In this document: piece after piece, positions 1 to 64,000 of the stretch
How positions within the stretch are numbered: the first letter of the stretch is position 1
How the letters are laid out: each line of letters begins with the position of its first letter
Assembly: GCA_963761305.1 (NCBI GenBank)
Contig: CAVXGK010000002.1
Span: forward strand, 160,001-224,000
DNA length: 64,000 bases
Origin: an uncultured Gemmatimonadaceae bacterium
GTDB taxonomy: Bacteria > Gemmatimonadota > Gemmatimonadetes > Gemmatimonadales > Gemmatimonadaceae
Direction of reading: 5' to 3'
The notes under the pieces: model-generated
Seen by the model: the letters and a program-made list of their open reading frames with translations, nothing else
Databases searched by the model: none
Told to the model about the DNA's origin: nothing
Position numbers and translations under genes: made by a program

Positions 1-2
1 CG

Positions 3-1010
3 TCCACGATCAGCTATCCGGTGAACTACATCCAGGGCCACTTCGGCCTCGGCGCGCCGTACGGATTCGACGCGCCGGCCGGCGGCCGCGGCGGCGCGGG
101 CGGACAATCATTTCGCGAGGCCTGGACGTCGGAGAATTTTCCGCGCCTCGTCGCGGTGACGTTCCAGCATCCGACGCCGTACTTCGACGACTCGTACGCC
201 GTGAACAGCGTGAACATGGGTCCGTACGGCGACGCGATCATGAACGAGCTGATTCCCGAGATCGAGAAGCGCTATCGCGTCATTAGAGAACCGTGGGCGC
301 GGTGGCTATCGGGCGGATCGACGGGCGGCTGGGAATCGCTGGCGTTACAGATCTTCCATCCCGACTTCTTCGGCGGCACGTGGTCGTCGTGCCCCGACCC
401 GGTCACGTTCACCGACGTCGAAGGCGTGAACATGTACAAGGACGCGAACGCCTTCTATAAGAACTACAGCCAGTGGCAGCTGACGCCGACGGTCAACTCG
501 CGCGAGGTGAACGGCGAGATCAGGCAGACGGCGCAGCAGCGCTACTGGATGGAGCTCGTGAACGGCACGCACGGGCGTTCCGGCACGGGCCAACAGGACA
601 TCTGGGAAGCGACGTGGGGTCCGATCGGGGCCGACGGCTTCTTCAAGCCGGCGGTCGACTCGCGCACCGGCGTGATCGACCACACGGTGACGCAGTATTG
701 GCGCGACAACTACGACCTGCTCTACTACTTGCAGCGCAACTGGAGCACGGTCGGACCCAAGCTCGTCGACAAGATCCACGTCTATGTCGGCAACATGGAC
801 AGCTTCTTCCTCGACCGCGCGACGCGCGAGCTGCAAGCGTGGATGAAGACGACGACCAACCCGCACTACGAGGGCTACTTCGTCTACGGCGACCAGAAGC
901 CGCATTGCTGGAGCGGGCCGGGAACGAGCGCCGATCGGTTGAAAGAGATGGCCGAGTACGGGCTGCGGAAGATGCCCGAGGGGACGACCGCGCCCTGGTG
1001 GAAGTACTGA
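3..1010 (+). CDS. Alpha/beta-hydrolase-fold putative esterase (5' end lies outside the window)
   Basis: Frame is open from base 3. Nucleophile motif GGSTGG (GxSxG), downstream G-x-x-D (GNMDSF) and His (KPHCW). Confidence 0.75.
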   Translation, partial: STISYPVNYIQGHFGLGAPYGFDAPAGGRGGAGGQSFREAWTSENFPRLVAVTFQHPTPYFDDSYAVNSVNMGPYGDAIMNELIPEIEKRYRVIREPWARWLSGGSTGGWESLALQIFHPDFFGGTWSSCPDPVTFTDVEGVNMYKDANAFYKNYSQWQLTPTVNSREVNGEIRQTAQQRYWMELVNGTHGRSGTGQQDIWEATWGPIGADGFFKPAVDSRTGVIDHTVTQYWRDNYDLLYYLQRNWSTVGPKLVDKIHVYVGNMDSFFLDRATRELQAWMKTTTNPHYEGYFVYGDQKPHCWSGPGTSADRLKEMAEYGLRKMPEGTTAPWWKY

Positions 1011-1156
1011 TCAACCGGTAGCCGTCGGCGCTGTACGAAGCGAAGCGCGGGCGAGAAGCAGAGGGCGGCGTCCGTACTACATGACGTTCATCGACCGCCG
1101 CTCAGAGGCCTTTGTCGCCCTTGCGCCCGCATGTGCCATCGGCGAACGTACTGAGT

Positions 1157-1181
1157 AATCCCGATGGAAACAATCGGGATT
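1157..1181. promoter_or_regulatory. Putative Rrf2-family operator
   Basis: Perfect inverted repeat AATCCCGAT-N7-ATCGGGATT about 35 nt upstream of the FTR1-Rrf2 pair. Confidence 0.6.
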
Positions 1182-1215
1182 CCTCGCGATTGAACGTCCT
1201 TCACGATTCTCCGTC

Positions 1216-2217
1216 GTGCCTACTCTTTCGGCAGCCCCTGCCGTCGCCCGTTCGACAACGACACGTCGCTCCCTGCTCGGTTGGATCGCTGTCGTCGTCG
1301 CGGCCGGGTGCATCGTCGCGGTTCTCATTTGGCAGGCGATCGCCGCCGCCGGCGCCCCCGACCCGACGGCGGCGCGAGGAAACGCCTCCGCGACGCTCGA
1401 CATCGCGGTCCTCGTGTTTCGCGAGGGGCTGGAGTGCGTGCTCGTTCTCGCGGCGATGACGGCGAGCATGCAGGATTCACAAGCCCGGCAGCGGACGCCG
1501 ATCGTCTACGGCGTGATCGCCGGCGTGATCGTCACCGCGGCGACATGGATCGCGGCCGTACACGCGATCGATGCGCTGAGCGACAACGTCTCGGCGCTGC
1601 ACGTCCAGGCGGCCACCGGATTGCTGGCGATCGTCGTGCTGCTTGTGGTGATGAACTGGTTCTTCCACCGCGTGTACTGGACCGGCTGGATCGGGCTGCA
1701 CACGCGCCGGAAGCGTGCGCTCATCGACCGATCGACCGTCGGCGCGCTGCCGAATCGAGCGCTCTGGCTGGGGCTCGCCGCGCTCGGGTTCACGTCGTTC
1801 TATCGCGAAGGGTTCGAGGTCGTGCTGTTTCTCCAGACCTACCGTCTGCGCCTCGGCTCGGGCGCCGTGCTGAATGGCGCGGCGCTCGGCGTGGCGCTCT
1901 CCGGCGCTGTGGCGCTCTTGACGTTCGCGATGCGCCGCAAGCTTCCGTATAAGAAGATGCTCGTCATCACCGGCGTGCTGCTCAGCGTCGTACTCCTGGT
2001 GATGGTCGGGGAACAGGCGCAGGAGATGCAACTCGCGCACTGGCTGCCGACCACGCCGATCCATGCGCTGGACGGCGTGGTGAAACCCTGGATGGGCACC
2101 TGGCTGTCCGTCTTCGCCACGGTCGAAACGCTGGCGGCCCAGGCGCTCGCGGCGCTGCTCGTGTTCGGCTCGTACGGGCTCGCCCGCAACCGCTCCCGCA
2201 CGACGGAGCCTCGCTAA
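1216..2217 (+). CDS. FTR1/EfeU-family iron permease
   Basis: Two RExxE motifs (FREGLE, YREGFE) and about 7-8 hydrophobic segments. Confidence 0.9.
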   Translation: MPTLSAAPAVARSTTTRRSLLGWIAVVVAAGCIVAVLIWQAIAAAGAPDPTAARGNASATLDIAVLVFREGLECVLVLAAMTASMQDSQARQRTPIVYGVIAGVIVTAATWIAAVHAIDALSDNVSALHVQAATGLLAIVVLLVVMNWFFHRVYWTGWIGLHTRRKRALIDRSTVGALPNRALWLGLAALGFTSFYREGFEVVLFLQTYRLRLGSGAVLNGAALGVALSGAVALLTFAMRRKLPYKKMLVITGVLLSVVLLVMVGEQAQEMQLAHWLPTTPIHALDGVVKPWMGTWLSVFATVETLAAQALAALLVFGSYGLARNRSRTTEPR

Positions 2218-2218
2218 C

Positions 2219-2695
2219 GTGCGAATCACCGTAGTCGCCGAGTACGGAGTCATCTGCGCGGTCCACCTCGCGCGGAATGCGGGCGCCGCGGTGTCCGTTC
2301 GCGCGCTGGCCGACGCGGAGCAACTGTCACCCGATTCGGCGGAACAGGTGCTGATGCGACTTCGGCGTGCTGGCGTCGTGCGCAGCACGCGCGGCGCGCA
2401 CGGCGGCTACGAGCTTGCGCGCCCGGCGGCGCTGATCTCGATCCGCGACATCGTCGTCGCGTCCGAGGAATCGCCGTTCGAGCTCAATTGCACGAGCCAT
2501 CCCGTGGACACGCAGCGCTGCTCACCCGATCACGCGTGCAGTATCAGACCGGTGTGGCTGCTCCTTCAGCAGAAGATCGACCACGTGCTGGCGAGCGTCT
2601 CGCTGGCGGATCTTCTGGCGCAGGAGCCGCAGGTGGGAACGTTGATCGGTCTGTCGCGTCGCTCCCGAACGCTCGAGGCTTCTCCGAGACTGTAG
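2219..2695 (+). CDS. Rrf2-family transcriptional regulator (IscR-like, Cys-containing)
   Basis: STRGAHGGYELAR wing motif and a C-x9-C-x5-C cluster. Starts 1 nt after the FTR1 stop. Confidence 0.9.
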   Translation: MRITVVAEYGVICAVHLARNAGAAVSVRALADAEQLSPDSAEQVLMRLRRAGVVRSTRGAHGGYELARPAALISIRDIVVASEESPFELNCTSHPVDTQRCSPDHACSIRPVWLLLQQKIDHVLASVSLADLLAQEPQVGTLIGLSRRSRTLEASPRL

Positions 2696-2702
2696 CTCGC
2701 GG

Positions 2703-3503
2703 TCAGAATCGGAACGCGAACGTGATCATCGGTCCCTTCATGTTCGTGTCCATCAGCAGATTGTTGTGGTCGTAGTCGATCGACAGGCTGCGATAGCCCG
2801 CGGCAAGCGTCCACCACGACACGGCGTCCCAGCCGACGGTGCCGTAGAGCTGCCACGTGTTCTTCGAGCCGCCGCCGCCGACGTCGCCACCGGCAAGTAC
2901 GCGCAGGCGTTTGCGGGGAATCCAGTCGACGCGGGCTCCCGGTGTCACGTCGATCCAGTTTCGGCCTCCGGAACGTTCGTGCGACGTTCCGTTGGGTCGA
3001 TCGACGTCGAGCGTCGCGCTCAGGTTCCAGTACCAGAAGCCCAGAAACGGTTGGACGTTCCAGGCTCCGTGATGGAACTGGTATCCGAACGTCGGATTGA
3101 GAATCGTTTCTTTCTGGCCGAGTGCGAACGAGCCCGTGTCGCCGCGAAAGGCGACCGTCGTTGCGTTGCCGACGTGCGAGTAGATGGCATCCAGGCCGAA
3201 CACGTACGACCTGTAGCGGACGTCGCCGGCAATCATCGCGCCGAACTTGAGCACGTGGACGATGTCTCTGAATGACTTGTCGACGTGCGTCTCGATGGGA
3301 CCGATGCCGACGTTCCCCGTCAGATCGGACGCCCAGAAGTAGGGAACGACCGAGAAGCGCCAACCGCTATCCGCCTGCGCCGCGCTCCGCGCGCCCGCGC
3401 CGAGCAGCAGCGCCGCGGTGATCGCCGCCCACTTCGTCGTTCGTCGAACAAACTCTCCTCGGATGCGAGCCCTGCCACGCCGAGGCCTGCTGCGCCGCGC
3501 CAC
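2703..3503 (-). CDS. Outer-membrane beta-barrel protein, function unknown
   Basis: Signal-peptide-like segment, amphipathic aromatic beta strands, C-terminal FAFRF. GGAGG lies upstream of the GTG start. Confidence 0.7.
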   Translation of the reverse strand: MARRSRPRRGRARIRGEFVRRTTKWAAITAALLLGAGARSAAQADSGWRFSVVPYFWASDLTGNVGIGPIETHVDKSFRDIVHVLKFGAMIAGDVRYRSYVFGLDAIYSHVGNATTVAFRGDTGSFALGQKETILNPTFGYQFHHGAWNVQPFLGFWYWNLSATLDVDRPNGTSHERSGGRNWIDVTPGARVDWIPRKRLRVLAGGDVGGGGSKNTWQLYGTVGWDAVSWWTLAAGYRSLSIDYDHNNLLMDTNMKGPMITFAFRF

Positions 3504-3612
3504 CGTCGTCCTCCGTCGCCTTCGTGCTTGCGCACGCTAGACGGCACGGGCGACGGTCGGCATTGGACCATGGCAAAGTACCGGTCGAGTCGGTGGGACT
3601 CGATTTGCGAGA

Positions 3613-4080
3613 TCAGGCCGGCCGGTATCCGTAGCCCCGCGCCATCGACACCGCGGCCGCGACCATCGCGACGAGCAACGCGATCTGGACGTAGCTGATC
3701 GCGCTGATTCGTCTCGCGACCGTCTCGTCCGGCTTCCACGCGGCTCCGAGGCGGCGGCCCATGCCGCGCCAGCGGATGAGCGTGATCATTGGCCAGATCT
3801 CGAGCAGGAAGATGAGGCCGAAGAGCCGCATCTTCGTGAGAAAAATGAAATCGTGTGTGTAGTAGGACGTGGTCTTCTCCGTGGCGCCGAACAGCCGCCA
3901 AAGACCCGACCCGATCCACAGCAAGGCCGCAATGCCCCACCAGGAGTCGCCGGCGAAGGCGCGCCGCACCGCGCCCATGTCGAGCGGGCGCACGCCGAGC
4001 GACCGGGCGCGCGACCACAATCCTCCGAGTCCGATGCCGAGCGCCAGGAGATGGACAACGGCGAGCGTCAGGCGAAGCAT
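3613..4080 (-). CDS. DUF2214-family membrane protein
   Basis: HLLALGIG...D-x-WWG-x-AA...GL-x-R...EK-x3-YY...F-x2-K pattern. Confidence 0.75.
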   Translation of the reverse strand: MLRLTLAVVHLLALGIGLGGLWSRARSLGVRPLDMGAVRRAFAGDSWWGIAALLWIGSGLWRLFGATEKTTSYYTHDFIFLTKMRLFGLIFLLEIWPMITLIRWRGMGRRLGAAWKPDETVARRISAISYVQIALLVAMVAAAVSMARGYGYRPA

Positions 4081-4108
4081 GTGGCGAGAGGAAAGAGAGA
4101 GGACGCCG

Positions 4109-4564
4109 TCACTTCGGCGCGAGATAGTCCTGCGCGGCCACGATCTCCCAGCCTGCCTTTCGTTTGACCCACGTGTCGGTGAATCGGTAGCGATGGGTGA
4201 ACGGTGTTCCGTGGCTCCGGCCTCCGACGATCAGCCAACCCGTGACGACGGCCGTCACCGCGCCAAACTCGTGCACTGCCATCCCTTCGTTACGCGCGGC
4301 CGTCACGGTATCCGGCCCGCTGCTGACGTCGTTCAGCACCTGCTCACGCGTCGTCAGCTTGTCGTTCTCGGTGTAGATGAATTTCGACGCGAGCAACTTG
4401 TCGAAGAGGGCGCGATCTCGCGTCACGAGACCGGCGGCCCACTGGTTCTCGAGGCGAATGAGCTCGACGGAGCCTGGTTTTTCTTCTTTGACTTTCGTTT
4501 GAGCGGAGAGCGCGGACGCGCAGAGCGCGAGAAAGAGAACCGATCGGGCGAGCGACTGGCGCAT
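4109..4564 (-). CDS. Secreted NTF2-like/DUF4440 protein
   Basis: Signal peptide after MRQSL, and YRFTDTWVKR-x2-GW-x-IVAAQ. The upstream ORF extension is only the translated tandem repeat. Confidence 0.8.
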   Translation of the reverse strand: MRQSLARSVLFLALCASALSAQTKVKEEKPGSVELIRLENQWAAGLVTRDRALFDKLLASKFIYTENDKLTTREQVLNDVSSGPDTVTAARNEGMAVHEFGAVTAVVTGWLIVGGRSHGTPFTHRYRFTDTWVKRKAGWEIVAAQDYLAPK

Positions 4565-4626
4565 GGGATGGATGTTGGAGGGTAGGCGACCGCTTGACGA
4601 TGTTGGCGCCACACCCTTGACCGCAA

Positions 4627-4722
4627 CCGTCCACCCGTCCACCCGTCCACCCGTCCACCCGTCCACCCGTCCACCCGTCCACCCGTCCACCCGTCCACCC
4701 GTCCACCCGTCCACCCGTCCAC
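4627..4722. repeat. Tandem repeat (CCGTCCAC) x12
   Basis: 12 perfect 8-bp units just downstream of the VIT1 stop codon. Confidence 0.97.
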
Positions 4723-4727
4723 CGCCG

Positions 4728-5426
4728 CTAGCCGCTTGCTCCGAACCAATGCCCGACGAGCGCCGTCACCGCGAGCGCCAGCGCGCTCCAGAACGTGACG
4801 CGGAGCGCGCCGCGCATCCGGCTCGCGCCGCCGGCTCGGGCGGCGAGCGCGCCAAGGAGGGCCAGACACACGAGCGACGCAAGCGCGACGAGCGGGATCA
4901 ACTGGGACGGCGGTGACAGCACGGCAACGACGAGCGGCAACGCGCCACCGACGGAGAACGTCGCCGCCGACGCGAGCGCGGCCTGAATTGGGTTGGCGGC
5001 GCCCGCTTCCGTGATTCCCAACTCGTCGCGCGCGTGCGTGGCGAGGATGTCGCCCTTGCTCAGTTGTTGGGCGACCCTCAGCGCGAGGTCCGGGTCCAAA
5101 CCGCGCCCGACGTAGATCTCCTGGAGCTCCCGGAGCTCCGCTTCGGGCGACTCGGCGAGCTCCCTGCGTTCGCGGACGAGATCCGCCTTCTCGGTGTCGG
5201 CCTGCGAGCTCACGGACACATACTCGCCCGCGGCCATCGACATCGCACCCGCCACGAGTCCGGCGAGCCCGGCGAGCAGCACCGCGCTGTGAGCGCTCCG
5301 CGCCGCCGCGACCCCGACGACGAGCGCCGCGGTGGACACGATGCCGTCGTCCGCTCCGAGCACCGCGGCCCGGAGCCAGCCGATGCGGTGCGTGTAGTGA
5401 GGCTCTCTGTGTGTCGCGAAGGTCAT
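4728..5426 (-). CDS. VIT1/CCC1-family iron/manganese transporter
   Basis: WLRAAVLGA-x-DGIVS, GAMSMAAGEYVSVSSQAD, H-x-RDELG motifs. Confidence 0.93.
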   Translation of the reverse strand: MTFATHREPHYTHRIGWLRAAVLGADDGIVSTAALVVGVAAARSAHSAVLLAGLAGLVAGAMSMAAGEYVSVSSQADTEKADLVRERRELAESPEAELRELQEIYVGRGLDPDLALRVAQQLSKGDILATHARDELGITEAGAANPIQAALASAATFSVGGALPLVVAVLSPPSQLIPLVALASLVCLALLGALAARAGGASRMRGALRVTFWSALALAVTALVGHWFGASG

Positions 5427-5488
5427 GTGTCTTCGGGTGTGTCTTCCGTCGCCGCGTAACTTGCGACCGCACCATCGAAGGAGAACTT

Positions 5489-5707
5489 ATGCGAATCAGC
5501 GCGCGCAATCAGCTGGCGGGAACGGTCGAGTCGATCCACGTCGGCGACGTCATGGCGGAAATCGTCGTGGGACTCAAGGGCGGCGATCGTGTCGTCTCGG
5601 CGATCACGGCCGAGTCGGCGAGACGCCTCGGACTGGCACCCGGCAAGTCCGTGACGGTCATCGTGAAATCGACCGAAGTCATTCTGGGCGTGGAGGACGT
5701 TTCGTAG
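5489..5707 (+). CDS. Stand-alone TOBE/Mop molybdate-binding protein (molbindin)
   Basis: MRISARNQL-x-G-x-V...IT-x-ES-x2-RLGL...IVKS. RBS AAGGAG. Confidence 0.88.
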   Translation: MRISARNQLAGTVESIHVGDVMAEIVVGLKGGDRVVSAITAESARRLGLAPGKSVTVIVKSTEVILGVEDVS

Positions 5708-5750
5708 CGCGATCGGGGAATCCCGCGCGGTGTGGCGGGATTCACTCGGC

Positions 5751-5996
5751 ATGAGCGCTGACGCAACTCCCGCGGACAACGAACGCGAGCAGTACGAGCG
5801 ACTCACGCGCCGCGAGCGCGACGTGCTCCGCCGAATCGCGCTCGGCTACTCGGCGACCGAGATCGGCCAGCAACTCCAGATCAGCCCGAAGACCGTCGAC
5901 ACGTACAAGCAGCGAATTCAGGAGAAGGTCGACCTCTCGCACCGCACGCAGTACGTCCAATTCGCGCTCAAGCTCGGACTGCTCGCCGTCGAGTGA
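5751..5996 (+). CDS. Stand-alone LuxR-type HTH protein
   Basis: LT-x-RE-x-DVL-x2-IA-x-GYS-x2-EI-x3-L-x-IS-x-KTV-x-TY. No receiver domain. Confidence 0.8.
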   Translation: MSADATPADNEREQYERLTRRERDVLRRIALGYSATEIGQQLQISPKTVDTYKQRIQEKVDLSHRTQYVQFALKLGLLAVE

Positions 5997-6002
5997 GCTG
6001 AG

Positions 6003-7121
6003 CTACGCCGCGACGGAGGCACGCGCGGGCATGGGCTGGAACCGGAGCGACGCCGCGATTCCGCCGAGTCCGTCCAGCAACTCGGCCGCGCTACCCGACA
6101 CCTGCTCGACGCCCGCGTCCTGGTCGAGCGCCGCGTGGACGGCCGCCTCCGCGTCGTCGGCGTGCTCGTTCAGGAATCGCGCGGTGAGATAGAGATCGCG
6201 AACGCACGCGCGGTCGAGCGCGACCTTGGTGGCGGCTCGGCCCACGGCTCCCAGTCCATGCGCTCCGGACGCATCGGCGATGGCGTGGATCCGTTCCGCG
6301 TCGGACAATTCGCGAAGCGCGGACGCGCCGGCCCGCGCGGCCTCGGCGATCTCGGCGTCGGACGCGTGCATGTCGAGCGACTCGAGCTCGCACACGCGAC
6401 TCGGTACGGCAGACGCGAGGTGCGCGTAGAGCTGCTCGCGGGTCGGGGTGATGCCGCCGGCAAGAATCCAGGCGTCGGCTCCCGCCAGATGAGTGACGCG
6501 CTCGACGACCTCGCCGAGCATCTGATCGCGGCCCGCCAACGCGGCATGCTGCGCGGCATCGCGCCCGGTCGTACCTCTCGTCCCGGGATGGAAATTCTGT
6601 CGCCCCGGACCTCCCATGTGGAGCGGCGGGTTCCCGACGCCGTGGTGCGCGTGAATCTTGTCCGCCTGCTCGACGATGCCGTTGCGATAGACGCTGATCA
6701 AGGCGTGGCGCGCGTCCGCGCTCACGACCACTACCGGACGGTCCTCCTTGATGTCGCGAAGGCACGGAGCTAGCCACGCGCCCTTGCTCCACATCGCCGA
6801 GGTCGGCGCGCCGACTGCCAGCGCGCGCGCGTCGCGAATCCCGTCGACGGTGATGAAGGCGACCCAGCCCGGCGAGCCGGCCATGGGCCCGAACGTCGCG
6901 AGAGCGTCCGCGGCCAGCGTCACGCAGCGCTCGAATTGTTCGCGTTCGTCCGCGGGCGATTCTCGGAGCTCCTCGCGCAACTTGGCCATGCGTCCGTCGA
7001 TGAGCGCACGCCACGCGTGTTGCGCGGCCGGATCCTCCGCCGAGCGGTCGACGTAGATGCTCAGGACACATTCGTCGCGAAGCGAACGATGGAGCGACAT
7101 GAGATCGGCAGAACTGAACAT
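6003..7121 (-). CDS. Bacterial archaeo-eukaryotic release-factor-like protein (baeRF, eRF1 domain 2/3-like)
   Basis: VLSIYVD N-terminus, VVV-x-AD-x2-HA, Gly-rich loop, C-terminal LGGIAASLRF. RBS GAGGA upstream of the ATG at 7121. Confidence 0.6.
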   Translation of the reverse strand: MFSSADLMSLHRSLRDECVLSIYVDRSAEDPAAQHAWRALIDGRMAKLREELRESPADEREQFERCVTLAADALATFGPMAGSPGWVAFITVDGIRDARALAVGAPTSAMWSKGAWLAPCLRDIKEDRPVVVVSADARHALISVYRNGIVEQADKIHAHHGVGNPPLHMGGPGRQNFHPGTRGTTGRDAAQHAALAGRDQMLGEVVERVTHLAGADAWILAGGITPTREQLYAHLASAVPSRVCELESLDMHASDAEIAEAARAGASALRELSDAERIHAIADASGAHGLGAVGRAATKVALDRACVRDLYLTARFLNEHADDAEAAVHAALDQDAGVEQVSGSAAELLDGLGGIAASLRFQPMPARASVAA

Positions 7122-7138
7122 GAGGTTGTCCTCTCGAT

Positions 7139-8188
7139 TCAATTTTGGATGCCGGCGACGGCGCGAGCCGGTGTTCCGAGGAACTCCAGCTCGAACGCGC
7201 GCAGCAGCTCGAAGAAGTACGCCAACGCCAGTGGACCGAGCAGCACGCCCGGAATTCCGATGTAGCGAATGCCGGCGAACGCGCCGACGAGCGTGACGAT
7301 CGGGTGGATGCGCGATACGCGGTGTGCGACGATCGGCCGGATGAAATTGTCGACGTGCGCCGAGATCACACCGCCGATGAACAGGAGCACGAGCGCCGCT
7401 CCGAAGCGGTGCGCGACGAACAACGCGATCGTGCCGGAGCCCCAGACCAGCGACGCGCCGATGATGGGCAGCACCGACACGATTCCGGTCACCGCGCCCC
7501 AGAGTACCGGATTCGGCAAGCCCGTGATGGCAAACCCCGTCCCGACGACGATGGCCTGAACGAGCGAGCCGAGTCCGATGCCGAGCAGCGTCGCCTTGGT
7601 GACGCTGCGGAACTTGAGGCGAAGCCGTTCCGTGGTGGCGCGCGAGAACGGCGAATACGCCACGAGCGATCGCCACGCCTGCTCACCGGAAACGAGCAGA
7701 TAGTAGAGTCCGAAGAACGCGATGATGAGGTTCATGGCGGCTCGCGTTGCGCTGCCGGCGATGACCATGACCTGGCGCGACCCCCACGACTGGAGCGACT
7801 TGGAAATCTCGACGAGCGTCGATCCAATCGCTACGCCGCCGACCTCGAGCGTCGAGACGCGCGCCTGCAGGTGCGACAAGTCCGAATTCACGGCGACCTT
7901 GGGGACCTCGCGAGCGAGCACCGCGCCGATGGCGGAGGCCGGCACCAGAACGAGCGCGATCGCCGTCGCGATCGTCAGTGCCGCCGCGGCACCCGGTCGG
8001 ACACGACGCGACAAGCGCCGGTAGATCGGTGCGAAGATCACGGCGAGAATCGGCGCGCCCAGCAGTCCCGGCAGGAACGGAAAGAGCGCGATGATCAACG
8101 CGAGGCCGAGTGCGGCGACGAGGATGCCCGCGAAAATGCGGTGAGTTGAGCTCCGCCGCCCGCTGCCGCTCAGTTCGGGAACCCGCAT
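7139..8188 (-). CDS. AI-2E (PerM/YdiK) family transporter
   Basis: DNFIRP, HP-x4-VG-x2-AG-x4-G-x2-G-x2-LGP, multiple TM segments. Confidence 0.88.
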   Translation of the reverse strand: MRVPELSGSGRRSSTHRIFAGILVAALGLALIIALFPFLPGLLGAPILAVIFAPIYRRLSRRVRPGAAAALTIATAIALVLVPASAIGAVLAREVPKVAVNSDLSHLQARVSTLEVGGVAIGSTLVEISKSLQSWGSRQVMVIAGSATRAAMNLIIAFFGLYYLLVSGEQAWRSLVAYSPFSRATTERLRLKFRSVTKATLLGIGLGSLVQAIVVGTGFAITGLPNPVLWGAVTGIVSVLPIIGASLVWGSGTIALFVAHRFGAALVLLFIGGVISAHVDNFIRPIVAHRVSRIHPIVTLVGAFAGIRYIGIPGVLLGPLALAYFFELLRAFELEFLGTPARAVAGIQN

Positions 8189-8260
8189 CGCTCCATCGTC
8201 CACTCCGCCGCCCGGTCGTGCGGAAAACGCGTGCACGACAACAGCCCCGTCGGCTCATCG

Positions 8261-8276
8261 AGCAAGTCGGTTGCCA
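8261..8276 (-). promoter_or_regulatory. sigma54 (-24/-12) promoter
   Basis: Minus strand reads TGGCAACCGACTTGCT, matching TGGCAC-N5-TTGCW with exact GG-N10-GC spacing, about 70 nt upstream of the AI-2E gene. Confidence 0.7.
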
Positions 8277-8339
8277 TGCGACACCGGCCATGTGGCGGAC
8301 GCCATGGCGCATCCCGTGAGAAGCGCCCAGTGTATCAGC

Positions 8340-9374
8340 ATGCGCGCGATTCTCCTTCGCCGTCCGGCGCGAAACGCCGGCGATCCGTTGCCGCTCGAGC
8401 CCGCGATCGTGCCGCGGCCGTCGATCGGCGACGAGGACGTGCTCATCCGCGTGTCGGCGTGCGCGGTGTGTCGCACCGACCTCGACATCGCGGAGGGACG
8501 CGTCGCCGCGTCGCACTATCCGGTCGTGCCCGGCCATCAGGTCGTGGGTGAGATCGAAGCGGTCGGCGCTCGCGTTCGCGACCGACGGGAAGGAGATCGC
8601 GTCGGCGTCGCCTGGATCCGCTGGGCGTGCGGCGAATGCCGCTGGTGCCTCGCCGGCGAAGAAAACCTCTGCCCGCGATTCCAATCGAACGGATGCGACG
8701 GCGACGGCGGCTACGCCGAGTACGTATCGGTGCCGGCGGCGTTCACGATTCCGATTCCCGGCGCGCTCGACGATGTCCACGCCGCGCCGCTGCTCTGCGC
8801 CGGCGCCATCGGCTGGCGCTCACTTCGGCTCGCCGACGTCCGCGATGGCGAGCCGCTCGGGCTCACCGGATTCGGCGCATCGGCGCATCTCGTACTCCCG
8901 TTTGCGCGGCATCGACATCCCAATTCGCCAATCTACGTCTTCGCACGCAGCGACGAAGAGCGCACGTTCGCCCGCGAGCTCGGCGCGACGTGGGCGGGCG
9001 ATGCCGCCGATCAGCCGCCCGAACCGCTCGCGGCGATCATCGACACGACGCCGGCCTGGAAGCCGGTCGTCGAGGCGCTGCCGAAATTGATGCCCGGCGG
9101 ACGGCTCGTGATCAACGCCATCAGAAAGAACGACGCCGATCGCGCCGAGCTGCTGCGATTGAACTACGCCACGGATCTGTGGATGGAACGCGAGATCAAG
9201 AGCGTCGCCAACGTCACGCGCCGCGACGTTCGCGAAGTGCTCGACGCGGCGGTCGCGCTACGGCTCGAGCCGACGATCGAGACGATTCCGCTGGCCGACG
9301 CGGGATCCGCGCTGGCGAAAATGCGCGCCGGCGGCGCGATCCGCGGCGCGACCGTGCTCAACGTGCGCGACTGA
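8340..9374 (+). CDS. Zinc-binding alcohol dehydrogenase (AdhP-like)
   Basis: VCRTD, PGHQVVG, C-x2-C-x2-C-x7-C structural zinc site, APLLCAG, GFGASA. Confidence 0.92.
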   Translation: MRAILLRRPARNAGDPLPLEPAIVPRPSIGDEDVLIRVSACAVCRTDLDIAEGRVAASHYPVVPGHQVVGEIEAVGARVRDRREGDRVGVAWIRWACGECRWCLAGEENLCPRFQSNGCDGDGGYAEYVSVPAAFTIPIPGALDDVHAAPLLCAGAIGWRSLRLADVRDGEPLGLTGFGASAHLVLPFARHRHPNSPIYVFARSDEERTFARELGATWAGDAADQPPEPLAAIIDTTPAWKPVVEALPKLMPGGRLVINAIRKNDADRAELLRLNYATDLWMEREIKSVANVTRRDVREVLDAAVALRLEPTIETIPLADAGSALAKMRAGGAIRGATVLNVRD

Positions 9375-9942
9375 GCGCCGCTCGTTTGGTGCCGACCACC
9401 TGGACGGGCATCTCGCTCAACTTTCGAAACACGCGCTCGCGCCGCTGCACCGGCCACCAGTCGTAGAGGTACATCTCCATCGGCCGCCACATCGCGACCC
9501 ACCCGGCGATGGTGAGACTCTCACGCACGTAGCCGCCCCAGTCGCCGGCGTCGCGGGGCACGACGGCGTGCGTGATCAGAAGACACGTGGCGAGGAACAC
9601 GAGTCCGATGACGAGCGCGACGCGCCCCTCGCGCAGGATGCGTTTGAATTCCAGATGGGCGATGCCGGCCCGGTAGTCGTAGTAGTTGTGGACGGCCTTC
9701 GTGATCAGCGCCGTCGGATCGACGTCGGGCCAGCGCTCGAGATGGACGCGCAGAGAGACGGGCGCGTCGACGGGATACTCGCGCGCCCAACTGACGATGT
9801 ATTCGTCCGCGTCCTGATCGAGATCCCGCTCGTTGAACGGCGAAGGATCCATGGAATTGAAGAGCTGATTGACCTCGTGGACGTTCAGCTCGATCAGACG
9901 TGCGGGCCCTTTCGACTCTGGTGTCAGGCGAAACAGGCTCAT
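9358..9942 (-). CDS. Conserved hypothetical membrane protein (2 C-terminal TM segments)
   Basis: LFNSMDPSPF-x-ERDLD and ESL-x-IAGWVAMWRP-x-E-x2-LYDWWP look conserved. RBS AGGAGG. Confidence 0.7.
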   Translation of the reverse strand: MSLFRLTPESKGPARLIELNVHEVNQLFNSMDPSPFNERDLDQDADEYIVSWAREYPVDAPVSLRVHLERWPDVDPTALITKAVHNYYDYRAGIAHLEFKRILREGRVALVIGLVFLATCLLITHAVVPRDAGDWGGYVRESLTIAGWVAMWRPMEMYLYDWWPVQRRERVFRKLSEMPVQVVGTKRAALSRAR

Positions 9943-10093
9943 CTTCGCCTCCTGCTGAGTCTTGCTTACACGTTTCGGGCCGCCGACGCGAACCCCCGCG
10001 AGCCGGGGGGGCGGCATTACATTGGCAGCGCCCGCCAGCGCGCCGTCGCCCCGGCGCGTGAAACCCGTCGCTCATTCGCCCGGAAGACCGCAA

Positions 10094-10468
10094 ATGGAGA
10101 GAGCCAAGGCCCTCGCGTTGTACGACAAGCTGCTCGCCACCAACCCGAACGTGGAGCGAAAGGGCGACACGATGCCGTACACGTCGCTCAACGGCAACAT
10201 GTTCAGCCTGTTCACCAAAGAGAACCGGCTCACGCTCCGCTTGCCGGAGGAAGAGCGCGAGGCGTTTCTATCGCGCTACAAGACGACGCTTTCAGAGCAG
10301 TACGGCCACGTCCAGCCGGAGTACGTCGTCGTCCCGGACGCGTTGTTGGCGAAAACGGCCGAGTTGAAGCGGCACTTCGACGTCAGCTACGCGTACGTCA
10401 CGTCGCTTCGGCCGAAGCCGACGACGAAGAAGAAGCCAGCCGGCGCGAAGCAGCGACGGAAGAAGTAG
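10094..10468 (+). CDS. Small hypothetical protein, TfoX-N-like
   Basis: MPYTSLNGNMF, L-x-LRLP, EYV-x-VP pattern with a basic tail. Confidence 0.6.
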   Translation: MERAKALALYDKLLATNPNVERKGDTMPYTSLNGNMFSLFTKENRLTLRLPEEEREAFLSRYKTTLSEQYGHVQPEYVVVPDALLAKTAELKRHFDVSYAYVTSLRPKPTTKKKPAGAKQRRKK

Positions 10469-10501
10469 TTGCCGCCCATCGATACCACCCAGCCCATACC
10501 G

Positions 10502-10984
10502 ATGCCCACCACCTTCATCCAGCACCCCGGCCGCGCCGGCATGTTCGGCGCGCTGATGGACGAGTACGCCCGATCGGCCGAGGACTTTTGTCGCGTCGTC
10601 GATTGGTTCGACGCGTCGCGGTTCGACGCCGAGCGACCAGAGAACTCGCCGACGACCAAATCGCCCCGGGTCATGTGCGCGCACGTGTGTGGCGCGTCGC
10701 ACCGCTACGCGAACTACATCCGCAAAGCGCGCGGCGTGGACTTCATCGATCGCTACGAGGTCGACCCGGCGCTCATCACGTCACCGCACGACGTCCGCCG
10801 ACTCCTCGCCGAAGGCATCATGTTCACCGAGGCGACCGTCGAACCGCTGCGCGCATCGACGGAAGAACAGGTCCGCGCGCTGACGTTCCCCGTACGCTGG
10901 GGGCCGACCTACGACCCGGAGATGATCATCGAGCACTCGATCTGTCATCTCCTACGGCATAGGCGTCAGCTGGAGCGTTGGTGA
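10502..10984 (+). CDS. DinB-family protein
   Basis: Early His (AHV) and late EH-x3-H-x3-H-x2-Q motif. Confidence 0.7.
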   Translation: MPTTFIQHPGRAGMFGALMDEYARSAEDFCRVVDWFDASRFDAERPENSPTTKSPRVMCAHVCGASHRYANYIRKARGVDFIDRYEVDPALITSPHDVRRLLAEGIMFTEATVEPLRASTEEQVRALTFPVRWGPTYDPEMIIEHSICHLLRHRRQLERW

Positions 10985-10991
10985 GCTGAAC

Positions 10992-11089
10992 GAGGGACGA
11001 GTGCGGTGACGGAGCACGGAGACCTGGAACGAGAATGAGGGACGAGTGCGGTGACGGAGTGCGGAGACCTGGAACGAGAATGAGGGACG
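10992..11089. repeat. 45-bp tandem direct repeat, about 2.2 copies
   Basis: 10992-11036 and 11037-11081 differ at 2 bases, followed by a partial third copy. Lies between convergent stop codons. Confidence 0.9.
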
Positions 11090-11094
11090 CGGGG

Positions 11095-12369
11095 CTAGAG
11101 CGTTTTCAAGTATTGAACGAGGTCGGTCTTCTGCGCCGGCGTCAGGTGCAGACCCTTTTTCGTGTCGTACAAGTCGACGACGGCTTCGAGCGTCGGGGCG
11201 ACGCCGTTGTGGAAATAGGGCGCGTGCTGCGACAGACCGCGGAGCGGCGTCGTGCGATACTCCTTCGTCGCGCTGCGTGACGCGAGGCTCGGCCCACCGT
11301 TCGGCTCCGGTTCGCTCACGACCTCCGACGCCTGATGCAAGCGGCCCGGCGCATCGGTGAAATTCGCGCCGACGTGGCACGTCGCGCATTTGCCGGCGCC
11401 GTTGAACACGGTCTTGCCGCGCGCCGCGGCGGCCTGATCGAATGACCCCGCGGCCGGCGCCGGCTTCACAAGACTCAGCTGATACTCCTGTAACGCCGGG
11501 AGCAGCGCCGTCACCGAATCCGGCGGATTCTGCACGTTCTCCGGCGGCGTGAGGCGCGAGTCGGTGAAGCTGCCGTGCCCGTGCATCTGTGTGACGGCCA
11601 CGTATCGATTCCAGTACGCGATCTCCTTTCCGTCGCCTGTGTACGTCACGCTCGCCACGCCGCGAAGCCCGTACGCAGGCGGGATCGCCTGGGGCGCGCT
11701 CTTGCCGTCGAAGTTGTAGCGGGCGTCGTACATGCCCGGGCCCCACGAGTTGTAGACCGCCTTCTGCGCCGGGGTCAACGCGGGCGACAGCGCGATGATC
11801 GCGCCGGGGTTCAGGTCGTGGTTCGGCCAACCGTCCAACCGTTTGCCGATGCCCGGCGCGAACGAGTTGTCGACCGTCGAATGACACAACGCGCACGTGA
11901 TGCCGACGCGCGTGAGCTGGTCCTTGCCGTTCACCGTCGTCACGGTGCCGCGAACGCCGACCACCGCGTTCAGCTTGAGGAGCACGACCGTCGTCGCCGG
12001 GCTCTTGAGATCGACCGTTCCGTTCTTGATGCCCTGGACGACGGCCGGCGGCAGCGAGTCCGTATCTACTTTCAGGCCGACCTTGAGCGCCGTGGTCGGA
12101 TCGACCGCGCTCTGAATCACCTGGTTCATGTGCAACGAGTCGGTCCAGAAGGTCTCGTCGCCGAACGTCTCGTAGCGAAAGATCGTCTTGCCGCTCGCGG
12201 CGAACGCCGGATCCAGCGTGCCGGCGGCGGCAGATGTGTTCGACGCCTTGTTGCAGCCGGATACACTCGCAACAACGGCCAGTGCGGCGATCAACACGAG
12301 AGGACGTCGCGATGCAAGGCCGAGACCTGCGCCATCGCTGCCGTGCTCGGCAGGAACAGTGTAGCCCAT
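11095..12369 (-). CDS. Di-heme c-type cytochrome lipoprotein (cytochrome c peroxidase/MauG-like superfamily)
   Basis: Two CxxCH motifs (CALCH, CATCH), C-terminal TPLRGL-x3-APYFHNG-x3-TL, lipobox VSGC. Confidence 0.8.
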   Translation of the reverse strand: MGYTVPAEHGSDGAGLGLASRRPLVLIAALAVVASVSGCNKASNTSAAAGTLDPAFAASGKTIFRYETFGDETFWTDSLHMNQVIQSAVDPTTALKVGLKVDTDSLPPAVVQGIKNGTVDLKSPATTVVLLKLNAVVGVRGTVTTVNGKDQLTRVGITCALCHSTVDNSFAPGIGKRLDGWPNHDLNPGAIIALSPALTPAQKAVYNSWGPGMYDARYNFDGKSAPQAIPPAYGLRGVASVTYTGDGKEIAYWNRYVAVTQMHGHGSFTDSRLTPPENVQNPPDSVTALLPALQEYQLSLVKPAPAAGSFDQAAAARGKTVFNGAGKCATCHVGANFTDAPGRLHQASEVVSEPEPNGGPSLASRSATKEYRTTPLRGLSQHAPYFHNGVAPTLEAVVDLYDTKKGLHLTPAQKTDLVQYLKTL

Positions 12370-12482
12370 CGTAGGATTCCTCCGACGAGTCGATCGACGA
12401 ACATCGAGCGGCGTGACGTGCGAACCAACGGAATAAGAGGCGTCATCGTGCCGGTGTCTTGTGGATTCTTGACGTGGGCAGC

Positions 12483-13376
12483 ATGACCGAAGCGGCCGAC
12501 GACGCTCTCGCCAGGGCGCGGCCCGACCATGCGGAGATCGTCGCGGTGAAAATGTCCACTGGGGCGTCGGTCGAGCTCATGCGATCGTCGTATCGGGCGC
12601 AGGCGTTCCCGAAGCACACGCACGAGTTCTTCACGATCGGGCTGGTGCTTCGCGGCGCTGGACGACTGTGGTATCGCGGCGCCGAGCGAGTCACGAATCG
12701 CGGCGAGGTGGTCGTGATTCCCCCGGGTGAGGTGCACACCGGCTCGGTGGCGCCCGGCGCGGACGTGCTCGAGTATGTGGCCGCGCACGTCCCGGCCGAT
12801 GTTATGGCCGAGTGCGCGGATGACGGCGACGGTGGCGGGTGCCCGCCGGACCTCGATGCGCCGGTGTTTCACGACGAGGTGGTCGCGGCACACCTGCGAC
12901 GACTCGAGGGCGCGATGGCATCCGATGCGTCGGCGCGCGATGCCGCGGACGAGGCGTTGACGGCGGCGATCGGCCTGCTGGTCGAGCGTCACACGCGCAC
13001 GTCGTGCTCGCCGACCGCGGCGAGGCGCCTCGGCGACGGGGAAGGAGAGCCGCGCCTCGTGCAAATCGCCCGCGAAGCGCTCGACGACTGCTACGGCGAC
13101 AACGCGCAGACGTCGCTGGCGGCGCTCGCCTTACGCGCCGGGGTCAGTCCGTTCCATCTTGTACGCGTGTTCACGCGCGTCGTCGGACTATCCCCGCATC
13201 AATACCTCGTGCAAACGCGAATTCGCCGCGCTACCGAGCTCCTCGCGCGCGGAGTCCCATGTTCGTTCGTCGCTGCGACGACCGGGTTCGCCGATCAGAG
13301 CCATCTGACGAGGCAATTCAAGCGCTATTTGGGGATCACGCCCGCGTCGTACCAGCGGTGCGTCCGTGCCGGCTAG
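12483..13376 (+). CDS. AraC-family transcriptional regulator
   Basis: Cupin H-x-H...PGEVH and GFADQSHLTR-x-FKR-x2-G-x-TP. Confidence 0.93.
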   Translation: MTEAADDALARARPDHAEIVAVKMSTGASVELMRSSYRAQAFPKHTHEFFTIGLVLRGAGRLWYRGAERVTNRGEVVVIPPGEVHTGSVAPGADVLEYVAAHVPADVMAECADDGDGGGCPPDLDAPVFHDEVVAAHLRRLEGAMASDASARDAADEALTAAIGLLVERHTRTSCSPTAARRLGDGEGEPRLVQIAREALDDCYGDNAQTSLAALALRAGVSPFHLVRVFTRVVGLSPHQYLVQTRIRRATELLARGVPCSFVAATTGFADQSHLTRQFKRYLGITPASYQRCVRAG

Positions 13377-14043
13377 TCCGCGCGCATTCGCGTGGAGCCG
13401 GCGCGCCGCCACGTTCTCCGGCCTTGGCGCCGTCGCGGCGATGGTCGTCTATCCCGGCGGCACGTATCGCGACCACTCGACGACCGGTTACCAGTTCTTT
13501 CACAACTTCTTCAGCGATCTGGGCGCGACGGTGGCGTACAACGGCCAGCCGAATCAGTTCGGGGCCCCGGTGTACTTCGTGAGCCTCGTGGTGTTGGTGA
13601 TCGCGATGGGCGCGATGCTCGTCTCGCTCGCGCGCGTCTATTCCCGGTCGGCGCGCGCCGTGTGGTTCACCCGGCTCGCCGCCGTCGCGGGCGCGCTCAC
13701 GTGCGCGTTCTTCATCGGCGTGGCGGCCACGCCGGAGAACCACTTCATGCCGCTGCACGTGCTGTTCACGAAACTGGCATTCCGCACCTTTCCGACGGTG
13801 CCGCTGTTTCTCGGCTTGGCGGCTGTCCGGAATCCTGCGCTACCGTCGCGCGTCGGCGTCGCGTGGGTGGTGATGATCGTGCTGCTGGTCTCGTACGTCC
13901 TCGTGCTGGACTTCGGGCCGCGGGCATCGACGCCGGTCGGCCTGGTGGTACAGGTAACCGCGCAGAAGATCGTTTCGGTCGGAGCGGTAGTGCTCCTCGT
14001 CTACCAGTCGTTTCAGGCCGAGCGACTCACGACCGTCGGATAG
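13366..14043 (+). CDS. Hypothetical membrane protein (DUF998-like)
   Basis: YPGG...NFFSDLG motif and about 6 TM segments. Overlaps the AraC stop. Confidence 0.65.
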   Translation: MPASPRAFAWSRRAATFSGLGAVAAMVVYPGGTYRDHSTTGYQFFHNFFSDLGATVAYNGQPNQFGAPVYFVSLVVLVIAMGAMLVSLARVYSRSARAVWFTRLAAVAGALTCAFFIGVAATPENHFMPLHVLFTKLAFRTFPTVPLFLGLAAVRNPALPSRVGVAWVVMIVLLVSYVLVLDFGPRASTPVGLVVQVTAQKIVSVGAVVLLVYQSFQAERLTTVG

Positions 14044-14044
14044 T

Positions 14045-15148
14045 TCACTTCTCGGCGAGGAACTTCGCGATCGTCGTGTTCAGGAAGTCACGATCGGCTG
14101 GACTGGCGCCTGCGCCCGCGGGATGGCCCCACAGCGACGGGATCGGCGTGAACTGAACCTTGGCGATGAACTGCTGCTCATAGCGCGCGTCGGTCAGCGG
14201 GAAATACAGGTCCGTTTCCGATGGCATATATAGAAACGGCACCTTGATCGAGCGCAGCGCGCGCTCGACGTCGCCATTGAAGCCGGGCGTGGCGCCGACG
14301 TCGTGCCGTTGCCACGTGCGCGCCTGGAGAATCACGTCGTTCGCGTCGGCGCCCGACAAGAAGCTCGTGCGGAACGTGTTGACGTATTGTTCGAACGTGG
14401 TGCCGGGCGCGGTGACCGTCTTCCACAGCTCGCGGCGCCACCACTCCTGCGAGTAGAGCCAGCCGGCCCACACCATCCCGAACGCCTCCATTCCTTTCTT
14501 GGGCGGCGTGGTGTAGTCGCCGTTGTTGAACGTCGGATCGGCGGTGAGCGCGGCGATCTGGCCCTCGAGTCGCACGATGCCGTGGCCGTACGTCTTCGCG
14601 GTGCCCGACGTCGCGACGATTCGGTCGGCGAAATCGGGATAGCTCACCGCCCACTGAAACGCCTGCTGCGCGCCCATCGAGAAGCCGATCACGGCGCGCA
14701 GGTGCGTGATCTTGAGATCGTCGACGAGCAGCCGGTGCACCGCGTCGACGTTGTCTCGGATCGTCATCACTGGAAAGCGCGGCCCATGATGCGGCTCCGG
14801 TGTGTTGCTCGGGGACGACGAGTGGCCGTTGCCAAACAGCTCCGTGGCGACGAGGAACATCGTCGCCGTATCGAGCGCGCGCCCCGGGCCGATCAACCAC
14901 TCGTAGCCGTGATGATTGGCCATGTAGTGCGACGGCAGTAGAATCGCGTTGTCGTGCGCCGCGTTCAAATGGCCGTACGTGCCGTAGACGACGATCGCCT
15001 TCGGCAGCACGACGCCGCTTTCCGTCTTGAAGTTGTCGATGACGAACTGATGGTGCTCGGCGTGGTCCACGCGCTGCGGCTGGGCCGCGCACGGGACCGT
15101 CCACACGACGGCGGCGCCGATGACGGCGGCGAGAAGACGTGTATTCAC
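14045..15148 (-). CDS. MetX-like alpha/beta hydrolase with signal peptide
   Basis: YGTYG-x-LN, GNG-x-SSSPSN, GFSMG nucleophile, TDLYF, WGH. GTG start followed by a hydrophobic signal segment. Confidence 0.85.
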   Translation of the reverse strand: MNTRLLAAVIGAAVVWTVPCAAQPQRVDHAEHHQFVIDNFKTESGVVLPKAIVVYGTYGHLNAAHDNAILLPSHYMANHHGYEWLIGPGRALDTATMFLVATELFGNGHSSSPSNTPEPHHGPRFPVMTIRDNVDAVHRLLVDDLKITHLRAVIGFSMGAQQAFQWAVSYPDFADRIVATSGTAKTYGHGIVRLEGQIAALTADPTFNNGDYTTPPKKGMEAFGMVWAGWLYSQEWWRRELWKTVTAPGTTFEQYVNTFRTSFLSGADANDVILQARTWQRHDVGATPGFNGDVERALRSIKVPFLYMPSETDLYFPLTDARYEQQFIAKVQFTPIPSLWGHPAGAGASPADRDFLNTTIAKFLAEK

Positions 15149-15180
15149 GTGTTTTTGTAATGCGAGGGGATTGCGGCCGC

Positions 15181-17883
15181 TCAGAGCCAGGAGCCGAAGC
15201 GCCGAATGTACCAGCCTTTCACGATCTGCGTCAGCACGGAATACGACAGCAGGATCACGACGAGCCAGGCGAAGTAGCTCGTCGGAAGCGGCACGAGTCC
15301 CAGTTTTGCGCCGAGCGGAATGAACGGCAACACGAGACCGGCGGCGATGATCGCGCCGGTGGTGAACAACACCGGCAGCGTCGCGCGGCTCTGGACGAAG
15401 GGCAGCTTGGCGGTGCGAATCATGTGGACGATGAGCGTCTGCGTCGCCAACGACTCGATGAACCATCCCGACTGAAACAACGCCTGCCGTGCCGGCGCGT
15501 TGGCGCGGAACACGTACCACATCACGAGAAACGTGACGACGTCGAAGATCGAGCTGATCGGCCCGATGAAAATCATGAATCGGCCGATGTCGTCGGCCCG
15601 CCATTGCCGCGGAACCCGGATGTACTCCGGGTCCATGTCGTCCCACGGAATCGCCGCCTGCGAGAAATCGTACAGCAAATTCACCGTCAGCAGCTGCACG
15701 GGAAGCATGGGGAGAAACGGCAGAAACGCGCTGGCGATCAGCACACTAAAAACGTTTCCGAAGTTCGAGCTCGCCGTCATCTTGATGTACTTGATCGTGT
15801 TGCCGAAGGTGCGACGCCCTTCGACCACGCCCTCCTCGAGCACCATCAGACTTTTCTCGAGGAGGATGATGTCCGCCGACTCCTTGGCGATGTCCACCGC
15901 CGAGTCGACCGAGACGCCGACGTCGGCCTGACGCAGCGCGCCGGCGTCGTTGATGCCGTCGCCCAGAAAGCCGACCGTGTGGCCGCGCGCCCTGAGCGAG
16001 CGCACGATGCGCGTCTTGTCGTCGGGCGTGAGCTTGGCGAACACCCTGTGCTCGGCGGCGATCGCGCCGACAGCGGCGTCGTCCAATCCGGCGAGCTCCT
16101 GTCCGAGCACGATGTGCCCGACGTCGAGACCGACGTCGCGGCAAATCTTGCGCGTCACCAGATCGTTGTCGCCGGTGAGGATCTTGACGGTGATCCCCTG
16201 TGCGGCAAGCGCTTTCAGCGCCGGTCCGGCGGACTCCTTCGGCGGATCGAGGAAGCCGATGAATCCGGCAAGGACCATGTCGGACTCGTCGGCGATCGAG
16301 TAGGGGCCGTGCGTCGTGGGAAAGAGCCGATACGCCACGGCTACGACGCGAAACCCGTCCTCGTTCATCTCGGCGACCAGCTCGCGGGCATCCTCGCGGC
16401 GTTCCGCTTCGAGTTCGACGACCTGCGCCTCTCCGTCGTGCGCGCGTTCGTCGCGCACGCGTGTGCAAGCGGCGAGAATCTCTTCGGCCGCGCCCTTGCA
16501 GATGAGCTGATGGTCCTTGCGTTCGTGGTCGACGACGACCGACATCCGGCGCCGGGTGAAGTCGAACGGGATCTCGTCGACTTTGCCGTACGCCTTGTCG
16601 ATCGCCAGCTCTCGCTGCAACTCGGCGTGGTCGAGCACCGCGACGTCGAGCAGGTTCTTGAGTCCCGTCTGGTAGAAGCTGTTCAGGTAGGCGAGCGCGA
16701 GGACGAAATCGTCTTCCTCGCCCACGACGTTGACGTGCCGCTCCAGCACGACCTTGTCCTGCGTGAGCGTGCCGGTCTTGTCGGTGCACAGCACGTCCAT
16801 CGCGCCGAAATTCTGAATCGAGTTGAGGCGCTTTACGACGGTCTTGCGACGCGCCATCGTCACGGCGCCTTTCGCCAGATTCGTCGTGACGATCATCGGC
16901 AGCATCTCGGGGGTGAGCCCGACGGCGACGGCGAGGCCGAACAGCAGTGCCTCGACCCAATTGCCCTTGCTGAAGCCATTGAGCAGGAAGACGATCGGCA
17001 CCATCACGGCGATGAACCGGATGAAGAGCCAGCTCACCTTCTGTACGCCGACGTCGAACGCCGTCTCCACGCGCGGGCCGCCGAGACCTTTCGCCAGCCG
17101 GCCGAAGCTGGTATCGCCGCCCGTCGCGACGACGGCCGCCGTTGCGGTGCCGCTCACGACGCTCGTGCCCATGAAGCAGACCGTCGGCAGCTCGGTCAGC
17201 GATGGCGCGCCACTCGGCCGCATCGCGCGATCCACCTTCTCGACCGGCAGCGCCTCGCCGGTGAGCGACGCCTGGCTCACGAACAGGTCCTTCGCGGCGA
17301 CGACGCGCACGTCGGCCGGGATCATGTCGCCGGCCGAGAGATACACGATGTCGCCCGGCACGAGCTCGTCCATCGGGATCTCGCGTCGGCGCGTGGCGGG
17401 CGTGCTGTCCGGTTCGAACTCGTCGCCCGCGCGCTCGACCGCGGTGCTCGTACGAACCAAGGCGCGCAGCGCCTGCGCGGACTTGCCCGAGCGAAATTCC
17501 TGGACGAAGCGGAGTCCGGTGCTGAACACGACCATCGCGCCGATGACGGTCATCGCCTCGTTGTCGCCCGTCAGGCCCGACACGACGGCGAGCGTCGTCA
17601 GCAAGAAGTTGAACGGGTTGGCGAAGGCGCGGGCCAGCTCGGCGTACCAGCTCGGCGGTTTCTCGTGCGCGACCTCGTTGCGTCCGTAGCGCTGGCGACG
17701 CGCCAGGACTTCGTCGTCGGTCAGGCCTTGGCGATCGGTGTCGAGCGACGAGTACGCCGACTCCGGGTCGCAGTAGGCGAGCTCGATGAGGCGCGCGTCC
17801 AGCACCGCGGAGCCCTTCCGGGCACCGTTCTTCGCCGAAGAGGCGGGGCCGCGCGCCGGAGCGCCCGGAATGCTCGAGGCCAT
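15181..17883 (-). CDS. mgtA: Magnesium-translocating P-type ATPase
   Basis: LTGEA, GLTPEMLP, DKTGTLT, GDGINDA, SSNFGN, QSGWF-x-E motifs. Confidence 0.95.
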   Translation of the reverse strand: MASSIPGAPARGPASSAKNGARKGSAVLDARLIELAYCDPESAYSSLDTDRQGLTDDEVLARRQRYGRNEVAHEKPPSWYAELARAFANPFNFLLTTLAVVSGLTGDNEAMTVIGAMVVFSTGLRFVQEFRSGKSAQALRALVRTSTAVERAGDEFEPDSTPATRRREIPMDELVPGDIVYLSAGDMIPADVRVVAAKDLFVSQASLTGEALPVEKVDRAMRPSGAPSLTELPTVCFMGTSVVSGTATAAVVATGGDTSFGRLAKGLGGPRVETAFDVGVQKVSWLFIRFIAVMVPIVFLLNGFSKGNWVEALLFGLAVAVGLTPEMLPMIVTTNLAKGAVTMARRKTVVKRLNSIQNFGAMDVLCTDKTGTLTQDKVVLERHVNVVGEEDDFVLALAYLNSFYQTGLKNLLDVAVLDHAELQRELAIDKAYGKVDEIPFDFTRRRMSVVVDHERKDHQLICKGAAEEILAACTRVRDERAHDGEAQVVELEAERREDARELVAEMNEDGFRVVAVAYRLFPTTHGPYSIADESDMVLAGFIGFLDPPKESAGPALKALAAQGITVKILTGDNDLVTRKICRDVGLDVGHIVLGQELAGLDDAAVGAIAAEHRVFAKLTPDDKTRIVRSLRARGHTVGFLGDGINDAGALRQADVGVSVDSAVDIAKESADIILLEKSLMVLEEGVVEGRRTFGNTIKYIKMTASSNFGNVFSVLIASAFLPFLPMLPVQLLTVNLLYDFSQAAIPWDDMDPEYIRVPRQWRADDIGRFMIFIGPISSIFDVVTFLVMWYVFRANAPARQALFQSGWFIESLATQTLIVHMIRTAKLPFVQSRATLPVLFTTGAIIAAGLVLPFIPLGAKLGLVPLPTSYFAWLVVILLSYSVLTQIVKGWYIRRFGSWL

Positions 17884-17997
17884 GGGTCGGTGGGGCTGCG
17901 CCGCGAACGCTAGAGAGATCGCGAACGGTGTCAACGCTTCGTCGTACTCGCTAATGGATCCTAGTGGGCAAATGGGTTGCCGCGTTACACTTCGTGT

Positions 17998-18126
17998 AGC
18001 GCGCGCTGGGGCGCCTCCTGTCCGCGGCAAGGGAGCAATCCCACCCAACTGGTTCGTTCGTTCCACGTTTCGAACCTTCTTCCGGCCTGTACTCAGCGGA
18101 CTTCAGGCGTACACGGGAGGAGGAAC
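17998..18126 (+). ncRNA. Candidate structured cis-regulatory leader RNA
   Basis: At least six complementary helices, a GNRA-capped hairpin, a 10-bp anti-SD/SD pairing, and a -10-like TACACT at 17986-17991. Confidence 0.6.
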
Positions 18127-21100
18127 ATGTCCAGGCGTATTGCGCCCACGGATTCCCTCGAGAGTCTGAAGAGGGAGGCGAAGCGCTGGCTCAAGGCGCT
18201 TCGCGAGGACGTCGAGGACGCGCGCGACCGATTCGCGAAAGCGCTCCCCGACGCGACGGACTCGCCGACGCTCCGCACTATCCAGCACGCCCTCGCGCGA
18301 GAGTTTGGGTTTTCCGGGTGGACGGCGCTCAAGCAACACCTCGAGGCGTCCGCGACCGGCGCGCGCGCCGACGCGGCGATCGTGTCGCGGTTTCTCGACA
18401 ACGCGTGCCCTGACCATCACGTGCGCGGCGGCCCGGACCACGTCCGCGCCCGCGGCACGGCCATGCGGTTGCTCGAGCGGTACCCGGAGATCGCCAATGC
18501 GAGTTTCTATACGAAGGTCGTGTGCGGCGACCTCGCCGGCGTCCTTGGCGATCTCGACGCGAATCCGGAACTGGCCACGGCTCGAGATGGTCCGCCGCGG
18601 CCGAAGCGATCGGAGGCAGGCAATTCACGCGATCTCCTGACGAAGGACTGGGGACCGAAGGGCTGGACGCCGCTCCTCTATCTCTGCTTCACCCGCCTGC
18701 CGCTCGACGCGGTGAGCGAGAACGCGGTCGCGATCGCGACGGCACTCCTCGACCGGGGCGCGGACCCGAACGACTTCTTCATGGCCGGCGACAGCCGGTA
18801 CACGCCGTTGGTCGGCGCGATCGGCGAAGGGGAAGAGGATCGTCCGCCGCACGCGAGACGTGACGAGTTGGTGCGACTGCTCTTGGATCGCGGCGCCGAG
18901 TTCGCGTCGTCGCTGGGCAACTACGGCGGGCAGGTGATCTACAACATTCATTTCCACGGCCACGTGTTGTGGTACCTGAAGCTGATGCATGAGTACTCGG
19001 TGCGACGAGGCCGCGCCGCCGACTGGGACGATCCGGCGTGGTCCATGCTCGGGCAGGGCGGCTACGGCGACGGCGCGCGCTGGCACCTCTCGATCGCCGT
19101 GCAACACAACGACCTCGAGTTGGCCGAGTGGTGCCTCGCGCATGGAGCGAATCCAAACGCGCCTCCCGCGAACGCGAAGACCTTGCCGCAGCGTACGCTG
19201 TACGAAGAAGCGATGCGCCGCGGTGAGACGGAGATGGCCGAGTTGTTCGTGCGGTACGGGGCGCCGCGCACCGCGGTCGAGCTGTCGCCGGTCGAAGCGC
19301 TCACCGCGGCGGCGATGCGCCTCGATCGCGACGCGGTGCGCGCCCATCTCTCGCGGCATCCGGACCTGACGGCGGCGCCCCAGCCGCTCGACATGGCCGC
19401 GAGCGAGAACCGGGCCGACGTCGTCGCGTTGCTCCTCGACGTCGGCATCTCGCCCGACGTCGCCAACCGGCAGAACGAACGGCCGCTTCATCTCGCGGCG
19501 TACGCGAACGCGCTCGACGTGGCGACGCTTCTCATTGCCCATGGCGCGGAGATCGATCCCGTCGAGTCGAACTGGAGCAACACGCCGCTCGGCGCCGCGG
19601 TGTACTCCCAGCACCAGGCGATGATCGATCTGCTGAGCCGATACAGCCGCGACATCTGGGAGCTCGCGTATGCCGGAAAGCTCGAGCGCCTGCGCGACGT
19701 GCTCGCCGACGATCCCGATGGCGCTCGCGCCGCCAGCGGGGGGCAGACGCCGCTCATGTGGCTCCCGCCCGACGACGAATCGCGCGCGATGGCGATCGCT
19801 CGGCTGCTCATTGCCAACGGCGCCGATCCGTCGCCGCAAGACGCGAACGGAATGAGCGCCGCCGACCGAGCGGAACGACTGAGCATGTTCGACCTCGCCG
19901 CGATGCTGCGTCGTGCCTCGACGCCGGCGGCGCGCGCCGCCGTGGAACGGTTTCAGCGCGGAGCGGTGAATCTGCTCGACGCCTATCGCACCGGCACGCC
20001 CGAGGCGATGCAACGTCACTGGGCCGACACGTGGCATCGCCGCTCGTGGGAGGCGATGCGCCGCTACGTCCAGCTTGACCTGGGACGACCACCGGCGGGC
20101 GAGGGCGAGGACGTGCCGATCGCGCTGGGCGACGCGCGCTGGCTCATCATGCGTGACAACGGCTTCGCGAGCTGGGAATCGTTCATCGAGCACACGATCG
20201 ACCAGGCGGCGAGCCCGCGACCGCTCGCCTCCGCGCCGTTTCGCTTGCTGTCGAAGCCGACCGAAGAACTCGCCCCCGCGGTCGAGCGGACGCGCGATTG
20301 GGACGCCGCGATCGCGATGCTCCGCGCCGGCGGGCTGCCCGGACTCGACGCGAACGGACAGATGACCGACGACGTCCTCGAGCGAATCTCGCGTCTCGAG
20401 CACGTCAGCGTGCTCCGGCTCGGCGGCTCGAAACACCTCACCGACGCCGGCGTCGCCCACCTGGCCCGCATGACCGGGCTGCGCGAGCTGGATCTGGGCG
20501 GCTGCCCGATCAGCGATCGCTCATTGGAGATCCTTGGACGGCTGCCCAATCTCGAGAAGGTCGGTCTGTGGCGGACGGGCATCAGCGACGCCGGGGTCGG
20601 GCATCTCGCTAAGAGTCCGCGGCTCGTCGAGGTGGATCTCGCGTGGACGCCCACCGGCGACGGAGCCCTGCGCGCGCTGGCCGGAAAAGAGACGCTCACG
20701 CATTTCCGCAGCGGCGATCACGTCACCGACGAGGGCCTCCGGGCGCTCCACGACTATCCCGTGTTCAAATCGTGGCGCGGCGGCGAGGTCGTGCTCGGAC
20801 TCACGTCGCCCGAGGCACAGCCGAACATGCTGTTCCTGCGGGGAACTCTCACCGATCGCGGGCTCGCCAGCCTCGTCGGGCTCGACGGACTGTTCGGTCT
20901 CAACATCGACGACAGCGGCTTGGCCATTACGGCGGGCGGATTGGGACCGCTTGTCTCGCTCCCACACCTCGGCTTCCTCGCCTTCGACGCGACCGACGAC
21001 GCGATGCCGTACATCGCCGCGATGCCGCATTTGCGATGTCTCATGTGCCAGGACACCAGCGCCGGCGACGACGGCTTCGTCGCGCTCGGCCGCTCGCGGT

Positions 21101-21630
21101 CGATCGAGTACATCTGGGGTCGCCGCTGCCACAACTTGCGCTCGGGCGGCTTCGCGGCGCTCGCCGAGATTCCCACGCTCCGCTCGCTGTCGGTGAGTTG
21201 CAAGAACGTGGACGACGCCGGATTGTCGGCGCTGCCGCGGTTTCCGTCGTTGCGGGAGCTGATGCCGATGGACGTTCCCGACGACGGCTATCGGCACATC
21301 GGGCGCTGTGAAAAGCTCGAGTCGCTCGTGTTGATGTACTGCCGGGAGACGGGCGACGTTGCGACGTCTCACATCACGGGACTGGCGAACCTCAAGAAGT
21401 ATTTCGCGAGCTACACGCGAGCGACCGATCGGACGCTGCAGTTCTTGGCCGGCATCCCGTCGCTGGAATCCATCGACCTCTCGGCAATTCCCGGCATGAC
21501 GAACGCGGGGGTCGCCGCGCTCACGGCGCTGCCGCGGCTTCGCTTCCTCCGGCTGTCGGGAATGCAGCACGTCGATCTCGAGCGTGTCCGGTCGTTCAGC
21601 CCCACCGTTCGCGTCGAGCTGTCGCCATGA
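18127..21630 (+). CDS. Ankyrin-repeat plus leucine-rich-repeat protein with a duplicated small helical domain
   Basis: Strong RBS GGAGGAGG. Ankyrin motifs (TPL, LLDRGADPN, PLHLAA) and ~24-aa LRRs (LRELDLGGCPISD). ARE-x-GF-x2-W type motif occurs twice. Confidence 0.88.
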   Translation: MSRRIAPTDSLESLKREAKRWLKALREDVEDARDRFAKALPDATDSPTLRTIQHALAREFGFSGWTALKQHLEASATGARADAAIVSRFLDNACPDHHVRGGPDHVRARGTAMRLLERYPEIANASFYTKVVCGDLAGVLGDLDANPELATARDGPPRPKRSEAGNSRDLLTKDWGPKGWTPLLYLCFTRLPLDAVSENAVAIATALLDRGADPNDFFMAGDSRYTPLVGAIGEGEEDRPPHARRDELVRLLLDRGAEFASSLGNYGGQVIYNIHFHGHVLWYLKLMHEYSVRRGRAADWDDPAWSMLGQGGYGDGARWHLSIAVQHNDLELAEWCLAHGANPNAPPANAKTLPQRTLYEEAMRRGETEMAELFVRYGAPRTAVELSPVEALTAAAMRLDRDAVRAHLSRHPDLTAAPQPLDMAASENRADVVALLLDVGISPDVANRQNERPLHLAAYANALDVATLLIAHGAEIDPVESNWSNTPLGAAVYSQHQAMIDLLSRYSRDIWELAYAGKLERLRDVLADDPDGARAASGGQTPLMWLPPDDESRAMAIARLLIANGADPSPQDANGMSAADRAERLSMFDLAAMLRRASTPAARAAVERFQRGAVNLLDAYRTGTPEAMQRHWADTWHRRSWEAMRRYVQLDLGRPPAGEGEDVPIALGDARWLIMRDNGFASWESFIEHTIDQAASPRPLASAPFRLLSKPTEELAPAVERTRDWDAAIAMLRAGGLPGLDANGQMTDDVLERISRLEHVSVLRLGGSKHLTDAGVAHLARMTGLRELDLGGCPISDRSLEILGRLPNLEKVGLWRTGISDAGVGHLAKSPRLVEVDLAWTPTGDGALRALAGKETLTHFRSGDHVTDEGLRALHDYPVFKSWRGGEVVLGLTSPEAQPNMLFLRGTLTDRGLASLVGLDGLFGLNIDDSGLAITAGGLGPLVSLPHLGFLAFDATDDAMPYIAAMPHLRCLMCQDTSAGDDGFVALGRSRSIEYIWGRRCHNLRSGGFAALAEIPTLRSLSVSCKNVDDAGLSALPRFPSLRELMPMDVPDDGYRHIGRCEKLESLVLMYCRETGDVATSHITGLANLKKYFASYTRATDRTLQFLAGIPSLESIDLSAIPGMTNAGVAALTALPRLRFLRLSGMQHVDLERVRSFSPTVRVELSP

Positions 21631-21644
21631 ATGGCCGCCCCGAC

Positions 21645-24068
21645 TCAGGGCGGCGGCAGCACTCGGCACGCGTGCGGACCCGTGAATCGTGTCTCGTCGA
21701 GACCGACGCGTCGCACGAGCGTTGCAAACCGTGGGGTTTGGCGGACGAGGTCGTACTCTTGGCCGCACAGCGGTGCGTAGGACGGCCAGATCGCACGGAG
21801 GTCGGTGGCTCGCTCCAATGCATCCAGCGCGCGGGTCGTGTCGCCGACGCCCATATAAGCGAACGCGATGACGACCTCGCTCGCCGAGGTGCGCGGGCGA
21901 CGTTCCATCTCGCGCGCCATCGCGAGCGCGCTGTCCCGCTGGCCGGCGCGGCCGAACAGATACGCGAGGTTCCCCGACATCGGCGCCGGCGCCGATCGAA
22001 AGTGGCGCGCCAGGCGAATGGCATCGTCGAATCGGTGCGCCGCGCCGAACGCGAGCGCCGCGAAGTCGATCGCGGGCGCCACCGTCGAGTCGATCTCGAG
22101 CGCGATCTTCGTCTGCGCGATCGCGTCGTCGACCCGGCCGAGGGCCAGGTCCGCGTTGATGACCCACGCCGGCGCGACGCCGGAAACCGGGTCGAGCTGC
22201 TGCGCGGTCCGCAGCTCCGCGAACGCATCCTGCGGGCGCCCGACGGAAATGAGAAATCGCGCATACTGCGTGTGTGCCGACGCGTCGGACGGATCGAGCG
22301 CCAACGCCCGACGGAATTCGCCGCCGGCCGCGTCCCACTCCCACGCGTGGGCGTGCATCATCGCGAGCGCCAGATGCGCCTCGGCCTGCGAGCTGTCGAG
22401 CGAGAGTGCGCGGTTGGCCGCCTTCTCGACGCGATCGTGGAGATCGGCGGTCGACGCGCTGCCAAAGTAGGGAAAGTATTCGAGGGTCTCTGCCAAGCCC
22501 GCGTAGGCCGGAGCGAACATGGAGTCCTTGTCGATCGCAACTTGAAACAGGTTCGCGGCCTCGGTGACCGATCGACGGGACAGAACGAGAAAGCGCGCTC
22601 GCAGGTATGCGTCGTGTGCTTCCGGATTGGTCGTCGCGCCTGGCGCGCTGGTCGCCCCGCGCGAGCCCGCGGCATCGCCGGGCGCGCCGGGCCGGATTCC
22701 CAAACGCACCGCCAGCGCCGCCGTGATGGCTCTGGTGATGCGGTCTTCGAGCGCGAATACGTCTCGCGCATCGCCGTCATAGCGATCCTGCCAGATCTCG
22801 GTATTGTCGGCGGCACTCGTCACTTGCACTCCGACCCGAATCCGCTCGCCTTCGCGACGTACGCTCCCTTGAACGACGAAGCCCGCGCCGAGCGCTCGGC
22901 CGACGCTGCGCGCGTCGAGATCGCGGCGTCCCTTGTATTGGAAAGCCCTCGATCGAGCCGCGATCTGAATCCCGTCCACCTTTCCGAGCGCCGTCGCCAG
23001 CTCATCGGTCATGCCGTCGGCGAAATACTCCTGCGCCGAGTCGCCGCCGACGTTGGTGAGCGGCAACACCGCGAGCACGCGTTTGGACGGCGAGCCGCTC
23101 GTGCTCGCGCCGCGACCGAAAGCGACGTATGCACCGGCGCCGATCAGTAGAACGGCTGCGCCCCCCGCCACACCGCGGACGAGCGCGCGGCGCGGCGCTC
23201 GAAAGGAGATCGGTCCGGCCGGCGTGATGCCGCCTTCGAGACGCGTGAGCAGCTCGGCGCCGGACTGTGGTCGATCGCCCGGGTCCTTCGCCAAACACTG
23301 CGCAACGAGGCTCGCCAACGGCTCTGGCGTGTCGGCCCGCTTCACGCCCACGTTCGGCGCCTGCTCGGAGAAGTGCGCCGCGAGCGTCTGTTGCATCGAG
23401 CGACCGTGAAACGGCGTCTCACCGGCGAGCACCTCGTACGCAAGGCAACCGAACGCGTAGACGTCGGCGCGGCAGTCCACGTGCGGATCACCGGCGGCCT
23501 GCTCGGGCGCCATGTAGGCCGGTGTGCCGACGCCCGATCCCGCCTGCGTGAGCGTGGCGTCGCTCCCTTCGGTGCGCGCCGCGCTGATGGCTTTCGCGAT
23601 GCCGAAGTCGGTGACCACTGCTGCGCCGCCCGAGATCAACACGTTGTCCGGTTTGATGTCGCGGTGCACCACGCCTCGCTCGTGCGCGTACGCCAGCGCC
23701 CGAGCCACATCGCGAAGCACGTTGATGACTTCGGAAATGGGCAGCGCGCCGGTTTTGATGAGGCGGTCGCGCAGCGAGAGCCCGTCCACGAACGGCATCG
23801 TGTAGTACGGCAGGCCGGCCGCTTCGCCCGAAGACAAAAGCGGGACGATGTTCGCCTGCTGCAGCGAAGCGGCCAGCCGGATCTCGCGCGCGAAGCGGCT
23901 CGCCGACACGCCCGCAGCCAATTCGGGCGAGATCACCTTGATCACGACGGTGCGGCCGAGCGAGGTCTCCGTCGCCACGAACACGCGCGACATCCCGCCG
24001 CGCGTGAGTTCGCGCTGCACGCCGTACGTGCCGTCCAATGCCGCCTGCAGTTGGTCGCGGAGCTCCAT
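21645..24068 (-). CDS. Hanks-type Ser/Thr kinase with TM segment, TolB-N-like domain and TPR repeats
   Basis: GGMS-x-V, VIK, HRDIKPDN, DFG, GTPAYMAPE; AVLP-x2-N...YFADGMTDEL; TPR helices. Confidence 0.93.
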   Translation of the reverse strand: MELRDQLQAALDGTYGVQRELTRGGMSRVFVATETSLGRTVVIKVISPELAAGVSASRFAREIRLAASLQQANIVPLLSSGEAAGLPYYTMPFVDGLSLRDRLIKTGALPISEVINVLRDVARALAYAHERGVVHRDIKPDNVLISGGAAVVTDFGIAKAISAARTEGSDATLTQAGSGVGTPAYMAPEQAAGDPHVDCRADVYAFGCLAYEVLAGETPFHGRSMQQTLAAHFSEQAPNVGVKRADTPEPLASLVAQCLAKDPGDRPQSGAELLTRLEGGITPAGPISFRAPRRALVRGVAGGAAVLLIGAGAYVAFGRGASTSGSPSKRVLAVLPLTNVGGDSAQEYFADGMTDELATALGKVDGIQIAARSRAFQYKGRRDLDARSVGRALGAGFVVQGSVRREGERIRVGVQVTSAADNTEIWQDRYDGDARDVFALEDRITRAITAALAVRLGIRPGAPGDAAGSRGATSAPGATTNPEAHDAYLRARFLVLSRRSVTEAANLFQVAIDKDSMFAPAYAGLAETLEYFPYFGSASTADLHDRVEKAANRALSLDSSQAEAHLALAMMHAHAWEWDAAGGEFRRALALDPSDASAHTQYARFLISVGRPQDAFAELRTAQQLDPVSGVAPAWVINADLALGRVDDAIAQTKIALEIDSTVAPAIDFAALAFGAAHRFDDAIRLARHFRSAPAPMSGNLAYLFGRAGQRDSALAMAREMERRPRTSASEVVIAFAYMGVGDTTRALDALERATDLRAIWPSYAPLCGQEYDLVRQTPRFATLVRRVGLDETRFTGPHACRVLPPP

Positions 24069-24293
24069 CTCCTCGGGAGGGTGGAGGGATGGTCACAAGC
24101 TACGAAACACGAACGGCGCCCGCGAGACACCACGTCCGACTCGTTTTCGTGCTGTCTAGGCCCGTCTTCGGCCTCGTCGCCTTCGCCGGCTCAGCGGCGC
24201 CTTTGGCGATTTCAAGCAAAACAATTGCGAATGTCGAATCGGGTTACGCCGAGTACCTCGCATCCGCGAAGTCGTAGGCGCCTCTGGTCGTTC

Positions 24294-24327
24294 CCGGTCC
24301 ACCGGTCCACCGGTCCACCGGTCCACC
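24294..24327. repeat. Tandem repeat (CCGGTCCA) x4
   Basis: Four 8-bp units immediately downstream of the permease stop codon. Confidence 0.9.
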
Positions 24328-24329
24328 AA

Positions 24330-26738
24330 TCAGTCCGATCTCAAAGCAACGACCGGATCCACACGCGCCGCCCGCCGCGCCGGCGCGAGCGAGGCGACGA
24401 TCGTGACGGCGACGAGCGTCCCCACGACGGCGACGTAGATCGTCGGGTCCAGCGCCGAAACGCCGAAGAGCAGCGCGTGCATCGGTCGCGTCGCCACCGC
24501 TGCCGCCACGACTCCGATCGCGATGCCGAGCGACGACATGCGCAATCCTTCGCCGAGCACCATCGTCGTCAGGCGGCCTTCGACGGCACCGAGCGCGGCG
24601 CGAATGCCGAGCTCTCTGGTGCGACGGCGCACGCCGTACGCGACTACGCCGTAGATCCCCACGGCGCCGAGAAAAAGACCGAGCGCCGCGAATGCGCCCA
24701 GGAGCCGCGCGATCGTGCGACGCGTCGACGACGACATCGCCGACAGCTCCTCGAGCGAACGCACCTGCGCGATCGGAACGGTTTGATCGAGCGAGCGCAC
24801 GGCGGCGCGCACGGCGCTCATGGCTGCGAGCGGGTCGCCGCGCGTGCGAATCACGTAGTGCATGAACACGAGTCCCTGCTGCGCATTCGGCCGGTACACC
24901 TCGGCGGGCGCCGGCTGGTCGGCCGACTGTGAGCGCACGTCGCCCACCACGCCGACGATCGTCGCCCAATCGCGCCGCGATCCGTTTCCGAACTTGATGC
25001 GCTCGCCGATCGGGTTCCGTCCAGGCCAGTATCGTTCGGCCATCGTCGCGTTGATCAGCACGACGGGCGGTGCGTTGCGCGTGTCCGTCGTCTGGAACAG
25101 ACGGCCGCGGACGAGCGGAATTCGCATCGCGCCGAAGTAGTCGCCGACGACGGACCGCCAAATCACCTGCGGACGCGCCGCCGTCGCCGCGATCGGCTGG
25201 CGCTCGATCTCGAGGGAGCCGTTCCAGTTGAAGCCGCTGAGCGGCAGATGCTGCGCCGCGCCGACCCGCTCGACGCCGGGCAGCGCCGCGATGCGGTGCG
25301 ACAGGTCGTCGAAATAGTTCGTCGCATCGGCGGCGCGCACTTGCCCGCTCGACGGCTGTATCAGCATCGTCGCCACGCGGTCCGGGTCGAACCCGAGGTC
25401 GACGCGTCCCAGGCGCCACAGAGAGACGACCATCAACGACGCACCGACCACCAGCACCGTGGCCAGCGCGATCTGCGCGACGACGAGCGACTGGCGCATT
25501 CGCGTCGCGCGGTGTCCGCCGGCATCCAACGCGCTCGCGCGCAGCACGCCGTCGGGATCCACGCTCGATGCGACGAGCGCCGGCCCGATGCCGAACGCGA
25601 TGCCCGCGAGCACGGTCACCAGCGCGGTCACGATCACCACTGTCGCATCCAAGTGGATGTCGCCGGATCGCGGCAGCGAAGCGCCGAGCAGCGCGCGCAA
25701 TGCGCTCGTCCCGGCAACGCCTGCCACCACGCCGATCGACCCGCCGACCGTGGCCAAGACGAGACTCTGGACGAGCAGCTGCCGCACGATCGCGGATTTG
25801 CCGGCACCCAACGCGCGTCGCACCGCCATCTCGCGCCGCCGTCCCACCGCGTGCGCGAGCAGCAGATTCCCCACGTTGACGACCGCGATCAGGGCGAGCA
25901 TCGCCACTGCTCCGTACAGCACGAGGAGCGAACGACGGACGCCGCCGACGAGACTCTCGTGCAGATCGGTGACCGTCGCGCCGCGGGCATAGTCGTCGGT
26001 GTAGTTGAACGCGACGCGCATTTGCGGCGCGAGCGCGGCGAGCTCACGCGTGGCTTGCGCGAGCGTCGCGCCGGGGCGCAGACGTCCGAACGCCGTGGCC
26101 GTCGCGCCGGTGTAGAACGATGACGCCGGATCGATCTGCACCGGAAGCCATGCGTCGACATCGGCGTGGAACGCCTCGAAGTCCGCGGGCATCACGCCAA
26201 CGATTCGATGCGGCTCTCCGTCCATGTCGACGACCCTGCCGACGACCGTGCTGTCGCTGCCGAACTGCGACGCCCACAGCTCGTGGCTCAATACCGCCAC
26301 GTTCCAGTGTCCCGGCACCGACTCGTCGGGCGCGAACGTTCGTCCGAGCATCGGCCGCATGCCGAGGACCGAAAAAAAGTTCGTCGACACGCGCGCGGCG
26401 TCGAGCTGGTGCGGCTCGCCGGCGCCCGTCATCGCGATGCCCCAGCCCGGGCTGAACGCCGCGACGGAGGCGAGCGTCGAGACGTGTCGTTGCATGAACA
26501 CGAGCTCGGCGTTGGAAATCGTGCGCGTCGGCCAGATCGCGGCCAGTCGCTCGGGCTGCGTGTAGGGCAGGGGGCGCAAGAGCACGCTGCGGACGACGCT
26601 GAACATCGCCGCGTTGGCGCCGACGCCGAGGGCGAATGTGGCCAGCGCGACGATCGTGAGGGTCCGCTCTCGGCGGGCCTGCCGGAGCGCGACGCTCAGG
26701 TCACGCCGGATTGATTGCCACTGGTATCGGCTCTGCAT
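24330..26738 (-). CDS. Duplicated orphan ABC permease (ADOP; MacB-PCD/FtsX x2) without the N-terminal prefix domain
   Basis: ALGVGAN-x-AMFS, NVGNLLLA, RRRE-x-AVR-x-ALGA, PARRAARVDP-x2-ALR. Confidence 0.92.
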   Translation of the reverse strand: MQSRYQWQSIRRDLSVALRQARRERTLTIVALATFALGVGANAAMFSVVRSVLLRPLPYTQPERLAAIWPTRTISNAELVFMQRHVSTLASVAAFSPGWGIAMTGAGEPHQLDAARVSTNFFSVLGMRPMLGRTFAPDESVPGHWNVAVLSHELWASQFGSDSTVVGRVVDMDGEPHRIVGVMPADFEAFHADVDAWLPVQIDPASSFYTGATATAFGRLRPGATLAQATRELAALAPQMRVAFNYTDDYARGATVTDLHESLVGGVRRSLLVLYGAVAMLALIAVVNVGNLLLAHAVGRRREMAVRRALGAGKSAIVRQLLVQSLVLATVGGSIGVVAGVAGTSALRALLGASLPRSGDIHLDATVVIVTALVTVLAGIAFGIGPALVASSVDPDGVLRASALDAGGHRATRMRQSLVVAQIALATVLVVGASLMVVSLWRLGRVDLGFDPDRVATMLIQPSSGQVRAADATNYFDDLSHRIAALPGVERVGAAQHLPLSGFNWNGSLEIERQPIAATAARPQVIWRSVVGDYFGAMRIPLVRGRLFQTTDTRNAPPVVLINATMAERYWPGRNPIGERIKFGNGSRRDWATIVGVVGDVRSQSADQPAPAEVYRPNAQQGLVFMHYVIRTRGDPLAAMSAVRAAVRSLDQTVPIAQVRSLEELSAMSSSTRRTIARLLGAFAALGLFLGAVGIYGVVAYGVRRRTRELGIRAALGAVEGRLTTMVLGEGLRMSSLGIAIGVVAAAVATRPMHALLFGVSALDPTIYVAVVGTLVAVTIVASLAPARRAARVDPVVALRSD

Positions 26739-26861
26739 CCCGTCGCCTATGGGGAAAGGAGGGAAGGGTTCGCGGAGGTGAGCCGGCGACCGGGTCACCG
26801 CACGCCGCCACCGCACTCTCGGCCCTTGGACATCACGTCACAGGGCAAAGGTTGGGTGATT

Positions 26862-27016
26862 TGTGACGGAACGCACAGGGCAAGTGTGGCCTAGGCGGCG
26901 CCGTGAGGAAAATCACGGAGTTTCGGTGCCCCGGATGTCTTGCGCGCTGCTACGAAATCTTCTAAGAATGCTAAACGCTGGACGGACAAGGTTTTTCAGC
27001 TGTGACCGTGGTCACC
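26862..27016. promoter_or_regulatory. Cluster of CRP/FNR-like GTGA-N6-TCAC sites
   Basis: TGTGA-N6-GCACA (26862), CGTGA-N6-TCACG (26902) and TGTGA-N6-TCACC (27001) in a divergent intergenic region. Confidence 0.55.
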
Positions 27017-27091
27017 AATGTAGTGCCCGGTTCTTGCGAGCTACCGTCTGCGAATCACCGTTCGCCAACCACACCACAGGAGATCGTGCAG

Positions 27092-27763
27092 ATGCGCCTA
27101 CATACCGGATCGATGCTCGCATGCGTCGGGGCAATTGGATTACTGAGCGGCTGTGCCACCACGGGCGCCCTCAAGCGCGCGCAGCAGCAGAACGCTGATG
27201 CCCTCGCGCAGGCGAACGCCTCGCAGAAGGCCGCGCTCGACGCCGAGGCCGCGCAGCGCGCCTCGACCGATAGCGCCCTTCGCCAGCAGCTCGGACTCGT
27301 CCAGGGTGACGTGCAACAGCTGAAGACCGACCTTCAGGCGATGAAGAATGACTTCAACGCCAAGATCACGGCGATGCAGGATGGTCTGCACTTCGACATG
27401 CCCGTGAACTTCGCCTTCAACGACGCGACCGTTCGCCAGGAAGACTATTCCTCGCTGACGCGTTTCGCGCACATCGTGCAGCAGTACTATCCGCAGTCGA
27501 AGGTGACGATCGAAGGCTTCGCTGATCCCGCGGGCTCGGCCCGCTACAACCTCACGCTCTCCGAGCGTCGGGCGAAGGCGGTCCAGGATTACCTCAACTC
27601 GCAGGGCCTCTCGGCCTCGCAGACGGAAACCGTCGGCTACGGCAAGACGCGTCTCGTTGTCCCGAAGGCTTGGGGCGACCAGCCGGGCGCCGAGCTCAAC
27701 CGCCGCGCCGTGTTCGTGATCGAAACCAAGGGTCAGACGAGCGTCGCCCTGACCACGCCGTAA
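27092..27763 (+). CDS. OmpA/Pal-family peptidoglycan-binding lipoprotein with coiled coil
   Basis: Lipobox LSGC, IEGFAD, YN-x2-LS-x-RRA-x-AV, GYG, NRR. Confidence 0.9.
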   Translation: MRLHTGSMLACVGAIGLLSGCATTGALKRAQQQNADALAQANASQKAALDAEAAQRASTDSALRQQLGLVQGDVQQLKTDLQAMKNDFNAKITAMQDGLHFDMPVNFAFNDATVRQEDYSSLTRFAHIVQQYYPQSKVTIEGFADPAGSARYNLTLSERRAKAVQDYLNSQGLSASQTETVGYGKTRLVVPKAWGDQPGAELNRRAVFVIETKGQTSVALTTP

Positions 27764-27795
27764 CTGACGCGTTAGCGTCAAATTGGCGAACGGTC

Positions 27796-27839
27796 GACAG
27801 CCCGCCGGTGCACTCGCACCGGCGGGCTGTTGGTTTTTT
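27796..27839 (+). terminator. Rho-independent terminator
   Basis: 15-16-bp stem ACAGCCCGCCGGTGC/GCACCGGCGGGCTGT followed by a T6 tract. Confidence 0.85.
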
Positions 27840-27872
27840 GGGGGAGCGGCGAACGGACGTGGGGATGCTAGA

Positions 27873-27910
27873 GATGTCCGACGTCTGACATCAGATATCT
27901 GACGTCAGAT
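27873..27910. repeat. Degenerate 7-bp tandem repeat (GAYRTCN) x5
   Basis: GATGTCC GACGTCT GACATCA GATATCT GACGTCA GAT. Confidence 0.75.
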
Positions 27911-27924
27911 TTCTCAGCGCCGTT

Positions 27925-27950
27925 CCGGTCCACCGGTCCACCGGTCCACC
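27925..27950. repeat. Tandem repeat (CCGGTCCA) x3
   Basis: Three perfect units. Confidence 0.85.
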
Positions 27951-27976
27951 CGTTCTTCCCGTCCATCCCATTCCTG

Positions 27977-28023
27977 TTGCCTTCCTACAGGACGCCGCCT
28001 ATCCTCTGTAGGAATCCTACAGA
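27977..28023 (+). promoter_or_regulatory. padR promoter and operator
   Basis: TTGCCT-N17-TATCCT overlapped by the palindrome TCTGTAGGA-A-TCCTACAGA, with an extra TCCTACAG half-site at 27983. Confidence 0.7.
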
Positions 28024-28035
28024 ACGGGCCCCCCT

Positions 28036-28368
28036 GTGACGTCCGACCAAGCCGACGTACTGCGCGGCACGCTCGACCTCCTCATCCTGAAAACGCTCAC
28101 CCTCGAGCCGATGCACGGCTGGGGGATCGGCGCGCGAATTCAACAGTTCTCGCGCGGCGTCCTCGACGTGAACCAGGGATCGCTCTATCCCGCGCTACAA
28201 CGCCTCGAACAGCGCGGATGGATCGACAGTGGGTGGAAGACCACGGAGAACAATCGCCGCGCCAAGTACTATCGCCTGACCGCTTCGGGACGGCGCGCCG
28301 TGGGCTCCGAGACCGACAGCTGGCGCCGGTACGTCGCCGCGGTCGAATTGATCCTCGAGACGTCGTGA
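28036..28368 (+). CDS. PadR-family regulator (acidobacterial type)
   Basis: GTLDLLIL, MHGWGI, GSLYPAL-x-RLE, ENNRRAKYY-x-LT. Confidence 0.95.
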   Translation: MTSDQADVLRGTLDLLILKTLTLEPMHGWGIGARIQQFSRGVLDVNQGSLYPALQRLEQRGWIDSGWKTTENNRRAKYYRLTASGRRAVGSETDSWRRYVAAVELILETS

Positions 28369-28378
28369 GAAGCCGCCA

Positions 28379-31030
28379 ATGAGTCTCCTGCACGCGCTGC
28401 GCGCGCGATTGCGCGCGATGTTTGGTCCCGCCGCCGCCGACCGTTCGCTCTCCGACGAGATCCGGTTTCACATCGATCTCGAGACCGAGAAGAACGTGCG
28501 GCTCGGCATGCATCCCGACGAAGCGCGCCGCCGCGCGCTCGCGCACTTCGGCGGCGTGCAACGCGTCCGCGAGGACCACCGCGACGTTCGCCCGATGCGC
28601 TGGCTCGAGGACGCGATCGCCGACTCACGCTTCGCGCTGCGATCGCTCCGTCGCGCGCCGTCGCTCGGCGTGGCGGCCGTCGTGACGCTCGCCCTCGGCA
28701 TCGGCGCCAACGTCGCCATCTTCTCGGCCGTGAACGCGGTGGTGCTGCAGCCGCTGCCGTTTCCGGCGCCGGACCGACTGGCGATGATCACCGAGGAGAA
28801 TCCCGAGAAGCACTGGCATTTGCAGGAAGCCGCGCCGGCCAACGTGCTCGATTGGCGCGCCGGCGTGCCGGCCTTTCAGGACGTCACGGCGTACGCCGAT
28901 TTTCTTGGGACGTCGACGCTCACCGGCCGAGGTGATCCGCAGACGATACAGGTCGTCTACGCCGCGGGGAATTTCTTCTCCGTCATCGGCGCGCGTCCCG
29001 CGCTCGGCCGCACGTTCACCGACGATGAGACGTGGCGACCAGCTGCGGTCGCGGTGCTCAGCGATCGAGCGTGGCGCACGCGATTCGGCGGCGATTCCAC
29101 GATTCTCGGCAAGTCGGTCACGCTCGATGGCCGCGACTTCCAAGTCGTGGGCGTGATGCCGCCGGACTTCAGGTTCCCGTTCGAGAACGTGGATCTGTGG
29201 CGCTCCATCGGCTGGGACCCGAAAGACCGCGCCGACGTCGGCTTTCGCCGAGCGCACTGGGTACGCGCCGTCGCGCGACTCAAGCCCGGGGTGCCGCTCG
29301 AGACGGCGAACGCCCAATTGCAGAGCGTCGTGGCGCGCCTCAAGCAGCAGTATCCTGAGACGAACAAGTACATGGGCGCGCTGATGCTGCCGCTGCAATC
29401 GTTCCTCGTCGGCGACACGCGGCTGCCGCTGCTGTTGCTCCTCACCTCTGTCGCGTTCCTCTTGCTCATCGCCTGCGCGAACGTCGGCAACCTGTTGCTC
29501 GTTCAGGCAGCGGGCCGCGAGCGCGAAGCGGCGCTTCGCCTCGCGCTCGGCGCCGGTCGCGGACGTCTCGTGCGACAAGCGCTCACCGAGAGCTCGATGC
29601 TGTCCGCGCTCGGCGGTGCGGCGGGGCTGGTACTGGGTTGGGTCGGCACGCGCGCGCTGGTGCGGCTGCAGCCGAGCGGAATGCTCCGCGTGCACGACTT
29701 CGGCGTCGACGCCACGGTGCTCGCCTACGTGTTGGCGATCACCGTCGTGAGTGGACTCATCTTCGGCGTGGCGCCCGCGCTGTGGATGCGGCGCCGCGAT
29801 CCGGCCACGTCGCTCAAGGATGGGGGGCGCGGAGCAGGGCAGGGTCTCCGCGCCAAGCGGTGGGGCGAAGCGCTCGTCGTTGGCGAAGTCGCGCTCGCGC
29901 TCCTGATGACGACCGGCGCGGGTCTCATCGTGCGAAGCTTCTGGCAAGTCAGGAACGTCGACCCCGGCTTCGACTCGCATGGCGTGCTCACGGCACAGGT
30001 CGGACTGAGCCGAGCGTACGACACCGTTACCAAAGTCGACGCGTTCATGTCGCAGCTGGAGACGCGCGCGCGCGCGATTCCGGGCGTCACCGGCGCCGCG
30101 CTCGCGACGAGCATTCCGTTCATGGGGACCAGCTACACGAGCGACTACATCGCGTACGGTCGCGCGGCCAACGACTACGGCACCGAGATTGGACACCGCA
30201 CCGTCAGCGCCAGCTATTTCAACACGATGAAGGTGCCGCTCCTCAGCGGACGGATGTTCGACGGGACGGATCGCATCGGCAGCGTGCCGGTCGTGCTCAT
30301 CAACGACGCGCTCGCCAAGTCGTACTTCCGCGGACAGAATCCCGTCGGCCAGCGGATGTCGTTCGACAGGGTGCCGACGAACAAATCCGCGTGGTACACG
30401 ATCGTCGGGGTCGTGGCCAACGAGCACGTCGACGCGCTCGACATTCAGCCGCGCATCGAAGCCTTCAATGCGTCTTCGCAGTACCCGTCGAGCAGCACGT
30501 TCGTGTTGCTGCGGACGAGCGGCGATCCGTCGAATCTCGCGGCGTCGCTGCGCTCCGTCCTGCACGACCTCGACCCGTCCCTCGCGCTGATCGACGCCAA
30601 GCCGATGGACGATCTTCGTGCGTCGTCGCTGGCGCGCATTCGATTCCTCACTACGATGCTCCTCGGGTTCGCGCTCGTCGGAGTCGTGCTGGCGGTGGTC
30701 GGCGTCTACGGCGTGCTGGCGCACATCTCGCGCAATCGCACGCGCGAGATGGGGATTCGCGTGGCGCTCGGCGCGCAGACGTCACAGGTGCGATGGCTCG
30801 TCGTGCGGCACGGCCTGGCCCTGTCGCTAAGCGGACTCGCGCTCGGTCTCATCGTCGCGTCGTTCGCGACGCGGCTCATGTCGAAACTGCTGTTCAACGT
30901 GGCGCCGAACGATCCGCTCACGCTCGTCGGCGTTTCGGTGTTGCTCGTGGTCACGAGCCTGTTGGCCGCATCGCTGCCCGCGCGTCGCGCCGCGCGCGTC
31001 GACCCGGCGATCGCGTTGCGGGCGGACTAA
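28379..31030 (+). CDS. Duplicated orphan ABC permease (ADOP) with N-terminal prefix domain
   Basis: DEIRFH...GM-x-P-x-EARR-x-A-x3-FGG prefix, LALGIGAN, IACANV-x-NLLL, two FtsX domains. Confidence 0.93.
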   Translation: MSLLHALRARLRAMFGPAAADRSLSDEIRFHIDLETEKNVRLGMHPDEARRRALAHFGGVQRVREDHRDVRPMRWLEDAIADSRFALRSLRRAPSLGVAAVVTLALGIGANVAIFSAVNAVVLQPLPFPAPDRLAMITEENPEKHWHLQEAAPANVLDWRAGVPAFQDVTAYADFLGTSTLTGRGDPQTIQVVYAAGNFFSVIGARPALGRTFTDDETWRPAAVAVLSDRAWRTRFGGDSTILGKSVTLDGRDFQVVGVMPPDFRFPFENVDLWRSIGWDPKDRADVGFRRAHWVRAVARLKPGVPLETANAQLQSVVARLKQQYPETNKYMGALMLPLQSFLVGDTRLPLLLLLTSVAFLLLIACANVGNLLLVQAAGREREAALRLALGAGRGRLVRQALTESSMLSALGGAAGLVLGWVGTRALVRLQPSGMLRVHDFGVDATVLAYVLAITVVSGLIFGVAPALWMRRRDPATSLKDGGRGAGQGLRAKRWGEALVVGEVALALLMTTGAGLIVRSFWQVRNVDPGFDSHGVLTAQVGLSRAYDTVTKVDAFMSQLETRARAIPGVTGAALATSIPFMGTSYTSDYIAYGRAANDYGTEIGHRTVSASYFNTMKVPLLSGRMFDGTDRIGSVPVVLINDALAKSYFRGQNPVGQRMSFDRVPTNKSAWYTIVGVVANEHVDALDIQPRIEAFNASSQYPSSSTFVLLRTSGDPSNLAASLRSVLHDLDPSLALIDAKPMDDLRASSLARIRFLTTMLLGFALVGVVLAVVGVYGVLAHISRNRTREMGIRVALGAQTSQVRWLVVRHGLALSLSGLALGLIVASFATRLMSKLLFNVAPNDPLTLVGVSVLLVVTSLLAASLPARRAARVDPAIALRAD

Positions 31031-31043
31031 CGGCAACTGCTTC

Positions 31044-31077
31044 GACGCAGAGACGCAGAGACGCAGAGACGCAGAGA
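31044..31077. repeat. Tandem repeat (GACGCAGA) x4
   Basis: Four perfect 8-bp units between convergent stop codons. Confidence 0.88.
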
Positions 31078-31093
31078 ACACAGAGACGGCCGC

Positions 31094-31861
31094 CTACGTG
31101 GGCGGCGGAACGCGGTCGTCGGGCGGAACGAAGTTCGACAGGAAGAGCCGCTCCTCGGCGGTGAGACTGGAAAGTCCCTTGGCGCTGATCTTGTCGAGGA
31201 TGCGGTTCACTTCGTCGCGGTTCACCTCGTGCACCGACTTCGGGTCGACGCGCTTCCAGTTGAGGAGGTTGTCCTTCGCGACCGTCGGGATGGCCTTCGA
31301 CCGGAATTTTTTCGTTCCGGCGCGCATGCCGAGCCACTTGAGGTAGAGCCACCCGCCGGCCACGCCGCCCAGGTGCGCGAAGTCGGCGATTCCCGTGTGT
31401 CTCTGGCTGAAGCCGCTCCAGAGCGAGTACAGGATCATGAGGATGAGCGCCAAACGCGCTTCGAGCGGCAGAATCCCGAAGATGTAGATCTGCGCCGTCG
31501 GCCAGAACATCGCGAACGCCACCATCACGCCAAACACCGCGCCCGACGCGCCGATGATCGGCGCGTCAAACGCGAAGATTGCCGACACCAGCGCGCCGAC
31601 GATGCCGCTCAGCCCGTACAGCGTGATGAACCGCCGGCTTCCGAGCCGTTCCTCGACGCGCGGGCCGAAGAAGTAGAGGGCGATCATGTTGAACAGGATG
31701 TGCGTGATACTGGCGTGCGCGAACATGTACGTGACAACAGTCCACGGCCGGATCAAAAACAGGGCTGGAACGAATTCCAGCTGCTGCGTGACGCCGGCGA
31801 CCTGCTGCAGGAAGAAAACGATGATGTTCGCTACGATGAGTCGGCGGACCCACGGCGTCAC
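31094..31861 (-). CDS. Rhomboid intramembrane serine protease with C-terminal DUF6576-like tail
   Basis: HILFNM, IGASGA, AHLGG; tail V-x-RILDKIS-x2-G-x2-SLT-x-EE. Confidence 0.92.
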   Translation of the reverse strand: MTPWVRRLIVANIIVFFLQQVAGVTQQLEFVPALFLIRPWTVVTYMFAHASITHILFNMIALYFFGPRVEERLGSRRFITLYGLSGIVGALVSAIFAFDAPIIGASGAVFGVMVAFAMFWPTAQIYIFGILPLEARLALILMILYSLWSGFSQRHTGIADFAHLGGVAGGWLYLKWLGMRAGTKKFRSKAIPTVAKDNLLNWKRVDPKSVHEVNRDEVNRILDKISAKGLSSLTAEERLFLSNFVPPDDRVPPPT

Positions 31862-32028
31862 CGCACACACTCCTGCGAGAGAGGGAGAGAAGTCCTAAAG
31901 CTACATCGCCTGGTCCGGCAGGACTTCCGATTGCCCCGGACCGCAATCGCCTCCTATCGGGAACTGCCGCATCCAGTATTTTTCACGACAGCCGCGCCTC
32001 CGAGCCCCCCAAAAAACCCCCGACGACG

Positions 32029-33312
32029 ATGCCCTCTCGCGTCTCTACGCTCGCTCAGACCCTGCGTGGGTCGGCCATCCTGCGAATTGCCGGCGAAGTG
32101 AAGGAACTGGCGAAGCAGGGGAAACCGATCCTCGATCTCACCGTCGGTGATTTCAGCTCGAAGCAGTTCCCCATACCCCGCGAGCTCGAGGATGGTGTCG
32201 TCGACGCGCTGCGAGCCGGCGAATCGACCTATCCACCGTCGATTGGCCTCGAGTCGCTGCGGCAGGCCGTGCGCGCATTCTATAAGAAGCGCTTCGGTCT
32301 CGACTTTCCCCTCGAGTCGGTGCTCATCACGTCCGGCGCGCGGCCGGCGATCTACGCCGTCTATCGCGCGCTGGTCGACGCCGGGGATCGCGTCGTGTTC
32401 GGCGTGCCCTCGTGGAACAACGACTACTACTGCACGATCGTCGGCGCCGAAGCGGTGATGATCGAGTGCGACGCGAGCACTCGCTTTCTGCCGACGGCCA
32501 AGATGCTCCGTCCGCTGGTGCGCAACGCGCGATTGCTCGCGCTCAACTCGCCGCTCAACCCGACCGGCACGCTCTACGACGCCGAAACGTTGGCCGACGT
32601 GTGCGACCTCGTGCTCGAGGAGAACGCGCGACGCGGCGACCGGGAACGGCCGCTCTACGTCATGTACGACGCAGTGTACTGGATGCTCACGGCGCAGGGG
32701 CTCGACCACGTCGATCCGATCGTGCTCCGGCCGGACATCGCGCCGTACGTCGTCACCGTGGACGCCATCTCCAAGGCGTTCGCGTCCACCGGACTCCGTG
32801 TGGGTTGGGCGATCGCCGCGCCGGACATCATCCGTCCGATGAACGACATCGTGGGACACATCGGCGCCTGGGCGCCGCGACCCGAACAGGTCGCCACGGC
32901 GAAGTTCCTCGCCAACGACGGCGCGGTCGATCGGTTCGTCGAGCACATGCGCCGCGACGTGACGGCCCGGCTGGACGCCGTGTACAACGGAATGATGGCG
33001 ATGCGTGAGGACGGACTGCCGGTCGATTGCGTGCGGCCTCAGGGCGCGATCTACGTGAGCGCGCGCTTCGCGCTCCATGGGATGCAGACGCCGGACGGAA
33101 CCGTGCTCAACACCGACGACGACGTGCGGCAGTATCTGCTGCGCTCGGCGGGGTTCGCCGTCGTTCCGTTCAACGCGTTCGGCGCCCAGGGCGACCACGG
33201 GTGGTTCCGGTTGTCGATCGGCGTCGTGTCGGTCGAGCAGATCGAGGGCATCTTCCCGAGTCTGCGCCGGGCCATCGAAGCGTTGGGCGGCGTCCCGGCG
33301 GCCGCCGACTAG
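32029..33312 (+). CDS. Class I/II PLP-dependent aminotransferase (AspB-like)
   Basis: NSP-x-NPTG, YD-x-VY, SK-x-F-x2-TGLRVGW, P-x-GA-x-Y. Confidence 0.93.
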   Translation: MPSRVSTLAQTLRGSAILRIAGEVKELAKQGKPILDLTVGDFSSKQFPIPRELEDGVVDALRAGESTYPPSIGLESLRQAVRAFYKKRFGLDFPLESVLITSGARPAIYAVYRALVDAGDRVVFGVPSWNNDYYCTIVGAEAVMIECDASTRFLPTAKMLRPLVRNARLLALNSPLNPTGTLYDAETLADVCDLVLEENARRGDRERPLYVMYDAVYWMLTAQGLDHVDPIVLRPDIAPYVVTVDAISKAFASTGLRVGWAIAAPDIIRPMNDIVGHIGAWAPRPEQVATAKFLANDGAVDRFVEHMRRDVTARLDAVYNGMMAMREDGLPVDCVRPQGAIYVSARFALHGMQTPDGTVLNTDDDVRQYLLRSAGFAVVPFNAFGAQGDHGWFRLSIGVVSVEQIEGIFPSLRRAIEALGGVPAAAD

Positions 33313-33379
33313 CTCCGCGGCATGGACGCGAAGGACTTCACGACCCGCCCTGGCCCTCGCATCCGGGGGGCTGTCGGCT

Positions 33380-34276
33380 CTAGAGCTTCGATTTGGTCTG
33401 GTCCAGCGCCTCGCGGAGCCCGCGGGCGAGCTTGATCGCGTCTTCGTTGGCCCAGAAGTGCATGAAGTAGAGTTGGGGATCGGAGTCCACCAAGTGGCTG
33501 TGGAGCGCCGTCACGTCGATGCCGTTCTTCTTGAACGCGCGGATCACGGGATTCACCTCGCTGCCTCGCAAGACAAAATCGCCGGTGACCGCCGCCTTGC
33601 CGCTTCCAGTCGGCTGAAAGTTGATGGCCGTGGCGACGCCCATCGACGGCGGCAACTGGTGCCCCATTTCGGTGATCGTCTCGCTCCGCGGAACGGTGAC
33701 CTGGTACACGTTTCCGTTCAGACGGCCTGATACGCCAAGCGCCTTGGCGACGGCGCCTGTATCGAGGTCGGCAGACGGGGTGGCGGCCGGCGGCGGAGGG
33801 CCGATTGGCGTCGCGCTCTTCGCCAGCGCGGCCCGGACCGCAGAGGCGATTCTGGCCGGATCTCCTTCGACCATGACGTGCATGTACATCACGTGCGGCG
33901 ACTCGCTGAGCAGGTGGTTGTGCACGGCCGTTTGGTCGATCCCGCCCGCCTGAAGCGCGGCCATCACCGGGGCGATCTCGCCGTCGAGCAATACGAGATC
34001 GCCCATCGCCAGCGCCTTGCCGCCGCCCGTTGGCAAGAACGCCACCCAGCTTCCGAGCGCCAGGGCGGGCTTGAGCGTGACCCCGGCGCAGATCACGGTG
34101 AGGTCCGAGCGGGGAAAGTTGAACCGCATCACGTCGGCCGTTTGCGGAACACCCTTGCGCCCGAAGGCTTCCTCGACGGCCGACCACTGCATCGTCGGCT
34201 GCTGTGCCGCGATGCGAGGGTCAGGCGGGACAAGCGCCGCACACGTGAAGACCAATGCTGTCATTCGAGCGTTCAT
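33380..34276 (-). CDS. DUF1259 (LppY/LpqO-like) secreted protein, two repeats
   Basis: Duplicated GD-x-VL-x3-E...TA-x-H-x-HL-x4-P-x4-MH motif and a signal peptide. Confidence 0.85.
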   Translation of the reverse strand: MNARMTALVFTCAALVPPDPRIAAQQPTMQWSAVEEAFGRKGVPQTADVMRFNFPRSDLTVICAGVTLKPALALGSWVAFLPTGGGKALAMGDLVLLDGEIAPVMAALQAGGIDQTAVHNHLLSESPHVMYMHVMVEGDPARIASAVRAALAKSATPIGPPPPAATPSADLDTGAVAKALGVSGRLNGNVYQVTVPRSETITEMGHQLPPSMGVATAINFQPTGSGKAAVTGDFVLRGSEVNPVIRAFKKNGIDVTALHSHLVDSDPQLYFMHFWANEDAIKLARGLREALDQTKSKL

Positions 34277-34467
34277 AAGGCCGCCGAGAGCGAGGACCGT
34301 CGGAGGAAACGCTCGCGTCGATCGAGCTGGCGAGCGCGTCTGGTTCGAGAATACATAGCGACCGGAAGCGAGCGCTTCTGTTTCTTAGTCAGTGGCCGGC
34401 ATCCGGCGGCACTCTCCCTGCATCACAATCCTGCTCTGTACGCCATGCGGGGTCGGGAGTGCTGCCA

Positions 34468-34755
34468 ATGTTTTCGCTCGGGAACGGGGACGCGGAGCGG
34501 CCTCGCCGTCGCCAGTTCACGGACGCATCTGGGATGAACTGGAGCGTCTATGACGTCGTCAATCCGACGGCCGAAGGCGGCATTCCGGGCGAGTTCTTGT
34601 GCTTCGAGCGCGGCGTGGACCGGAGGCGCTTGGCCCCGATTCCCGCGGACTGGATCGCCTGCAGCCCGGCGCAGCTGGGGGACTATCTCAAGCGCGCGAA
34701 GGCGGTACACCGGTCGTTCGCCAGCCCCGACCAGTTTCGGGAAAGGCACCGCTAG
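34468..34755 (+). CDS. Small hypothetical protein
   Basis: RBS GGGAG; F-x-D-x2-G-x2-W-x-V...LCFE...RRRL-x-PIP-x-DW looks like a conserved small-protein motif. Confidence 0.6.
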   Translation: MFSLGNGDAERPRRRQFTDASGMNWSVYDVVNPTAEGGIPGEFLCFERGVDRRRLAPIPADWIACSPAQLGDYLKRAKAVHRSFASPDQFRERHR

Positions 34756-35080
34756 ACCGACACGGACGACCTCTCCTCACCAGAAACGACGAGCGCCGCG
34801 TTAGCTCGCGGCGCTCAGCAGTTTCGAAATCCGATCGCGGACGGCTCGGCCGTCGGCGCGCGTCATCGCGAGCGGACCACCACGGCGCGTCTGGCGGGCG
34901 GCAACCGCTGCGGAGAGCAGCAGTGCCCGCAACTGACGCCGGCGTTTGTCGGCGCCCGCGCCCTGCACGCGGTCTGTTTGGTCTCGTTCCTCAATTCGAT
35001 CCGACATACCTACCTCGAATGGCAAATGGGATGCCGATTCAGAGTATCGGGGCAATCCGGTTTCGCCTTAACTTTCGTCC

Positions 35081-35890
35081 ATGTCGATACAGTCACACGG
35101 GACCGTGCAGCCGCCCGAGACTCTCGAGGGATGGTTCGCCCTGCATCAGGTCTTTACGCATGATGCGGGCTCGCACGTATCACGACGCGACGCACGCATC
35201 GAATCGACACGGCCGCCCGTTTCGGCGGCCGACGGATGGAGCGCGTACGCGCGCCTCATTGGCAGCAGTCGCGACATGCTCGCCATGCACTTTCGTCCAA
35301 CTCTCGATGAAATCGGCGACGTCGGCCGAGCGGCGCGATGCTGGGCGGAGACGAACGAGCTGCGACTCGACTACAGTTTCTTGAGCGTCACCGAGGCCGG
35401 CCTCTACCACCTGACCGCGCAGTTGGCGCGCGAAGCGTCGGAGCGGGGCGGGGACGCCGCCGTCGGCGACGTGGCGTACGTCACCGAGTTGGCCAAGCGC
35501 GCCGACCAGGAACGGAAGAATCCGCACGTCGCGCGGCGCCTGTACCCGACGCTCCCGCCGGACATGCCGTACGTGTGTTTCTATCCGATGACGAAGCGTC
35601 GCGAGGCCGGCCAGAACTGGTACACGCTGTCGCTCGACGAACGCAGCCGCTTGATGCAGGCGCACGGACTGACCGGCCGACGGTACGCCGGCCGTGTCCT
35701 CCAGATCATCACCGGAGCGATCGGGTTCGACGCCTGGGAGTGGGGCGTAACCCTCTTCGCCAAGGACCCCGTCGACTTCAAGAAGCTCGTCACCGACATG
35801 CGGTTCGACGAGGTGAGCGCCAAGTACGCCGAGTTCGGCGAGTTCTTCGTGGGGAAGCTGGCGAACGCCGACGATCTCGTTCGCAGTTAA
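35081..35890 (+). CDS. chdC: Coproheme decarboxylase (chlorite dismutase/HemQ family)
   Basis: ETLEGW-x2-LH, FYPM-x-KRR, NWY-x-L, HG-x2-GR-x-YAG, EWGVTLF, MRFDEVSA. Confidence 0.88.
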   Translation: MSIQSHGTVQPPETLEGWFALHQVFTHDAGSHVSRRDARIESTRPPVSAADGWSAYARLIGSSRDMLAMHFRPTLDEIGDVGRAARCWAETNELRLDYSFLSVTEAGLYHLTAQLAREASERGGDAAVGDVAYVTELAKRADQERKNPHVARRLYPTLPPDMPYVCFYPMTKRREAGQNWYTLSLDERSRLMQAHGLTGRRYAGRVLQIITGAIGFDAWEWGVTLFAKDPVDFKKLVTDMRFDEVSAKYAEFGEFFVGKLANADDLVRS

Positions 35891-35940
35891 CCGGTCTACC
35901 GGTCTACCGGTCTACCGGTCTACCGGTCCACCGGTCCACC
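35891..35940. repeat. Tandem repeat (CCGGTCTA)x4 (CCGGTCCA)x2
   Basis: Begins at the first base after the chdC stop codon. Confidence 0.92.
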
Positions 35941-36007
35941 CGAAACCAGCCAGTCCGTCGCCCCGTAAGGTCCTCCGTCACGGTCCCCCTCCCTCGAGGC
36001 AGCACGA

Positions 36008-36418
36008 ATGTGGTCGGCGATTCGATGGCTGTTGCTGCGCATCGCGGCAATTCGCCTGGTGTTCAAGCTCGGCTGGCTCGGCCTGCTGATTCCGATCGCG
36101 TTTCTGCTGAAAACGATCGGGCTGCCGCTGCTGATCATCCTGCTGGTCCTGGCGATTCCGATCCTGTTGATGTTCTTCGTGTTCGGACTGCCGGTGTTCC
36201 TGGTCGTCTTTGCCGGCGGCGCGTTCATGGGACTCGTGAGCTTCGTGTTGACGCTCAGCGTCGCCGTGCTCAAGATCGGCTTGTTCATCGTCCTCCCGAT
36301 CTGGTTCGCGTTCGCCGTCGGCCCCCGAATCGTCCGCTGGTTCAGAGGCGGCAGCGGCGACTCGAAGCCCAAGGACGCGCCGCCGCCGGAAACCGGTGGG
36401 GACTTCGACGCGGGGTAG
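36008..36418 (+). CDS. Hypothetical hydrophobic membrane protein
   Basis: Almost continuous hydrophobic sequence with periodic G/P. Confidence 0.6.
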   Translation: MWSAIRWLLLRIAAIRLVFKLGWLGLLIPIAFLLKTIGLPLLIILLVLAIPILLMFFVFGLPVFLVVFAGGAFMGLVSFVLTLSVAVLKIGLFIVLPIWFAFAVGPRIVRWFRGGSGDSKPKDAPPPETGGDFDAG

Positions 36419-36420
36419 TC

Positions 36421-36455
36421 GGGTGGACGGGTGGACGGGTGGACGGGTGGACGGG
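36421..36455. repeat. Tandem repeat (GGGTGGAC) x4, reverse complement of the 4627 unit
   Basis: Four units starting 2 nt after a stop codon. Confidence 0.9.
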
Positions 36456-36479
36456 AGTTTTTGTCAGGAGTTCATAACC

Positions 36480-36824
36480 ATGTTCGGTTTCATTCGCGCG
36501 TTGTTCTTCGGAGCGCTCGCGCTCGTCGTACTGGTTCCGGTCGGGATTCTGCTGGCGGTCATCGGCCTCCCCGTGATCGCCGTGCTGGGCATCGTCGCGC
36601 TGCCGATTCTGCTCGTGCTGTTTCTGGTCGGACTGCCGTTCCTGGTGCTCTTTGCCGTCGTGCTCGGTTTGCTCGGCGCGGTGTTCGGCATCGTGTTGGC
36701 GTTCCTGTCGCTCGGCTTCGTCGTGCTGAAGGTCGCGCTGGTCGTGCTCATCCCGCTGCTCGTTCTCGCGTGGATCGTGCGGCGGGTGATGGGACCATCG
36801 GACCACTATCGGCTTGGCGTGTAG
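36480..36824 (+). CDS. Hypothetical hydrophobic membrane protein
   Basis: RBS AGGAG; repeated xGLPx hydrophobic pattern resembling the upstream ORF. Confidence 0.6.
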   Translation: MFGFIRALFFGALALVVLVPVGILLAVIGLPVIAVLGIVALPILLVLFLVGLPFLVLFAVVLGLLGAVFGIVLAFLSLGFVVLKVALVVLIPLLVLAWIVRRVMGPSDHYRLGV

Positions 36825-36968
36825 GGCCTTTGGCGGGCGCAAATATTCCTTAGCCCGACATAAGAAGGGCACCAACCGCGGCGATCCGGCACGTCGAGTT
36901 TGGCTCCGTGCCGCGCCGCCGTCTCCGCGCGGAATTTCCGGTCCCTGTTCTGCAATTGTAGTGGCCGA

Positions 36969-38564
36969 ATGTTCTTTGATTCGGCTCTCGCGCCCGCTTG
37001 GGTTTCCGATCACGCGCACCTCGTTCGCGTTTCGATCGTTGCCGTCGTCGCAACGTCGGCTTGCAGCGCCCCGGGCACGCCACGTATCGACGGCCTCCCC
37101 GGAGCGCCCGCTGCTCCGTCGACACCGTGGACGGTTCCCGCCGCGGCCCGCACGCCACCGCCGCCACCCGGCATACCGGTCGCACCAGCGGCGACCGCCG
37201 CCCTCGCCGCCGATTCAGCGACGACCGCCGTCGTGCAGTTCTCACTCGCCGACGTCGTGGACCTCGCGCTCAAGAGCAACCCGGCCACTCGCGAGTCGTG
37301 GGCGAACGCACAGGCCGCGGCGAACCAGTACGGTTCGGCGCGCGGCGCGCTCTTCCCGACGATCAACGGGAGTCTGAACCTCGCCGGCGCGTCGACAGGT
37401 TCGGCATTCGGGGGCGGCGGAAACGGCAATTCCGTCGTCGTCGACACGTCGGCGGGTTCGACGCGCGCGGTGGGCGCGGTCGGCGGACTGACGCGTGCCC
37501 AGTTCACGCCGGCGATCTCACTGTCCTATCTGGTGCTCGACGCCGGCGGCCGCAAAGCCGCCATCGAAGCGGCGAAGCAGAACGCCATCGCGATGAATCT
37601 CGCCCACAACTCGGCGATCAACGATCTCGTGCTGGCGGTGGAGTCCGCGCTCTTCACGTATCTCGCGAACGTGGCGCTCCGCGACGCGCAGGTCACCGCC
37701 GTGCAAGAGGCGCAGACCGACACCGCCGCCGCCGAGGCGCGGTTTCGCGTCGGCGTGGGCACGTTGCAGGATGTGCTGCAGGCGCGCACCGAGCTCTCGC
37801 AGGCCCGCTTTCAGCTCGTGACGCTCCAGGGCAACCTGCTTACGTCGCGCGCGACGCTCGCCTCCGCGATGGGATTGCCGGCCAACGCGCGCTTCGAGAT
37901 CCCCACGGTCGCCGCGACCGATTCGGTCGCCAAGCTCGCGGCGTCCGTCGACACGCTTATCAACCGCGCGATCACGTTGCGCCCGGATCTGGCGCAGGCG
38001 CGCGCGGCCGCGGCACAGCTCGGGGCACAGATCCGCGTCACACAGTCGGAGTACCGTCCGTCGCTCACGCTCTCGACCATCCAGAGCTACACGCAGTCGG
38101 TCGAGGGCTCTTCGTCGGCGAACGGGCCCAACACGTCGCTCGTGTTCGGGCTGCAAGTGCCGATCTTCAACGGATACTCATCGCAGTACGACGTCCGCGC
38201 GGCTCGAGCGCTGTACACGGCCGGGCTCGCGCGCGTGACGTCCACGCAACAGCAGATCGCCGTCCAGGTGTTCACGTCGTACACGACGTTGCAGACGGCG
38301 CGTGAACGCCTGGCCGCCGCCGTCGAGCTGCTCACGTCGGCGGGGCAATCGGCCGACGTCGCCGCGGGCCGCTACCACGAGGGCGTGGGGACGATCCTCG
38401 ACATCCTCGTCGCGCGAACCGCGCTCGACTCGGCGCGCGCCGAGGACATCCAGGCGCGATGGAGCTGGCGGATGGCGCTGTCGCAGTTGGCGCACGACGT
38501 CGGCTCGCTCGACGTTCGGGGGCGGCCGAACATTCCGCTCGTCGGTCTGCCGAGGAATCCATGA
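36969..38564 (+). CDS. TolC-family outer-membrane efflux protein (start uncertain)
   Basis: L-x4-DLAL-x2-NP, lipobox-like TSAC, two OEP repeats, RY-x-EGVGT-x-LD. Confidence 0.9.
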   Translation: MFFDSALAPAWVSDHAHLVRVSIVAVVATSACSAPGTPRIDGLPGAPAAPSTPWTVPAAARTPPPPPGIPVAPAATAALAADSATTAVVQFSLADVVDLALKSNPATRESWANAQAAANQYGSARGALFPTINGSLNLAGASTGSAFGGGGNGNSVVVDTSAGSTRAVGAVGGLTRAQFTPAISLSYLVLDAGGRKAAIEAAKQNAIAMNLAHNSAINDLVLAVESALFTYLANVALRDAQVTAVQEAQTDTAAAEARFRVGVGTLQDVLQARTELSQARFQLVTLQGNLLTSRATLASAMGLPANARFEIPTVAATDSVAKLAASVDTLINRAITLRPDLAQARAAAAQLGAQIRVTQSEYRPSLTLSTIQSYTQSVEGSSSANGPNTSLVFGLQVPIFNGYSSQYDVRAARALYTAGLARVTSTQQQIAVQVFTSYTTLQTARERLAAAVELLTSAGQSADVAAGRYHEGVGTILDILVARTALDSARAEDIQARWSWRMALSQLAHDVGSLDVRGRPNIPLVGLPRNP

Positions 38565-39805
38565 GCGCGCGACACCGGCGACTCGTGGCCAGATGGATCG
38601 CGGCCGTCGTGACGGCCATCGCCGCGGCGTCGTGCAAGCAGGCGCCGCCGGCGCGCAAGACTCCGCCGACACCGGTGCGCGTGACGACCACGTCGCGCAT
38701 CGACGCTCCGGTCACTGTCTCCGCGAGCGGCGTCGTCGAGCCGATGCAGACGGTGTCGGTGACGGCACAGGTGAGCGGCACGCTGCAGGACGTGCTCTTC
38801 AAGGAAGGAGACTACGTCACGAAAGGACAGCGTCTCTTTCGGATCGACCCGCGTCCGCTCCAGGCGCTGGTAGATCAGGCGCGCGCCACACTCACCAAGG
38901 ATCAAGCGACGGCCGCGGCAGCGGCGCGCGACGACGAGCGGTTCAAGTCGCTGGCCAACGTCGGCTACGTGAGTCGATCGGCGGCCGACAGCCAGCACGC
39001 AACGGCGCTCGCCGCGGCGGCTACGGTGCAAGCCGATCAGGCGAATCTGCGTGCGGCCGAAGTGAACCTCGGCTTCACGTCGATCACGGCGCCGATCACC
39101 GGGCGCACGGGCGCACTGATCGTGCGCCGCGGCAACAACGTGAGCCCGACCAGCGGGCCGCTCGTCGTCATCAACCAGATCAATCCGGTGCTGGTGCGAT
39201 TTCCCGTGCTCGAGCAGGACTTCGCTCCCATGAAGGCGGCGGTGGCAAGGAGCCCGCTCCCCGTCACGGCGGCGTCGAGCGACAGCACCCAGGGCGTCGC
39301 GCGCGGAACGCTGTCGTTCCTCGACAACAACGTCGATTCGCTGACGGGCACGGTCACCGGCAAGGCGAGCTTTCCGAATTCCGACCGGCGCTTGTGGCCG
39401 GGCCAGCTCGTGCTGCTCACCGTGCAACTCCGGGTCGAGCGCGGCGTGCTGTCGGTTCCGACCGACGCGATCCTCACCGGCCAGCAGGGTCCGTACGTGT
39501 TCGTGGTCGACTCGGCGAACACGGCGCACATTCGTCTCGTCGTGCCCGGACTGCTGGTGGCGAGTCGCACCGTGATTCAACGCGGACTCACCATCGGTGA
39601 GCGCGTGGTGGTGGACGGACAGTCGCGCCTCGACGACAAGACGCGCGTCGCGATCACCGGCGTCGGCGCGGACACGAGCGGAACGACGCTCATCGGTAGC
39701 CGAGTCGACTCCAGCGCACAGGCGGCGGAGTCACTTGGCGGCGAGATCGTGCCGGCAAAAGGAGCTGTCCGCTCTGACAAAACGCGGCTGCCGATACGGA
39801 AATGA
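38561..39805 (+). CDS. RND periplasmic adaptor (MdtA-like)
   Basis: V-x-G-x-L-x2-V-x-FKEG-x2-V-x-KGQ-x-LF-x-IDPRP, I-x-API-x-GR-x-G, LWPGQ. ATGA overlap with tolC. Confidence 0.93.
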   Translation: MSARHRRLVARWIAAVVTAIAAASCKQAPPARKTPPTPVRVTTTSRIDAPVTVSASGVVEPMQTVSVTAQVSGTLQDVLFKEGDYVTKGQRLFRIDPRPLQALVDQARATLTKDQATAAAAARDDERFKSLANVGYVSRSAADSQHATALAAAATVQADQANLRAAEVNLGFTSITAPITGRTGALIVRRGNNVSPTSGPLVVINQINPVLVRFPVLEQDFAPMKAAVARSPLPVTAASSDSTQGVARGTLSFLDNNVDSLTGTVTGKASFPNSDRRLWPGQLVLLTVQLRVERGVLSVPTDAILTGQQGPYVFVVDSANTAHIRLVVPGLLVASRTVIQRGLTIGERVVVDGQSRLDDKTRVAITGVGADTSGTTLIGSRVDSSAQAAESLGGEIVPAKGAVRSDKTRLPIRK

Positions 39806-42800
39806 ACGTCTCCGAGCTGTTCATCAAGCGGCCCGTCATGACCATCCTGCTGATGGTCGGCATTCTCGTGTTCGGCGCGTTCACCTATAACAGTCTGGCG
39901 ATCAGCGATCTGCCGACGGTGGACTATCCGACGATCACGGTGAGCGCCGCGCTGCCGGGCGCGAGCCCGCAGACGATGGCCGCGTCCGTCGCCACGCCGC
40001 TCGAGAAACAGTTCTCGACGATCGCCGGCGTCGACAACATGACGTCGACGTCGAGCCTCGGCTCGACATCCATCACGTTGCAGTTCTCGCTCGACCGCGA
40101 CATCGATGCGGCCGCGCAAGACGTGAACGCGGCCATCGCTCAGTCGTTGCGACAGTTGCCGCAGAACATCATTCCGCCTTCGTATCAGAAAGTGAACCCG
40201 GCCGCATCGCCGATTCTGTTCTACGCGCTGACCTCGACCACGCTCTCGCTCCAGGCGCTCGACGAGGTCGGCGAGACGCTCCTCTCACAGCGCCTGTCGA
40301 TGGTGAGCGGCGTCGCGCAGGTGCAGGTGTTCGGTTCGGCCAAGTACGCCGTACGTGTCCAGGTCGATCCCGCCGCGCTCGCGTACCGGCAGATCGGCAT
40401 CGACGACATCGCCACTGCAATCAAGGCGCAGAGCGTCACCCAGCCGACCGGCGTGCTCTGGGGGCCGACGACGGCGTACACGCTCCAGGCGAACGGCCAA
40501 CTCGACAACGCGACGGAGTTCCGGGAGATGACGGTCGTCTACCGGAACGGCGCGGCCGTACAACTGGGCGCGCTCGGCCATGTCCTCGACGACGTCCAGA
40601 ACAATCGGAGCGCGAGCTGGTTCAACGGCGTGCGCGCGATCGTGTTGGCGGTGCAGCGCCAACCGGGCACGAACACCGTCGAGGTCGCGAACGCGGTGCG
40701 GTCGACGCTCGATTCGTTGCGCGTCGACGTTCCCAGCGGCGTGAAGGTCCAGACGCTCTTCGACCGTTCGCAGGGCATCGATCAATCGGTGCGCGACGTG
40801 AAGCGGACGCTCGTCTTGACGCTCTGCCTCGTCGTCATCGTGATCTTCGTGTTCCTGCGCAACGGGTGGGCGACGCTGATCCCCAGCCTCGCGCTCCCGC
40901 TCTCGGTGATCGGCACGTTTCCCGTCATGTACGTGCTCAACTACAGCCTCGACCAACTGTCGTTGATGGCGCTCACGCTCGCCGTCGGCTTCGTCGTCGA
41001 CGACGCGATCGTGATGCTCGAGAACATCGTCCGGCACATGGAGATGGGCACGCCGCCGCTGCAGGCGGCGATGGATGGGGCCAAAGAGGTGGGCTTCACG
41101 ATCATGTCGATGACGCTCTCGCTGACGGCGGTCTTCATTCCGCTTCTTTTCCTGGGCGGCGTCGTCGGGCGGTTGTTCCGCGAATTCTCGGTCGTGATCG
41201 CGACGTCGATCCTCGTGTCGGGCGTTGTCTCGCTGACCTTCACGCCGATGCTCGCGAGCCGCTTCCTGCGCGCGCAGCACGCCCAGAAGCACAATCGGCT
41301 CTACAACGCCACCGAGCACGCCTGGGAATGGACCCTCGGCTGGTACAAGCGGACGCTCGATCTAGCCATGGCTCATCGTCTGGTGACGATGTTTTTCTCG
41401 CTGCTCGTGCTCGTCGGGACCTGGCTGTTGTTCAGGGTGCTGCCGACCGGGTTCATTCCCGACGAGGACATCGGGCAGATCAACATCACCACCGAAGCGG
41501 CGCAGGGAACGTCATACGGGGACATGGTGCGGCGGCAGCAGCAACTCGCCGGCATCGTGGAGCGCGACACAAACGTCGCGTCGTACATGTCCACCGTGGG
41601 CAGTTCGGGCGGCGGATCATCCGGCTCGAATACGGGCCGTATCGTCGTGATCCTCAAGGCACTCGGCAAGCGATCCCCGATTCAAGACGTGGTGAACGAG
41701 CTGCGCGGCAAGATGGCGCACGTTCCGGGCATCCTCTCGTATCCGTCGCTGCCGCCGGCGATTCAGATCGGCGGCCGAACGGCCAAGAGCCAGTATCAGT
41801 TCACGATGCAGGGATCGGATGTGAACGCGATGTACGCGGGGGCGCAGAAGCTCGTCGACGCCGCCAAGCAGTCGCCGCTGCTCGCCGACGTGACGAGCGA
41901 CATGATGAACAACAACCCGCAAGTGAACGTGAACATCGACCGGACGCGGGCCGCCGTCTTCGGCGTCACCGCCGATCAAATCGAGAACGCGCTCAACTTC
42001 GCGTACGGCTCGACGCAGGTGTCGACGATTCTCACGCCGACGAACCAGTACTGGGTGATCCTCGAGGTGTTGCCGCAGTATCAGCAAGATCCGGGAGCGC
42101 TCGGCCTGCTCTACATCAAAAGCACGACCGGAACAGTGGTGCCGCTCCGAGCCGTGGCGACGATCACGAAGGGCGTCGGTCCGGTCACGATCAACCACTC
42201 CGGCCAGCTTCCGTCGGTGACGCTCTCGTTCAACCTTGCGCCGAACGTCTCGCTCGGAACGGCGACGGCCGAAGTGCAGCGGCTGGCGGGCCAGATACTT
42301 CCGGCGGGCATCACGACCGCGTTCTCCGGCACCGCGCAGGTATTTCAGGCGACCGAGGCCGGGCTCCTGGTGCTCGTCATCCTCGCGATCTTCGTGATCT
42401 ACATGGTGCTCGGCGTGTTGTACGAGAGCTTCGTGCACCCGATCACGATTCTCTCGGGCCTTCCGTTCGCCGCCTTCGGCGCGCTGCTCGCGCTGTGGAT
42501 CTTCCACGTCGAACTGTCAGTATTCGCGTTCGTCGGCATCATTTTGCTGATCGGCATCGTGAAGAAGAACGCGATCATGATGGTCGACTTCGCCGTCGAG
42601 TCGGAGCGTGCCGAGAAGAAGACGGCCGCCGAAGCGATCGTCGACGCGGCGCACGTGCGCTTCCGCCCGATCATGATGACGACGGTGGCGGCGCTTGTGG
42701 GAACGCTGCCGGTGGCGATGGCGTCAGGGATGGGATCGGAGACGCGCCGGCCGCTCGGAATTGCGGTGGTGGGCGGGTTGGCATTCTCGCAGCTGGTGAC

Positions 42801-42933
42801 GCTGTACGTGACGCCGGTGGTGTACACGTATCTCGATCCGCTCAGCCGGAAGCTCGAGCGGAAGCTGGCGAGGGAAGGGAAGAAAGGCGAAGGAGGAGAA
42901 GGAGAGCAGATCGAGTTGGGAGCGGTCCAGTGA
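39802..42933 (+). CDS. RND efflux permease (HAE1, MdtB/C-like)
   Basis: FI-x-RP, GFVVDDAIVM-x-EN, GIVKKNAIMMVDFA, RFRPIMMTT. Confidence 0.95.
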   Translation: MNVSELFIKRPVMTILLMVGILVFGAFTYNSLAISDLPTVDYPTITVSAALPGASPQTMAASVATPLEKQFSTIAGVDNMTSTSSLGSTSITLQFSLDRDIDAAAQDVNAAIAQSLRQLPQNIIPPSYQKVNPAASPILFYALTSTTLSLQALDEVGETLLSQRLSMVSGVAQVQVFGSAKYAVRVQVDPAALAYRQIGIDDIATAIKAQSVTQPTGVLWGPTTAYTLQANGQLDNATEFREMTVVYRNGAAVQLGALGHVLDDVQNNRSASWFNGVRAIVLAVQRQPGTNTVEVANAVRSTLDSLRVDVPSGVKVQTLFDRSQGIDQSVRDVKRTLVLTLCLVVIVIFVFLRNGWATLIPSLALPLSVIGTFPVMYVLNYSLDQLSLMALTLAVGFVVDDAIVMLENIVRHMEMGTPPLQAAMDGAKEVGFTIMSMTLSLTAVFIPLLFLGGVVGRLFREFSVVIATSILVSGVVSLTFTPMLASRFLRAQHAQKHNRLYNATEHAWEWTLGWYKRTLDLAMAHRLVTMFFSLLVLVGTWLLFRVLPTGFIPDEDIGQINITTEAAQGTSYGDMVRRQQQLAGIVERDTNVASYMSTVGSSGGGSSGSNTGRIVVILKALGKRSPIQDVVNELRGKMAHVPGILSYPSLPPAIQIGGRTAKSQYQFTMQGSDVNAMYAGAQKLVDAAKQSPLLADVTSDMMNNNPQVNVNIDRTRAAVFGVTADQIENALNFAYGSTQVSTILTPTNQYWVILEVLPQYQQDPGALGLLYIKSTTGTVVPLRAVATITKGVGPVTINHSGQLPSVTLSFNLAPNVSLGTATAEVQRLAGQILPAGITTAFSGTAQVFQATEAGLLVLVILAIFVIYMVLGVLYESFVHPITILSGLPFAAFGALLALWIFHVELSVFAFVGIILLIGIVKKNAIMMVDFAVESERAEKKTAAEAIVDAAHVRFRPIMMTTVAALVGTLPVAMASGMGSETRRPLGIAVVGGLAFSQLVTLYVTPVVYTYLDPLSRKLERKLAREGKKGEGGEGEQIELGAVQ

Positions 42934-43038
42934 AAGGCGAAGGTGACGAACCCCGAAGGTGACGAACGGCGAGGACGGCGATACGGCTCGGCCTCGATTG
43001 TTGGTGTTCGGGGCGCTATACTTTTCAGACTGTTTTGA

Positions 43039-43112
43039 CGGGACGTAGCGCAGTCCGGTAGCGCACCTGAATGGGGTTCAGGGGGTCGCGGGTTCAAATC
43101 CCGCCGTCCCGA
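43039..43112 (+). tRNA. tRNA-Pro(GGG), CCA not encoded
   Basis: Acceptor CGGGACG/CGTCCCG, D arm, anticodon stem CCTGA/TCAGG with loop ATGGGGT, T arm GCGGG-TTCAAAT-CCCGC. Confidence 0.97.
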
Positions 43113-43115
43113 TCT

Positions 43116-43158
43116 GACGAGCCGACAAGCACTCGCTGTCGGCTCGTCCTCGTTTTTT
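43116..43158 (+). terminator. Hairpin/terminator after tRNA-Pro
   Basis: GACGAGCCGACA/TGTCGGCTCGTC stem followed closely by T6. Confidence 0.7.
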
Positions 43159-43230
43159 GGTTTGCGTGGGTACGTTCGTGGATACGTTTGAGCCGTTTAT
43201 CACGCCGGAATCGCACTGGTTTCGCTCATC

Positions 43231-43334
43231 GGACCGCGTAGTGGTTCTGGGATGCGGCGCAGGCGGGTTCGACTCCCGCGATCGCAAAGGGGCGTCGTCG
43301 CTTTTGACGGGGTTCGACTCCCCGGCGGTCCACC
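43231..43334 (+). ncRNA. tRNA-like element with two T-arms
   Basis: Acceptor stem GGACCGC/GCGGTCC plus ACC; T arm CGGGG-TTCGACT-CCCCG; second GCGGG-TTCGACT-CCCGC hairpin; variable-arm-like hairpin. Confidence 0.65.
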
Positions 43335-43548
43335 GTCTGTCTTCGCCAGTGCATGACGTAGCGCGCGACGCGGCCGGCGGGGTGACAGTGGCGCGGGACC
43401 CGCTGTGGCGAAGGTTCGCAATGGTTCCTAGTCTGTCGCCGGTTGCATCGACAATGTGAGCGCGACGCGGTCGCGAGCGTTCTCGACTCGTGGGAAGCGC
43501 TTTCGACGCGGATGCCCGCCCGCATACGGGACGCCGCTACGTTGCGCT

Positions 43549-44916
43549 ATGCCATTCGCGTCATTTAAGCTGCATCCGAGTCTGCTCAAAGGTGTGAAAG
43601 AACTAGGCTTCGCTCGCCCCACGCCCATCCAAACTGACGCGATACCGGTCGCCATGGAGGGACGCGACGTCCTCGCCTGCGCCATGACCGGCAGCGGCAA
43701 GACGCTCGCCTTTCTCCTTCCGATCCTTCACCGGCTGCTCGAGCAGCCGCGGCGAGGAACGCGGGCGCTCGTCGTCACACCGACCCGCGAGCTCGCGGCG
43801 CAAATCCTCGAGGAGCTCAACGCCGTGGCCGTCCACACACCAATCACCGCCGCCGCGGTGTACGGCGGCGTCGGCATGGCCCCGCAGGAACACGCTTTCC
43901 GAACCGGCGTGGACGTTCTCGTCGCGACGCCCGGCCGCCTCCTCGACCACCTCAAGCATCCCTACGCCCGGCTCGACCAGATCATCGCGCTCGTCCTCGA
44001 CGAGGCCGACCGTATGCTCGACATGGGGTTTCTCCCCGACATCAAGCGCCTGCTCAAGCACCTGCCGGCCAAACGGCAGACGCTGTTCTTCAGCGCCACG
44101 ATGCCCAAGCCCATCCTCGAGCTCACCCGCGCCCTGCTGGAAAACCCGGCGACGATCAACCTCGAGCGCAAGGCGGCGCCCGCCGTTGGGATCACGCAAG
44201 CCGTGTATCCGGTGAAGCAGGAGCTCAAGCCGGCGCTGCTCCTTGCGCTGCTCCGGCGCGACCTGGTGAATGAAGCACTTGTCTTTACCCGCACCAAGCA
44301 CCGCGCGAACCGCCTCTGGGAGTTTCTCGACAAGCAGGGGATCTCCGTCGCGCGCATCCACGGCAACCGGTCGCAGGCGCAGCGCAGTGATGCGCTCGCG
44401 GGATTCAAGGCGGGCAAGTATCGAGTCCTCGTCGCGACGGACATCGCCGCGCGCGGCATCGACGTCGAGGAGCTCGGCCACGTGGTCAACCTCGATGTGC
44501 CGCTGGCGCCGGAGGATTACATCCACCGCGTTGGCCGGACGGCGCGCGCCGAAGCGACGGGCGAGGCGTACACGTTTGTGTCGCCGGAGGAAACGGACGG
44601 CCTGCGGGCGATCGAGCGTGCCGTCGGCAAGACGCTGCCACGAGTGACGATTCCGGGCTTCGACTACGACGCCAAGTCGGTGGCCAAGCTCGAGATCCCG
44701 ATCGCGAAGCGAATGGCGAAGCATCGCGCGCAGCGCGGGGTCGAGCGACAGCGGGCGAAAGAGAAGGAGGCGCGCCGTGCGGGGACACCGGCAGTGTCGC
44801 CCGCGCCTGCACCCCCGCGGGCGCCTCATGCGCCATCGCCATCGCCCTATCGCGATGAGTCAGGCGGCGGCGGCCGGGGGCGAGGCAGGCGCGGGCGCGG
44901 GCGCGGGGGCGGGTAG
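43549..44916 (+). CDS. DEAD-box RNA helicase (RhlE-like) with RG-rich tail
   Basis: Q motif, TGSGKT, PTRELA, TPGR, DEAD, SAT, ARGID, HRVGRTAR. Confidence 0.95.
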   Translation: MPFASFKLHPSLLKGVKELGFARPTPIQTDAIPVAMEGRDVLACAMTGSGKTLAFLLPILHRLLEQPRRGTRALVVTPTRELAAQILEELNAVAVHTPITAAAVYGGVGMAPQEHAFRTGVDVLVATPGRLLDHLKHPYARLDQIIALVLDEADRMLDMGFLPDIKRLLKHLPAKRQTLFFSATMPKPILELTRALLENPATINLERKAAPAVGITQAVYPVKQELKPALLLALLRRDLVNEALVFTRTKHRANRLWEFLDKQGISVARIHGNRSQAQRSDALAGFKAGKYRVLVATDIAARGIDVEELGHVVNLDVPLAPEDYIHRVGRTARAEATGEAYTFVSPEETDGLRAIERAVGKTLPRVTIPGFDYDAKSVAKLEIPIAKRMAKHRAQRGVERQRAKEKEARRAGTPAVSPAPAPPRAPHAPSPSPYRDESGGGGRGRGRRGRGRGGG

Positions 44917-45279
44917 CGCCACCCTCTCCCTGCTGCTGGCGAACTACCCAAATGGAAGCCTTACCCAAGGCTTTCTCCCCTTTCCTCTGAACCCCGGTGT
45001 GCCGGTCTCCGACGCGGTCGCGACCTGCGGCAAAGACTATTGCCTGAGAGAAGCGCTAATCCAAACAATGACTCCGTTCCACGTTCTGATAACTAGCGAC
45101 ACACTTTGCTTGTCCGACCAGTGCGGAGCCTCTCAGAACCGAGTTAGGATTCGGCCAGCTGCCCCCGCGGGGAAATCCACGCGCCCATCGAATGCCGCAG
45201 CGCCCGTGGTTGCAGGAAAACCTGTAAAGCCGCCGCGCTCGGCGCCCGACCTCCCGCCCTCACCCTTGCCATCCCACCC

Positions 45280-45874
45280 ATGATAGAGCGCCGTCTCGGC
45301 AGCCTGCGTCCGCGGGTACTCGCGCACTTGGCATTCAGCATGTCTTTTCTATCCGTTGTATCGGGCGCAGGCGCCTGTCAAACGGGTCGAGCTCCTGGAG
45401 CGAGTACCGCTACCGCAACCCGGTGGAGCAGGGACTCCACGAAATACATCCAGGATTCGATCAAATGGGTGCACGATTCCGTTGTCGTCGACTCCATCTC
45501 GAGGACCGTTAACACCGACTCGCTGTACCGCCTCATTCGAGCGCAACTGCGCGCCGACAATCCGGTCCCGCTGCAGCGAGCGATCGATTGCGAAACGGAA
45601 AGACTGAAGCTGGGGCCACGGTGCCATGGCCACGGTCGACGCCTTTCATCGGATGGTCGACACAGTTTTTCGACCGTCCGATGCGGCGGACAAAAAGCGA
45701 GTCGACAACCGTCTAAGCAACATGTCGGTTGACGAGATGGCTTCGCTCGGCGTGGGTGAACGGCAATGTGGCAAGTTCTCGCGCTGGGGCCCTCGCCACC
45801 CGTTGAGCATCAGCGGTGCATCGCTCGACACGAGAACCGGAAGGCCGGCCAGACCGCGGCGACCGGACATTTAG
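45280..45874 (+). pseudogene. Hypothetical lipoprotein split by a probable frameshift near 45610
   Basis: Lipobox-like AGAC. Protein-like sequence continues in the +1 frame (…HGAMATVDAFHRMVD…). Confidence 0.45.
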
Positions 45875-46010
45875 GCCGGAGACCTCCCGCTTCTGCGGCA
45901 TGTCGAACGGCCACAGATCCACATGCTTTGGCGCGTGGACTGTGGCCCTTCTGACTCCGCTGACCCTGCGGAGCTGTGCGGCTAAGTAGCTCGAGCGCGT
46001 CAGGCACGTG

Positions 46011-46051
46011 TAACCGTTGACGGCCCGCGCGCCGCGGCTAGCCTCCGCATA
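46011..46051 (+). promoter_or_regulatory. Leaderless-type promoter
   Basis: TTGACG-N16-TAGCCT-N7-ATG with no SD. Same layout as 56364-56404. Confidence 0.6.
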
Positions 46052-46417
46052 ATGGAGCCATCGAACGCACCCGAGCTGTACGCCATCGCACAGTTTATGG
46101 TTCCGCGAATCGCGGCCGATGCGTTGGACCTGCCGCGGATCGTTCAGGAAGCGCGCGACGCTGGCATGGTGGCGCCGAACATCGAGATGAACGTACGCGG
46201 CGCCGGCGCCGGGAAGATTCGCGTGACGTGCCGAACGCTGATGGCGCTGCGCCTCGTGGCCGAATGGAAACGAATCGCCGCGAGCGCGCCTCAGAACGAT
46301 TCCGGCGCCAAACTGCGCGAGGGCATCGCGCTCGCGAACGAGGCAGCGAGCGGCGGCTGTTACGAGGCGTGGAACCCGCGAACGCTGTCGATGGGCGAGA
46401 GCGGGTTTATTGGCTAA
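46052..46417 (+). CDS. Hypothetical 121-aa protein, paralog of 56405-56770
   Basis: Shares MEP, Y-x-IAQF-x2-PR, P-x-IE-x-N-x-R-x-AG and C-terminal MG[ED][ST]G[FY][IL]G. Confidence 0.75.
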   Translation: MEPSNAPELYAIAQFMVPRIAADALDLPRIVQEARDAGMVAPNIEMNVRGAGAGKIRVTCRTLMALRLVAEWKRIAASAPQNDSGAKLREGIALANEAASGGCYEAWNPRTLSMGESGFIG

Positions 46418-46484
46418 GCCAGCGGTGCCCGCAACGGCGGTCGGACTGGCCGCTGTCCAACGATTGTTGGCAAGCGGCGAGCGA

Positions 46485-49282
46485 TCAATCCGTCCGGAGG
46501 GCGACCACTGGATCTACGCTTGATGCGCGCCGTGCGGGAGCCCAACTCGCGCCAATCGTGGCCAAGCCCAGCAGGCCCACAATCACGCAGTATGTAATCG
46601 GGTCGGTCGGTGACACATCGAAGAGCAATTTCTGCAAGACACGCGTGCACGCGAGCGCACCGACGAGTCCCAGTATCACGCCCGCAGACGCGAACGACAC
46701 ACCGTCCGTCACTACCTGCCGACGGACAGTGCTCGGATCGGCACCCAGTGCCATGCGAATGCCGATCTCGCGCGTCCGCGCGGTCACGGCGAGTGCCATC
46801 ACGCCGTAGATCCCCACGATGGCAAGCGAGAGCGCGGTTGCGGCGAAGAGACCGAGTAGCACGGCGCTGAACCGTGCTTGGGCGGTGACACCCGCGGCAC
46901 GCGCGGTCATTGGTTGAATGTCGTAGACCGGAAGTTGTGGTGCCAATTCATGAATCGCGCGCCGGACATCCGCGGCGAGTGCGAGCGGATCGCCCGCGAC
47001 GCGGATGAAGATCATCATTCGCGAAATCGGGGACTGCGCGTAGGGGACGTAGACGTCCGGCTTCGCCAGCGAGTCGATGAACTGTCGCACATCGCCGACG
47101 ATGCCAATTACTTCCGCGGCGTCGCTCGCTTCGACTCCGACCGCAACGCGCTTGCCGAGCGGGTTCTCGCCCGGCCAATAGGTGCGGGCCGCGGCTTCGT
47201 TGATCAGCACTACTTTCGGCGTGCCAACTCGGTCCGTACTCGCAAACAAACGTCCGCGCTCGAGCGGAACATGCAACGTCGCAAACCAAGTTGGCGTCGC
47301 CCAACTCACGCGAGCGCTTGGTAGCCGGGCGGCATCAGCCTCGGAGCGATCGGGGAACTCGAGGCGCGTTCGGTAGCACCCCCCGCCGAGCGGCGGACAA
47401 CTATTGAGCGACGCGTTGACCACTCCGGGGAGCGCGCGCAGTCGATCGATCAATTCAGTATAGAACGCGGGCATCGAGTCTTCCGTCATCCCGCGCGGAG
47501 GAATTGTCAGGCGCACCGTGAGCACATGCTGCGGGTCAAAGCCGGGGTCTATCGTCACCAGCTTGGCGAAGCTGCGCATGAGGAGTCCCGACCCAACGAG
47601 CAGGATCATCGCCAGCGCAACCTCGACCACGACGAGAATGCCTCGCCCGCTGGCGCGGCGTTGCTGCACACGATTGTCGCCGGCGATGAGCTTCATCGCG
47701 TCCGCCAATGACGCCCTGGTCGCTTGCAGCGCCGGAACGAGCCCGAACACGAGACCCACGAGCAACGTGATCGATATACTGAACGCCAGCGTTGTCGAAT
47801 CGAGCCGGATCCCGGAGAAAGTCACCGCGCCCAGTGCTCTCAACGTCTCAATGCCCCTCGGAACCATCGTGTCCGGATCGATCGTGCTGAGTGCGCGAGT
47901 GCTGACCCAGGCTACCGCGACCCCCGCGATTCCCCCGAGCAGGGCGAGCAGCATGTTCTCCGTGAGCAGCATGCGGATGAGGCGCCACCGCGACGCGCCG
48001 AGCGCCACGCGCACGGCGATTTCGCGTCGTCGCGTGTTCGCGCGCCCCAGCAGAAGATTGGCCACGTTGACGCAGGCGATGAGCAGCACGCAGCCTACGG
48101 CGCCAAACGCCACAAGCAGCGATCGACGAATGAGAGGGGTCACGCGAACGTCGCTGAGCGGGCGGGCGGTCGCGCCCCACTTGCATTCCCGATATCGCGT
48201 CCGGGGAATGCGTCGCTCACGCGCGCGCCGAGCAGCTTGACTCCTGCGATCGCTGCCGACGCGCTGATGCCTGGCTTGCGCCGCGCCACCATATAGAACT
48301 CGTGCTGTTGCGCTGTTTCCTCGTCCAGATCTTCCGGCGGGCGGGTCGTGATTGGAATGAATACCTCCGCGTGCCCGGTGAGCCCCCGAAACCCCGCGGG
48401 CGCGATGCCCACGACGGCGTACGGGCTCACTCGACGATGAGCCGTGTCATCGTCGGGGCTGCTCCCAATCCAATCGCTTCGGTCGCGATCCAAGTCCACG
48501 GTCTTGCCGATGATGCTCGGCTCGGCGTCGAACCGCCGCTGCCACAGCGAGTACGAGATAATGACCTGGCGTTCGGCGCCCCCATGCGCGTCGATGCCCG
48601 GATCGAAATCGCGACCTCGCACGGGCGCGAGACCGAGCGTGCGGAGATAGCGCGCGCCGACGAACTCACCTTCAATCGGCTCGACGTCGCCGCTCGTGAT
48701 GGTGAAGCGTTGAGGCGTGTACAGCGAGAGGTCCGAGAATATGGATTGTGCGTCACGAAACACGGCGTACTTGGGATAGGACCACACCATGTCATCGCGG
48801 GCCTCGAGGCCGTGGCCCGCCGGCACGGTGAGCGAAACCGTCATGAGCTGGTCGGGCGCGCCATACGGCAGCCGGCGCAGCAAGAGCGCGTTCACCGCGC
48901 TGAAGATCGCCGTCGTCCCGCCGATGCCGAGGGCGAGCGTGAGTACGGCGACAGCGGTGAATCCGGGCCGACGAGCGAGTCCGAGCACGGCGTAGCCAAG
49001 ATCCTGTCCCAGCTCCGCAAGCCGTTCGGTGAATCCCGTCCGGCGGAGGCGGCGGATCCTTGCGCGATGGAATTCTTTGCGCATTTCGTCTGGATCGCCG
49101 AATCGACGCCGCGCTTCGGCGATCGCGTCCGCCTCGCTCATGCCAAGCGCGCGAAACTCGGCGATCCGCGCGTCCAAGTGGAACCGCCACTCGTCGTTGA
49201 GATCCCGGTCAATGAGCTTCGGGTTCCACGGCAGTCGGATGAGGCGGCGCACGCCGGGCGGGACCTTTGAGGACCGGAACAT
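46485..49282 (-). pseudogene. ADOP permease with a single frameshift near 48181
   Basis: ORFs 48140-49282 and 46485-48143 join into one permease if one base is restored (…GNA[K]WGATARPL…). Confidence 0.85.
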
Positions 49283-49376
49283 AGGCTGCCTCGCGTTCAG
49301 AGTCCGTTACTAGCGAGCGCGCTTCGAGCGGAATAGTTGCGTGAGCTAGCCGGAATGGCGGTGAGAGCGACCAGGC

Positions 49377-52121
49377 TTACTCCTCGCGTAGGCACCGAAT
49401 CGGATCGATCGATCGAGCACGGAGCGCCGGGATCATACTCGCGAACAGTGATGCGACGATGAGCACGCCACCCACCGCGCCGATCACTACTGGGTCACGC
49501 GCGTTCGTTTCAAAGAGCAGAGGCTCCACAAACCGCCCGGCGAGAAGGGCGAACGCGGCGCCGACAGCTGCGCCAAGCGCGGTGGTCACGACTGGGCCGC
49601 GGAGCATCAGCCTCACGATGTGCGCAGGGCGCGCGCCAAGGGCGATGCGCACGCCGACCTCGTGACGGCGTTGCTCGACCAGGTACGCCACGATGCTAAA
49701 CGTGCCGATTGCCGCGACCACCAACGCCATGACGGCGAAGAGAGAGAACATCATCGCACCGATGCGCCACGACCGCAGCTGCGGTTGGATCCGATCCTGA
49801 ATGGTCGTCGCCGTGACGAACGAAATTGTCGGGTCGATCTGACGGACCATTGCGCGGACCGCGGGGATGACAGCCACGCCGTCGCCACGCGGCCGCACGA
49901 TGAGGTCGGGATTCGTCAGCATGGCGAGCTGCCCGAGCGGCACGTAATAGTGCATGATCGGATCTTCCTTGATCGCACTCCGCCGCACGTCTCGAACGAC
50001 ACCGACGACCCGAGTTCTCGTTGCCGGCCCGCCACCGACAAGCATGTACTGTCCTACAGGATTGACATTGGGCCACAGTACACGCGCCATCGTTTCACTC
50101 ACGACCGCAACGGGCTCGCTCCCAGGGCCATCGAGCGGACTTAATACGCGGCCGCGCACGAGCCGGGTCCCGATTGTCGCGAAGTAGTCCGGCGAGACCG
50201 CGCTCACATCGGGGTCGCCAAACCCGCCCGTGAGCCGCGGCAGCGAATCGCGCCCGGGCAACGAGAGGGTGACGGAATAGGTATTGAGGAACGGCATTCC
50301 GACCGCCGCAGCGGCATGTTCAACGACCGGAGACGTAGTCAGCCGCTCGAGCGCCGCACGCGCGAAATTCTCCCGCCGCTGCTGCTCCCGCGTTCGCTCG
50401 TCTTGAGACATCTGTGGCGGCATCACCGGCCAGCGCGGTCGCACAACGAGCACGCGATCGGCATCGAGCCCAATATCGACGTGGCGCACATGCTCAAGGC
50501 TGCGGACGAAGAGTCCGGCACCGATGAGCAGTACCATCGCGAGTGCGGCTTGCGTTGCCATCAGCACCGTGCGCGTGAGCGACCGACCGGTTCCCCCTTC
50601 CCGGGCGCCAGTTTTGAGGGCCGTGGTGACGTCCGTTCGGCCCGCCCGCGCCGCGGGCAGGATGCCGATTGATACGCCAGTTACCATGGCGACCACGAGC
50701 GAGAAGGCAAGCACGCGCGAATCGACAGGCCCGGACGTCCAGTCCACGTTGGGCAGGAGAACGCGCCTCACCAGATTCCCCGATAACACGGCGACCAAGA
50801 GTCCGGCGGCAGCGCCCGTCGCCGACAGCAGAAGGCTGCTCGCGAGCAACAGCTGGAGTAATCGAACGCGGTCTGCACCCAGTGCGACACGCACCGCGAT
50901 CTCGCGCCGCCGGCGCACCGCGCGCGCCAGCAGCAGATTCACAATGTTGGCGCATGCAATGAGCAGAACGACCGCCGCCACGCCGATCAGCCATCGCGCG
51001 ATGTTCGCTTCGGTCGACTCTGTTCCGTCAACGCCAAAGTGGAGCGGCGCAGCGGTGATGGTTGCTTCCGCATAGTTCCGTTCACGGCCGTCGTAGGTGC
51101 GACGGTACGCGGCCGTCGCGTCCCGCGAGGCATCGGCCAAGCTGAGACCTGGTCGCAAACGGCCGACAATCGTGGGGCCGGCTGAATAGCCAGGACCCCA
51201 ATGTCGGGCATCCGCCTCAGTCTTGACGGCGAGCGGAAACCAGATGTCGACTCGGTCCAACTCGGCGCCCGTGAATCCCTCCGGTGCGACGCCGACGATC
51301 GTGAACGGACGCAGTGAAATGGTAACGGTGCGACCGAGGATCCGGCGATCACCGCCGAAGTCGTTTTGCCAAAGTCCGTAGCCGATCACGGCAATCGCGG
51401 GCGCGACGTCGCTCTCCTGCTCGTCGCGCGTAAAGAAGCGGCCGAGGACTGGCTGCGCGCCGAGCACGGACATGAAGTTGGCCGTCGCCGCCGCGGACGA
51501 TACGAGCCTCGCGTTAGGGCCGGAGCCGAGGAGCGTGGTGCTGGAAGCTACGGTAGACATCGCAATGCCCGAGAATCCGCGCGACTCGGCGAGCAGGTTC
51601 ACATATACGCGCTTGTCAAAAGCGGCACTCGTCTGGAGCTCGCCCGCTGGTTGCCGAATGGTCCAGTACAAACGCGCGACGCGTGCGGGCTGCAGGACGT
51701 GGGCGGGACCGCGAAACAGCAACTTGTCCACGATGCCGAACATCGCGGCGTTCGCGCCGATTCCCAGCGCAAGCGTCAGCACGGCGAACGCAAAGAAGAG
51801 CGGTTCCCGGATAAACCCTCGCACGGTGTAGCGGATGTCCTGCCACAGATCCCGCGCCCACTCGATCACACGCCGCCGCCGTACTCGCCGCTCCTGCGCG
51901 CGGACGAAGTCGTGGCGCAACGCGGCGAGATCGCCGAATTGCCGCTGCGCTTCCGCGATCGCGTCGGCCTCGCTCATGCCGAGGGCTCGAAGGTCCGCGG
52001 CTCGGGCCTCGAGGTGAAACCGCCACTCGTCGTTCAGGTCCTGTTCGACGCGAGCTCGGCTCCACGGCAACCGAACGATGAGCCGAACGCCTGGCGGAAC
52101 CTTTCGCGCGAAGAAGGGCAT
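49377..52121 (-). CDS. Duplicated orphan ABC permease (ADOP) with prefix domain
   Basis: DEWRFHL...FGD prefix, LALGIGAN, IACANI-x-NLLL, two FtsX domains. Confidence 0.92.
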   Translation of the reverse strand: MPFFARKVPPGVRLIVRLPWSRARVEQDLNDEWRFHLEARAADLRALGMSEADAIAEAQRQFGDLAALRHDFVRAQERRVRRRRVIEWARDLWQDIRYTVRGFIREPLFFAFAVLTLALGIGANAAMFGIVDKLLFRGPAHVLQPARVARLYWTIRQPAGELQTSAAFDKRVYVNLLAESRGFSGIAMSTVASSTTLLGSGPNARLVSSAAATANFMSVLGAQPVLGRFFTRDEQESDVAPAIAVIGYGLWQNDFGGDRRILGRTVTISLRPFTIVGVAPEGFTGAELDRVDIWFPLAVKTEADARHWGPGYSAGPTIVGRLRPGLSLADASRDATAAYRRTYDGRERNYAEATITAAPLHFGVDGTESTEANIARWLIGVAAVVLLIACANIVNLLLARAVRRRREIAVRVALGADRVRLLQLLLASSLLLSATGAAAGLLVAVLSGNLVRRVLLPNVDWTSGPVDSRVLAFSLVVAMVTGVSIGILPAARAGRTDVTTALKTGAREGGTGRSLTRTVLMATQAALAMVLLIGAGLFVRSLEHVRHVDIGLDADRVLVVRPRWPVMPPQMSQDERTREQQRRENFARAALERLTTSPVVEHAAAAVGMPFLNTYSVTLSLPGRDSLPRLTGGFGDPDVSAVSPDYFATIGTRLVRGRVLSPLDGPGSEPVAVVSETMARVLWPNVNPVGQYMLVGGGPATRTRVVGVVRDVRRSAIKEDPIMHYYVPLGQLAMLTNPDLIVRPRGDGVAVIPAVRAMVRQIDPTISFVTATTIQDRIQPQLRSWRIGAMMFSLFAVMALVVAAIGTFSIVAYLVEQRRHEVGVRIALGARPAHIVRLMLRGPVVTTALGAAVGAAFALLAGRFVEPLLFETNARDPVVIGAVGGVLIVASLFASMIPALRARSIDPIRCLREE

Positions 52122-52124
52122 CGC

Positions 52125-52463
52125 TCACGCCTCGTCGGGCTCGAGCACGCCCGAGACTGCGGCGACGAACCGTTTCCACGTCGCCGTCTCGGCGCGCAGC
52201 ATCTTCCGTCCGCGCGCAGTGAGCGAGTAGTACTTGGCGCGGCGGTTGTTGTCAGACACGCCCCACGCTGTATCGATCGCGCCGGCATCCTCGAGACGTT
52301 GCAGCGCCTTGTAGAGCGCCGAGTCGAGGATGTCGAGCTCGTGGCGTGTGCGCTCTTCGATGGACTTGGTGATGCCGTAGCCGTGCATCGGCCCGGCCGC
52401 GAGCGTTCTGAGCACGAGCACGTCGAGTGTGCCGTGGAGCAGACTATTGGTCTCGCGGGTCAT
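52125..52463 (-). CDS. PadR-family regulator (acidobacterial type)
   Basis: GTLD-x-LVL, MHGYGI, LY-x-AL-x-RLE, NNRRAKYY-x-LT. Confidence 0.94.
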   Translation of the reverse strand: MTRETNSLLHGTLDVLVLRTLAAGPMHGYGITKSIEERTRHELDILDSALYKALQRLEDAGAIDTAWGVSDNNRRAKYYSLTARGRKMLRAETATWKRFVAAVSGVLEPDEA

Positions 52464-52471
52464 CTGTCCGA

Positions 52472-52522
52472 CTCCCCTCACTAGGTGGGGAGAATGTGCG
52501 TCCGGAGTGCGCGCGCTGTCAA
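52472..52522 (-). promoter_or_regulatory. padR promoter and operator
   Basis: Minus-strand TTGACA-N18-CACATT followed by the inverted repeat CTCCCC-N9-GGGGAG. Confidence 0.55.
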
Positions 52523-52552
52523 GCCGAACCGGTGCGCCGCGAGACTACTGGG

Positions 52553-52960
52553 TCAAATCTTTCGGAGCTCCACAATTGGATCGACTCGTGTTGCGCGGCG
52601 AGCGGGGATGATGCAGGCCAGCAGAGCAAAAACCGCGAGCAGCGCGGCGGAGGCGGCGAATACTCGGGGATCGGTCGCACTGGTCTGAAATAGCGCCGAT
52701 TGCAGCGCCCGAGTGAGGGCGAGGGATCCAGCGAGGCCCGCGATTACCCCGCCGAGTGCGAGCAGCGCACCGCGACGTAAAACGAGACCGACCATGTCGC
52801 CCGGTTGGGCACCGAGCGCCAGTCTGATCGCGAGTTCCCGCGTGCGCTCGGCGACCGAGTACGCGAGCATTCTGTACGCACCCACGGCGGCCAGCACCCT
52901 GGCCAGGAGCGAGAACGTGGCGATGAGGTGCGTTTGGAAAAGCGGCTGCGCGAGTTCCGT
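52553..52960 (-). pseudogene. C-terminal FtsX fragment of an ADOP permease
   Basis: YSV-x-ERTRE-x-AIR-x-ALGA and IPARRATRVDP are present; the first ~700 aa are missing. Confidence 0.8.
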
Positions 52961-53037
52961 TGCCACCAGGGCGGGCAGCGGCGAGAGAATTACGCGCGTT
53001 ACGCGCACCATCGATGCCGCCGGGAATCGCTGTGCGA

Positions 53038-54305
53038 TCAACTGTGCCGCGCGACGATTACCGCGATCGCGAGCGCCGGCGGGAGGGCGAGAGCGATGAT
53101 CGGGAGGTTGGCCTGTCCCGACAGGCCAACCAGATGTGCGACAAGCGCCATGACGCTCACCGTCACCGCCGCCGTGCACACGAGGCGTGTGGGTCGCACG
53201 GCTTTACGCGACCAGACGAACATGGGCAGGAGCACGACGAGAACGAGCCAGAGCGGATTGAAGAGCATGAGATTCTCGTTGCCATGCGCCATGACGTGGT
53301 TGGTGACCGACCAGAGCAGTGTGAGTACCACGCCCAACAAACCGGCGACGAGCGCCCAGAGCCCGAGGAGCGTCGCCGTTATGCCGCGGATCCACGGAGT
53401 GTCTTTCGTGGACGCCGCGGCGAGGCAGAGCAGGAGAATCGCGAATGCGCAGCCCGCGATCCCGAGTTTGACGCCGAGCTTTGGCGGCCTGTCAGGCTCG
53501 GGGCCCCGCGTCGATGGGAAAAGAACGCGCTCGCTTTTCACGAGGGGTCGAGCACCGGTCGGCGAATCGAGGTGCGCCCCTGCGATGTAGTCGTGCAGCT
53601 GTCGCGGGAGGAACATTTCATCCCACACGGAGATCGGGCGATCGGCCGGCAGTCCCAGGGCAATATCGACGCCGAGCATCGTCCAGACGCTGCCCTGCAT
53701 GAGGCGCAGCGTGTGCCATCTATAGGTCGTGCCTCTCCGGTGGCTCGCGTCCGAGAACAGCCTACCTCCGAGCGCGCGGTCGAAGATGTCGCGAATGCGT
53801 GTCGAGCAATTGTCTCGAAAGTCGTCGTACAGGTAATTCACGTCTCGGGGCGCGCGTTGGTGCGGATGGCGGCGAGGATCGCTTCCTTTTGCTCGGTCGT
53901 GAGATCCAGCTCCTGCGCCAGCACCGTGCGATCCCAGTAGCGGTACTCGAGGAGGATCTTTTCCATCGAATCCCCACCCATCGAGTACAGCCGGTTGCCC
54001 TTGAGATATCGCTGAAGAAAGTGCGGCTGCCGGAAGTCGAACACGCCCCAGTTGAACACCGTGTCGCGCGACGTGAGGTTGTCGTGAATCCAGATCGCAC
54101 TGTGACCGAACAACTCCCAAACGCGCTCGCCGTTTCCCATGGTGAGCAGCGAAATCGTCACGTTCGCGCCGTTCTCGTGGAGCGCGTCGGGTGCGATGAG
54201 CGGCGCGTTAGGGGCTGGAACACCCGCTTGGCCCGCGCCCGGGCGGGCGACGAGAACGAACGCCGCGACGGCGGCGTACAGCGAGCGGCGGAGCCCCTCG
54301 GACAT
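53038..54305 (-). pseudogene. DUF4105/Lnb-like (lipoprotein N-acyltransferase-like) gene with a frameshift near 53843
   Basis: FGHSAI, FNWGVFDF, Q-x-L-x-LT, DNCSTR and C-terminal TM segments. One missing base restores NARPENVNYLYD. Confidence 0.8.
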
Positions 54306-54650
54306 CGACAAGAAACTAGCGGTTGCTTCACTCAGGGAAGCGTCCGCAGCCGATGACGAATTGTCGCGGATGGATTAAAATCCTCGGCGGGATGGGAGCG
54401 CGAGCTTGGCCGTAATCATGGACGTTTCGTAGCCGCACATCGCGCGTCGACAATCTCTCGAACGCGCTCGTACACGCCAGCCCGCCGTAATTCCTCGATC
54501 GGGACGTATAGGCGCGGCCCGCGCCACGGCCGCACGAGCAGAAAACCGTTCGTCTCTAAGCCGTTGAACACGTTAGACCCAACACCTGATAGAAGCGCGC
54601 CCAAAAGGCTTTATCCCCGACGAAGCACTCGACCGCGACCGGGTGCTCCT

Positions 54651-55625
54651 TCAGGACACCGCGGTCAAGGATGCTGGGTAAGACAAGTCCACGCCGGAGA
54701 CACTGACGACGGCCTGCCACGCGGCTTCCTGGTTGGCGCGATCGTGAAGGTGCGGGTGACGCATCGCCTCAATTGGGCCCGTGAGCTTCTTCGGCGCCGA
54801 GGCGAAGAATTGCCCTGAGACGTCGGTTCCGAACGTCGATGCCTGGAGATACCGACGGGCTGCAGTCTCAGGAGTGTGAGACATGCCGGGGATGAGTTTC
54901 GTCAGCGGAATCAACAGCCACTTCGTGGCCGGGCCAGCGTTACGCACCGCATTGGTGCTGGGGGCGGCACCGGGCGAGACGGCGAATACGGCCATGCCGG
55001 TGGGTAGCCGGCGAGCCAGTGCAGCGGCCCACCAGGCGACGAGAAGCTTCGCATCCGCGAACGCCCGGTTTGGCTGGTACTTCACGTTCGGCCCGCTACG
55101 CAACAGGGCTTCCACAGCAGCGGTTCGGTCACCCTGGTAGTATTTGGCCGCGAAGGCCGCTACATCGGTGAAGCTGAACAAGGGTACGTCGCCTCGGGCA
55201 GCTTCCGAGCTGGCGATAACAATCCGCGCGTTTGGGCTCAACAGGTTGGCGCGGAGCAATCCGACAGTCAGTTGATGATGGCCGATGAGCGGGGCCTCAG
55301 ACACCTCGATGCCCGCCGGGGTGAGCACGAGCTCCTTACGTCCCATGATTCCTGCATTGAGCAGTAGGAAATCGACCCGCCGACCTCGCTTGACGAGTTC
55401 GGCGAGGACGGACTGAACGCTGGACAGTGTGTCCAGCTCCAGCTCCAGCGGCGTGAAGACCTGTGTCTTGGTCTCAGCCGCGAGTTGAGCGGCCGTTTTC
55501 TGGACGCGGGCCAGGCTGCGCCCGGTGACGATGATCTCGCGCCAGCCCTCTCCGGCAAGAGTGCGGGCTGCCGCATAACCGAGCCCGGAGGTGGTGCCGG
55601 TGACGAGCGCCATCGAATGTTCCAT
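54651..55625 (-). CDS. SDR-family oxidoreductase (atypical active site)
   Basis: TG-x2-SGLG, LNAG, GH-x2-LT, SSEAA, SPG. The YxxxK position reads FADAK. Confidence 0.88.
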   Translation of the reverse strand: MEHSMALVTGTTSGLGYAAARTLAGEGWREIIVTGRSLARVQKTAAQLAAETKTQVFTPLELELDTLSSVQSVLAELVKRGRRVDFLLLNAGIMGRKELVLTPAGIEVSEAPLIGHHQLTVGLLRANLLSPNARIVIASSEAARGDVPLFSFTDVAAFAAKYYQGDRTAAVEALLRSGPNVKYQPNRAFADAKLLVAWWAAALARRLPTGMAVFAVSPGAAPSTNAVRNAGPATKWLLIPLTKLIPGMSHTPETAARRYLQASTFGTDVSGQFFASAPKKLTGPIEAMRHPHLHDRANQEAAWQAVVSVSGVDLSYPASLTAVS

Positions 55626-55695
55626 GGGCGTCTTCGTGGTGAAGGGTGAGGGCCGAGTCGTGAGGCCCCGCGAGGCCAGAGCAGGCTTGGTAATT

Positions 55696-55763
55696 TCGAA
55701 CTATTCAGTTATATATTGGTTCGATGACCATTGTCAATGAGTTTTGAACCAAATGATTCAAAA
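55696..55763. promoter_or_regulatory. Divergent AT-rich promoter with putative TetR operator
   Basis: TTTTGAA-N8-TTCAAAA palindrome over the TetR start, plus a TCGAAC…GTTCGA repeat. Confidence 0.55.
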
Positions 55764-56373
55764 TACCGCTAGGCCACGGGGTCGACCGCGCAGCTTCGAC
55801 GAGACGGGGGCGCTGGAAAAGGCGACTCAGGTGTTCTGGTCGAAAGGCTACGACGGAGTGACGATTGACGATCTCGTCGCCGGGATGGGTGTGGGACGGC
55901 CGAGCCTGTATGCCGTCTTTGGCGACAAGCGGGCGATATTCTTGCGCGTCCTTAGGGCGTACGCAGAACGGAAGGGCGCATCAGCCGCGAAGGCACTCCT
56001 CTCGCCACAGGGTCTTCGCGACTCGATCGCGGGCTTTCTGAGGTACGCCGTCGAGAGTGCGACCGAGAAACGGTCCGCCCGGGGCTGCCTTCTGGTGTGC
56101 GTCGCGCCGCTTGTGAACGACGCTGAGGTTCAGCGGTTCCTGCAGAGCACGGTCGCGGACGGCGCGGCGCTGGTGAAGCGCCGTTTCCGGGACGGGATCT
56201 CTGTGGGAGACATCCCGCCTGACTTTCCGGTGGCCGTGCGCGCGATCCAACTCACGGATTTTGCTCGTGGCCTGACCATGCGTGCGCGGATAGGCACGCC
56301 GCGCAAGACGCTCCTCAAAGATGCTGAGGAAGCGGCCGACTTGGTGCTCCTGCCGCGGCGCGATAACCGTTGA
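55753..56373 (+). CDS. TetR/AcrR-family regulator (NemR-like)
   Basis: RGRPR-x-FD, FW-x-KGY, SLYA-x-FGDK, GCL motif. Divergent from the SDR gene. Confidence 0.93.
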   Translation: MIQNTARPRGRPRSFDETGALEKATQVFWSKGYDGVTIDDLVAGMGVGRPSLYAVFGDKRAIFLRVLRAYAERKGASAAKALLSPQGLRDSIAGFLRYAVESATEKRSARGCLLVCVAPLVNDAEVQRFLQSTVADGAALVKRRFRDGISVGDIPPDFPVAVRAIQLTDFARGLTMRARIGTPRKTLLKDAEEAADLVLLPRRDNR

Positions 56374-56404
56374 CCGCCCCGGCCCCGATGCTAGGCTGCG
56401 TTGC
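56364..56404 (+). promoter_or_regulatory. Leaderless-type promoter
   Basis: TTGACC-N16-TAGGCT-N7-ATG with an extended -10 TG. The -35 overlaps the TetR stop codon. Confidence 0.6.
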
Positions 56405-56770
56405 ATGGAGCCCGAGTTCGCTGACTACGAAATTGCGCAGTTCGTGATCCCGCGTCGCGCGTTCGCGGCAATCAACGCTGCGGCGATTGAGGAACAAGCG
56501 CGCGCTGACGGGATTGAGCGTCCACGCATCGAGGCCAACACGCGCCACGCGGGCGGCAACAATGTCCGACTGACAACGCGCGTGGTGATGGCTCGACGAA
56601 TCGTCGAGGCGATCGAAGCGGCGACACAGTTCGCAGAACGACGCGGCGACGTTGCGATGGTTGCGGACTTGGAGATCGCTCTAGCCACCGCACTCAAGGG
56701 CATCGATCAGGCGAGGAGTCGCATCGACACGCGGCCGCCGATGGGCGATACGGGATACCTCGGCGCGTAG
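56405..56770 (+). CDS. Hypothetical 121-aa protein, paralog of 46052-46417
   Basis: Motif-level similarity and identical length. Confidence 0.75.
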   Translation: MEPEFADYEIAQFVIPRRAFAAINAAAIEEQARADGIERPRIEANTRHAGGNNVRLTTRVVMARRIVEAIEAATQFAERRGDVAMVADLEIALATALKGIDQARSRIDTRPPMGDTGYLGA

Positions 56771-56987
56771 CCGCGTCACGGCGAAGGTGCCTGATGCTCT
56801 CTTGACGCGCCGTTCGAGAGCCCTCGACGTCGACGCGATCGTCGAAGCTGCGCGAGCTGCCGACGATACCCAGCTGCTCTCCGCGTGCTCGGAGCCCGCC
56901 GAAACGCCGTTTCGCGATCTAGCACGAGGCACTCAAGCCGGACGGCATCGGATCGCCCCGCTCCTTAGCCTCGGCCCGAAACACCGA

Positions 56988-59900
56988 CTAGAACACGACC
57001 GCCGGCAGCGACCCGTCGATCGTCTTGAGGCCTCGCGATCGCAACAGGGCGTTGAACTTGCCGAGATCGGTGCCGAGCAGGCCTTGCAACGCCGTGTGAG
57101 TGTCGCGCACTTGTTTCGCGAGCACCTGCGTGACCTGCTGCTGTTGGCCCGTGGGCGCGAAATCCGACGCCGCGATGCCCCCGGCGAGGTAGTTGAGTTG
57201 GGCACCAATCCTGGCCGGGTACCGCACCTCGTCCTGCCCGCGCCCCGTCATGCGCAAGTCGAGCAAGCTGCCTTCAACACTCATGAACTTTTGGGACAGC
57301 GAATCGCCCCGCAAGCGTACATCGACCATCGACGTGTTGCCTTTGATCTGCGCCGCGAGGGAGTCCATTTGCGCCCGGACACTCTCGATCGTGAGCAGCA
57401 TGTCGGCGCTGGTGTTCATATCGGTTTGCACCTTCTTGAGCAGCTCGGTCGACGCGCCGATATCGAGCGCGGTCTCCAGCTCGCTCGGATCCTTCAATAC
57501 TTCGAGCGGTTGTGTTGCCGTCGTGCCGGCGGCGGTGAGGCGCACCGTGTAGTGACCCGGCGGCATCAGCACGGATAGCGTACCGAACCCGGGAGCTGGA
57601 CGCGTGCCATCGGCGTCCATCGTGAACTCGGCGTCGTCGACCGGTTTCGTGCGCATGCGCGCCGTCTTCGACGGCTCGTTGCTCAAATCCCAGTGCACGC
57701 GATTCAATCCAGCGCGCGTGGTCCCTTGGAGAGTGCGCACCGTCTTCCCGGCCGCGTCGAGGATCGCAATGCTTGCGGTGCCGCCCGGCGACGACAACCA
57801 GTAGTTGATATCCGCGCCGTATTGCGGATTTACGCCCGCTGTCGGATCGTCATTCGGCGCGACGTTCGCTTCGATCTCGAGGAACCGATACGCCGCGCGC
57901 GGCGCGAATAGGGTCGCCGCCGACGCGGTCACGTGCGGCGTGAGCTTCTGTAGCGGCGAGAGGTCGTCGAGGATGTAGAAGCCCCGCCCGTACGTCGCGA
58001 CGACGAGATCGTTGAAATGCTCCTGGATGACGAGTCCGTACACCGGGGCGCGCGGCATCCCCAACTGCATCGCCTGCCAGTGGTCGCCGTCGTCGAACGA
58101 CATGTACAATCCGCCTTCGGTGCCAAGGTAGAGGAGACCGCGCCGAACAGGGTCCTCTCGGACTATGTGCGCATAGCTCACGACGCTATGCGGAATCCCG
58201 GTGACGATCAGCTTCCACGTCTTCCCGAAATCCTTGGTGCGGTAGACCCATGGCTCGCGGTTGTTCTCTTGATGGCCGTCGACGATGATGTAGGCCGTGC
58301 CCGCGTCGTACTTCGACGGCTCGATGTGGCGCACCGATCCCCACGGTAGAATCCCCGGCACGTTTGCCGTGACGTTCGTCCACGTCTTGCCTGCATCGCG
58401 CGTGACCTGTACGAGGCCGTCATTCGTGCCGGCCCAGATGACGCCTGCTTGCGCGCGCGACTCGGCAATCGCGTAAACGACGTCCCCGTACTCCACGCCG
58501 ATGTTGTCCGGCGTGAGACCGCCCGAACTTTGTTGCTTCGTCTTGTCGTTCCGCGTGAGGTCCGGACTGATCACACGCCAACTCCGTCCGCCGTCCTTCG
58601 ACATGTGGACGAACTGACTGCCCGTGTAGATGGTGTTGTGATCGTGAGGCGAGATCGTAAACGGAGCGTCCCACACGAAGCGATACTCGACGTCTGCCGC
58701 GGCATGTCCACCGGTGCTCAACGGCCACACCTCGACATTCTGTCCCGTGCGAGTGCGTTCGTCGAACCGGACGACGATGCCGCCTCGGCTCCCAGACCCC
58801 GACGCGGTCGACCAGATGACGTTTGGGTCGACCGGATCTGGTGTCGCCCAACCGCTCTCGCCTCCTTGCACGGCGTGCCATTCGCTGCGCGAGATCGTTG
58901 CGCCGCCACGGCTGTTGCTCGGGCCTCGATACGACGGACCGTCCTGCTTATTGCCGTATACATAGTAGGGCACCCGATTGTCGACGGTGGCGTGATAGAT
59001 CTGTGCGATCGGGAGATTCACGTGCAGCCAGGTACGGCCGCGCGTCGTAGAGATGTGCACGCCGGCGTCGTTCCCGACGACCATGCGCGACGGATTCGTC
59101 GGATCGATCCACATGTCGTGGTTGTCTCCGCCTGGCGCCGTGAACGCCGGAGTTGGCGGCGCGCCTCGGCCGCCTTCCGCCGTCGGCGCGGCGCCACCGC
59201 GGCCGCGGCCTCCACCGACGCCGCGACCGTTCGCCGTGAGCGTGGCACCGCCGTCCAACGAGTGGTTGAACGTCGCGCACAGGAAATAGGTTTCGTCCGG
59301 ATTGTCCGGCGCGACGGCGACACGCGTGTAGTACGGTTGACGGCACGCCAGGTCGCGGTCGAAGCTGACCACGTGCCAGTTCACGCCGCCGTCCTCCGAA
59401 CGCCACAACTCACCGTTGTCCGTCGGCCGGCCGTGGAGCGGATTGCCGTCGCCTGTTTCGATGAGCGCGTATACTCGGTTGGGATTCGACCGTGAGATGG
59501 CGAGGCCGATCTTCCCGAGCTCGTGCGTCGGCAGCCCGTTCCCCTCGAGCTTCTTCCATGTGTCGCCGCCGTCGTGGGTGACGTAGATGCCGCTCCCCAT
59601 GCCGCCGCTCTCGCGTCCCCAGGTGTGAAGCTCGAGCTGCCACGTCGCGGCGAAGAGGGTTTTCGAGTCCGTCGGGTGCATCACGACGTCGATTGCGCCG
59701 GTGTTGGCGTCGACGAACAACACGCGCTTCCACGTCTGCCCGCCATCGGTCGTGCGGTACACGCCACGTTCCTCTTCCGGTCCGTAGCTGTGTCCCTGCG
59801 CGGCGACGTACACGATGTCCGGATTCGCCGGATCGATGACGATGCGCCCGGTGCGGCTCGCCGAGTCGGGTCCGGAGTGCGTCCACGTGCGCCCGGCGTC

Positions 59901-60305
59901 GACGGACTTGTAGAGACCGTTGCCGATCGAGATGTGCGATCGGATCCACGGTTCACCCGTGCCGGCCCACACGATGTTCGGGCTTGACGGGGCAACAGCG
60001 AGCGCGCCGATCGACGAGATGGTTTGGTCGTCGAAAATGGGGGACCAGTGGATGCCTGCGTCAGTGGTTTTCCAGATTCCGCCCGAGGCCGCGCCCGCGT
60101 AGTAGGTATTCGCATCGCCGGCGATTCCGGCGACCGCGGCGACGCGATTCCCGACCGGACCGATGTAGCGGAATCGTAGTGCCCCTAGCGAGGCAGAACT
60201 TGCCAGGTCGACCGACGGCGCTTGCGAACGAGCGGTCTCAGTCGCGAGCGTCGAGACCGCGACAAACGTCAGACGGACGAACGCGTTTCGCGTGAGCTTC
60301 GGCAT
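56988..60305 (-). CDS. Secreted BNR/Asp-box (sortilin/VPS10-like) beta-propeller protein, putative glycosyl hydrolase
   Basis: Signal peptide, R-x-IGP-x-G-x-RV, many S/T-x-D-x-G-x-TW Asp boxes, C-terminal GLNR-x2-WDL. Confidence 0.88.
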   Translation of the reverse strand: MPKLTRNAFVRLTFVAVSTLATETARSQAPSVDLASSASLGALRFRYIGPVGNRVAAVAGIAGDANTYYAGAASGGIWKTTDAGIHWSPIFDDQTISSIGALAVAPSSPNIVWAGTGEPWIRSHISIGNGLYKSVDAGRTWTHSGPDSASRTGRIVIDPANPDIVYVAAQGHSYGPEEERGVYRTTDGGQTWKRVLFVDANTGAIDVVMHPTDSKTLFAATWQLELHTWGRESGGMGSGIYVTHDGGDTWKKLEGNGLPTHELGKIGLAISRSNPNRVYALIETGDGNPLHGRPTDNGELWRSEDGGVNWHVVSFDRDLACRQPYYTRVAVAPDNPDETYFLCATFNHSLDGGATLTANGRGVGGGRGRGGAAPTAEGGRGAPPTPAFTAPGGDNHDMWIDPTNPSRMVVGNDAGVHISTTRGRTWLHVNLPIAQIYHATVDNRVPYYVYGNKQDGPSYRGPSNSRGGATISRSEWHAVQGGESGWATPDPVDPNVIWSTASGSGSRGGIVVRFDERTRTGQNVEVWPLSTGGHAAADVEYRFVWDAPFTISPHDHNTIYTGSQFVHMSKDGGRSWRVISPDLTRNDKTKQQSSGGLTPDNIGVEYGDVVYAIAESRAQAGVIWAGTNDGLVQVTRDAGKTWTNVTANVPGILPWGSVRHIEPSKYDAGTAYIIVDGHQENNREPWVYRTKDFGKTWKLIVTGIPHSVVSYAHIVREDPVRRGLLYLGTEGGLYMSFDDGDHWQAMQLGMPRAPVYGLVIQEHFNDLVVATYGRGFYILDDLSPLQKLTPHVTASAATLFAPRAAYRFLEIEANVAPNDDPTAGVNPQYGADINYWLSSPGGTASIAILDAAGKTVRTLQGTTRAGLNRVHWDLSNEPSKTARMRTKPVDDAEFTMDADGTRPAPGFGTLSVLMPPGHYTVRLTAAGTTATQPLEVLKDPSELETALDIGASTELLKKVQTDMNTSADMLLTIESVRAQMDSLAAQIKGNTSMVDVRLRGDSLSQKFMSVEGSLLDLRMTGRGQDEVRYPARIGAQLNYLAGGIAASDFAPTGQQQQVTQVLAKQVRDTHTALQGLLGTDLGKFNALLRSRGLKTIDGSLPAVVF

Positions 60306-60421
60306 TCTGCGATCCTCGGTAGACGGTGACACCGACGAAGATCTCGCCCGCCGCCGCGCGCGCAAGAGTCTAGGATTGTGTGGCAGCTGGGAGTCCCGCA
60401 TTTGATGCTTGGCAAGGCACC

Positions 60422-60519
60422 GCACGAGCACGGACCCAGTTCGCCATCACGAACGCGTCGGCCCTGTCCGGCGACCGGCCGAGACGCGCGCGAATCTCAT
60501 CCTTCGCCTCGAGCTCGGC
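60422..60519 (-). pseudogene. Phage terminase large subunit C-terminal remnant
   Basis: LEAKDEIRARLGRSPDRADA matches the E-x-K-x2-I-x2-RLGRSPD-x-ADA end of terminase nuclease domains. Confidence 0.55.
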
Positions 60520-60520
60520 G

Positions 60521-60800
60521 TGCGAGCACGGCGTCACCCTCCAATTCATTCGGCCCGGCCAGCCGTTGAAAATGCCTACTGCGAAAGCTTCAATGGCAAG
60601 CTGCGGGACGAATACTTGAATGCGAACTGGTTCCCGACTATCGCCGAGGCGCAACGCGCGATCGAGGCGTGGCGCATCGAGTACAACGAAGAGCGGCCAC
60701 ACAAAGCCTGGGCGTCGACCCCCGGGGTGCCACGGCAGCGTGTTTGGGTGGCTGCTTGCGTCTTTCTGAATAACGTTGGGCAGACGCGTGGACCGTAGCA
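60521..60800 (+). mobile_element. IS3-family transposase OrfB C-terminal remnant, frameshifted
   Basis: FIRPG-x-P / ENAYCESFNGKLRDE-x-LN-x2-WF...IE-x-WR-x-EYN-x2-RPH. Confidence 0.85.
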
Positions 60801-61507
60801 CTGGCGCGGCTGCTACTCCATTAGCCAATCACCCGGCAAATCGAGCATCTGAACCACACTTCCGCGCTCGTGATCCACCCGCCGAAGAGTGCGGACGTCG
60901 TCACCGCGCTTGAACACCATGTCCGGTTCGTCTCCTGCGAACCACCCGACCGTGGACGCGGGCATCTGCGTCCATCCGTCGGCGAGACACGCCGAGACGA
61001 GCGCCGCGACCACGAGTCGGGAACGCAGATGGCCAGCTCGGCCAGGTGAAAGCGCGTGACCAGGCGACGCCGTCCAACTTGGACCGGTTCGCCAAAAACG
61101 GTAAACCTCGGGATAGGTCCGCGGTCGCACGGGTGACGCGGCGAATTCGGTGACGATGTCGCGAGGAGGCCCGTTGCCGACAGTTTGTGCCGCGTGGTAC
61201 GTAGGGATCGCGGCGGCTGCGCGTCCTCGTACTCGGTCAGACGGTCGAGCCTTCTTCGTGTGTCCGAGCTGCGAATCAGTCGAGAGGGACCATCGTCGAG
61301 AGTCTCGTATACGAACGACATGTCGTAACTCTCGCGTTCCTGATCCTCGCTCGCTTGCATCGTCCATATGGCTCTCTCGGGCTGCTCCTTATGAGAGAAT
61401 CTACAACCAGTCCTCTGCGCGGCGCGATGGTGCGCGAGATACGTGCCCGAGCCCGCCTAAGGTCTTCCGCTCGACAAGCACAAGCCGCGGCACTCCGAAA
61501 GTCTTAG

Positions 61508-61551
61508 TTGACAACAGGGCAACGCCGTGTATCAACTCCGAAGCTTCGGAG
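61508..61551 (+). promoter_or_regulatory. blaI-like promoter and operator
   Basis: TTGACA at 61508 and a perfect 16-bp palindrome CTCCGAAGCTTCGGAG at 61536-61551. Confidence 0.55.
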
Positions 61552-61556
61552 ATGAC

Positions 61557-61952
61557 ATGGCCGCCTTTACTGTACGCGAGCTCGACATCATGGTCGTGCT
61601 CTGGGAACACGTCCCCTCGACCGTCGCCGAGGTCCGCGCGAAGCTCGAGGACCGCTCAGCCACAACACGGTGGCAACGTCGTCATGAACCTCAGAACAAA
61701 GACCAGGTCGACCAGTCGAGGAGGGCCGCGCATTCCGGTATCGGGCGAGCGTCGGGCGTGAGGAGGCCGCGCGGAGCGCGTTGTCACGAATCGCCGACAC
61801 GCTGTTCGGCGGCTCGGCCGAGCCGCTGGTGAACCACGTCGTGCGAGACGGCGGTTGTCGCCGAGCGAGCTGGCTCGATCCGAGCGGTGCTCGACGAGCG
61901 GATCGAGGAAAACAAAACGCGCCGTCCGGCCAAACGAGGAAAGCGCCCATGA
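61557..61952 (+). pseudogene. BlaI/MecI/CopY-family repressor with multiple frameshifts
   Basis: FT-x-RELDIM-x-VLW...TVAEV, TTV and LFGGS-x-E-x-LV segments fall in different frames. ATGA coupling to the next gene. Confidence 0.8.
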
Positions 61953-64000
61953 TCGCCGCGTGGATGTTGTACACGATGGCCGTGGGGTTCTTGCTGTACG
62001 CCGCGGCGATGGGAGCTGAGTACGTCACCCGCGCTCTCAGGGTGCCGGCACGTTTCGTATGGCTTTTCGCCATGATGACGACGATCGTCTCGCAGGGCGC
62101 GCGCTGTCGAGCAGCGAGCGTCCCGCGCGGCCGGCGCCGCTCCAGCGAAGAATGGACGGTCAATTCGACTCGAAACCCCTGGTTCTATCGCCGAATCTTC
62201 AATGAGCGCTGATCTGTGAGTCGCCGACCGACCAGGGAAGGTCAACGTGCGTCGGACCGACGACAGTCAGAAACGCTCGCCCGATTCACTCGATAAGACA
62301 TGTCGGCGGCGCGTGTCGCGAATCGACTGCGTGCTCTCGACCCGTAACAGGGCGCTGATCATCGCCTGGATTGCGTTGTCAGCGCTCGCCCTGTGCTGGC
62401 TTCTCATGTCGTTCCTTCGACTGCGCCGGCTGGCCGGCGAGCTCACTGCCGAGACGATCGCCAATCGCGCGGTTCTTGTGTCAGAGGACGTCGGTCCGGC
62501 GCTCCTCGGGATTCTGCGAACTCGAATCGTCTTACCGCGCTGGGTGCTCGAGCTGCCACCAGCGGAGCAGGAGATCATCGTCGCTCACGAACGGCAACAC
62601 GCCGTCGCGTTCGACCCGGCGCTGGTATGCGCCAGCATGTGCATCGTTGCACTTCAGCCGTGGAACGTCGTTCTGTGGATGCTTCTCGCGCGCCTGCGTC
62701 TCGCGGTGGAGGTCGACTGCGACCGACGGGTCCTCGGGGAAGGGGGCGACGTCAGCGCGAACGGCCAATTGCTCGCCGCGATATACGAGCGGACGAGCGG
62801 ATTGGCGCCCCACGTGGCGTTTGCGGAGCGCGGCTCGAGCCTCGAGCGCCGCATTCGGCGCATCACGTCACGCCCCCGATTGTTCTCGGCGGCGGTCGGC
62901 GGATCGGCCATCGCCGCCACTGTGTTCGCGACCGCCGCGTGGAAGACGTCTGCGCCGACCCGCACGACTCCGATGGTGTCGTCCACGGTCGGCCCGTCCG
63001 CTATAGTGGCGAGTGTGCTCGCCGCTGTCCCGCAGAAGACACCCGCGCCACCCCGTTCCGCCGCGCCGTCGGAAACCCTGACGAAGTCGTCAGCTGTGGA
63101 GTCTGGCCACGAGGAACCGCAGGTGACAGTTCCTTCCGAATCACAGCGGCCAGGGTCCGCCGTCGCGCAGGTGGTCAGTGTCCAACGGCGCGACGTGCAT
63201 CAAGGTCCCACACCGCGATCGGCTCTCGCAGAGGCCGTGCCCTTTACGGCCGTGCGTGCCGAGACGTCCCTCATCCGCATAACGATCGAAGCTACGAATC
63301 TGGCGGAGTTCAGGTTTGTTGTGCCCCTAGACTCAACGACGCGACCCATACACGTCGCTCGAGGTCGCGCGGAACTCGTCTGGGGGATATATCCGTTTTC
63401 CTCGATGATGGAAATCACGTCGCTCGAAACCACGACCCAAGTGCACGTCGAGGCAGCGCAGAACGGCCGCACGATTGCGAGCGGCGAAGGGACCTATTTG
63501 GTTCTTCGCCGAGACTCGTGGGCGTCACGATCGAGGCGTGGAGCCACGCGCCGCCGTCGCGCGCGCAACTGCTACCCAAATCCTGGACTGCCGGGTCGAA
63601 CGAACAAGGCGGAGGCGCCGCAACGGGTCCTTGTGCAATCCCCGATAGCATTCGCGATCCGCGGGTTGTCGCGCCTTTCGGACGCAGAAGTCAGATCGGC
63701 CGTCGGCATCACGCCGAAATCGACCATAAACGGCCCTGTTGTGACCAATGCGCTCAAGAACCTCGACGCGATCAACAGCTTCGAGCCGAACGCGACGGCG
63801 ACGTGCGAGCTGATCGGCGGGAAGAGCGTCTTGGTGTTCAACCTCACCGAGCGGCGCACCGGGGTGTCGGCTCGCGACTCGATTTCGGCGCGGCTGGTTG
63901 AACTTGAGTTCGACGGGTTCATCAGGGTCGATTCGACTGGCGTTCACTTCAAAGCTTCGCTTCGACTCGGAGGTCCGGCGTCCATCGCCGCTTCGCTCCT
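61949..64000 (+). pseudogene. M56 (BlaR1/MecR1-like) metallopeptidase gene, disrupted near 62100-62220, running off the window
   Basis: MIAAWMLY N-terminus. A different frame, open from 62220 to the end, has GPA-x2-G, AHERQH, PWN, LRLAVEVDCDRRVL, LERRI. Confidence 0.82.

Follow-up and report, generated by a model that had tools for sequence, protein, structure and literature searches.

The locus

The window, a 64,000-nucleotide stretch of DNA from an uncultured Gemmatimonadaceae bacterium, carries on its forward strand a gene for a 1167-residue protein, in which an N-terminal helical domain is followed by ankyrin repeats, a second, degenerate N-domain near residues 600-686 and leucine-rich repeats (LRR). 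The gene is preceded by a leader RNA. A P-type ATPase gene, identified by Pfam matches and presumably MgtA-like, points away from it and lies outside the leader-domain system. The features are as follows.

15181..17883, reverse strand: divergent P-type ATPase gene
17986..17991, forward strand: -10-like hexamer TACACT, with a predicted transcription start near 17998
18001-18004 with 18011-18014, forward strand: P1 hairpin
18007..18047, forward strand: pseudoknot 1 (PK1), P1 loop UGGG (18007-18010) with CCCA (18044-18047)
18017-18 with 18026-27, forward strand: P1.1, a 2-bp helix of CC with GG that closes the loop bearing GUCCGC
18020-25 with 18096-101, forward strand: P2, long-range loop-loop (kissing) pairing of GUCCGC with GCGGAC
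18031..18042, forward strand: P3 hairpin GGGA-GCAA-UCCC
18048..18074, forward strand: variable linker, with an optional local hairpin in the window's lineage
18075..18123, forward strand: 3' hairpin formed by P5 and P6, with GCGGAC in the hairpin loop
18075-84 with 18114-23, forward strand: P5, anti-SD:SD pairing of CCUUCUUCCG with CGGGAGGAGG
18085-89 with 18104-08, forward strand: P6, GCCUG with CAGGC
18127..18351, forward strand: N-terminal helical domain (about 65-75 residues), profile kin of the Glyoxalase_8 N-terminal part
18127..21630, forward strand: gene for the 1167-residue protein, start ATG at 18127

All segments named in a preliminary description of this DNA were found in place, with the complementarities as written there. 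The ATPase gene was present at one same-genus orthologous locus and absent at another, and a leader serving this gene was rejected because the orthologue without the ATPase keeps the RNA. The linker ranges from 17 to 36 nt across homologues without a 3-nt period. A start at the in-frame TTG 17977, which would read through the leader, was therefore unsupported, and a leader peptide, whose start is not conserved either, was rejected.

The promoter

The pattern TTG-N3-16/18 nt-NANNNT was observed directly upstream of the leader in 65/121 homologues, compared to 8/501 control stretches. TACACT stands at an offset of -34 from GUCCGC, within the -10-like peak of the homologues (-31 to -34). Its earlier assignment as a -10 thus agrees in register with the homologues, while no TTGACA-like -35 accompanies it in the window, and a consensus promoter scan of the window returned 0 promoters. 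Same-genus orthologues possess the -35, and the window copy may be weakly expressed because it lacks this element. In the RNA libraries, small shares only were found, as contigs of relatives, and these gave no evidence for expression of the window copy. Taken together, the promoter and the homologue comparison bore out the proposal of a cis-acting leader that is not yet catalogued and begins right after a promoter.

Covariation and folding of the leader

Two alignments were used. A4 contained 123 homologues that passed a 93% redundancy filter, 35 of them picked by protein and 88 by a search pattern that fixes GUCCGCGG. A10 contained 52 protein-selected rows, and its model leaves out both pseudoknots. 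The leader had been called highly structured from its single sequence, which by itself did no better than chance: folded alone, the leader reached an MFE of -54.1 kcal/mol (z -0.76), and 42/200 shuffles were equally good. Folding of four sub-windows and of the opposite strand gave z values from +0.34 to -1.76, none of them significant. Support was drawn from homologues because the single sequence is no more structured than chance.

The expected covarying structure was found upstream of the homologues. In a de novo covariation scan of A4, the PK1 pairs 18008:18046 and 18007:18047 were the top two, and these and one P3 pair exceeded all 40 tree-based null alignments. Next in rank were 18088:18105 (E 0.08), 18033:18040 (E 0.22) and, at E 0.8 and 1.7, two anti-SD:SD pairs. 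A partner-swap test on the 123 homologues gave z values of 16.3 for P1, 15.4 for PK1, 14.8 for P3, 14.1 for anti-SD:SD (P5), 9.8 for P6 and 4.4 for P1.1, all overstated because kin sequences are not independent. In a 34-pair model 87.2% of cells were paired and 23 pairs varied on both sides, whereas a slid control was 44-56% paired. Compensatory variants of P1 were GUGC/GCAC in locus L006 and GCAUC/GAUGC in locus L013; its pairing in a structure-blind alignment was as low as 58.8% of cells because the 5' arm shifts register. For P1.1, 98.4% of cells were paired and the variants AC/GU were seen. P2 was tested on A10, since it hardly varies in A4, partly owing to how that alignment was built. 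In A10 98.3% of its cells were paired, with double changes at 5/6 pairs, and PK1 showed double changes at 4/4 pairs in this second set. An extension of P2 by GGC:GCC was rejected (swap z 1.4).

The UGGG:CCCA, anti-SD:SD and GUCCGC:GCGGAC pairings of the preliminary description were thereby upheld, the last by the compensatory changes in the protein-selected homologues. Its GNRA hairpin survived as a stem, the GCAA tetraloop being variable in the alignment. The helices GCGCCU:AGGCGU (swap z 0.1) and UGUAC:GUACA (swap z 0.7) were not supported, and GGUUCG:CGAACC was weak (z 2.6) and falls within the variable linker. The folds had been described as either pseudoknotted or mutually exclusive. Pseudoknotted was correct. 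Mutually exclusive folds are unsupported because the seven supported helices (P1, PK1, P1.1, P2, P3, P5 and P6) have no nucleotide in common and six alternative pairings failed to covary convincingly in the homologues (z -0.1 to -2.9, compared to -18.5 for anti-SD:SD in the same duplex test). One such alternative, pairing of the anti-SD with an internal GGRAAGGG, could yield about -7 kcal/mol, with z -0.1 and no covariation. With the 3' hairpin considered by itself, freeing the SD was calculated to cost 13.9 kcal/mol in the window copy and a median of 12.2 kcal/mol in the 123 homologues; in 122/123 of them the cost was lower when the anti-SD arm was shuffled. The leader is a conserved, doubly pseudoknotted RNA which, judged from the aligned sequences, is predicted to bury the ribosome-binding site.

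Association of the leader with the N-terminal domain

The window's genome contains four leader copies, and 4/4 precede genes that open with the helical domain. The covariance model found exactly these four and no other leader target in that genome. In the same phylum, protein-picked loci carried the leader at 37/37 distinct loci (36 full, one 5'-half). A DNA pattern scan returned at least 119 stretches, plus 6 viral matches. Among the matches listed, the domain was found downstream in 92/125, and full-length leaders preceded it in 89/93, the four exceptions being two leaders that end no more than 25 nt short of the edge of the locus, one gene broken early and one filter miss. On viral contigs the domain followed one of the 6 pattern matches. 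Loci found by the model in relatives preceded the domain in 27/28 cases (28 of about 100 matches examined). Protein-picked loci were also taken from three further groups, centred on named Actinomycetota, Alphaproteobacteria, Acidobacteriota and Verrucomicrobiota genomes; of these, 41/52 had an in-place model match at E<=0.01, a set in which L188 repeats a training sequence. The other 11 comprised one weak short form, one false protein match, four partial domains, three leaders that are divergent by eye and two full genes without leader. Genes with a full domain and no leader were those of L203 and L280 and the second gene in L304; in locus L071 a 5'-half leader stands before an unrelated membrane-protein gene.

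Leader carriers among the matches listed belong to Gemmatimonadota, Acidobacteriota, Actinomycetota, Verrucomicrobiota, Planctomycetota, Pseudomonadota, Myxococcota, Armatimonadota (Chthonomonadales), Baltobacteraceae and Eisenbacteria, which we take to represent at least 10 phyla. Among cultured bacteria, Gemmatirosa kalamazoonensis has the leader, a TTGAC promoter and the domain gene on its plasmid 1. Across these sequences, leader and domain appear nearly one-to-one, whatever the cargo. The leader had been linked to the ankyrin-LRR gene as such; its partner is the N-terminal helical domain, not the ankyrin or LRR part, and the cargo varies. Tight linkage of adjacent leader and domain sequences is no proof of binding.

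Properties of the domain

At E<=0.001 the domain matched 11,311 clusters (50% identity), and in 148 of the best 150 matches it started within the first 22 residues. Its net charge was above zero in 92/105 sequences, with a median of +4. Lysine or arginine occupied domain positions 15, 19 and 58 in 96, 99 and 89% of these 105 sequences, and the conserved residues are K15, K19, R58, Q53, A57, G61 and W65. The cargo among 74 proteins was ankyrin in 61, LRR only in 3, Glyoxalase_8 only in 1 and none in 9. The 120 best domain matches included 35 Ank_2, 12 Clp_N and 8 LRR_14, with 3 ClpX finger, 3 FliM and 2 FliG_C as rarer types. No shared pathway, metabolic or transport theme was seen in the cargo genes.

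A PDB search gave no solved relative of the domain below E 0.07, an Atlas search no named relative, and Pfam no ANTAR match and an HTH_6 match at only E 0.16. In profile comparisons the window domain matched Glyoxalase_8 N-termini with a probability of 97.4 and the N-terminal part of PRK05973 with 95.7. The direct match to the DUF2087 N-terminus was weak (9.4), while that N-terminus matched Glyoxalase_8 N-termini with a probability of 95.8. The link between the window domain and DUF2087 would thus run through Glyoxalase_8.

Sister leader classes

A second leader class was identified in 25 of 32 Glyoxalase_8 loci by regular expression and in 4 more by eye, 3 having other leaders; the set of 32 leaves out two C-terminal matches and one repeat. 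In the 25 leaders (class II), PK1, P2, P3, P6 and P5, the SD hairpin, were supported at z 6.8-7.7; support was lacking for P1 (z -0.2, from poorly placed windows) and for P1.1 (z -3.5). Rfam gave no match to this class. One of the three Glyoxalase_8 loci with other leaders pointed to DUF2087 genes. Those with the domain matched the Rfam family COG3860 above cut-off in 4/4 cases, whereas one DUF2087 gene without the domain (L320) did not; the 5' half of the DUF2087 leader is this orphan motif. Seven of 12 COG3860 loci could be parsed by expression, and in these loci the first hairpin is followed by 7 nt that are complementary to a segment in the loop of a downstream hairpin (own partners 18.7 versus swapped 15.5; 5/5000 permutations). 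The core letters differ by class: GUCCGC, GCUCGC and GUCGCCG. A short form (L195, L220, L229 and L217) precedes domain-glyoxalase fusions at four loci. It has P1, PK1, P3 and a P1.1 extended to a full hairpin, without P2 or the SD hairpin. Its start codon follows the pseudoknot at a distance of about 15-25 nt, and in 3/4 no clear SD was seen by eye.

A layout descriptor was matched in score by 0 of 100 shuffles for L218, L259 and L241, 1 for L260, 2 for L233 and 13 for the window, compared to 24 and 21 of 100 for controls without leader. No match was obtained in loci L219, L223 and L258. With a looser descriptor, the matching shuffles were 0 for L322, 1 for L319, 5 for L317, 8 for L321 and 27 for both L316 and L318, with 13 for the control L320, and the layout seen by eye was not recovered in L219, L223, L258 and L323. 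The leaders of the three PRK05973-linked loci and of L219, L223 and L258 are therefore by-eye assignments, since the descriptors did not support them. From these comparisons, related domains carry leaders of different sequence and common layout.

Comparison to known systems

The Rfam scan of the window at gathering score found only a tRNA, and 17700-18300 gave two chance matches at E<=10; as the preliminary description had supposed, the leader belongs to no named family. Scans of 20 and 19 related loci gave no match to the leader class of the window, and a SorX match in locus L317 is downstream and on the opposite strand. Ribozyme models of Rfam, HDV-like or other, had no match to the leader.

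By layout the closest relative is the COG3860 RNA (RF02940, Cis-reg, 54 positions), and the sequence comparisons place the class of the window outside every Rfam family. The novelty proposed earlier applies to the window's leader, which is uncatalogued; a distant branch with the same layout is already in Rfam as COG3860. Like the window leader, the COG3860 RNA directly follows a promoter and precedes genes with a Glyoxalase_8-like N-terminus, its first hairpin loop GCAG pairs with CUGC behind the second hairpin, and its downstream part shows an SD hairpin as well as a P2 partner within the loop of a hairpin. In contrast, its covariance model had no match to the window leader at gathering score or E<=10 and ends after the first pseudoknot, the core letters differ, the second hairpin, as judged by eye, precedes rather than follows the 3' strand of P1.1, the window gene encodes ankyrin and LRR repeats, not COG3860/DUF2087, and the window domain is only weakly linked to the DUF2087 N-terminus by direct comparison. 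The COG3860 motif was reportedly found by Weinberg et al. in 2017.

Autogenous operators, such as the rpsO/S15 pseudoknot of a ribosomal-protein leader, and the "protein-binding candidate" class of Narunsky et al. 2024 likewise have a structured 5' leader before the gene of the presumed binder and act at the ribosome-binding site, and the window leader is consistently upstream of one protein family. Unlike in these systems, no recognised RNA-binding fold could be assigned to the domain in the searches above, a second RNA target is not known for it, and its cargo domains are many and unrelated. The translational riboswitches preQ1-II, SAM-II and ZTP bury the SD in a pseudoknot and resemble the leader in pseudoknots, conserved core, SD pairing and wide phylogenetic range; an expression platform overlapping the SD, as in a metabolite riboswitch, is present. 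The leader differs from them in having no Rfam match, no metabolic gene theme and no known ligand. ANTAR proteins bind twin-hairpin RNAs through a small helical domain with varied partners. A helical domain fused to varied partners and a cognate leader RNA are shared with them, whereas no ANTAR Pfam match, no terminator and no second RNA target in the window's genome were found.

A literature search at the level of abstracts and listings returned no description of the leader; the supplements of PMC5737381 and PMC11109978 may hold one. COG3860, DUF2087, ankyrin and glyoxalase were absent from the main-text passages covered of PMC5737381, from the main text and one supplement of PMC8632094, and from 11 supplements of PMC6429828. 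The "protein-binding candidate" class of leaders is described by Narunsky et al. 2024 (PMC11109978).

Proposed mechanism and alternatives

We give a probability of about 45% to autogenous repression, in which the domain would bind the leader of its own gene and hold translation down. The leader would adopt a single compact shape with two pseudoknots, in which the ribosome-binding site is buried. The basic N-terminal domain would likely bind this shape and fix it in place, and the protein would thereby restrict its own synthesis. Low basal access of ribosomes to the start, for example from the unstructured linker, would have to be assumed, together with RNA binding by the domain and an effect of binding that represses rather than activates. 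In the short form, a protein bound at the pseudoknot would block the ribosome at the start. Repression is preferred because the conserved fold is the one with the SD buried and because a protein attached to the short form would sit over the start. A protein-binding leader would fit better than a metabolite aptamer, given an off-fold for which no conserved alternative was found, a constant partner, unrelated cargo and a class-specific core. Promoter, leader and the first 65-70 codons could then form a portable, low-copy expression cassette, whose cargo would be the ankyrin, LRR, Clp-N, ClpX zinc finger, glyoxalase or DUF2087 interaction or sensor domains.

A wider proposal, which we rate slightly below even odds, is a hitherto unrecognised superfamily of portable self-regulating cassettes, each made of a promoter, a doubly pseudoknotted kissing-loop leader and a helical, predicted RNA-binding domain of about 60 residues, placed before unrelated proteins in their thousands. 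The branches of the domain would each read their own RNA, and COG3860 would be the 5' half of one branch. The analysis defines an uncatalogued and widespread RNA fold tied to a large unannotated domain (about 11,300 clusters), and it offers a testable function for the Glyoxalase_8 N-terminal part and for the orphan COG3860 motif. If the domain does read its own leader, with a sequence specific to each branch, nature would offer a series of small, mutually orthogonal RNA-protein pairs that provide feedback on translation, and the domain would be a new RNA-binding fold. If the domain does not read the leader, the RNA stays a strong candidate for an orphan switch whose structure is clear.

An unlikely reading, though the best of the alternatives, is that the leader is off by default and opened by an activator. 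This could be the same domain, in a positive feedback that might depend on something sensed by its cargo, or a general factor or condition such as ribosomal protein S1, heat or ribosome stress. With a median of 12.2 kcal/mol held in the SD hairpin, the message looks off even without a repressor, which fits an activator at least as well. Strong burial of the SD without a partner in 122/123 homologues, relative to shuffled anti-SD arms, points the same way, as do the three of four short forms without a clear SD by eye, as if the pseudoknot aided initiation. The anti-SD could also turn to the internal GGRAAGGG at about -7 kcal/mol, but this pairing fails to covary (z -0.1), and class-specific sequences that track domain subfamilies better suit a dedicated partner than a general factor.

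It is rather improbable that the leader is a riboswitch, in which a small molecule or ion stabilises the kissing fold and controls SD access. The near-invariant class I core (18020-18032, A18043 and 18096-18101), partly fixed by the search pattern, two pseudoknots, an SD hairpin and occurrence in at least 10 phyla would fit. However, this core is almost all paired, the genes behind the leader have a non-enzymatic domain in common rather than a pathway, and the sister classes keep the layout and change the core letters, which a single ligand pocket would probably rarely allow.

More doubtful still is a stable ribonucleoprotein with a role beyond expression control (an RNA-gated stress or conflict module), or processing to a small RNA. 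One leader per domain gene with no other target in its own genome, and tandem copies of the domain in 10 proteins, would be consistent with such a role. In the RNA libraries of two studies, four contigs of relatives start at 18004-18005, a weak hint as contigs cannot show ends. The conserved SD pairing points instead to control of translation, and no terminator was found between leader and gene in the window. A chance fold of G+C-rich DNA, or an element acting as DNA, is hardly credible: the single sequence is no better than shuffles and 13/100 window shuffles match the layout score, but compensatory and G-U changes occur in the pseudoknotted helices, and no conserved operator-like stretch was found upstream of the RNA in homologues.

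Composition of the window gene

DNA likeness to LRR-type paralogues spans 17991-18341 for L307 and 17998-18323 for L272. It ends right after the domain and resumes in the LRR part, and for this reason the window gene is regarded as a fusion in which the leader-domain block moves as a unit.

Related leaders in other loci

Glyoxalase_8 genes of Pseudomonadota were found to be preceded by a second leader class (25 loci), exemplified by the following locus:

L241:1687-1837, minus strand: second-class leader upstream of a Glyoxalase_8 gene

The core letters of this class are GCUCGC/GCGAGC and UGGUGAA, and swap tests across the 25 loci support five helices. The class is uncatalogued. Downstream of the part covered by the Rfam motif COG3860, a loop-loop helix and a Shine-Dalgarno (SD) hairpin were observed (L319, L321, L322, L260 and L323-L329), neither of which is included in the Rfam model.

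L319:1052-1108: COG3860 locus, with the RNA continuing 3' with the loop-loop helix and SD hairpin

A common leader with the long-range pair CCCCUCC/GGAGGGG was observed upstream of the PRK05973 genes of L316, L317 and L318, and it had no Rfam match in these loci. The layout of this leader was drawn by eye only and places the GGAGGGG partner as an SD-like decoy within a hairpin loop.

The domain-glyoxalase genes of L195, L217, L220 and L229 have a short leader, consisting of the 5' pseudoknot only, 15-25 nt upstream; three of the four lack a clear SD. At L071:1492-1561 (minus strand) the promoter and the 5' half of the leader lie immediately upstream of a gene without the domain, presumably stomatin/SPFH-like. 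The L001 and L061 leaders carry a second SD-like stretch within an extra hairpin, 3' of where the SD usually lies and 5' of the start codon.

Neighbouring genes in the window

15181-17883, minus strand: divergent P-type ATPase gene
near 17934-17929, minus strand: promoter-like TTGACA, the ATPase gene's own -35-like hexamer
21645-24068, minus strand: convergent TPR gene, taken from its translation to be protein-kinase-like

A tRNA (43039-43112, plus strand) was the sole Rfam match across the window; the Rfam magnesium riboswitch had no match anywhere in it. The P-type ATPase gene is kept in one same-genus orthologous locus and missing from another. The ankyrin-LRR gene is probably transcribed alone, because its end and the convergent TPR gene lie 15 nt apart (21627-21645).

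Follow-up and report, generated by a model that had tools for sequence, protein, structure and literature searches.

The window analysed here is a stretch of 64,000 nucleotides from an uncultured Gemmatimonadaceae bacterium. It contains an ORF at 18127-21630 on the forward strand that encodes a protein of 1,167 aa, and the ATG start codon is preceded by GGGAGGAGG. The gene is genuine, and its full length is kept among homologs. The features of the gene and of the region directly upstream are as follows.

17986..17991, forward strand: likely -10 box TACACT, read from the sequence.
17999..18126, forward strand: type-A leader RNA, a double pseudoknot with the Shine-Dalgarno (SD) sequence paired, from covariation.
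18001..18014, forward strand: P1 hairpin, whose loop (18007-18010) pairs with 18044-18047 as pseudoknot 2.
18017..18027, forward strand: short P2 stem, whose loop supplies the 5' strand of pseudoknot 1 (18020-18025).
18031..18042, forward strand: P3 hairpin, downstream of a conserved NAAG, 99% paired.
18075..18083, forward strand: anti-SD strand, helix 84% paired, with a double change in 6 of 9 pairs.
18085..18108, forward strand: P5 hairpin, whose loop supplies the 3' strand of pseudoknot 1 (18096-18101).
18115..18123, forward strand: SD, from the sequence.
18127..18354, forward strand: helical domain at the N terminus (aa 1-76), carrying the basic triad K15/R16/K19, the predicted RNA-binding output domain.
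18355..19911, forward strand: ankyrin-repeat region (aa 77-595, approximate limits), Pfam Ank families with E down to 4e-21.
19912..20208, forward strand: internal domain copy (aa 596-694), hydrophobic core retained, one additional helix.
20359..21606, forward strand: LRR region (about aa 745-1160, approximate limits), Pfam LRR families, with stand-alone relatives of about 640 aa.

Pfam matched ankyrin families, with the best stretch at residues 421-509, and LRR families at residues 759-817 and 963-1144. It found no catalytic domain in the 1,167-aa protein. By hydropathy, the protein has neither a signal peptide nor a membrane helix: the highest-scoring 19-residue window reaches 1.3, and none within the first 30 positions exceeds -0.69. 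A first-pass annotation of this DNA had read the protein as domain, ankyrins, domain and LRRs without a signal peptide, and Pfam, a profile search and hydropathy bear this order out. Both segments that it quoted were found in the translation of the ORF.

The internal segment had been described as a repeat of the N-terminal domain, and the two are homologous. Pairwise tblastn and blastp between the segments gave no match, and a profile was required. This profile, whose training set of 73 N-terminal domains of leader-selected loci was free of the internal-type motif, matched residues 596-694 with 21.9 bits (E 7.8e-9), against a maximum of 1.2 bits in 300 shuffles of residues 77-1167. In an AlphaFold2 model of a homolog with the two copies in tandem, the internal copy shows all four helices of the N-terminal one, with a further helix inserted. 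The model does not support a fixed packing of the copies (pTM of 0.63 versus 0.71 for the single domain). Among the 120 homologs listed, 110 contain both copies, 7 the internal copy alone, and 3 the N-terminal copy alone.

Mean net charge is +6.3 in 112 N-terminal copies versus -2.5 in 128 internal copies. The N-terminal copy of the studied protein contains 14 basic and 12 acidic residues, and its internal copy contains 13 and 14. The helix-1 K/R triad is kept at 95 to 100% across N-terminal copies and at 1 to 32% across internal ones. K or R occupies positions 15, 16, and 19 in 97, 79, and 97% of the 73 diverse N-terminal copies, versus 1, 32, and 20% of the 128 internal copies; the studied internal copy has Q610, R611, and V614 there. 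The description of the domain as basic holds for the N-terminal copy but fails for the internal one. The idea of two basic RNA-binding modules per protein was not upheld, as the internal copy lacks the triad and travels with the LRR block. Judged from its residues, it appears to lack the positive charges that RNA binding would require. It accompanies the LRR block in stand-alone genes that encode the N-terminal domain, the internal copy, and LRRs. Most likely it was inherited from such genes and caps the N-terminal end of the LRR block as a structural element, and is no second RNA site.

A PDB sequence search with the domain gave a best E of 0.08, and Foldseek returned nothing at E<=0.001. The best match in a VIA structure comparison had a Z of 4.1 and an rmsd of 4.7 over 67 aligned residues. 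The ESM Atlas gave matches to unnamed clusters only. The lack of structural matches does not prove that the fold is new. Neither copy is covered by an NCBIfam model.

The leader is a conserved, structured 5' UTR with the capacity to pair the SD, a feature also of translational riboswitches. In 54 protein-selected leaders, 91.4% of cells are paired across the 33-pair structure, and 21 pairs show a double change (0/500 shuffles). For P1 and pseudoknot 2, pair 14:56 is GC in 35 of these leaders and AU in 16, and pair 13:57 is UA in 19 and CG in 17. A 4-bp pseudoknot 2 partner is present at 72 of 119 pattern loci (shuffled mean, 29.6; maximum, 44). The P2 stem is CC/GG at 97 of the 119 loci, AC/GU at 10, and other at 12. 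The pseudoknot 1 helix is 98% paired, with a double change in three of six pairs. Forcing the SD open has a computed cost of 6.7 kcal/mol. Folded alone, the window leader is unremarkable (z of -1.42), and the structural support comes entirely from covariation. An alternative fold with GG-CC pairing across P3 was replaced by the higher-scoring P2 stem and second pseudoknot. There is no U-tract from the leader to the start codon. At the -35 position, TTGACA can be read in relatives and not in the source genome. One metatranscriptome run contained contigs of relatives only, one of which covers 18012-18198 with 9 differences. No Rfam match at gathering score was found for the window or for the type-A, type-B, or type-D leaders.

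Leader loci retrieved from DNA alone directly precede the domain in 118 of 119 cases (5-fold cross-validation), and at the remaining locus the domain start is truncated. An independently trained profile found the domain directly behind 109 of the 119. Control frames gave 0 in both searches. The source genome has four leaders and four genes that begin with the domain. In 80 Gemmatimonadota genomes, 26 strong leader matches, 23 of which belonged to the training set of the model, each lie directly 5' of one of 28 domain genes. Leaders and domain genes are confined to the same 17 of these genomes. There is a single leader per gene in the source genome and in the Gemmatimonadota set. In 75 held-out Acidobacteriota genomes, all seven strong leader matches lie directly 5' of a domain gene; 7 of the 10 domain genes there have a leader by the model, and 2 more have variants recognized by eye. 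The first-pass annotation had proposed that the domain binds this leader. Their co-occurrence is nearly one-to-one both ways (118/119 loci; 26/28 Gemmatimonadota genes), in counts that overstate independence because leader and gene are cis-linked and co-inherited and the genomes are related. The model also gave weak matches in G071 (E of 0.002; an unpublished genome) and G353 (E of 0.008).

The leaderless gene L177 has lost the basic triad. G360:C25 and L173 keep the triad and have no recognizable leader. The cargo behind the domain varies (ankyrin, LRR, methyltransferase, VOC, and DUF2087), and leader coupling tracks the domain and not the cargo. The two repeat scaffolds had been called interchangeable. 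This stands as a statement on architecture, with five cargo types, but ankyrin dominates the type-A leader class (79/96).

The annotation had also likened the domain to the N terminus of 'glyoxalase superfamily' proteins, and this proved correct. The domain is homologous to the N-terminal ~55 positions of PF20066 (Glyoxalase_8; hhalign, 96.9%, E of 1.9e-10, 54 columns), which cover the N-terminal three-helix core. The two studied copies have a loop insertion, give no Pfam match to PF20066 at the 23.7-bit cutoff, and lack its C-terminal part. Of 12 leader-selected domains, mostly short-loop picks, 8 match PF20066, 2 of them above the cutoff. Only sub-cutoff matches were found around the source genome and among 121 sampled genomes of the class. 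In helix 1 of 24 PF20066 N termini, K, A, and R are invariant. No function is assigned to this N-terminal domain in the literature searched.

Four domain subfamilies were recognized, each with its own leader class (types A, B, and D and Rfam COG3860). The Rfam COG3860 RNA (RF02940), a cis-regulatory motif, was found only at L227 and L229, directly 5' of genes with PF20066-positive N termini (above the cutoff). It resembles the window leader in this position but has another sequence and model, and the window leader does not match it. The L227 and L229 proteins score 4 to 6 bits against the type-A domain profile, so their link to type A is transitive. Nucleotide profiles of type A and type B do not detect each other's loci. 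Kinship of these two leaders would rest on their shared architecture and on L390, where types A and B have the same pseudoknot sequence.

The type-B leader also lies 5' of MATE genes, at 13 of 123 pattern matches (7 of the 123 were set aside as chance, at <=5 bits). All 13 leader-MATE genomes encode a domain gene, 11 of them at another locus. In an order-wide sample, 25 of 101 genomes encode a domain gene, and the leader-linked MATE subfamily occurs in 5 of the 101, all within the 25. Leader-MATE-domain operons exist, as do leader-MATE genes far from the domain gene.

In many bacteria, the domain is nearly always encoded behind a knotted leader that is predicted to hide the SD, and it therefore probably represents a novel type of gene switch that binds RNA. 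We think it probable that the studied protein is an RNA-binding one-component translational regulator. The N-terminal domain likely binds its own leader and controls translation. Every leader helix fits the SD-paired state, so domain binding most likely keeps the leader shut, which would amount to negative feedback. The domain may alternatively be an activator. The ankyrin and LRR blocks would likely sense a toxic molecule or protein. Ligand on the repeats would release the leader, so that more of the protein, and of any coregulated exporter, would be made. Most type-A genes, including the studied one, have no cotranscribed partner, so the output would be the protein itself alone. Several points run counter to this reading, among them the copies that keep the triad without a recognizable leader. 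The studied N-terminal domain has a net charge of only +2, and the structure searches found nothing similar to the RNA-binding folds already known.

The leader could instead be a small-molecule or ion riboswitch, with the domain as part of proteins needed with the ligand and the leader classes as several riboswitch classes or as variants for one ligand. This is possible but rather unlikely. Two long-range pseudoknots, invariant unpaired bases, a paired SD, and efflux-pump control through the 13 MATE genes would all be expected of a riboswitch as well. The architecture common to types A and B, with the same pseudoknot sequence in L390, also fits. A riboswitch does not readily account for a first gene product that near-exclusively has one small N-terminal domain with any cargo (118/119), or for a domain gene in every leader-MATE genome (13/13 and 5/5). 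The basic triad is retained beside leaders and lost in internal copies, and type-A genes show no leaning towards metabolic enzymes.

We consider it improbable that the domain targets another nucleic acid or the ribosome, as an HTH-like DNA binder or a cis-acting nascent peptide, with a different host factor in control of the leader. A weak resemblance to the RpiR HTH (E of 0.13) is seen in the C-terminal half of the domain, and fusions of DUF2087 with DNA-binding domains are frequent (PMC7113386). The conserved feature, however, is base pairing within the RNA, downstream of the promoter, and a cis-acting peptide fails to explain the leader-MATE-domain operons and the distant leader-MATE genes. 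It is very improbable that the leader combines with the protein into a defence or type III-like toxin-antitoxin ribonucleoprotein, or that the repeats are orphan immunity proteins tuned by the leader. Pseudoknot RNA antitoxins exist, and type III toxin-antitoxin systems have a tandem pseudoknot-repeat array 5' of a ribonuclease toxin. In polymorphic toxin systems, ankyrin and LRR repeats provide immunity proteins (PMC3482391). Here, however, each gene has one leader copy and no array, and Pfam finds no nuclease family or other catalytic domain in the protein. None of the 94 flanking ORFs at 24 loci is a conserved toxin or defence neighbour, and some broken copies, such as L055, still have the leader in place.

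As a predicted RNA-binding regulator, the protein resembles ANTAR systems (PF03861; EutV; PMC8934654), in which a small helical RNA-binding output domain is joined to varied sensors and targets a structured 5' leader. The predicted output domain here is likewise coupled directly to varied cargo behind a structured 5' leader. It differs in being N-terminal, and PF03861 has no match in the full protein or in either copy. The ANTAR target is dual hexaloops over a terminator, whereas the predicted target here folds into two pseudoknots and pairs its SD. Protein-bound autoregulatory leaders (ribosomal leaders and the 'protein-binding candidates' of PMC11109978) are also structured 5' UTRs with a likely nucleic-acid-binding gene behind them. 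In contrast, the candidate domain here belongs to no known family and sits on swappable cargo, and the type-B leader also heads an efflux gene at a separate locus. The proposed logic of a ligand-binding protein that governs its own supply resembles that of TipA and AlbA. These are autoregulated drug-binding regulators, but they are MerR-type DNA binders that act on transcription.

To our knowledge, few families are known for bacterial signalling via RNA-binding output domains. The domain may well found a widespread RNA-binding one-component family that diversified jointly with at least four pseudoknotted leader classes and has swappable, ligand-binding cargo and translational stress regulons that include MATE genes. 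If so, it would be the counterpart of ANTAR at the level of translation and would account for the role of many soil-bacterial proteins annotated as 'glyoxalase superfamily' or 'ankyrin repeat' proteins. It would also supply the orphan COG3860 motif with a mechanism and a partner, assign a function to the N terminus of PF20066, and indicate RNA-level control of efflux. If the leader is a riboswitch, it would be a new riboswitch family with several classes. The system is directly testable, as a domain of 76 residues and an RNA of 130 nt suffice. Stored stretches that match the patterns number about 2,600 for type A, 1,000 for type B, and 300 for type D (tool estimates, not genome counts). Culturable genera with the system include Streptomyces, Pseudomonas, Rhizobium, and Burkholderia.

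The window protein joins two repeat blocks, each preceded by a copy of a small domain, and lies behind a structured leader RNA. The features are as follows.

18127-21630 (+): ankyrin-LRR gene, a 1,167-aa ORF that contains both segments quoted by the first-pass annotation
17999-18126: type-A leader RNA, behind a likely -10 box
15181-18066 (-): MgtA-like P-type ATPase gene, divergent from the ankyrin-LRR gene
43039-43112 (+): tRNA, the sole Rfam match within the window

The listed GTG start of the ATPase gene overlaps the leader, and relatives suggest a real start near 17885. Pfam recognized the ankyrin and LRR families in the 1,167-aa protein and had no match for its two small domains. No signal peptide or membrane helix was seen by hydropathy. 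The ORF, Pfam, and hydropathy agree with the gene, segments, and domain-ankyrins-domain-LRRs order first reported. The protein has 669 matches at E <= 0.001. Most of the best 120 span the full length, and the named ones among them are from Gemmatimonadota and Acidobacteriota. The next gene encodes a convergent kinase, so the ankyrin-LRR gene is likely monocistronic.

The type-A leader has no Rfam match. The -35 position in relatives reads TTGACA, and the promoter region of the window gene differs from that of these close relatives. By itself, the leader sequence shows no folding advantage over shuffles (z -1.42). A set of 54 protein-selected leaders gave a structure of 33 pairs with covarying helices (91.4% of cells paired and double-sided changes at 21 pairs). 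None of 500 shuffles equaled it and slid controls reached 42-52%, for a structure derived from and scored on the same 54 leaders, and related sequences can beat such shuffles. It contains two pseudoknots, one between the loops of hairpins P2 and P5 and one between the P1 loop and bases 3' of P3. The P1-loop pseudoknot was also present in 72 of 119 pattern loci (shuffled mean, 29.6). An anti-Shine-Dalgarno (anti-SD) helix closes the 3' part, and opening the SD by force costs a computed 6.7 kcal/mol.

Leader and domain are coupled in both directions. A DNA pattern for the type-A leader matches an estimated 2,600 stretches, and 119 loci from many phyla were analyzed. The domain was found within 300 nt downstream at 109 of them with a profile whose training set was independent and at 118 by cross-validation (control frames, 0). 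The remaining locus has a truncated domain start. The window's own genome contains four leaders and four genes starting with the domain. Across 80 Gemmatimonadota genomes, 28 domain genes were retrieved from 17 genomes. The same 17 contained 26 strong covariance-model leader hits, every one directly upstream of a domain gene; 23 were in the training set of the model, and the 3 held-out ones were recovered. Neither gene nor leader was present in 62 genomes, and the remaining one had only a weak leader hit (G071). The two exceptions are a domain gene with its leader deleted (L173) and one with no leader that has lost the basic triad of helix 1 (L177). Among 75 held-out Acidobacteriota genomes, 7 of 10 domain genes had a strong leader hit upstream, with no strong hit and one weak hit elsewhere. 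The three missed by the model have a leader variant with a compensated pseudoknot, a leader 3' half recognizable by eye, and no recognizable leader with the triad kept. The co-occurrence that the first-pass annotation proposed to check is therefore strong (26 of 28 genes in Gemmatimonadota).

A short leader variant that the type-A model misses precedes a domain-VOC gene (L199:1420-1505) and keeps the AAAGGG..CCC-CC core. Damaged copies include a leader with an internal-type domain immediately downstream (L027:3874-4016), the deleted leader of L173, a truncated gene (L055), and a frameshifted one (L178). From these, gain and loss of the system both seem to be frequent.

We scanned 96 proteins downstream of type-A leaders (76 leader-selected and 20 protein-selected, many truncated at 490 aa). 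Ankyrins were found in 79, LRR in 1, a methyltransferase in 1, VOC in 1, and no family in 14. No conserved partner gene was found in 24 type-A loci with long flanks. A named same-strand gene lies within 35 nt at five of them. It encodes a MATE efflux pump behind a full-length fusion like that of the window (L017 and L018), an ABC exporter (L019), or UvrA (L023 and L024). Domain and related ankyrin genes are often clustered within a few kb (G100:C1:1136114-1148747, L030, L098/L099, L014, L018, and L010).

Pairwise BLAST gave no link between the N-terminal and internal segments. With a profile built from 73 N-terminal domains, residues 596-694 scored 21.9 bits, and none of 300 shuffles exceeded 1.2 bits. 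AlphaFold2 predicts four helices for the N-domain (pLDDT 85). In a tandem homolog, its model of the internal copy shows these four and an additional, inserted helix. The proposed homology is thus upheld, and both copies occur in 110 of the best 120 homologs. No solved structural relative of the domain was found. The copies are not equivalent, and the claim that both are basic modules fails for the internal one. Among 112 N-terminal copies, 95, 94, and 100% have K/R at profile positions 15, 16, and 19 (97, 79, and 97% of 73 diverse ones). For 128 internal copies the figures are only 1, 32, and 20%. N-terminal copies have a mean net charge of +6.3 and internal copies one of -2.5; in the window protein itself the values are only +2 and -1. 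Internal copies retain the hydrophobic core and the G-F-x-x-W end.

One set of 35 loci includes an [N][ankyrin] gene as well as stand-alone [N][internal][LRR] genes, which encode ~640 to 655 aa and have a leader of their own. Genes of the 640-aa form are abundant. The window protein can accordingly be read as a fusion of [N][ankyrin] with [internal][LRR], in which the internal copy may cap the LRR block. Second or third domain copies of several distinct sequence types (L059, L089, L095, L163, L170, L078, L082, and L112; P0082 and P0093) suggest repeated duplication.

Judged from sequence, the N-domain is probably an RNA-binding translational regulator of the leader, released when the repeats meet a ligand. 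It would bind the compact, SD-paired leader fold and, while bound, keep translation low. A putative ligand on the repeats would release it. The VOC cargo and the MATE, ABC exporter, and UvrA neighbors suggest toxic compounds or damaged DNA as the putative signal. TipA, AlbA, and type III toxin-antitoxin are comparison systems for the leader-domain pair. The pair may also work like autoregulatory leaders and ANTAR regulators (PMC8934654). By the tests run, it belongs to neither family.

That the folded, pseudoknotted leader is instead a small-molecule riboswitch is unlikely, set beside its coupling to the domain; PMC11109978 defines "protein-binding candidates" among leaders. Action of the domain on another target is more doubtful still. 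Immunity proteins with ankyrin and LRR repeats exist (PMC3482391), and a defense or immunity role here is very improbable. A literature search, with most subscription papers outside it, found no paper on the type-A leader or the function of the domain. The main text of PMC5737381 yielded no mention, and its supplements and those of PMC11109978 may list these motifs.

The domain aligns with the N terminus of PF20066 (Glyoxalase_8; hhalign, 96.9%), in line with the likeness to the "glyoxalase superfamily" first noted. Across 24 PF20066 sequences, the K, A, and R of helix 1 do not vary. A sample of 101 Hyphomicrobiales genomes had 27 PF20066 matches, spread over 25 genomes. A type-B leader lies directly upstream of 23 and COG3860 RNA upstream of 2, and 1 has no leader. 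For the last, a MATE gene lies between the type-B leader and the PF20066 gene. Type B shares a long-range six-base pairing with type A, with several compensated variants, and in L390 (type B) this pairing uses the type-A sequence. The type-B pattern had 123 matches, with the domain first in 100, MATE first in 13, the domain further on in 2, 1 cut short, and 7 by chance. A domain gene is present in each of the 13 genomes with a leader-MATE locus. In 2 it shares the operon; in the other 11 it lies elsewhere, behind a leader of its own in 10 and at a contig edge in 1. None of the 7 chance-match genomes encodes the domain. Of the 101 genomes, 5 have this MATE subfamily; all 5 are among the 25 with PF20066 and carry it behind a type-B leader (6.7e-4 by a hypergeometric count that ignores kinship). 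The type-B leader heading PF20066 genes and one MATE subfamily is a candidate two-locus regulon. The type-B MATE and that of L017/L018 are only 23% identical, so the domain-MATE link may have arisen twice.

Type-B loci (L203-L228, L261-L381, and L382-L395) are from Alphaproteobacteria, Pseudomonas, and Actinobacteria, and the leader is not in Rfam. At L293/L294, two type-B leaders lie 745 nt apart. The first precedes a 169-aa gene with no Pfam family that the domain profile does not detect. The Rfam COG3860 motif reportedly originates from an earlier published paper. This RNA (L227:1330-1383 and L229:1327-1381) precedes DUF2087 proteins whose N terminus weakly matches PF20066. DUF2087 is a proposed nucleic acid binder, often fused to DNA-binding domains (PMC7113386).

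The PRK05973-like subfamily (NCBIfam) carries a fourth leader class, with no Rfam match in 10 loci scanned. Of 120 loci matching an 18-base motif that was derived from two loci, 111 have the domain downstream (controls, 0). In rhizobia, this leader (L396, L397, and L418-L537) precedes "DNA helicase" genes of the PRK05973 type, whose products begin with the domain. In 112 of the 120, a CCTCC stretch is available for possible pairing with the motif's GGAGG.
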